Assembly (NCBI GenBank): GCA_964447635.1
Contig: CAYUUC010000072.1
Location: forward strand, 1-13,842
Origin: an uncultured Spirochaetia bacterium
Lineage (GTDB): Bacteria > Spirochaetota > UBA6919 > CAYUUC01
Length of the DNA stretch: 13,842 bases
Direction of reading: 5' to 3'
Shown: piece by piece, positions 1-13,842 of the stretch
How the letters are laid out: each line of letters opens with the position of its first letter
How positions within the stretch are numbered: position 1 is the first letter of the stretch
The notes under the pieces: generated by a model
Database searches by the model: none
What the model was told of the DNA's origin: nothing
The model's input: the letters and a program-made list of their open reading frames with translations, nothing else
Translations under genes and position numbers: made by a program

Positions 1-861
1 TGGTCAATCATACCGATTATCATAATAGCAAGCGGATTCATGGTTAGAACTTTTATCATACTACATGATTGCGGACATAATTCATTCTTTAAGTCAAAAC
101 GAGCGAATACAATATGGGGGCATATCTTAGGCGTAGTCACCTTCACCACATACCATGAATGGCAGAAAGGGCACAACATACATCATGGTTCTGTAGCCAA
201 TCTGGATAATCGAAAGGGTGGCGATGTGTGGACTATAACGGCACAGGAGTACAAGGACATGTCAACTTTTAACAAGCTCATATACCGCATCTTTCGAAAC
301 CCGCTATTTTTGTTCACCATAGCTCCTCCGTTCTCATTCCTCGTTTTGAACAGGTTTCCCAGTAAGACGACACCAAAGAAGGCGATACCAAGCTTCATTA
401 TAACAAACCTGCTTATCATAGGTATTATACTCGCTTTCCTTTTCACGATTGGTATAAAGTATTACCTGATAGTATATCTGCCGGTGGTTGTTCTTGCTGC
501 TATTGTTGGGGTATGGCTGTTCTACATACAGCACCAGTTTAAGGATGTCCATTGGTTTAATGATGATGAGTGGGATATCGTTAAGGCTTCACTTTATGGT
601 AGCTCCTACTATAAACTACCGTCTGTATTGAGGTGGTTCACCGGCAACATTGGCTTTCATCATATACACCATCTGAATCCCCGCATCCCCGAATATAACC
701 TCAAACAATGCTATGATAATGTATCCGAGGTTCAGGAAGTAAAACCGGTAACCCTTCTATATAGCTTAAAGTCGCTCTTCCTCAGATTCTGGGATGAGAA
801 AGCAAAACAGCTCATTAGTTTTAAAACATATAAAGTGAGACTGGCTATGGATATGATATAA
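1..861 (+). CDS. Membrane fatty-acid desaturase (integral-membrane di-iron desaturase family), 5'-truncated by the window edge
   Basis: The frame is open from nt 1 (WSIIPIIIIASGF precedes the first Met at 40). Three histidine boxes are present in the canonical order: HDCGH, HEWQKGHNIHHG (HxxHH) and HHIHHLNPRIPEYN. Hydrophobic membrane-spanning stretches lie between boxes 2 and 3. Stop at 859-861. Confidence 0.85.
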   Translation, partial: WSIIPIIIIASGFMVRTFIILHDCGHNSFFKSKRANTIWGHILGVVTFTTYHEWQKGHNIHHGSVANLDNRKGGDVWTITAQEYKDMSTFNKLIYRIFRNPLFLFTIAPPFSFLVLNRFPSKTTPKKAIPSFIITNLLIIGIILAFLFTIGIKYYLIVYLPVVVLAAIVGVWLFYIQHQFKDVHWFNDDEWDIVKASLYGSSYYKLPSVLRWFTGNIGFHHIHHLNPRIPEYNLKQCYDNVSEVQEVKPVTLLYSLKSLFLRFWDEKAKQLISFKTYKVRLAMDMI

Positions 862-880
862 TTTTAGCTCAATTCCTATG

Positions 881-904
881 TTGATTCAATCAAAATTCAA
901 TTTG
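881..904. promoter_or_regulatory. Overlapping palindromes and direct repeat: TTGATTCAATCAA (6-1-6 palindrome) plus AAATTCAATTT (5-1-5 palindrome). The ATTCAAT motif occurs twice, 11 bp apart.
   Basis: Read directly from the sequence TTGATTCAATCAAAATTCAATTTG, 20 bp after the desaturase stop and ~90 bp upstream of the yqiJ-like start. A TATAAA element follows at 908-913. Confidence 0.3.
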
Positions 905-993
905 TGACTATAAATGGTAGTAGACTGGCGATTTTTTTATTAAATTTTACACATATGAAATTCATTTTTGATGAAAACAATTGAGGTTAATAT

Positions 994-1752
994 ATGTTTG
1001 ACTGGTTTTACGATTTATCCGTTTTAGAAAAAGTTTTCTGGGTTATAGCTTCCGGTTTCTCTGTGATTTTCCTAATACAATTAATATTAACATTTATTGG
1101 TATTGGAGGGGCTTCTGATGCTGAGATTGATACTGATATAGGTACTGACTTTGATACCGATGTCGATGTAGGAACGGATGTCGATGTGGACACCGATGTT
1201 GATATGGATGCTGATGTAGGAGCAGATGCTGATATGGGAGCAGATGTCGATACAGATGTTGATGTGGATGCGGATGCAGACCACCCCCATGTTAATGATT
1301 CGGATATGACTGACTATGACCGCTCCAAGACCAGCCGTAAGCGAAGGTTTAAGCTATTGACCTTCCGAGGGATTGTGGCTTTCTTTATGGTTTTCGGCTG
1401 GGCAGACATCATAGCGAAGAATTCTGGTATGAACACTCTCAATTCTGTTTTGATTGCCTCAGCGATGGGATTAGGGATGATGTTCTTAATATCGCTAATC
1501 TTCTACTTCCTACTGGGTCTAACTGAGAGTGGCAATATAGACATCAGAAATGCGGTAGGCTCTACAGGGAAGGTCTACTTGCCCATTCCAGCCGAGTCAC
1601 AAGGCTTTGGTAAGGTTCAAATCATTGTTCAGGGTGCAGTAAGAGAGATGGATGCGATAACCATTGGAGAAAGGCTCCCTACTGGAACTAATATCCGAGT
1701 TATCGGAATAGTTAAAGGTAAACTTTTGGTAGAAGAAATGGAAAAAAAATAG
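994..1752 (+). CDS. YqiJ/NfeD-like inner-membrane protein (N-terminal TM segment, poly-acidic D-X repeat linker, further TM helices, C-terminal OB-fold domain)
   Basis: ATG at 994 is preceded by GAGGT at 984-988. Hydrophobic N-terminus (VFWVIASGFSVIFLIQLILTFIGIGG). Acidic DxDxD tract, two more TM helices, then a C-terminal beta-rich region (GKVYLPIPAESQGFGKVQIIVQGAVREMDAITIGERLPTGTNIRVIGIVKG) typical of the NfeD/YqiJ OB-fold. A flotillin gene lies immediately downstream, as in the yqiJK / yuaF-floT pairs. Confidence 0.7.
   Translation: MFDWFYDLSVLEKVFWVIASGFSVIFLIQLILTFIGIGGASDAEIDTDIGTDFDTDVDVGTDVDVDTDVDMDADVGADADMGADVDTDVDVDADADHPHVNDSDMTDYDRSKTSRKRRFKLLTFRGIVAFFMVFGWADIIAKNSGMNTLNSVLIASAMGLGMMFLISLIFYFLLGLTESGNIDIRNAVGSTGKVYLPIPAESQGFGKVQIIVQGAVREMDAITIGERLPTGTNIRVIGIVKGKLLVEEMEKK
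1117..1284 (+). repeat. Imperfect tandem hexanucleotide coding repeat (GAT-GTN / GAT-GCN / GAT-ACN) encoding (Asp-[Thr/Val/Ala/Met/Gly])n, ~28 units
   Basis: The DNA reads gatactgatataggtactgactttgataccgatgtcgatgtaggaacggatgtcgatgtggacaccgatgttgatatggatgctgatgtaggagcagatgctgatatgggagcagatgtcgatacagatgttgatgtggatgcggatgcagac. Translation is DAEIDTDIGTDFDTDVDVGTDVDVDTDVDMDADVGADADMGADVDTDVDVDADAD. Confidence 0.8.
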
Positions 1753-1841
1753 AATAATAGCAAAATCCTATTAACATTCGCCTATGATTGGTTTATATTA
1801 TTCATGAAATGTATAAATCTTTTTTATAGGAGAATGTTATT

Positions 1842-3254
1842 ATGCCACCACTTGAAATAATAGTACCCTCTGTTGCCGCAATCATTGTCTTCATAACGAT
1901 TGTGGGAATATTAAAAAGGTATCGTAGATGCCCATCTGATAAGATTTTAGTAATTTATGGTAAGATAGGAAAAGATGACGGAGTATCCCGTTCCTCAAGG
2001 TGTATCCATGGTGGAGCGGCTTTCATATGGCCCATCTTCCAGCATTACCAGTTCCTCGACCTGACCCCGATGTCAATTGAGGTTAACCTAACCAATGCCC
2101 TTAGCCGGCAGAACATCAGAATCGATGTCCCATCAAGGTTCACAGTAGGTATATCTACCGAATCCGGTATCATGACCAATGCCGCTGAAAGGCTTTTGGG
2201 TCTAACCTTAGCTCAGATACAGGAACTCGCTAAGGACATCATCTTCGGTCAGTTAAGGCTGGTCATCGCAACCATGGACATCGAGGAAATCAATTCAGAC
2301 AGAGATAAGTTCCTTGCTAATGTATCCAACAATGTGGAAGCTGAATTGAACAAGATTGGTCTAAAGCTCATTAATGTTAATGTTACCGATATCCGTGATG
2401 AATCCGGTTACATAGAGGCTCTCGGTAAGGAAGCCGCTGCTAAAGCGGTCAATGATGCTAAGAAGAGCGTAGCCGAGAAGAACAGAGATGGTTCTATCGG
2501 TGAAGCCAATGCACAAAGAGACCAGAGGATTCATGTATCTAAAGCCAACGCCGAAGCAGTCGATGGTGAGAACAAAGCAAAGATATCCATCGCTAACTCT
2601 GATTCACTGAGAAGACAGAAAATAGCCGAAGCTGAGAAAGAAGCGGTAGCCTCTGAGAAGGTACAAACCGCTATGGCTCTGGAAGAAGCATACGCAGCTG
2701 AACAGAAAGCTGAAACCTCCCGTGCAGAAAGAGAGAGAGCCACCCGTCATGCCGATATCGTTGTACCGGCTGAAATAGATAAACAAAGAGTTGAAATACA
2801 AGCAGAAGCGGAAGCCGAGAAAACCCGTAGAAGAGCAAAAGGTGAAGCTGATGGATTATTAGCTAAGATGCAGGCTCAGGCTCAAGGTATACTTGAAACA
2901 CTCAGCAAACAGGCTCAAGGATTCAATGAGATTGTCAAATCAGCTAAAGGTAACCCAAGAGACGCTGTCCTGCTCATGATTGTAGATAAGCTTAATGAGC
3001 TGGTCAGGACACAGGTTGACGCAATCAAGGGAATCAAGATTGATAAGGTCACTGTATGGGATTCAGCTGGGAATAGCGGAAATGGTAAGCCTGCTACTGC
3101 TAATTTCCTCTCCGGTATGTTTAAATCTATTCCTCCTCTGGAAGACCTGTTCAAGATGGCTGGGATGAATCTACCGGAATACCTTAAAGGTAAAGAGATT
3201 GAAAATAGAAAAGAAATTGAAAAAGAGGATGAGAAAGAAACTGAAAAAAAGTAA
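1842..3254 (+). CDS. Flotillin-like SPFH/band-7 protein (FloT/YqiK family)
   Basis: AGGAG at 1828-1832, 9 nt before the ATG. N-terminal TM helix (IIVPSVAAIIVFITIVGIL). SPFH domain follows. Then a long Ala/Glu-rich coiled-coil 'flotillin' region (AEAEKEAVASEKVQTAMALEEAYAAEQKAETSRAERERA...EIQAEAEAEKTRRRAKGEADG). Acidic/Lys-rich C-terminal tail. It sits 89 bp downstream of the NfeD-like gene on the same strand. Confidence 0.88.
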   Translation: MPPLEIIVPSVAAIIVFITIVGILKRYRRCPSDKILVIYGKIGKDDGVSRSSRCIHGGAAFIWPIFQHYQFLDLTPMSIEVNLTNALSRQNIRIDVPSRFTVGISTESGIMTNAAERLLGLTLAQIQELAKDIIFGQLRLVIATMDIEEINSDRDKFLANVSNNVEAELNKIGLKLINVNVTDIRDESGYIEALGKEAAAKAVNDAKKSVAEKNRDGSIGEANAQRDQRIHVSKANAEAVDGENKAKISIANSDSLRRQKIAEAEKEAVASEKVQTAMALEEAYAAEQKAETSRAERERATRHADIVVPAEIDKQRVEIQAEAEAEKTRRRAKGEADGLLAKMQAQAQGILETLSKQAQGFNEIVKSAKGNPRDAVLLMIVDKLNELVRTQVDAIKGIKIDKVTVWDSAGNSGNGKPATANFLSGMFKSIPPLEDLFKMAGMNLPEYLKGKEIENRKEIEKEDEKETEKK

Positions 3255-3313
3255 GAAACTTCCCTTTTAAATTATCACTAAATAAACATCATACCAAGAA
3301 ACATAATTGAAAA

Positions 3314-3700
3314 TCATTTTAATCCCAACATTTTAAGTAAGGATTCCAGTAAACTATCATTACTGGTTGGGTTTGGGGATTTTTGTTTTTTCTTTCTGGA
3401 GTTTTGTCTTTTTTTCGAATTAGTTCTTAATGCTTTCCTGATTGGTGGTTTAGTCTTTTTTGACTGATGTGATGCTTTCTTCTTCCTGCTGTTTGGTCTT
3501 GGTTTTAGTTCGGTGGGGAAAATCTCATCGGATAAGTTTTCCCTGTTCTTCAGGTCTCTTCTATAGCGTTTGATAATCTTTAGCCATTCATCGGTCGTTT
3601 TCCTCTCACCATTGGTGAACACATCAAACAAAGCATTCTTGATATAGCGTGGCATGTGGCTCCAGATGAACCGCCATGCACCATCGGGAGTTTTTTTTTA
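3314..3700 (-). pseudogene. Out-of-frame (-1) continuation of the PIN-kinase gene: conserved-looking kinase C-lobe helices followed by a Lys/Arg-rich tail. It is contiguous with the kinase ORF only if the A9 run is read as A10 or A8.
   Basis: Minus-strand frame after the homopolymer reads KKTPDGAWRFIWSHMPRYIKNALFDVFTNGERKTTDEWLKIIKRYRRDLKNRENLSDEIFPTELKPRPNSRKKKASHQSKKTKPPIRKALRTNSKKRQNSRKKKQKSPNPTSNDSLLESLLKMLGLK, with stop at 3314-3316. A TAA stop in this frame sits immediately 5' of the A-run (3698-3700), so the two halves join exactly at the homopolymer. Confidence 0.6.
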
Positions 3701-5046
3701 CGGTCTTTTCCATACGGGTATGAAAACTCAGTTCGTTTGATGTTGGTTGCAGGGTCACTTCCTCCACGTTTGGAATAAGGAGGCTTCCCCGGCATCAGTA
3801 TCATGAAAACCAGTGTAGAAACAGCGAAGTATTCATGCTGGAATGTTCTCAATGTCCGTTTATAGTCCTTACCTTGAAGCTCAGGAGGAGTATAGTTCAC
3901 CGTCCCCACCGGACAGGGGTATGCCTCTATCTGGAAGCTGTCTGTATCTACGAAATAGACCTCGTGTTCGTCTTTGACTAATATGTTAAGCGGATTTATA
4001 TCACCTATGATAATGTTTCTCATGTGTAGTTGCTTAATCATCCTAAGTATGTTGATACATAAGGTCAATAGGTTCAATCTTGTCCAGCCTGGGAAGGTCT
4101 TAAACAGCAGAGGCTTAATGAACAATGACTTCTGCAACTCCTTACCTGATGCCTTATTCATAAGATAGCCCACAAAGTCCCCTTTGTTATTGTAAACCAT
4201 CTCTATTGGCCAGCATATCCCTTTATAGTCAACGGGATTGGTCAGCATAAGGGTAATCTTATCCCGTTTTATGGTTGTGAGTTTGCTCTTCTTATAAACT
4301 TTACAAGCGAATCCAGTATCCGTAGAGTAAACAGATCCTTCACCCCCTTTGCCTATCTCCTTGGTTAATCTATGGTAAGTCTTTTCCCCGGTTTCATCCT
4401 TCGTATATACCGTATCATTTATAGAAGGGATACCTGATACTTTTAGATAATGCTTTTTATCGAAATTAACAGGCTTTTTACATAGTTTGAATGTTTTAAC
4501 AGGTTTGCTTATCTTCGCTGGATGCTTGCTAAGAGACATCTGTTTACCGACTGTCCCGGCGAGTAGTTCTTCTGCTGAGGTTTTACTTTTGATACGGAAA
4601 GCCTTAAACTCTTTCTTGCCGTTCACGCCTACATCTTGCCTTAACTTGAAGATACTTTTTACCAATGCCCTATTTTGTGTTATCAGGCATAAATCGTATT
4701 TATATGTAAGGTCGATACTCAGTTTACAGAACAAGTCATTAAGATGCGGGTCATTCTTATCACCGACTATCTCGGCACACTTCTCCCTAACTAATGACTT
4801 CAAAAGTTGGAGTGCCTTTTTAGATTTAATGGATTTGGTTTGTTCTTCACCGGCTTCCATTTTGCGAAGGTCTTCCACTAATCGATAAGGGATTACCAGC
4901 TTATTGCTGTGCTTCTTTAAAAATTCAGCGAAGAATCCTGATAAAAATCCTTTAGCGGATTTATGAGTTATGCTGGTTATATCTAGTAGCAATTTGTATT
5001 CTGAGGCTATTTTTTCGATGTCTATGGTATTTTTTAAATCATCCAT
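3580..5046 (-). CDS. PIN-like domain + Hanks-type Ser/Thr protein kinase domain protein. This is the reading frame as it stands, and it very likely terminates artificially after the A9 tract.
   Basis: N-terminus has a PIN-like motif pattern: YKLLLDITSI (beta1 Asp), LVIPYRLVEDLRKM (conserved Glu), LITQNRAL. Kinase motifs: Gly-rich loop IGKGGEGSVYS, beta3 Lys in ACKVYKK, catalytic loop IIIGDINPLNILV (D...N), Mg-binding VYFVDTDSF, activation-segment end GTVNYTPPELQ, then GKPPYS. Beyond the KKK codons at 3691-3699 the frame encodes a Cys/Met-rich 36-aa tail (LPMVHGGSSGATCHAISRMLCLMCSPMVRGKRPMNG) that does not look protein-like. Confidence 0.75.
   Translation of the reverse strand: MDDLKNTIDIEKIASEYKLLLDITSITHKSAKGFLSGFFAEFLKKHSNKLVIPYRLVEDLRKMEAGEEQTKSIKSKKALQLLKSLVREKCAEIVGDKNDPHLNDLFCKLSIDLTYKYDLCLITQNRALVKSIFKLRQDVGVNGKKEFKAFRIKSKTSAEELLAGTVGKQMSLSKHPAKISKPVKTFKLCKKPVNFDKKHYLKVSGIPSINDTVYTKDETGEKTYHRLTKEIGKGGEGSVYSTDTGFACKVYKKSKLTTIKRDKITLMLTNPVDYKGICWPIEMVYNNKGDFVGYLMNKASGKELQKSLFIKPLLFKTFPGWTRLNLLTLCINILRMIKQLHMRNIIIGDINPLNILVKDEHEVYFVDTDSFQIEAYPCPVGTVNYTPPELQGKDYKRTLRTFQHEYFAVSTLVFMILMPGKPPYSKRGGSDPATNIKRTEFSYPYGKDRKKKLPMVHGGSSGATCHAISRMLCLMCSPMVRGKRPMNG
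3691..3699 (-). repeat. A9 homopolymer (T9 on + strand) in coding sequence, coinciding with the frame break of the kinase gene. Candidate slippery site A_AAA_AAA.
   Basis: + strand ...gggagtttttttttacgg.... The minus-strand codons read cgt aaa aaa aaa ctc in the upstream frame. Confidence 0.9.
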
Positions 5047-5117
5047 AATAATGCTTTAAGTCTATACGAAGATTTGCTTTTTGATATAATAATAAATATC
5101 ATAAATATATACAACAT

Positions 5118-5143
5118 TTTTACCAAAAAATATTCTTTGGTAA
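5118..5143. promoter_or_regulatory. Perfect 9-bp inverted repeat with 8-bp spacer, TTTACCAAA-aaatattc-TTTGGTAAA, in the divergent promoter region between the kinase and phosphoesterase genes
   Basis: Read directly from the sequence. The arms are exact reverse complements and contain G/C, which is notable in an otherwise AT-only spacer region. The location is consistent with a dimeric transcription-factor operator controlling one or both divergent genes. Confidence 0.4.
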
Positions 5144-5207
5144 ATCATGCATAAATTAATCACCGCGTTAAAATTATAATAGAATAAACTTAGAAAGGAA
5201 AATCCAT

Positions 5208-6074
5208 ATGAAAATAAATAGATTAACAATGATAATCTTTATACTTCTTATGTTGTTATTGATGTCTTTCTGTTCGGCAAGTCAGGACATCGAGGTCAAC
5301 ATAAACCCGGATAACATTGCCAAACCGGCTGAATACTCCTTCGTAGTCTATGGTGACACCAGGACAAACTATCTTATTCATGAAAAGATGGTTCAGTCAA
5401 TCTTGTTGCGAGAACCGGATATGGTCATCCATACCGGAGACCTTGTAGCAAATGGATACTCCAAATCACAATGGGAACGGTTTATGGGCATAATCCAACC
5501 TCTACAGGAAGAAGCAGAGTTCTTTCCAATTTTGGGAAACCATGAGTTCAATTCTAAGCATTACTATAACAACTTCGACCTACCAAACAACGAGAGATGG
5601 TATTCTATACTGAGAGAAGACATCTTATTTCTAATGTTAGACAGCAATACAGATTTAAGGCAAGGGTCAGTGCAATTCACATGGCTGGAAGATACATTTA
5701 AATCCTATGAAGGGAAGACCCAAGCCATACTGGTTTTCTTTCATCATCCGCTTTTAACTTCCGGAAAGCATCCTGGAGATGGGAAAGGTTTTGGAGATGA
5801 CCTTATCCCTCTCTTAGAAGCGTATGATGTGGATATGGTCTTCAGTGGACACAACCATAGCTACGAAAGGTCATATTATAACGATATTTACTTTATAGTA
5901 ACGGGTGGCGGAGGTGCTCCTCTTTACGGTAAACACAGGGAGAATGAATACTCACAAAAGTTCATTAAAGACTATCATTTCTGCGAACTTTACATAGAAG
6001 AGGGATTACTCATATTGAATGTCTTCGATATCAATCTCAATCTGATAGATAATGTATCAATACAACTCGATTAA
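5208..6074 (+). CDS. Secreted calcineurin-like / purple-acid-phosphatase-like metallophosphoesterase
   Basis: AAGGA at 5194-5199 upstream. N-terminal signal peptide (MKINRLTMIIFILLMLLLMSFCSASQD). Metallophosphoesterase motifs in order: VYGDTR, HTGDLVANG (GDxx), GNHE, FFHHP, SGHNH (GHxH). Confidence 0.8.
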   Translation: MKINRLTMIIFILLMLLLMSFCSASQDIEVNINPDNIAKPAEYSFVVYGDTRTNYLIHEKMVQSILLREPDMVIHTGDLVANGYSKSQWERFMGIIQPLQEEAEFFPILGNHEFNSKHYYNNFDLPNNERWYSILREDILFLMLDSNTDLRQGSVQFTWLEDTFKSYEGKTQAILVFFHHPLLTSGKHPGDGKGFGDDLIPLLEAYDVDMVFSGHNHSYERSYYNDIYFIVTGGGGAPLYGKHRENEYSQKFIKDYHFCELYIEEGLLILNVFDINLNLIDNVSIQLD

Positions 6075-6205
6075 TATGTGAAAAAGAATTCATGCGATGA
6101 ATATGAAATAAAAAACACCTTTTTTTAGCAAGAGACTAAATTTTTAACCATCTGATGACTATAATCTAAATAAGTAAAATGTAAAATCCGTTTTACCACG
6201 CATCC

Positions 6206-6240
6206 AAAATGATAGGAGAAAGTTTTTCTTCTATCATTTT
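6206..6240. terminator. AU-rich hairpin (about 15 bp stem with one wobble, 5-nt loop) between the convergent phosphoesterase and pyrK genes. Candidate bidirectional terminator.
   Basis: AAAATGATAGGAGAA-agttt-TTCTTCTATCATTTT, 10 nt downstream of the pyrK stop on the minus strand. On the + strand it is followed by gacTAAATTTTT. Confidence 0.35.
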
Positions 6241-6250
6241 GACTAAATTT

Positions 6251-7099
6251 TTAATCTTCGTCATTCTTCTCATCTTCTACCTGACAAAGACTATCTGAAT
6301 CGAACGACACTCTCTGACCCGCTTTATTCCTTGAATAGTTGCCGAATTCTGAAAATTGATTCAGCATCTCCCTACTAATAACCGGACCTTCCACGCAAAG
6401 CCTTATCCCAACCGGGTCTATAGTACATTGACCGCATAAACCGATGGCACATTTCATATAACGTTCCAGCAGGAACTCAGCAGGTAGGTTATATTGGTTC
6501 AGGACTTCCAGTGCACCTTTCATCATTAATTCAGGTCCAGCAAGATAAACCATATCGTAAGCCTTTTCCTTCAATACTTCTCTCATTACATCAACCGTTG
6601 TACCTTTCTCACCGAATGAACCATCATCTGTTACATTGATAGATTTTAATCCCATGTAAGTATAGACCTTCTTAAAGATGAACTCACTCTCACTCACCGC
6701 ACCATTGATGACTGTTATGCGGTGGGTCTTCTCTTTGAGTTTACGGGCGAGGTACCTAAGAGGAGCTGTCCCGCAACCACCACCGACGATGAGGACTTCC
6801 TTATCTTCTATGCCGTCAAGAGTAAAGTGATTACCATACATACCCCGGCAAAACAACTGGTCTCCCTCAATCAACTTAAACATACGGGAGGTAAAATCCC
6901 CTATTCGCTTTACAGTTATACATAGATGATGTTTATGTGAGTCAGAGACGGAGAAAGGCTTCTCATCACTCTCATAATCAGTTATCATAAGGAATTGCCC
7001 GGGTTTGATGTCTTTAAAGCGGTTTGTTAGATAAAATGTCTTTGTATTTTCCGATTCATCCTCGATTCTAAGGATTTTTACTGCTAATCTTTTATCCAA
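6251..7099 (-). CDS. pyrK: Dihydroorotate dehydrogenase (class 1B) electron-transfer subunit
   Basis: FAD/NAD-binding ferredoxin-reductase-like fold (RFKDIKPGQF, GGGCGTAPL). C-terminal 2Fe-2S cysteine cluster CAIGLCGQC...C. The apparent start is TTG at 7099, with GGAG 7 nt upstream. It lies 13 bp downstream of pyrD. Confidence 0.85.
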   Translation of the reverse strand: MDKRLAVKILRIEDESENTKTFYLTNRFKDIKPGQFLMITDYESDEKPFSVSDSHKHHLCITVKRIGDFTSRMFKLIEGDQLFCRGMYGNHFTLDGIEDKEVLIVGGGCGTAPLRYLARKLKEKTHRITVINGAVSESEFIFKKVYTYMGLKSINVTDDGSFGEKGTTVDVMREVLKEKAYDMVYLAGPELMMKGALEVLNQYNLPAEFLLERYMKCAIGLCGQCTIDPVGIRLCVEGPVISREMLNQFSEFGNYSRNKAGQRVSFDSDSLCQVEDEKNDED

Positions 7100-7111
7100 A
7101 ATAAAACTCCG

Positions 7112-8026
7112 TTAATCTATCGGTTTAATGTCCCTAATGCTCTTATGACCTAGTTCATCCAGCAGTTTCAATGTTTCACGCTTGATTTTATTAAAAACCT
7201 CGATACCCCTGTAATATACCGCAGTCCCTATTCCAATAAGCCTAGCCCCTGCCATAACCATCTCTATGACATCATTACCCTTTACCACCCCACCGGTACC
7301 GATAATGGGTATCTTAACAGCTTTAGACACTTCATAAACCATCTTTACCGCTATAGGGCGGACAGCCGTGCCTGATATTCCACCGAACTTGTCCTTGATA
7401 ACAGGTTTCCCGGCATTGATGTCTATCATCATACCAGGACCTAGTGTATTGATAAGGACAAGTGCATCAGCTCCGGCTCGTTCAGCTTCGAGGCATATCT
7501 CTCTGACATTGTATGTATTAGGCGACATCTTCGCAATGATTGGCAGGTTGGACTTTTGCTTGACTTTGCTTATCACATCGCCTACCAACCCTTTAGAAGC
7601 GGACAATGGCACACCATATTCATCACTGACATTGGGGCAAGACAAGTTAAGCTCGAGGAAGTCCGCCCGGGACTGGTTTGAGTATTCGGTTAGCTTGAGG
7701 AACTCCTCAGCATTAGTACCAAATACACTAAGTATAAGAGGTGTATCGGTAACTGTTTTGAATTGCTCCACTTCTTTAAGTCCTTCTTCAATGCCGGGAT
7801 TACACAGACCCATCGAGTTAATCATCCCCGCTTCATACTCTGCTATGACCGGTCCATTATGTCCTGGGCGCGGTTCAAGAGTGAAGGACTTAGCAGTAAC
7901 CATGCCAGCTCCATTCTTTACAGCATTATTCATACCGGAATAGGACACACCCATCACACCGGAAGCTAGTACTAGTGGGTTATCCAAAGTCTTACCTAAA
8001 AAGTCTACCTTCAGTCTATCAGTCAT
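7112..8026 (-). CDS. pyrD: Dihydroorotate dehydrogenase catalytic subunit (class 1B, FMN TIM-barrel)
   Basis: LASGVMG, NSMGLCNPG, active-site LSCPNV, C-terminal IGTGGV and GIGTAV FMN-binding motifs. GGAAAGG SD before the ATG at 8026. Confidence 0.88.
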   Translation of the reverse strand: MTDRLKVDFLGKTLDNPLVLASGVMGVSYSGMNNAVKNGAGMVTAKSFTLEPRPGHNGPVIAEYEAGMINSMGLCNPGIEEGLKEVEQFKTVTDTPLILSVFGTNAEEFLKLTEYSNQSRADFLELNLSCPNVSDEYGVPLSASKGLVGDVISKVKQKSNLPIIAKMSPNTYNVREICLEAERAGADALVLINTLGPGMMIDINAGKPVIKDKFGGISGTAVRPIAVKMVYEVSKAVKIPIIGTGGVVKGNDVIEMVMAGARLIGIGTAVYYRGIEVFNKIKRETLKLLDELGHKSIRDIKPID

Positions 8027-8053
8027 ATAACCTTTCCATAAAGTAAAATTGGA

Positions 8054-8512
8054 CTATATATTAAAGTATTTGCTTATGATGTCAGCATTGAACACCTTTT
8101 CGCAATATAAGCATCTTAATTTAGTCTTATCATCGATTGAAAACACATCAAAGTTAGAATTAATTTCTTCTTTATTCGTTATACACTTCTCATTCGGACA
8201 TTTGATAATACCTTCTATCTTATTGGGACGCTTGACGGGTTTCTTACTTACAGCAACCATATTTTGAATTATGGTTAAAGTAGCATTGGGTGCTATAAGT
8301 GATATGCTATTTATCTGCTCGCTGTTAAACTCTTTGTTTTCAATCTTGATTATATCTTTCTTACCCATCTTTCCACTAGTTAGATTAGTTCCAATCATGA
8401 TTTGGTCGTCCTCGGAGAGTTTCAATATCTCAATTATCTTAAAGGCTTTACCAGCAGGTATATGATCGATAACTGTCCCGTCTTTAATTGGGTCTACCTT
8501 TAATTGTTTCAT
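8054..8512 (-). CDS. pyrI: Aspartate carbamoyltransferase regulatory subunit
   Basis: N-terminal allosteric domain (MKQLKVDPIKDGTVIDHIPAG). C-terminal zinc domain with four Cys (CPNEKC...CLYC). GGAG SD. Immediately downstream of pyrB. Confidence 0.88.
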   Translation of the reverse strand: MKQLKVDPIKDGTVIDHIPAGKAFKIIEILKLSEDDQIMIGTNLTSGKMGKKDIIKIENKEFNSEQINSISLIAPNATLTIIQNMVAVSKKPVKRPNKIEGIIKCPNEKCITNKEEINSNFDVFSIDDKTKLRCLYCEKVFNADIISKYFNI

Positions 8513-8578
8513 ATAAACACTTCTCCATAATCTATAATAACATTATTTAAACATTACAATACTACATAATCCTGTTTA

Positions 8579-9487
8579 TCAATTCATCTGACCTAACAAA
8601 GTGCTGATTAATGCCTGCCTCATATAAATACCATTCTTAGCCTGTTGGAAATAATATGCATATGGAGTTTTATCTACATCGGTGGTTATCTCATTTACAC
8701 GAGGAAGAGGATGCATGATTTTCATATTACTCTTGACATTATTTAGCATATTAGAGCTTATCTGATAGGAGTCTTTCACCTTCTCGTATTCCTCTGGGTC
8801 AATAAAGCGTTCTTTTTGGATACGGGTTACATACATCACGTCAATCTTATCCATGATTTGGTCCGGCTCCTGGTATTCCTCATAATCCATTCCCGACTTC
8901 TTCAAGTCACTCTTGATGTGTTTTGGCATCTGCAGGTGGGTTGGTGAAACGAGGTATAACTTTGGTGAAAAATGCATCAGTCCATAAACCAGCGAATGAA
9001 CTGTTCTACCCATCTTTAAGTCTCCGACCATGGCGATGGATATGTTGTTTAGCCGTCCCTGTGTCTTATAAATAGAGTATAGGTCAAGAAGAGCTTGAGT
9101 GGGATGCTGGTTAGAACCATCCCCAGCGTTAATCACAGGTTTATCGGATATCTCTGAGGCGTATTGAGCCGCTCCTTCCCATTCAGTCCGGGTTATAATT
9201 AAGTCGGAGTATGCGCTAACCATTCGAATGGTATCAGCGAAGGTTTCACCTTTCTTGACTGATGTGGTTTGGGTTCCAGTCATGATGATAGTCTTACCAT
9301 TGAGTTGCTTCATAGCGGTATCGAAGGAGAATAGTGTTCTGGTGGAAGGCTCAAAAAACATCAATGCGGAGACGAATTTGGATAGGTCCGGTTTATTACC
9401 ATCACCCATTTCTATCTTTTCAGCACGCTCAATAAGCAGTAGTATATCATCTTTAGTAATATATCTCATAGAAGTGACATTTTCCAT
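8579..9487 (-). CDS. pyrB: Aspartate carbamoyltransferase catalytic subunit
   Basis: Carbamoyl-phosphate binding STRT (FFEPSTRTLFSF), HPTQ and HPLP motifs. AGGAG SD upstream of the ATG at 9487. The true start could instead be Met7 (MRYITKDD). Confidence 0.9.
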   Translation of the reverse strand: MENVTSMRYITKDDILLLIERAEKIEMGDGNKPDLSKFVSALMFFEPSTRTLFSFDTAMKQLNGKTIIMTGTQTTSVKKGETFADTIRMVSAYSDLIITRTEWEGAAQYASEISDKPVINAGDGSNQHPTQALLDLYSIYKTQGRLNNISIAMVGDLKMGRTVHSLVYGLMHFSPKLYLVSPTHLQMPKHIKSDLKKSGMDYEEYQEPDQIMDKIDVMYVTRIQKERFIDPEEYEKVKDSYQISSNMLNNVKSNMKIMHPLPRVNEITTDVDKTPYAYYFQQAKNGIYMRQALISTLLGQMN

Positions 9488-9693
9488 ATGATAAAACCGC
9501 TCCTAAGTTAAACAAAATTAGGTTAATAATAATACAAAAAAACATATGAGTAAAAAAGTTATATTAGGATTTAGGCGATATATCGAAACATTTTTCATTT
9601 TACATAAATTTTATTCACTATTTATTGATGATACCCTTATCTGGTTTTAATAATGGACTTATGTTAAGAATTCTTTAAACATAATAATCTAAA

Positions 9694-10950
9694 TCATATA
9701 TATTTAATTGATATAATGGTATAGTCATCAGCCTGGTCTTTATTATGGTCCATAAAGTCTTTTAAGGTGGATTCTATATAGCTAGATAGAGTTTCTGGTG
9801 TCTGATTTATACATGATTCGGTAGTCTTAATAAGCCTTTCCTCGCCGAACATTTCACCTTTATGGTTACTGGATTCCGTTACCCCATCCGTATAAAGGAA
9901 TATAATATCCCCTTCATATAAGTCTTCTTCATGCTGTTCATACATGTGACCTTCAATAGCCCCAAACAAAGGATCATTACCCTTCAAAAATTTAGAACTA
10001 CCATCACTTTTAACCAATATGGGAGGATTATGTCCAGCATTGGTAAAATATAACTTATGATTTCTTATGTCTATCAAACCATAGAAGAATGTACAAAACT
10101 TCTTACTCTTCGTGAAAGCAACAACAGTATTGTTAAGAATATTACACATCTCTTTGGTAGAGGTTATCGCCTTGGACATAGTGCTGAATAATGCCATCAC
10201 TGTAGACATAATGAGAGCAGCAGAAACACCTTTCCCGGAAACATCTCCTATAGCCACCCCAACAGTATGATCATTAAACTTGACGAAATTGTAAATATCC
10301 CCGCTAACCTGATAATATGGTTTATAGATAATGGATGCACATAGATTATTTATCGAGGGGAAAGTCTCCGGTAGAATCATCCTCTGGACTTCGGAAGCCA
10401 TCATCATATCACGCTTAAGCATCTTGTTTCTTAGCTCCATCTTGTGTAGGTAATGGTTCTCCACAGCAATAGCTGCGGGTACAGCCAGTGCTTCCAAGAA
10501 CTGGGCATCTTCATCAGTAAAGCCCCTCGGTTTATTCATAAGCTGGATAACGCCGATAATTTTACCATTATAATTCTTCATAGGAACGGTGCATAGGTTT
10601 TCAGTATGTCCACCAATCTTCTTATCGATATCTGATGAGAACCTATTATCGGAATAAGCATGATTGGTTATTATCCTTTCACCAGTCTTGGCACATGTAC
10701 CCGAGACTCCATTCCCAATATCCATTTCAATGGTTTCTAGCCTGGGATCATCCATAGCTGCTGAATAGATAGTCTGTTTTTCTTCATCGATGAGGTATAT
10801 GGTGCAAAATTGTGCGTTGAGGTTCTGGGTTGCTGATTTACGGAATGTTTCCAGGATTTCTGGAAGGTCGAGTTTAGTATTTACAACCTTTGATATTTCA
10901 ACCAGGGATTCTAGTTGATATATTTTTTCTTGAAGTTTCTTTATTTCCAT
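9694..10950 (-). CDS. GAF-domain-containing PP2C-type Ser/Thr phosphatase (SpoIIE/RsbU family)
   Basis: N-terminal coiled-coil plus GAF region. The C-terminal PP2C/SpoIIE domain has metal-binding aspartates in GDVSGKG, YTDGVTE and DDYTII. AAGG SD before the ATG at 10950. It lies 101 bp downstream of the histidine kinase on the same strand. Confidence 0.85.
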   Translation of the reverse strand: MEIKKLQEKIYQLESLVEISKVVNTKLDLPEILETFRKSATQNLNAQFCTIYLIDEEKQTIYSAAMDDPRLETIEMDIGNGVSGTCAKTGERIITNHAYSDNRFSSDIDKKIGGHTENLCTVPMKNYNGKIIGVIQLMNKPRGFTDEDAQFLEALAVPAAIAVENHYLHKMELRNKMLKRDMMMASEVQRMILPETFPSINNLCASIIYKPYYQVSGDIYNFVKFNDHTVGVAIGDVSGKGVSAALIMSTVMALFSTMSKAITSTKEMCNILNNTVVAFTKSKKFCTFFYGLIDIRNHKLYFTNAGHNPPILVKSDGSSKFLKGNDPLFGAIEGHMYEQHEEDLYEGDIIFLYTDGVTESSNHKGEMFGEERLIKTTESCINQTPETLSSYIESTLKDFMDHNKDQADDYTIISIKYI

Positions 10951-11051
10951 ACAAAGCCTTATTATATTGACATAATTGTGTTAACCTAATAGCTAACTAT
11001 TTTAAGTATAATGAATTATTGATACTACCAACAAGCAAATTATATAAATAT

Positions 11052-13655
11052 TTAAATATTTTGCATAAACTCAATGGTAAATTTTGTACCTTTATCGCTA
11101 TCAATACTAAAAGAGCCTTTTAATCTTTCCTCGACTAAACTCTTAGCTATCTTAAGACCAAGAGAGTTCAGATTGTTAATATTCAAATCTTGTTTTAATC
11201 CTATACCATCATCAGATATTATTAGAGAATATAAATATTCTTTATTTTTTAATGGTATATTTTTATCATCCTGTTGATTCTCAGGTTCTCTTTTAAAGAA
11301 CTCTATCTTAATATTACCTTTATTATCGGGGAAAGCATATTTTAAAGAATTGGAGACTAATTCGGTAATAATTAATCCACATGGTATTGCTAATCCTACA
11401 TCCAAAAATAGATTACTAACCAATATCTCTCTATTAATCTTTCCATACTTACCATAAGAATAAAAGAGACTATCGACCAGGTTCTTTATATACTCACCAA
11501 AATTAATCTTCTCTGAGGTTTCTGAGCTATACAGATTTTCATGTATTATTGACATAGACTTTATTCGATTCTGACTCTCCTTAAAGATTTGCTTAATCTT
11601 TTCATCATTTATGTGTAGAGATTGAATACTCAATAGGCTTGCTATAACCTGTAGATTGTTCTTAACCCTATGATGGACTTCCTTTAGCAAGGTCTCTTTT
11701 TCTTTCAACAGCGATTTCAGCTTCTCTTCAGCCTGTATCCTAGCTGTTATATCCTCCACTATTGTGGCGAAGAAGCCATCCTTCAAGCTGTAAGCATATA
11801 TAGAGAGCCATTTATTGAGGGGTCTGATGAATTGTTCGAATCTTACTTCCTCGCCTTTTAATGCCACATCTCCAAAAACATTGACCCAGTTCTTTTCCGG
11901 AGTATTGATGATATGAGTAAAATCTACTAAGGCTTTTTTACCGATGAAATCCTTCTTCTCTCCTTCCATTATCCGTTCAAAAGCCCGGTTAACCTTTAGT
12001 ATAATATAATCGACGGGTTTATTATTGTTATCAACTATAATTTTATTATAAGCAAAACCATTAATCATGTTGGTAAATAAAGAACGATACTTATCCTCGC
12101 TTTGTTTCAATTCATCTTCAGAATGCTTCCTTTCTGTTATATCCTCACAGATACATATACCACCGTGGATTTCTCCATCTTCGTCTATTATCGGATTAAA
12201 CATGGCTTTTAAAATAGCCGATTTTTTAGTTATAACGGATTTATAGAAACCTTCAAAGGTGGACTCTTTACCTTCTAAACATTGCGTCACAGCCCCTTTC
12301 ATTTCGGGATTGTCTATCATGCTAATTATATTAAAGCCGGAATATGTCTTTTTCCCGGTAGAAAAAGTATTAATGAAGGCATCATTAAAATGGGTTATGT
12401 ATCCATTACTATCAAAGCGGAAGATACCGATTGGCGACCTTTCAAATATTGCCCGGTATTTCTTCTCTGAGTTTCTAAGGATGGTTTGTGTCTTGGCTAG
12501 TTTAGTGATATCCTGTCCTGATATTAATAAACCGATAGGTTGGTTATTATGGTCTTTTAGTAAGGTGCTTTTCCAATCGATTATCTTCTTGTTACCGGTT
12601 TTATCGTATATATAACTATTTTCCAGTTCATATACTGAAGATTCCATCGATAATTTCATATTAAATGAATCCCTCATTTTACCTCTTATTTCTTCTGGAA
12701 TAAAGTCATTATAGAGGTTCTTCCCGATGATGTCTTCTTCTCTAAATCCTAAAATCTCACATCCTTTTCTGTTAATCATGGTTATACTGCCTTCAGTATC
12801 GGTGGTTAATAGTATCACTTCGGCAATGTCAAGATATTTCTGGGCTTTATCCCTCTCTTCTTTTATGATTTTCTCTGAGTTTAACTTTTCGGTGATATCG
12901 TTTATTAAAGCTATATACCCGATTAGTTCTCCGTTATCATTTCTCTTATAATTCCAATTTACCTGAACATATATAGACTTACCGGATTTGGTTACATTCT
13001 TTAATACAAAATGCTGTGGGGAAGGTTGCTTGAGAGTATAATACTTGAATCTCCTATAGAACTCATTCTTTAATCCATGGTTATCGATTAATCCATATAT
13101 CTCCTTACCTAAAAGCTCTTCCGGTTCAAAACCGAAAATCCTAGTGGTTCCTTGGTTAATAAATGTAATGATAGCTTTTGTATCACATTCTATGATACCT
13201 TGTGGGATGGTTTCAAACAGGGTCTTGTATCTTTTTTCGCTTTCCCGCAAGCGATATTCCTTTTCTATAAGTTCCTTATCCCTATTATGGTTGTATAGAG
13301 CCAGTTCAATCGTTGTATATAAGGCTTTTCGTTCATAAGGTTTGATGATATAGCCATATGGTTTGGTTAATTTTGCTCGATTGAAGGTATTATCATCGGT
13401 ATGGGCTGTAAGGTAAACCACTGGTATGTCATATTTATTCTGAATGATGGAAGCAGCATTGATGCCATCAACTTTACCCTTAAGCATAATATCCATTAAT
13501 ATCAAATCTAATTCATTATCGGAAACGATATTTAGGGCTTTCTCACCGGTGGTTATTATATCTACAATCTCATAACCAAATTCTACCAATGTATCTTTCA
13601 AATCTTCTGCTACGATTAGCTCATTCTCTACTATCAATAATTTAGGTTGGCTCAT
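11052..13655 (-). CDS. Hybrid sensor histidine kinase: N-terminal receiver (REC) domain, four PAS/PAC domains, HisKA_2-type dimerisation/phosphoacceptor and HATPase_c domains
   Basis: REC: LLIVENE...LILMDIMLKG...KPY. PAS cores: YKTLFETIPQGIIECD, LDIAEVILLTTDTEGSITMINRKG, YRAIFERSPIGIFRFDSNGY, YRSLFTNMINGFAYNKII. H-box EVHHRVKNNLQVIASLLSIQS (HisKA_2 signature). N-box ELVSNSLKYAF, G1 ISDDGIGL, G2 GLGLKIAKSLV. Confidence 0.9.
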   Translation of the reverse strand: MSQPKLLIVENELIVAEDLKDTLVEFGYEIVDIITTGEKALNIVSDNELDLILMDIMLKGKVDGINAASIIQNKYDIPVVYLTAHTDDNTFNRAKLTKPYGYIIKPYERKALYTTIELALYNHNRDKELIEKEYRLRESEKRYKTLFETIPQGIIECDTKAIITFINQGTTRIFGFEPEELLGKEIYGLIDNHGLKNEFYRRFKYYTLKQPSPQHFVLKNVTKSGKSIYVQVNWNYKRNDNGELIGYIALINDITEKLNSEKIIKEERDKAQKYLDIAEVILLTTDTEGSITMINRKGCEILGFREEDIIGKNLYNDFIPEEIRGKMRDSFNMKLSMESSVYELENSYIYDKTGNKKIIDWKSTLLKDHNNQPIGLLISGQDITKLAKTQTILRNSEKKYRAIFERSPIGIFRFDSNGYITHFNDAFINTFSTGKKTYSGFNIISMIDNPEMKGAVTQCLEGKESTFEGFYKSVITKKSAILKAMFNPIIDEDGEIHGGICICEDITERKHSEDELKQSEDKYRSLFTNMINGFAYNKIIVDNNNKPVDYIILKVNRAFERIMEGEKKDFIGKKALVDFTHIINTPEKNWVNVFGDVALKGEEVRFEQFIRPLNKWLSIYAYSLKDGFFATIVEDITARIQAEEKLKSLLKEKETLLKEVHHRVKNNLQVIASLLSIQSLHINDEKIKQIFKESQNRIKSMSIIHENLYSSETSEKINFGEYIKNLVDSLFYSYGKYGKINREILVSNLFLDVGLAIPCGLIITELVSNSLKYAFPDNKGNIKIEFFKREPENQQDDKNIPLKNKEYLYSLIISDDGIGLKQDLNINNLNSLGLKIAKSLVEERLKGSFSIDSDKGTKFTIEFMQNI

Positions 13656-13793
13656 TTATGCATATCCTATTTACATAATTGGTCTTTATATATAAAATAA
13701 TGGAAATTATGTTATATAAAAAAATAACATATTATATACTTTTTATTAAAGTATTAAGATAATAATAAGGTTAATAATTTTATAGAAAGTTAA

Positions 13794-13842
13794 ATGAATT
13801 TAAATATTGTAACTGGGATCACCGGAATAAGAAATTTGCAAT
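13794..13842 (+). CDS. Possible 5' end of a divergently transcribed gene running off the window (MNLNIVTGITGIRNLQ...)
   Basis: ATG at 13794 with a weak AGAAAG SD-like motif 5 nt upstream. Open to the window end. The N-terminus resembles a Rossmann-type VTGxTG start. Too short to support further. Confidence 0.25.
   Translation, partial: MNLNIVTGITGIRNLQ

Follow-up and report, generated by a model that had tools for sequence, protein, structure and literature searches.

A conserved frame offset at an A9 run in an orphan PIN-kinase gene of an uncultured Spirochaetia bacterium, a candidate site of programmed slippage

The window analysed here, a 13,842 nt stretch of DNA from an uncultured Spirochaetia bacterium, carries on its minus strand a gene that combines a PIN-like domain with a eukaryotic-type protein kinase (Table 1). 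Gene callers annotate two ORFs at this gene. The first of these, 488 aa in length, is the product of standard decoding, but the two ORFs can be joined into a single protein of 577 aa by one added A, or by a −1 shift, at a run of nine A residues (A9). Two full-length homologues (P0003 and P0004) align with the joined protein from end to end. All of the features described in the original prediction are present in the sequence at their assigned positions. Neither of the scans for transcription signals gave results above chance: the promoter scan found 4 sites, compared to 6.7 expected from shuffled sequences, and the terminator scan likewise did not exceed chance.

Table 1. Features of the PIN-kinase gene, with coordinates given as positions in the window.
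Feature	Position (nt)	Strand	Description
Whole PIN-kinase gene	3314..5046	minus	577 aa, 0 frame then −1 frame; stop codon 3314-3316
Zero-frame ORF	3580..5046	minus	488 aa, comprising residues 1-452 (native) and 36 out-of-frame residues
Second overlapping ORF	3314-3655	minus	113 aa
Slippery A9 run	3691..3699	minus	coding strand CGT AAA AAA AAA CTC C (cgt aaa aaa aaa ctc ccg)
−1 frame continuation	3314..3691	minus	residues 453-577 and stop; remainder of kinase C-lobe, basic linker, C-terminal helix
PIN-like domain	4567..5025	minus	residues about 8-160
Kinase domain, 0-frame part	3691..4410	minus	residues about 213-452
Kinase domain, −1 frame part	3506..3691	minus	residues 453-514
Lys/Arg-rich disordered linker	3359..3505	minus	residues about 515-563
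C-terminal amphipathic motif NDSLLESLLKMLGLK	3317..3358	minus	conserved; helix 566-573
Sigma-70-like promoter match, TTGGTA-17-TATGAT	5098..5126	minus	weak; 52 nt upstream of ATG

A fold search matched the N-terminal domain, a three-layer alpha/beta/alpha fold with a parallel beta-sheet, to solved PIN domains, bearing out the PIN assignment that had been made for this region from its motifs. The fold search was needed, as PDB sequences searched with the N-domain profile yielded PIN matches that were all insignificant (E 0.1-2), and the Pfam PIN model scored the window domain at 15.6-19.5 bits, against a cut-off of 21.9. Matches to PIN_4 at E ≤ 0.01 were obtained for 32 of 37 homologous N-domains (best 1.8e-8), and PIN_4, Fcf1-Utp24 and SMG6-type PIN domains are among the closest known systems to the window domain.

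The acidic residues of the family PIN domain (D22, E59, D99, D103 and D125) are each at least 90% conserved. The window protein keeps D22, E58/D59 and D99, while N103 and N125 stand in place of D103 and D125, so that it does not have the complete acidic metal-binding set of active PIN members. The original prediction had read the last motif as TQN instead of TxD and had suspected a degenerate active site. The reading of the motif is correct, and the active site does look degenerate: the family motif is T123-Q124-D125, and position 125 is N or S in all six members of the clade to which the window gene belongs (see below). With two conserved acidic residues lost, the domain most likely binds rather than cuts, and is presumably inactive as a nuclease.

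The kinase region had been called Hanks-type, with a profile search proposed as the check. In that search the Pfam Pkinase model (PF00069) matched residues 228-439 with 37.4 bits, above the cut-off of 31.7, and a Foldseek search with the full model found structures of eukaryotic-type kinases (E about 4e-10; TMt, the target-normalised TM-score, up to 0.73). The window kinase has the Gly loop GKGGEG, K249, the catalytic loop GD349INPLN354, D367-T-D369 and PPE389. Those motifs that are invariant in 114 family sequences (GKGGEG, K249, D349, N354 and D367/D369) are all retained. The part of the domain encoded in the −1 frame contains three confident helices (457-464, 467-477 and 485-501) and includes the near-invariant residues R482 and W488.

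The window kinase is homologous to Escherichia coli YegI (COG4248) over the whole kinase domain. An hhalign comparison of the two gave a probability of 99.6% (E 9.7e-25, 31% identity, 294 columns), and the alignment of window residues 213-514 with YegI residues 7-321 spans the slip site. Partial copies also carry the COG4248 label (JGI naming). YegI is an experimentally active Ser/Thr kinase, and its residues K39, D141 and D159 align with window K249, D349 and the D367/D369 motif (bioRxiv 10.1101/819920). Both proteins show the same divergent motifs, a GD.N catalytic loop and D.DSFQI, but YegI has Ser at the position of the catalytic-loop Asn (N354) that the window protein keeps. They differ further in their overall organisation: YegI is a two-pass integral membrane protein without a PIN domain, whereas the window protein carries a PIN domain, a polybasic linker and a terminal amphipathic helix, and has no transmembrane segment. 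In contrast to yegI, the window gene has neither a VWA nor a PP2C neighbour, and needs a frameshift. Its predicted product is an active Ser/Thr kinase that belongs to the YegI / TerY-P-triad type and resides in the cytoplasm.

The C-terminal tail is polybasic, as originally described, with 20 K/R and only 2 D/E among the last 57 residues (pI 11.9), and is predicted to be disordered (linker pLDDT below 50) except for a short C-terminal helix. Most family kinases end in CxxC zinc ribbons (PF13451 is listed for many homologues), and it is their place that the linker occupies. After residue 480, 89 of the 114 family members have 2-8 CxxC motifs, compared to none in the three clade members aligned (the window protein, P0003 and P0004). 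The last 18 residues have a higher hydrophobic moment than a linker control, and amphipathic motifs comparable to NDSLLESLLKMLGLK close many family members. C-terminal amphipathic helices serve for membrane targeting in MinD and FtsA. The window protein resembles this type in having a short terminal amphipathic helix after a basic, flexible linker, but shares no sequence homology with the MinD and FtsA helices, and binding of its tail to the membrane is hypothetical. As the linker replaces zinc ribbons, it could equally bind nucleic acid.

The pairing of a PIN domain with a kinase, which had been thought not to be a described architecture, is common. The family comprises 1871 clusters at 50% identity (E ≤ 1e-30), and among the best 120 of 1622 matches, those that extend over about 88% of the query, including its PIN region, predominate. 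In 80 genome loci, the PIN-kinase family gene is followed by a VWA gene in 75 (median gap 32 nt) and by a PP2C (PP2C_2) gene in 70, and the VWA partner of this wider family is 42% identical to YegL. Bacillus timonensis and Clostridium tanneri are among the carriers of a PIN-kinase/VWA/PP2C triad. A triad of this kind, known as TerY-P or yegI-yegL-pphC, has already been described, and consists of a TerY-like VWA protein, a PP2C phosphatase and a Ser/Thr kinase with a C-terminal zinc ribbon (PMC11090510, PMC4978471). Its gene content is that of the wider PIN-kinase family. The summaries of TerY-P in these two papers present the kinase without mention of an N-terminal PIN domain (the original account of Anantharaman et al. 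2012 aside), and in the TerY-P-like system that has been validated as anti-phage the kinase has an OB-fold (Gao et al. 2020). Searches of PADLOC-DB 2.0 with the window protein gave generic kinase matches only (PD-T4-6, MkoA, Stk2 and mad6; best E 1.5e-7). Generic kinase matches, and no specific defence system, were likewise returned for the triad kinase P0018 and for YegI, while the VWA partner of the family had no match and the PP2C partner one weak, unrelated match. The toxin or abortive-infection role that had been suggested for the gene finds no support here and is hypothetical.

The window gene is an orphan offshoot of this common three-gene signalling cassette. It belongs to a clade of six genes, itself included, that has lost both partner genes of the triad, VWA and PP2C, as well as its zinc ribbon. 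A tblastn search with 83 VWA partners found no match in the window, in L001-L003 or in L084-L086; VWA and PP2C are both absent from the called genes of L088, and the clade loci gave no PP2C_2-type match. The description of the gene as an isolated unit therefore holds across the six-member clade, with neither partner in the flanks examined, and the VWA and PP2C partners could sit elsewhere in the clade genomes. The window has a single PP2C-superfamily gene, which lies 4.6 kb away and encodes a GAF-SpoIIE protein. Four features set the clade apart from the wider family: the lack of a VWA or PP2C gene nearby, a Lys/Arg-rich disordered linker in place of zinc ribbons, retention of the terminal helix, and the loss of two conserved PIN acidic residues. 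It had also been suggested that the gene might lie in a variable island, but the same housekeeping neighbourhood of pyrBI, pyrDK, flotillin and desaturase genes is found in a species whose protein is only 70% identical. For PyrD, the best matches that carry a name are Cloacimonadota MAGs (about 63% identity), alongside some Spirochaetes and Ignavibacteriales, a tentative pointer to taxonomy. No member of the window clade was found in an alignment-based scan of the genome collection, and a search of viral contigs for the slip-site DNA pattern gave no match.

The most interesting feature of the locus is the A9 run itself. In the 0 frame it contains the heptamer A_AAA_AAA, a perfect X_XXY_YYZ sequence, and directly 5′ of the run there is a TAA stop in the −1 frame. 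The family-conserved junction KKK-TPDG (KKK-TPDGAW) results from a −1 shift or from one extra A, and the peptide predicted across the slip site is …DRKKKTPDGAWR…. The original prediction had treated the frame break as something to be repaired. It is instead a conserved A9 run and a probable recoding site, seen in four species and in four strains of one of them. The sequence CG[T/A] AAA AAA AAA CTC C occurs at the same codon in the window, L001, L002 and L003, the last three of which encode proteins that are 70% (L001, syntenic), 57% (L002) and 53% (L003) identical to that of the window. These are the four frameshifted species known, L002 and L003 being represented by single assemblies. The run and the frame offset are identical in L001, L002, L003, L086, L088 and L089; the window, L086, L088 and L089 are strains of the same species and differ by 1-6 SNPs, with no indels.

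Outside the frameshifted species, the site holds at most A7 in the 58 genome-derived family genes that showed both flanking motifs, and every one of these genes is in frame. The two in-frame members of the clade carry an interrupted run (AGT AAA AAT and AAA AAG AAA GAT). The four frameshifted species are not monophyletic in a neighbour-joining tree, indicating that the state is either ancestral, with two reversions, or had more than one origin. When the C-terminal −1 frame region served as a protein query, only two split ORFs came up, as so short and low-complexity a query yields few candidates. Three truncated matches (P0275, P0351 and P0369) were considered as extra frameshift cases and rejected, since they keep the conserved kinase frame to their ends and have no out-of-frame tail.

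Errors in homopolymer length are common on some sequencing platforms, possibly those behind these assemblies, and an A10 tract under-called as A9 would turn the gene into an ordinary in-frame ORF. Such an artefact is very improbable, given that seven assemblies, independent of one another and drawn from four sources (JGI/NCBI; Logan ERR1878617 and SRR32473247; ENA ERR2407578; three NCBI MAG projects), all have A9. Other A8/A9 runs in the window and L001 contigs are in frame, including an A9 run inside the same L001 gene, and this is the sole frame break, the other genes of the 13.8-kb window and of the 17-kb L001 locus being intact.

A second possibility is that the gene is a phase-variable contingency locus, with A9 as the OFF state and A10 as the ON state, so that only the subpopulation of cells that had switched would make full-length kinase. 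Slipped-strand mispairing renders poly-A/T tracts hypermutable, and is recognised as one cause of conserved frame transitions (PMC3711429, PMC1088944). Relatives of the gene family (L084 and L085) adjoin restriction and defence genes, where phase variation is common. The tract, however, has the same length in all consensus sequences from four strains of the window species and three other species (minority alleles present in few cells being invisible in a consensus), and there is no in-frame A10, nor any A11, among the 6 clade genes and 58 family genes. A majority that was permanently OFF would hardly keep pN/pS downstream of the run far below 1 over saturated divergence, and even an A9 template would be expected to give some full-length product by transcriptional slippage. 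Phase variation is thus an unlikely explanation.

Strong purifying selection acts on the −1 frame downstream of the run. Across the four species pN is 0.07-0.23 and pS 0.73-0.97 (saturated), a constraint similar to that on the upstream part of the gene. The −1 frame retains the family-invariant residues P454, G456, W458, W462, K470 and F477, and has acquired no further stops or indels in any of the four species. The out-of-frame tails of the 0 frame, on the other hand, vary in length (about 12-39 codons in the four species) and show no independent conservation, and one SNP between strains, at gene nt 1418, leaves the protein of the −1 frame unchanged but turns Cys into Tyr in the 0 frame. All of this is contrary to what would be expected of a decaying pseudogene or gene fission, in which the frameshift is disabling and the downstream ORF is either untranslated or made separately. 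The annotation of two ORFs would fit such a history, and the partner genes, zinc ribbon and PIN acidic residues lost by the clade can be read as signs of decay, but the state of the −1 frame leaves it with very little probability. Nor does the downstream ORF have an independent start in L002 or L003. The first 12 residues of the −1 frame (453-464, TPDGAWRFIWSH) are conserved, and no ATG, GTG or TTG precedes them in these two, which rules out re-initiation and a two-subunit split kinase.

Programmed transcriptional slippage and/or −1 ribosomal frameshifting at the A9 run is probably needed for production of the full-length kinase. Standard decoding would stop 36 codons past A9, and the resulting 488-aa product is probably inactive, as it would end before the three final helices of the kinase C-lobe. 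Addition of one A by RNA polymerase at A9/T9 in a fraction of transcripts would give the 577-aa kinase, and ribosomes slipping −1 on A_AAA_AAA may contribute to it. We infer both the occurrence of slippage and its dominant mechanism from the sequence. Tracts of A9/T9 are established sites of productive transcriptional slippage, as in Thermus dnaX (A9) and Shigella mxiE, and A_AAA_AAA is a known −1 slippery heptamer (PMC1088944, PMC3711429). For Thermus dnaX, slipped transcripts are reported to make up tens of percent (PMC1088944). Transcriptional slippage at A9 needs no stimulatory element. Like Thermus thermophilus dnaX, Shigella mxiE, Citrobacter rodentium tssM and IS elements, the window gene has such a run at its frame junction, and in mxiE and tssM the longer, functional product takes one non-templated nucleotide (PMC1088944, PMC4256274), as is proposed here. 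The window gene belongs to a different class, recoding in a Hanks-/YegI-type kinase not having been found in the literature, and its organisms are uncultivated.

The same junction, KKK-TPDG, would be produced exactly by −1 re-pairing of ribosomes in programmed frameshifting of the E. coli dnaX type, with no involvement of RNA polymerase. The 0-frame sequence [A]A AAA AAA is a perfect heptamer of the X_XXY_YYZ form, and A_AAA_AAA is a listed motif for programmed ribosomal frameshifting (PMC3711429). No conserved hairpin, pseudoknot or Shine-Dalgarno-like stimulator was found near A9 in the four species, which weakens the ribosomal version: folds of the 45 nt upstream plus 70 nt downstream were no better than those of shuffled sequences (z-scores −0.8 to +1.1), and inspection of the 45-nt upstream sequences by eye revealed no GGAGG-like element. 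The nine A residues also exceed what ribosomal frameshifting needs, and it is with runs of this length that many bacteria begin to show efficient transcriptional slippage (PMC1088944). It is doubtful, then, that ribosomal frameshifting alone accounts for the conserved run.

If slippage does occur at A9, whether by polymerase, ribosome or both, full-length kinase would come only from the slipped fraction. A kinase that nothing else opposes would thus have a brake built into its own gene, or a means of setting its ratio. A more tentative proposal, which we consider possible but short of probable, is that the obligatory slip is an evolved device fixing a low ratio of full-length, tail-anchored PIN-kinase to a truncated product made up of PIN and partial kinase, and so substituting for the missing phosphatase and VWA protein. 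Kinase output could then rise whenever the fidelity of transcription or translation drops, for example under stress or during phage takeover. This would also be the first case of recoding in a bacterial Hanks/YegI-type kinase, as far as a literature search showed.

The PIN-kinase combination represents the kinase of a very widespread and experimentally untouched branch of the YegI / TerY-P cassettes, with about 1900 clusters at 50% identity in many phyla. Because a PIN domain points to RNA, it offers a concrete handle on what kinase-VWA-PP2C triads sense. The clade described here is a natural orphan variant without the partners, the zinc ribbon or the PIN catalytic residues, and should help in dissecting which parts of a triad kinase are self-sufficient. 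With its A9 run, the gene becomes a well-supported candidate for the small group of cellular genes outside mobile elements whose expression relies on programmed slippage. Even if the frameshift is merely tolerated, and rescued by polymerase infidelity, it would show that such a state can persist for long periods under selection in free-living bacteria.

The predicted PIN-kinase gene is divided between two overlapping reading frames that meet at a run of nine adenines (A9), the only homopolymer of 9 or more bases in the window, which contains no ambiguous bases. One added A, or a −1 shift inside the run, gives an uninterrupted protein of 577 aa. A TAA codon in the −1 frame lies directly 5′ of the run, so the frames can be joined only by a shift within it. 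No Shine-Dalgarno-like sequence was found upstream of the start codon (5047–5130, minus strand). The C-terminal ORF has been called separately (P0140), with the JGI label 'chromatin segregation and condensation protein Rec8/ScpA/Scc1 (kleisin family)', which is almost certainly spurious and due to the low complexity of the Lys/Arg-rich tail.

Coordinates of the divided PIN-kinase gene and of two signalling genes in the window
Feature	Position	Strand	Remarks
Zero-frame ORF	5046 (ATG) to 3580	minus	488 aa
−1 frame ORF	3655–3314	minus	113 aa; overlaps the 488-aa ORF
A9 run, meeting point of both frames	3691–3699	minus	coding strand CGT AAA AAA AAA CTC CCG
GAF-SpoIIE phosphatase (PP2C superfamily)	9694–10950	minus	adjoins pyrBI-pyrDK; syntenic in L001
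Response-regulator/PAS/HisKA_2 hybrid histidine kinase	11052–13655	minus	adjoins pyrBI-pyrDK; syntenic in L001

The break is shared by several species. Database proteins P0001, P0002, P0005 and P0006 (100, 70, 57 and 53% identity to the window protein) all stop in the same shifted frame shortly after 'RKKK'; the related P0003 and P0004 read through. At a shared codon position, all four frameshifted genes carry CG[T/A] AAA AAA AAA CTC C amid many synonymous differences, and their repaired −1 frames share TPDGAWRFIWSH[M/L]PRYIK…LSDEIFP…LKPR, followed by the basic linker and terminal motif. Over the 68 codons downstream of the run, pN was 0.07–0.23 against a pS of 0.73–0.97 (Nei-Gojobori; upstream 68 codons, 0.06–0.14 against 0.67–0.93), indicating that translation of the −1 frame persisted while synonymous sites diverged to saturation. 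Re-initiation is ruled out by L002 and L003, the loci with 57 and 53% identity, where Met465 of the window protein is replaced by Leu (a non-start codon) and the conserved residues 453–464 have no start codon ahead of them, so that it cannot account for their conservation.

The window species is represented by three more assemblies, made from different samples; all have A9, with 1–6 SNPs and no indels, and one sample is a microbial mat. Downstream of the run, one strain SNP (gene nt 1418) would turn Cys into Tyr in the 0 frame but leaves Leu473 of the −1 frame unchanged, a minor but independent hint at use of the −1 frame. Other A8 and A9 runs in the window and in L001, the locus with 70% identity, are in frame, including an A9 within the L001 gene itself, making a general homopolymer artefact unlikely. 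The shared A9 site, these in-frame runs, the selection downstream and the strain SNP are hard to square with a sequencing or assembly artefact, which is very improbable, and equally so with a pseudogene or gene fission, for which the chances are just as slight. The main rival, phase variation of the A tract at the DNA level, is unlikely given the sustained selection on the downstream frame and the uniform A9 in eight consensus sequences, although assemblies hide minority alleles.

Both flanking motifs were located in 58 GTDB family genes, every one of them in frame, with no run longer than A7 at the site and with 117 nt between the motifs, compared with 116 nt in the window gene. The run is interrupted in the genes of P0003 and P0004, and an in-frame A10 was never observed in the clade or in these 58 genes. 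The frameshifted genes are not monophyletic in a neighbour-joining tree, which places P0003 together with the window and L001; the frameshifted state would be either ancestral with two reversions or of repeated origin, and retained in both cases.

Runs of A9 or T9 are classic substrates of productive transcriptional slippage, as in Thermus dnaX (A9, about half of the product affected), Shigella mxiE (T9, one extra base needed for the longer product) and many IS elements (PMC1088944). Full-length window kinase would likewise need one extra base. Since A_AAA_AAA is a recognised −1 ribosomal slippery heptamer (PMC3711429), the slip could instead be purely ribosomal, a sub-variant of the same explanation. 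No conserved hairpin, pseudoknot or Shine-Dalgarno-like stimulator was found near the slip site, which makes a purely ribosomal route doubtful and favours the transcriptional one, which requires none. Transcriptional slippage thus appears the better candidate, and ribosomal −1 frameshifting may contribute too.

The original prediction of an N-terminal PIN-like domain, a complete kinase core and a highly basic C-terminal tail was borne out. The kinase domain lies at residues 228–439 (Pfam; 37.4 bits, curated cut-off 31.7) and keeps all the residues that are invariant in a 114-sequence family alignment (G234-G235-E236, K249, D349, N354, D367 and D369). The predicted full-length model (pLDDT 88.9; less confident at linker 167–178 and tail 528–564) matches eukaryotic-type kinase structures. 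The N-terminal region scores weakly against PIN_4 (15.6–19.5 bits, cut-off 21.9), a model matched by 32 of 37 homologous domains (best E 1.8e-8; others match PIN_12 or PIN_9), and its fold matches include Utp23, SMG5 and Nmd4, which have non-catalytic PIN domains. Conservation in the family alignment reaches at least 90% at every one of the acidic residues D22, E59, D99, D103 and D125. The window protein has N103 and N125, and position 125 is N or S in all six clade members, upholding the proposed loss of the last acidic residue; as judged by known PIN active sites, the domain is probably non-catalytic. The tail (pI 11.9) is predicted to be disordered, closing in a short helix, NDSLLESLLKMLGLK.

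The fusion is not, as had been proposed, an undescribed architecture. A search of 5.8 billion proteins gave 1622 matches. Of the best 120, most align over about 88% of the query, including the PIN region; their sources include Bacillus, Clostridium, Thermoflavimicrobium, Sorangium and Desulfobacterales, and PF13638 (PIN_4), PF00069 and PF13451 (zinc ribbon) occur in many of them. An exhaustive profile search gave 1871 clusters at 50% identity (E ≤ 1e-30), and most of the best 150 matched from PIN through kinase. In P0263 (1364 aa), P0282 (1226 aa) and P0291 (1147 aa) the module follows an N-terminal extension of ~480–570 aa; P0067 (758 aa) has a shorter one, and also an IF2_N-like match (PF04760).

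A genome scan located 163 family loci in GTDB species genomes. Eighty were retrieved, from Bacillota, Myxococcota, Desulfobacterota, Campylobacterota, Spirochaetota, Planctomycetota and Pseudomonadota, and their flanking ORFs were clustered for gene-neighbour counts. A gene for a ~228-aa VWA protein comes next after the kinase gene on the same strand at 75 loci (median gap 32 nt), then one for a ~265-aa PP2C_2 protein at 70; both assignments come from Pfam. E. coli YegL shares 42% identity with the VWA protein, and the kinase domain matches YegI with 99.6% probability across window residues 213–514; in E. coli, yegI is close to pphC and yegL, with yegJ between them in K-12. YegI is an active Ser/Thr kinase despite divergent motifs (bioRxiv 10.1101/819920). 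The TerY-P triad, comprising a kinase (usually with a C-terminal zinc ribbon), a TerY-like VWA protein and a PP2C, is discussed as a phosphorylation switch tied to stress and defence systems (PMC11090510, PMC4978471, which cite Anantharaman et al. 2012). In the literature searched, which did not extend to the 2012 paper, no account of a triad kinase with an N-terminal PIN domain was found. The PIN-bearing family is a widespread branch of the YegI/TerY-P triad kinases. Campylobacter gastrosuis (NZ_JANURM010000001.1) has two copies (L058, L059) ~210 kb apart on one contig, with equal match lengths and scores, which may be part of a duplicated element. Unusually long match spans at several GTDB loci (e.g., L014, L028, L044–L046) suggest insertions.

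The six closest sequences (53–100% identity) form a clade (bootstrap 200/200). Triad kinases usually have a zinc ribbon and VWA and PP2C neighbours, whereas none of these was found in this clade. No VWA or PP2C_2 homologue occurs on the contigs of its six members, four of which are only ~2–4 kb; the longer stretches measure 13.8 kb (window contig) and 17.5 kb (L001, syntenic with the window). Both are also absent from the called genes of L088, another assembly of the window species (29.7-kb contig, ~10 kb to one side). From 2 to 8 CxxC motifs occur in 89 of 114 relatives, at the position of the clade's Lys/Arg-rich linker, and none in the clade members examined (window protein, P0003, P0004). 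The terminal amphipathic motif is retained in the clade and recurs across the family (Bacillus …VLDRVINVLKRFNK; Sorangium …WDSLRDLFKL; others …SLLDRLIDFLSNI), with a hydrophobic moment above that of linker controls. On the model of MinD and FtsA, the kinase may be held at anionic membranes by the basic linker and helix; alternatively, these may bind nucleic acid in place of zinc ribbons.

Besides PIN-kinase proteins with 70% identity, the window and L001 have a gene order in common, with genes for a response-regulator/PAS histidine kinase, GAF-SpoIIE, pyrB, pyrI, pyrD, pyrK, a secreted Metallophos protein, the kinase, flotillin, an unknown ORF and a fatty-acid desaturase. This conserved housekeeping order argues against a location in a variable or mobile island. 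No link between the GAF-SpoIIE/histidine kinase pair and the PIN-kinase is evident. The unknown ORF (252 aa; window 994–1752, plus strand; L001 11316–12053; L088 4140–4898), between the desaturase and flotillin genes, is conserved in both species, has no Pfam match and ends directly after an A8 run (1742–1749). Window PyrD has its best named relatives in Cloacimonadota MAGs (~63% identity), a tentative pointer to taxonomy; the missing Shine-Dalgarno-like sequence upstream of the PIN-kinase start codon would suit a member of the FCB group, in loose agreement with these relatives. In contrast to the window gene, the two in-frame sister genes adjoin defence-like genes: 46 nt downstream of P0003 lies one for an N6_N4 DNA methyltransferase (L084 2086–3183), and upstream of P0004 one for a RloB-family protein (L085 255–1001).

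Standard decoding would produce the 488-aa protein without residues 453–514, which form three confident helices in the predicted model, lie inside the region homologous to the YegI kinase domain and include P454, G456, W458, W462, K470 and F477 (invariant in the family) and R482 and W488 (near-invariant). To judge by subdomain XI of other Hanks kinases, the truncated kinase is presumably inactive or unstable. If inactive, slippage would set the amount of active kinase, and low fixed expression could compensate for the missing PP2C and VWA partners. It is speculation that this brake evolved since the partners that presumably restrain or gate triad kinases are missing.

Judged by its sequence, the window gene is an orphan variant of the PIN-bearing YegI/TerY-P triad kinases, without a zinc ribbon and probably nuclease-dead. 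The fusion architecture is not new and the triad is already known; what distinguishes the orphan variant is most likely its conserved A9 recoding site, where a slip would be needed for the full-length enzyme, and this reading yields a sharp experimental prediction for the slip site.

What the first reader, a model, noticed from the sequence alone, without database searches (positions are those of the whole stretch)
3685..3705. Kinase gene interrupted exactly at an A9 homopolymer: sequencing error, phase switch, or programmed slippage
In the kinase frame the codons cgt-aaa-aaa-aaa are followed by 36 codons of low-complexity Cys/Met-rich sequence to a stop at 3580. The -1 frame, which has a TAA immediately 5' of the A-run, continues for 125 codons with sequence that looks like genuine kinase C-lobe helices (DEWLKIIKRYRRDL) plus a structured basic tail. 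Joining the two requires a 1-nt change in the A9 run (read as A10 or A8). A_AAA_AAA is a classic slippery heptamer. A9 runs are also known hot-spots for transcriptional slippage and for homopolymer sequencing errors. Any of these would make the full-length PIN-kinase the real product, possibly conditionally.
Basis: seen in the sequence. Interest (0 to 1): 0.7.

Follow-up and report, generated by a model that had tools for sequence, protein, structure and literature searches.

The report
Conserved A9 frameshift site in kinase gene
A bacterial protein-kinase gene is split into two reading frames at a run of nine A's, and the same split is kept in four long-diverged relatives, so it is very likely a built-in slippage site rather than an error or a dead gene.

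Summary
The minus-strand PIN-like/Ser-Thr-kinase gene (5046..3580) carries an A9 run (3699..3691). The 0 frame stops 36 codons later. The -1 frame runs 125 codons to 3314. One extra A (A10, not A8) gives a 577-aa protein collinear with in-frame homologues.

Four lineages at 53-70% protein identity (window, L001, L002, L003; loci GC 26-38%) share CGN-AAA-AAA-AAA-CTC-C and need the same -1 shift. A9 recurs in separate assemblies of two lineages. No full-length variant was found.

Synonymous sites between lineages are saturated, yet the post-run -1 frame is under strong purifying selection: 38 synonymous to 14 non-synonymous changes in the first 17 codons, against 9:44 in the 0 frame. That segment holds family-invariant residues and three confidently modelled kinase C-lobe helices. 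In L002 the -1 frame has no start codon until codon 124 of 128.

The two in-frame close relatives have the run interrupted. Sequencing error, pseudogene and split-gene readings are effectively excluded.

Best reading: a retained recoding site, most likely RNA-polymerase slippage adding one A, possibly with ribosomal -1 slippage on A_AAA_AAA. Phase variation is disfavoured but not excluded. The host is a Cloacimonadota-like bacterium. This is a new member of a known kind.

The parts
3314..5046 (-). Whole recoded gene. It encodes a PIN-like domain, a Ser/Thr kinase, a basic tail and a C-terminal helix. The product is 577 aa if one A is added in the run.
   Evidence: The repaired protein is collinear with the in-frame homologues P0003 and P0004.
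3580..5046 (-). 0-frame ORF of 488 aa. It is the product of standard decoding and ends in a non-conserved 36-aa out-of-frame tail.
   Evidence: The tail and the stop position are not conserved among lineages.
3691..3699 (-). A9 slippage run, made of three AAA Lys codons. It contains the heptamer A_AAA_AAA (3697..3691) in the correct phase.
   Evidence: The run is identical in L001, L002, L088, L089 and L005, and is A10 (CGA+A9) in L003.
3698..3700 (-). TAA stop in the -1 frame, overlapping CGT-AAA. It confines any shift to the last seven A's of the run.
   Evidence: The same TAA is present in L001 and L002.
3687..3690 (-). Invariant CTCC directly 3' of the run. After the shift it reads as ACT-CCN (Thr-Pro).
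   Evidence: All four shifted lineages have ACT. The in-frame relatives have ACG.
3488..3691 (-). Post-slip -1-frame segment, residues 453-520. It encodes the conserved kinase C-lobe helices TPxGxWxxIWSHxPRYIK...R...W...Y...IFP.
   Evidence: pN is 0.07-0.23 with saturated pS. Changes are 38 synonymous to 14 non-synonymous here, against 9:44 in the 0 frame. The residues P, G, W, W, S, K and F are invariant in 58 family members. The equivalent residues in the P0003 model have pLDDT 93-98.
3353..3487 (-). Lys/Arg-rich segment, residues 521-565, predicted to be disordered.
   Evidence: Alignment. pLDDT is below 50 for the equivalent residues 530-601 of P0003.
3314..3352 (-). Conserved C-terminal helix SLLESLLKMLGLK plus the stop codon.
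   Evidence: The motif (L/F)xxLLK(M/L/I)LG is shared by the window, L001, L002, L003 and P0003. Residues 603-610 of the P0003 model form a helix.
4567..5028 (-). N-terminal PIN-like domain, residues about 7-160.
   Evidence: Homologues carry PF13638. The P0003 model shows an alpha/beta domain here. The near clade has QN/QS in place of the family's QD motif.
3700..4365 (-). Kinase domain upstream of the run, residues 228-451. It includes the G-loop, the catalytic Lys, the catalytic-loop Asp/Asn, the DxD motif and the PPE motif.
   Evidence: Pfam PF00069, E=2.4e-9, residues 228-439 matched to profile positions 4-212 of 263. K253, D353, N358, D371 and D373 are invariant. Foldseek matches Aurora, FGFR2, PKA and PknB.

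Best explanation
This is an evolutionarily retained recoding site. The genome encodes the kinase in two overlapping frames joined at CGT-AAA-AAA-AAA-CTC-C.

Standard read-out gives a 488-aa protein. That protein lacks the last three helices of the kinase C-lobe, and it is inferred to be catalytically crippled.

A fraction of expression events shift by -1 inside the A9 run and yield the 577-aa full-length enzyme (...GKDRKKK-TPDGAWRFIWSH...). The most likely mechanism is RNA-polymerase slippage on the nine-A stretch, which puts an extra A in some transcripts. Ribosomal -1 slippage of the Lys-tRNAs on A_AAA_AAA would give the same protein and may contribute.

Shown here:
- the frame architecture;
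- its conservation across four lineages and across several assemblies;
- purifying selection on the -1 frame starting right at the run;
- the absence of an independent start codon in the -1 frame;
- interruption of the run in the in-frame relatives.

Inferred:
- which polymerase or ribosome event does the shifting;
- its efficiency;
- that the purpose is to hold the full-length kinase at a set, probably low, level or ratio.
For: 1. Four lineages at 53-70% protein identity all have CGN AAA AAA AAA CTC C and all need the same -1 shift. They are the window, L001 (syntenic, GCA_963991375.1), L002 (GCA_964617315.1) and L003 (SRR32473247), from loci of 38/31/35/26% GC. Repaired lengths are 577, 574, 575 and >552 aa.

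2. The same A9 occurs in separate assemblies.
- L005 (ERR1878617) has 1 mismatch in 1966 nt against the window.
- L088 (GCA_963990945.1) has 8 mismatches in 4181 nt against the window.
- L089 (JGI) has 3 mismatches against L002.
- P0144 and P0142/P0145 show the same out-of-frame tail.

3. No full-length ON form exists among 5.8 billion protein clusters.

4. pS between lineages is 0.7-1.0, which is saturated. pN in the post-slip domain is 0.07-0.25, no higher than upstream at 0.18-0.33.

5. In the 17 codons after the run, changes are 38 synonymous to 14 non-synonymous in the -1 frame, against 9:44 in the 0 frame.

6. The post-slip segment carries seven residues invariant in 58 family members. 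It forms helices with pLDDT 93-98 in the model of P0003.

7. The Pfam kinase profile is matched only to position 212 of 263 before the run.

8. L002 has no ATG/GTG/TTG in the -1 frame until codon 124 of 128. L003 has none until codon 52.

9. The in-frame close relatives have the run broken: AGT AAA AAT ACG and AAA AAG AAA GAT ACG. The in-frame P0003 nests with the window and L001 at 99% bootstrap.

10. The other 76 family sites examined all align with the kinase in a single frame across this site.

11. A9/T9 is the documented threshold length for bacterial transcriptional slippage. Examples are Thermus dnaX A9 at about 50%, and mxiE, where the slip makes the longer product (PMC1088944). Citrobacter tssM1 uses A11 (PMC4256274).

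12. All nine A's are conserved, although ribosomal frameshifting needs only seven. The first Lys replaces Asn, Ser or Thr of the wider family.
Against: - No RNA, read-level or protein data were available, so neither A10 transcripts nor the trans-frame protein have been seen.
- No conserved stimulatory RNA structure or SD-like element was found. Single-sequence z-scores range from -1.9 to +0.8, and the alifold energy is -6.7 kcal/mol.
- Only four lineages are known, and they are not independent. They are not monophyletic, so either two losses or two to three gains must be assumed.
- Three Lys codons in an AT-rich gene are only moderately improbable.
- A9 is also mutable at the DNA level, so rare ON alleles hidden beneath consensus assemblies cannot be excluded.
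Confidence: 0.78

Rival explanations
1. Ribosomal -1 programmed frameshifting alone. The two Lys-tRNAs slip back one base on A_AAA_AAA, and transcripts faithfully carry A9.
For: The heptamer A_AAA_AAA is in the correct phase. The -1 frame opens only two codons before the junction. A-rich heptamers are proven shift sites in IS elements and in dnaX (PMC4066793, PMC1088944). The product would be identical.
Against: No conserved 3' hairpin or pseudoknot at 5-9 nt and no 5' SD-like stimulator was found. The only recurrent pairing, CUCC..GGAG, starts with zero spacing, and its 3' arm is dictated by Trp-Arg/Trp-Ser codons. All nine A's are conserved where seven would suffice. Runs of this length are expected to make RNA polymerase slip anyway (PMC1088944).
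Confidence: 0.2
2. Phase-variable contingency gene. Replication slippage switches the DNA between A9 (OFF) and A10 (ON), and assemblies capture only the prevailing OFF state.
For: A homopolymer inside a coding region is the classic substrate. A distant family member in Campylobacter gastrosuis (L060/L061) has an out-of-frame C9 tract between the PIN and kinase parts. This hints that on/off control suits the family. P0003 and P0004 sit beside a DNA methylase and an RloB-like gene, which is a defence-island flavour.
Against: Tract length does not vary. All sequenced strains and lineages carry exactly three AAA codons in the same phase, and no ON allele exists in the protein collection. Strict length conservation across lineages with saturated synonymous sites is not what hypermutable contingency tracts show.
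Confidence: 0.1
3. Homopolymer sequencing or assembly error. The real genome has A10 and an ordinary single-frame gene.
For: Homopolymers are error-prone on some platforms. The repaired gene looks perfectly normal.
Against: The same length was recovered in at least eight assemblies from different projects and pipelines, for four different organisms. L003 has a different upstream codon (CGA), hence A10, yet the same phase. All eleven other genes in the window are intact, including one ending in an A8 run. An in-frame A10 was never recovered.
Confidence: 0.02
4. Pseudogene, or two separate genes. In the second case a truncated kinase plus an independently translated small C-terminal protein are made from the ATG at 3655.
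For: Gene callers annotate a 102-113-aa downstream ORF in the window, L001 and L004. The window and L001 have an in-frame ATG 12 codons after the run.
Against: The downstream frame is under strong purifying selection. The 12 codons before that ATG (TPDGAWRFIWSH) hold five family-invariant residues. L002 and L003 have Leu at that position and no usable start codon. No promoter-like or terminator-like site separates the parts.
Confidence: 0.02

Closest known systems
Shigella flexneri mxiE and spa13 (transcriptional slippage at a T/A run fuses two ORFs)
   Same: It is a cellular, non-mobile gene split into two overlapping frames at a homopolymer of about nine bases. Insertion of one non-templated base gives the longer, functional protein. 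Standard decoding gives a short product (PMC1088944, PMC5009743).
   Different: The protein (a PIN-like/Ser-Thr kinase) and the phylum (Cloacimonadota-like) differ. Here the split cuts through a catalytic domain rather than joining two modules. There is no experimental evidence here.
Citrobacter rodentium and Yersinia pseudotuberculosis tssM (A11 run, transcriptional frameshifting)
   Same: A poly-A tract just before a premature stop is conserved between species. Slippage restores a C-terminal domain (PMC4256274).
   Different: In tssM both length variants are shown to be needed. Here the short form lacks core kinase helices, and its usefulness is unknown. The run is A9, not A11.
Thermus thermophilus dnaX (A9 transcriptional slippage)
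   Same: It has the same nine-A run inside a coding sequence of a cellular gene. About 50% of product comes from slipped transcripts (PMC1088944).
   Different: In dnaX the templated frame gives the long product and slippage gives the short one. Here the polarity is reversed.
E. coli dnaX and IS3/IS1-type -1 programmed ribosomal frameshifting on A_AAA_AAG / A_AAA_AAA
   Same: A slippery Lys-Lys heptamer lies in phase, and the outcome is a trans-frame fusion protein (PMC4066793).
   Different: Those sites usually have an SD-like 5' element and/or a 3' hairpin. None is conserved here. The run is longer than the heptamer.
Poly(A)-tract frameshifts rescued by polymerase infidelity in insect endosymbionts (Buchnera, Blochmannia; own knowledge of Tamas et al. 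2008)
   Same: A frameshift at an A-run is retained over evolutionary time while the downstream frame stays under selection.
   Different: Those cases are genome-wide consequences of extreme AT bias and weak selection. Here a single gene in an otherwise intact region carries the run, and the run is eliminated in the in-frame relatives.

Membership tests
Programmed transcriptional slippage site | Homopolymeric A or T run of about 9 or more bases in the coding strand at the junction of two frames | tested here: met
   A9 at 3699..3691. A9 or A10 in L001-L003. The nine-base threshold comes from PMC1088944.
Programmed transcriptional slippage site | Insertion of one base fuses the upstream ORF to a downstream ORF that encodes conserved protein | tested here: met
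   Adding one A gives 577 aa, collinear with P0003 and P0004.
Programmed transcriptional slippage site | Run and frame arrangement conserved among diverged orthologues, with the downstream frame under purifying selection | tested here: met
Programmed transcriptional slippage site | Transcripts heterogeneous in run length (A10 present) from a homogeneous A9 template | not testable with these tools
   No reads or transcriptomes were accessible.
-1 programmed ribosomal frameshift site | X_XXY_YYZ heptamer in the 0-frame phase | tested here: met
   A_AAA_AAA at 3697..3691, with codons AAA AAA in the 0 frame.
-1 programmed ribosomal frameshift site | Conserved stimulator: a 3' hairpin or pseudoknot 5-9 nt downstream, or a 5' SD-like sequence | tested here: not met
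   MFE z-scores range from -1.9 to +0.8. The alifold energy is -6.7 kcal/mol with almost no covariation. There is no Rfam hit. Not all known sites need a stimulator.
Phase-variable contingency locus | Tract length polymorphic among strains, with both ON and OFF alleles found | tested here: not met
   Every assembly and strain has the same length and phase. There is no ON allele among the database clusters. Within-population read heterogeneity was not testable.
Pseudogene | Relaxed selection and decay downstream of the frameshift | tested here: not met
   Post-slip pN is 0.07-0.25 with saturated pS. The frame is open for 122-128 codons in every lineage whose contig reaches the stop, and to the contig end in L003.
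Eukaryotic-like Ser/Thr protein kinase (Pfam PF00069) | Sequence match above the gathering threshold, plus the G-loop, catalytic Lys, catalytic-loop Asp/Asn and metal-binding Asp | tested here: met
   37.4 bits against a 31.7 cut-off. GKGGEG is present, and K253, D353, N358 and D371 are invariant. Foldseek top hits are Aurora, FGFR2, PKA and PknB.
PIN-domain nuclease | Four conserved acidic residues of the active site | tested here: inconclusive
   Wider-family homologues hit PF13638 and keep D, E, D and QD. The near clade, including the window, has QN/QS at the last position and a variable third position.

The most novel reading that the evidence does not exclude
The A9 site is a regulatory sensor and not only a fixed-ratio device. 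The crippled short form (the PIN-like domain plus an incomplete kinase) and the full-length kinase would have opposing roles. The slippage rate would rise when transcription is perturbed, for example by nucleotide-pool imbalance or phage takeover of RNA polymerase. Kinase activity would then be switched on by the state of the transcription machinery itself.

Two observations are compatible with a conflict or defence role for the family. Close relatives have defence-like neighbours (a DNA methylase and an RloB-like gene). A distant Campylobacter member carries a poly-C switch.
Probability: 0.08. Interest if true: 0.85.

Novelty: new member of a known kind. Interest (0 to 1): 0.6.

Why it matters
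Conserved recoding sites in bacterial chromosomal genes that are not mobile elements are few; dnaX, prfB, mxiE/spa and tssM are the familiar ones. This would add a signalling enzyme from an uncultured phylum.

It shows that a frameshift at a homopolymer can be kept while synonymous sites saturate. It also gives a clean natural contrast, because the slippery run is present exactly where the frame is broken and is destroyed where the frame is intact.

There is a practical side. Annotation pipelines currently split or truncate this gene into a 488-aa 'kinase' and a 102-113-aa 'hypothetical' or mis-named protein. The real product should be annotated as a single trans-frame protein.

Tried and rejected
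- **Metagenome scan.** More lineages could therefore not be collected that way.
- **C-terminal fragment search.** The protein search with the C-terminal fragment reached only 5 candidates and returned 2 hits.
- **Genome contigs.** It held no close relative; the best match was 43% identity. It served only to show that the rest of the family aligns in one frame across this site.
- **Viral contigs.** There was no slip-site pattern and no relative.
- **Representative search with P0003.** It showed only two 50%-identity clusters in the near clade. P0200 and P0262, which end near the site, turned out to be in-frame partial proteins.
- **Defence and naming libraries.** PADLOC and NCBIfam gave only generic kinase similarity, so I do not file this as a known defence system.
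- **RNA structure.** Searches for a stimulatory structure were negative or weak.
- **Literature.** Searches found no description of this PIN-kinase family, nor of recoding in Cloacimonadota.
- **Shifted genes as one clade.** This was rejected at 0% bootstrap.
Full report
**1. What is in the sequence**

On the minus strand an ORF runs from the ATG at 5046 to a TAA at 3582..3580, giving 488 aa. Its codons 449-453 are CGT AAA AAA AAA CTC. The nine A's lie at 3699..3691. This is the only homopolymer of nine or more bases in the window.

After the run the 0 frame reads 36 further codons (LPMVHGG...RPMNG). The -1 frame is closed by a TAA overlapping CG[T AA]A at 3700..3698. It is then open for 125 codons down to 3316..3314.

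Adding one A gives a 577-aa protein...SYPYGKDRKKK-TPDGAWRFIWSHMPRYIKNALFDVF.... Removing one A (A8) does not work, because it leads into the third frame, which soon stops.

**2. The protein**

- Pfam finds a protein-kinase domain: PF00069, 37.4 bits, residues 228-439 matched to profile positions 4-212 of 263. About fifty profile positions of the kinase C-lobe therefore remain beyond the match. The run sits at residues 450-452.
- Homologues are numerous. There are 1622 at E<=1e-3 among the 8000 candidates scored. The representative search with P0003 gave 7378 at E<=1e-3.
- Many homologues also carry a PIN domain (PF13638) and a zinc ribbon (PF13451).
- In an alignment of 58 diverse members, the residues just after the junction (P, G, W, W, S, K, F) are invariant. 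So are the kinase catalytic Lys, Asp, Asn and Asp.
- An AlphaFold model of the closest in-frame relative, P0003, has mean pLDDT 84.8. It places three helices (461-467, 471-482, 489-505; pLDDT 93-98) directly after the junction. They are followed by a disordered basic tail and a short terminal helix.
- Foldseek aligns about 290-310 columns of the model with canonical kinases: Aurora, FGFR2, PKA and PknB.
- By inference, the 488-aa product lacks integral C-lobe helices and is unlikely to be an active kinase.

**3. The same frameshift in relatives**

The closest database proteins end just after the same RKKK:

| Protein | Identity to query | Length |
|---|---|---|
| P0002 | 70% | 487 aa |
| P0005 | 57% | 463 aa |
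| P0006 | 53% | 474 aa |

Their DNA shows the same site:

| Locus | Sequence at the site |
|---|---|
| L001 | CGT AAA AAA AAA CTC CGG |
| L002 | CGT AAA AAA AAA CTC CGG |
| L003 | CGA AAA AAA AAA CTC CTG |

In each locus one extra A restores TP(D/E)G(A/S)W(R/K)FIWSH... and a protein of 574, 575 or >552 aa.

L001 is syntenic with the window, sharing the order response regulator-kinase, GAF-SpoIIE, pyrB, pyrI, pyrD, pyrK, phosphoesterase, kinase, flotillin, NfeD-like and desaturase. L002 and L003 have other neighbours. The loci have 38, 31, 35 and 26% GC, so these are different organisms.

Separate assemblies repeat the result at the DNA level:

- L005 (ERR1878617) has 1 mismatch in 1966 nt against the window.
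- L088 (GCA_963990945.1) has 8 mismatches in 4181 nt and no gaps.
- L089 (JGI 3300012009) has 3 mismatches against L002.

All three carry A9. The strain variants P0144 and P0142/P0145 show the same out-of-frame tail. No full-length form of any of these genes was found.

**4. Selection**

Between lineages the synonymous proportion of differences is 0.7-1.0, which is saturated. The non-synonymous proportion in the 68 codons after the run is 0.07-0.25. That is no higher than in the upstream part, at 0.18-0.33.

In the 17 codons directly after the run, where both frames are open, pairwise changes are:

| Frame | Synonymous | Non-synonymous |
|---|---|---|
| -1 frame | 38 | 14 |
| 0 frame | 9 | 44 |

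The 0-frame stop lies 36, 16, 16 and 39 codons after the run, and the tails are not conserved. The -1 frame of L002 has no ATG/GTG/TTG until codon 124 of 128, and L003 has none until codon 52. The conserved downstream region can therefore only be reached by changing frame at the run.

No promoter-like or terminator-like site separates the two parts.

**5. Run present means frame broken; run absent means frame intact**

The two in-frame members of the near clade read AGT AAA AAT ACG (P0003/L086) and AAA AAG AAA GAT ACG (P0004/L087). All six sequences form a clade with 100% bootstrap. P0003 groups with the window and L001 at 99%, and the four shifted genes are never monophyletic (NJ, so crude).

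There are two possible histories. Either the shifted state is ancestral and was resolved twice, each time with destruction of the run, or it arose two or three times.

In 80 genome loci from the wider family, none of the 76 other sites carries this frameshift. The commonest codons are AAY AAA AAA ACN. A plausible route is Asn->Lys giving an in-frame A10, followed by loss of one A.

From each gene's own codon usage, the chance of 12/12 AAA and 4/4 ACT is about 1e-4.

**6. Mechanism**

Sequencing error, pseudogene and split-gene readings are excluded by sections 3 and 4.

Nine A's is the length at which bacterial RNA polymerases are documented to slip, and at which selection against such runs becomes visible. 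Thermus dnaX (A9) yields about 50% slipped product. In mxiE the slip makes the longer protein (PMC1088944). Citrobacter tssM1 uses A11 (PMC4256274). Shigella spa13 yields 25-30% extended product (PMC5009743).

The site also contains A_AAA_AAA in the right phase for ribosomal -1 frameshifting (PMC4066793). However, I found no conserved stimulator:

- Single-sequence folds have z-scores from -1.9 to +0.8.
- The alignment fold energy is -6.7 kcal/mol with negligible covariation.
- There is no Rfam match.

All nine A's are conserved where seven would do. The first Lys replaces the Asn, Ser or Thr of the wider family. I therefore favour transcriptional slippage, roughly 55%. Ribosomal slippage, alone or in addition, gets about 20%. 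Both give the same protein.

Phase variation gets about 10%. No length variation or ON allele was seen, but read-level heterogeneity could not be examined.

**7. Host**

The best named matches to the window's PyrB are all Candidatus Cloacimonadota/Cloacimonetes, at 59-65% identity. P0004 comes from a MAG labelled only 'bacterium'.

**8. Comparison and novelty**

The architecture and polarity match mxiE/spa13 and tssM: standard decoding gives a short product, and slippage gives the functional long one. It differs in protein family, in phylum and in cutting through a catalytic domain.

Membership of 'programmed transcriptional slippage' rests on three sequence features that were tested and met. 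The defining experimental feature, heterogeneous transcripts, could not be tested. I found no paper describing this family's recoding.

It is a new member of a known kind. Interest is moderate to high for the recoding field and practical for annotation.

Noticed in passing
L060 3527-3535 and L061 (Campylobacter gastrosuis, two copies): A distant member of the same PIN-kinase family has a C9 tract in the linker between the PIN and kinase parts. The two parts are in different frames. This looks like a classic Campylobacter poly-G/C phase-variable switch.
   Followed up: partly
L071 about 3693-3723 (Treponema sp. MAG) and L084 about 2194-2347 (Faecalimonas sp. MAG): Both homologues change frame at the same A-rich spot, GAAAAAATTAAA, in the N-lobe (KIYKKE...KLKLML region). 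There is no long homopolymer there. They may be pseudogenes, errors or another slip site.
   Followed up: partly
L055 about 3715-3740 (Desulfamplus sp.) and L063 about 3976-4000 (Selenomonadaceae): At the position equivalent to the window's run, these in-frame family members carry an in-frame A9: TCA AAA AAA AAG and GAA AAA AAA ACC. Slippage there would truncate the kinase, which is the opposite polarity to the window.
   Followed up: no
window 4672-4686 (residues 121-125, LITQN) and equivalent positions in L001-L003, P0003, P0004: The near clade has replaced the PIN-domain motif QD, which is D in 55 of 58 family members, by QN or QS. Its third acidic position is also variable. The PIN-like domain of this clade may be catalytically inactive.
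   Followed up: partly
L013, L014, L024, L028, L047-L049, L054, L063, L066, L070, L074, L075, L077, L078: In many Bacillota/Selenomonadales loci a stand-alone PIN paralogue of about 130 aa sits directly upstream of the full PIN-kinase gene.
   Followed up: no
L086 2086-3183 and L087 255-1001: The two in-frame close relatives lie next to a N6/N4 DNA methyltransferase (P0003) and an RloB-like gene (P0004). This hints at a defence-island context. In the window and L001 the gene instead sits among pyrimidine-biosynthesis and flotillin genes.
   Followed up: no
L089 and L004 (both JGI sample 3300012009): Two different shifted lineages occur in the same metagenome sample: the window type and the L002 type, at 57% protein identity. 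Two co-resident organisms therefore carry the same A9 frameshift.
   Followed up: partly
window 1742-1749: An A8 run lies at the very end of the NfeD-like gene 994..1752 (...EEMEKK*). It is in frame and harmless, and is a useful internal control for homopolymer read errors.
   Followed up: no
window 3314-3655 and L004 6001-6309: Public annotation names the downstream fragment 'chromatin segregation and condensation protein Rec8/ScpA/Scc1 (kleisin family)'. It names partial copies of the upstream fragment 'DNA-binding helix-hairpin-helix protein with protein kinase domain'. The first name at least is an artefact of annotating the basic tail alone.
   Followed up: no
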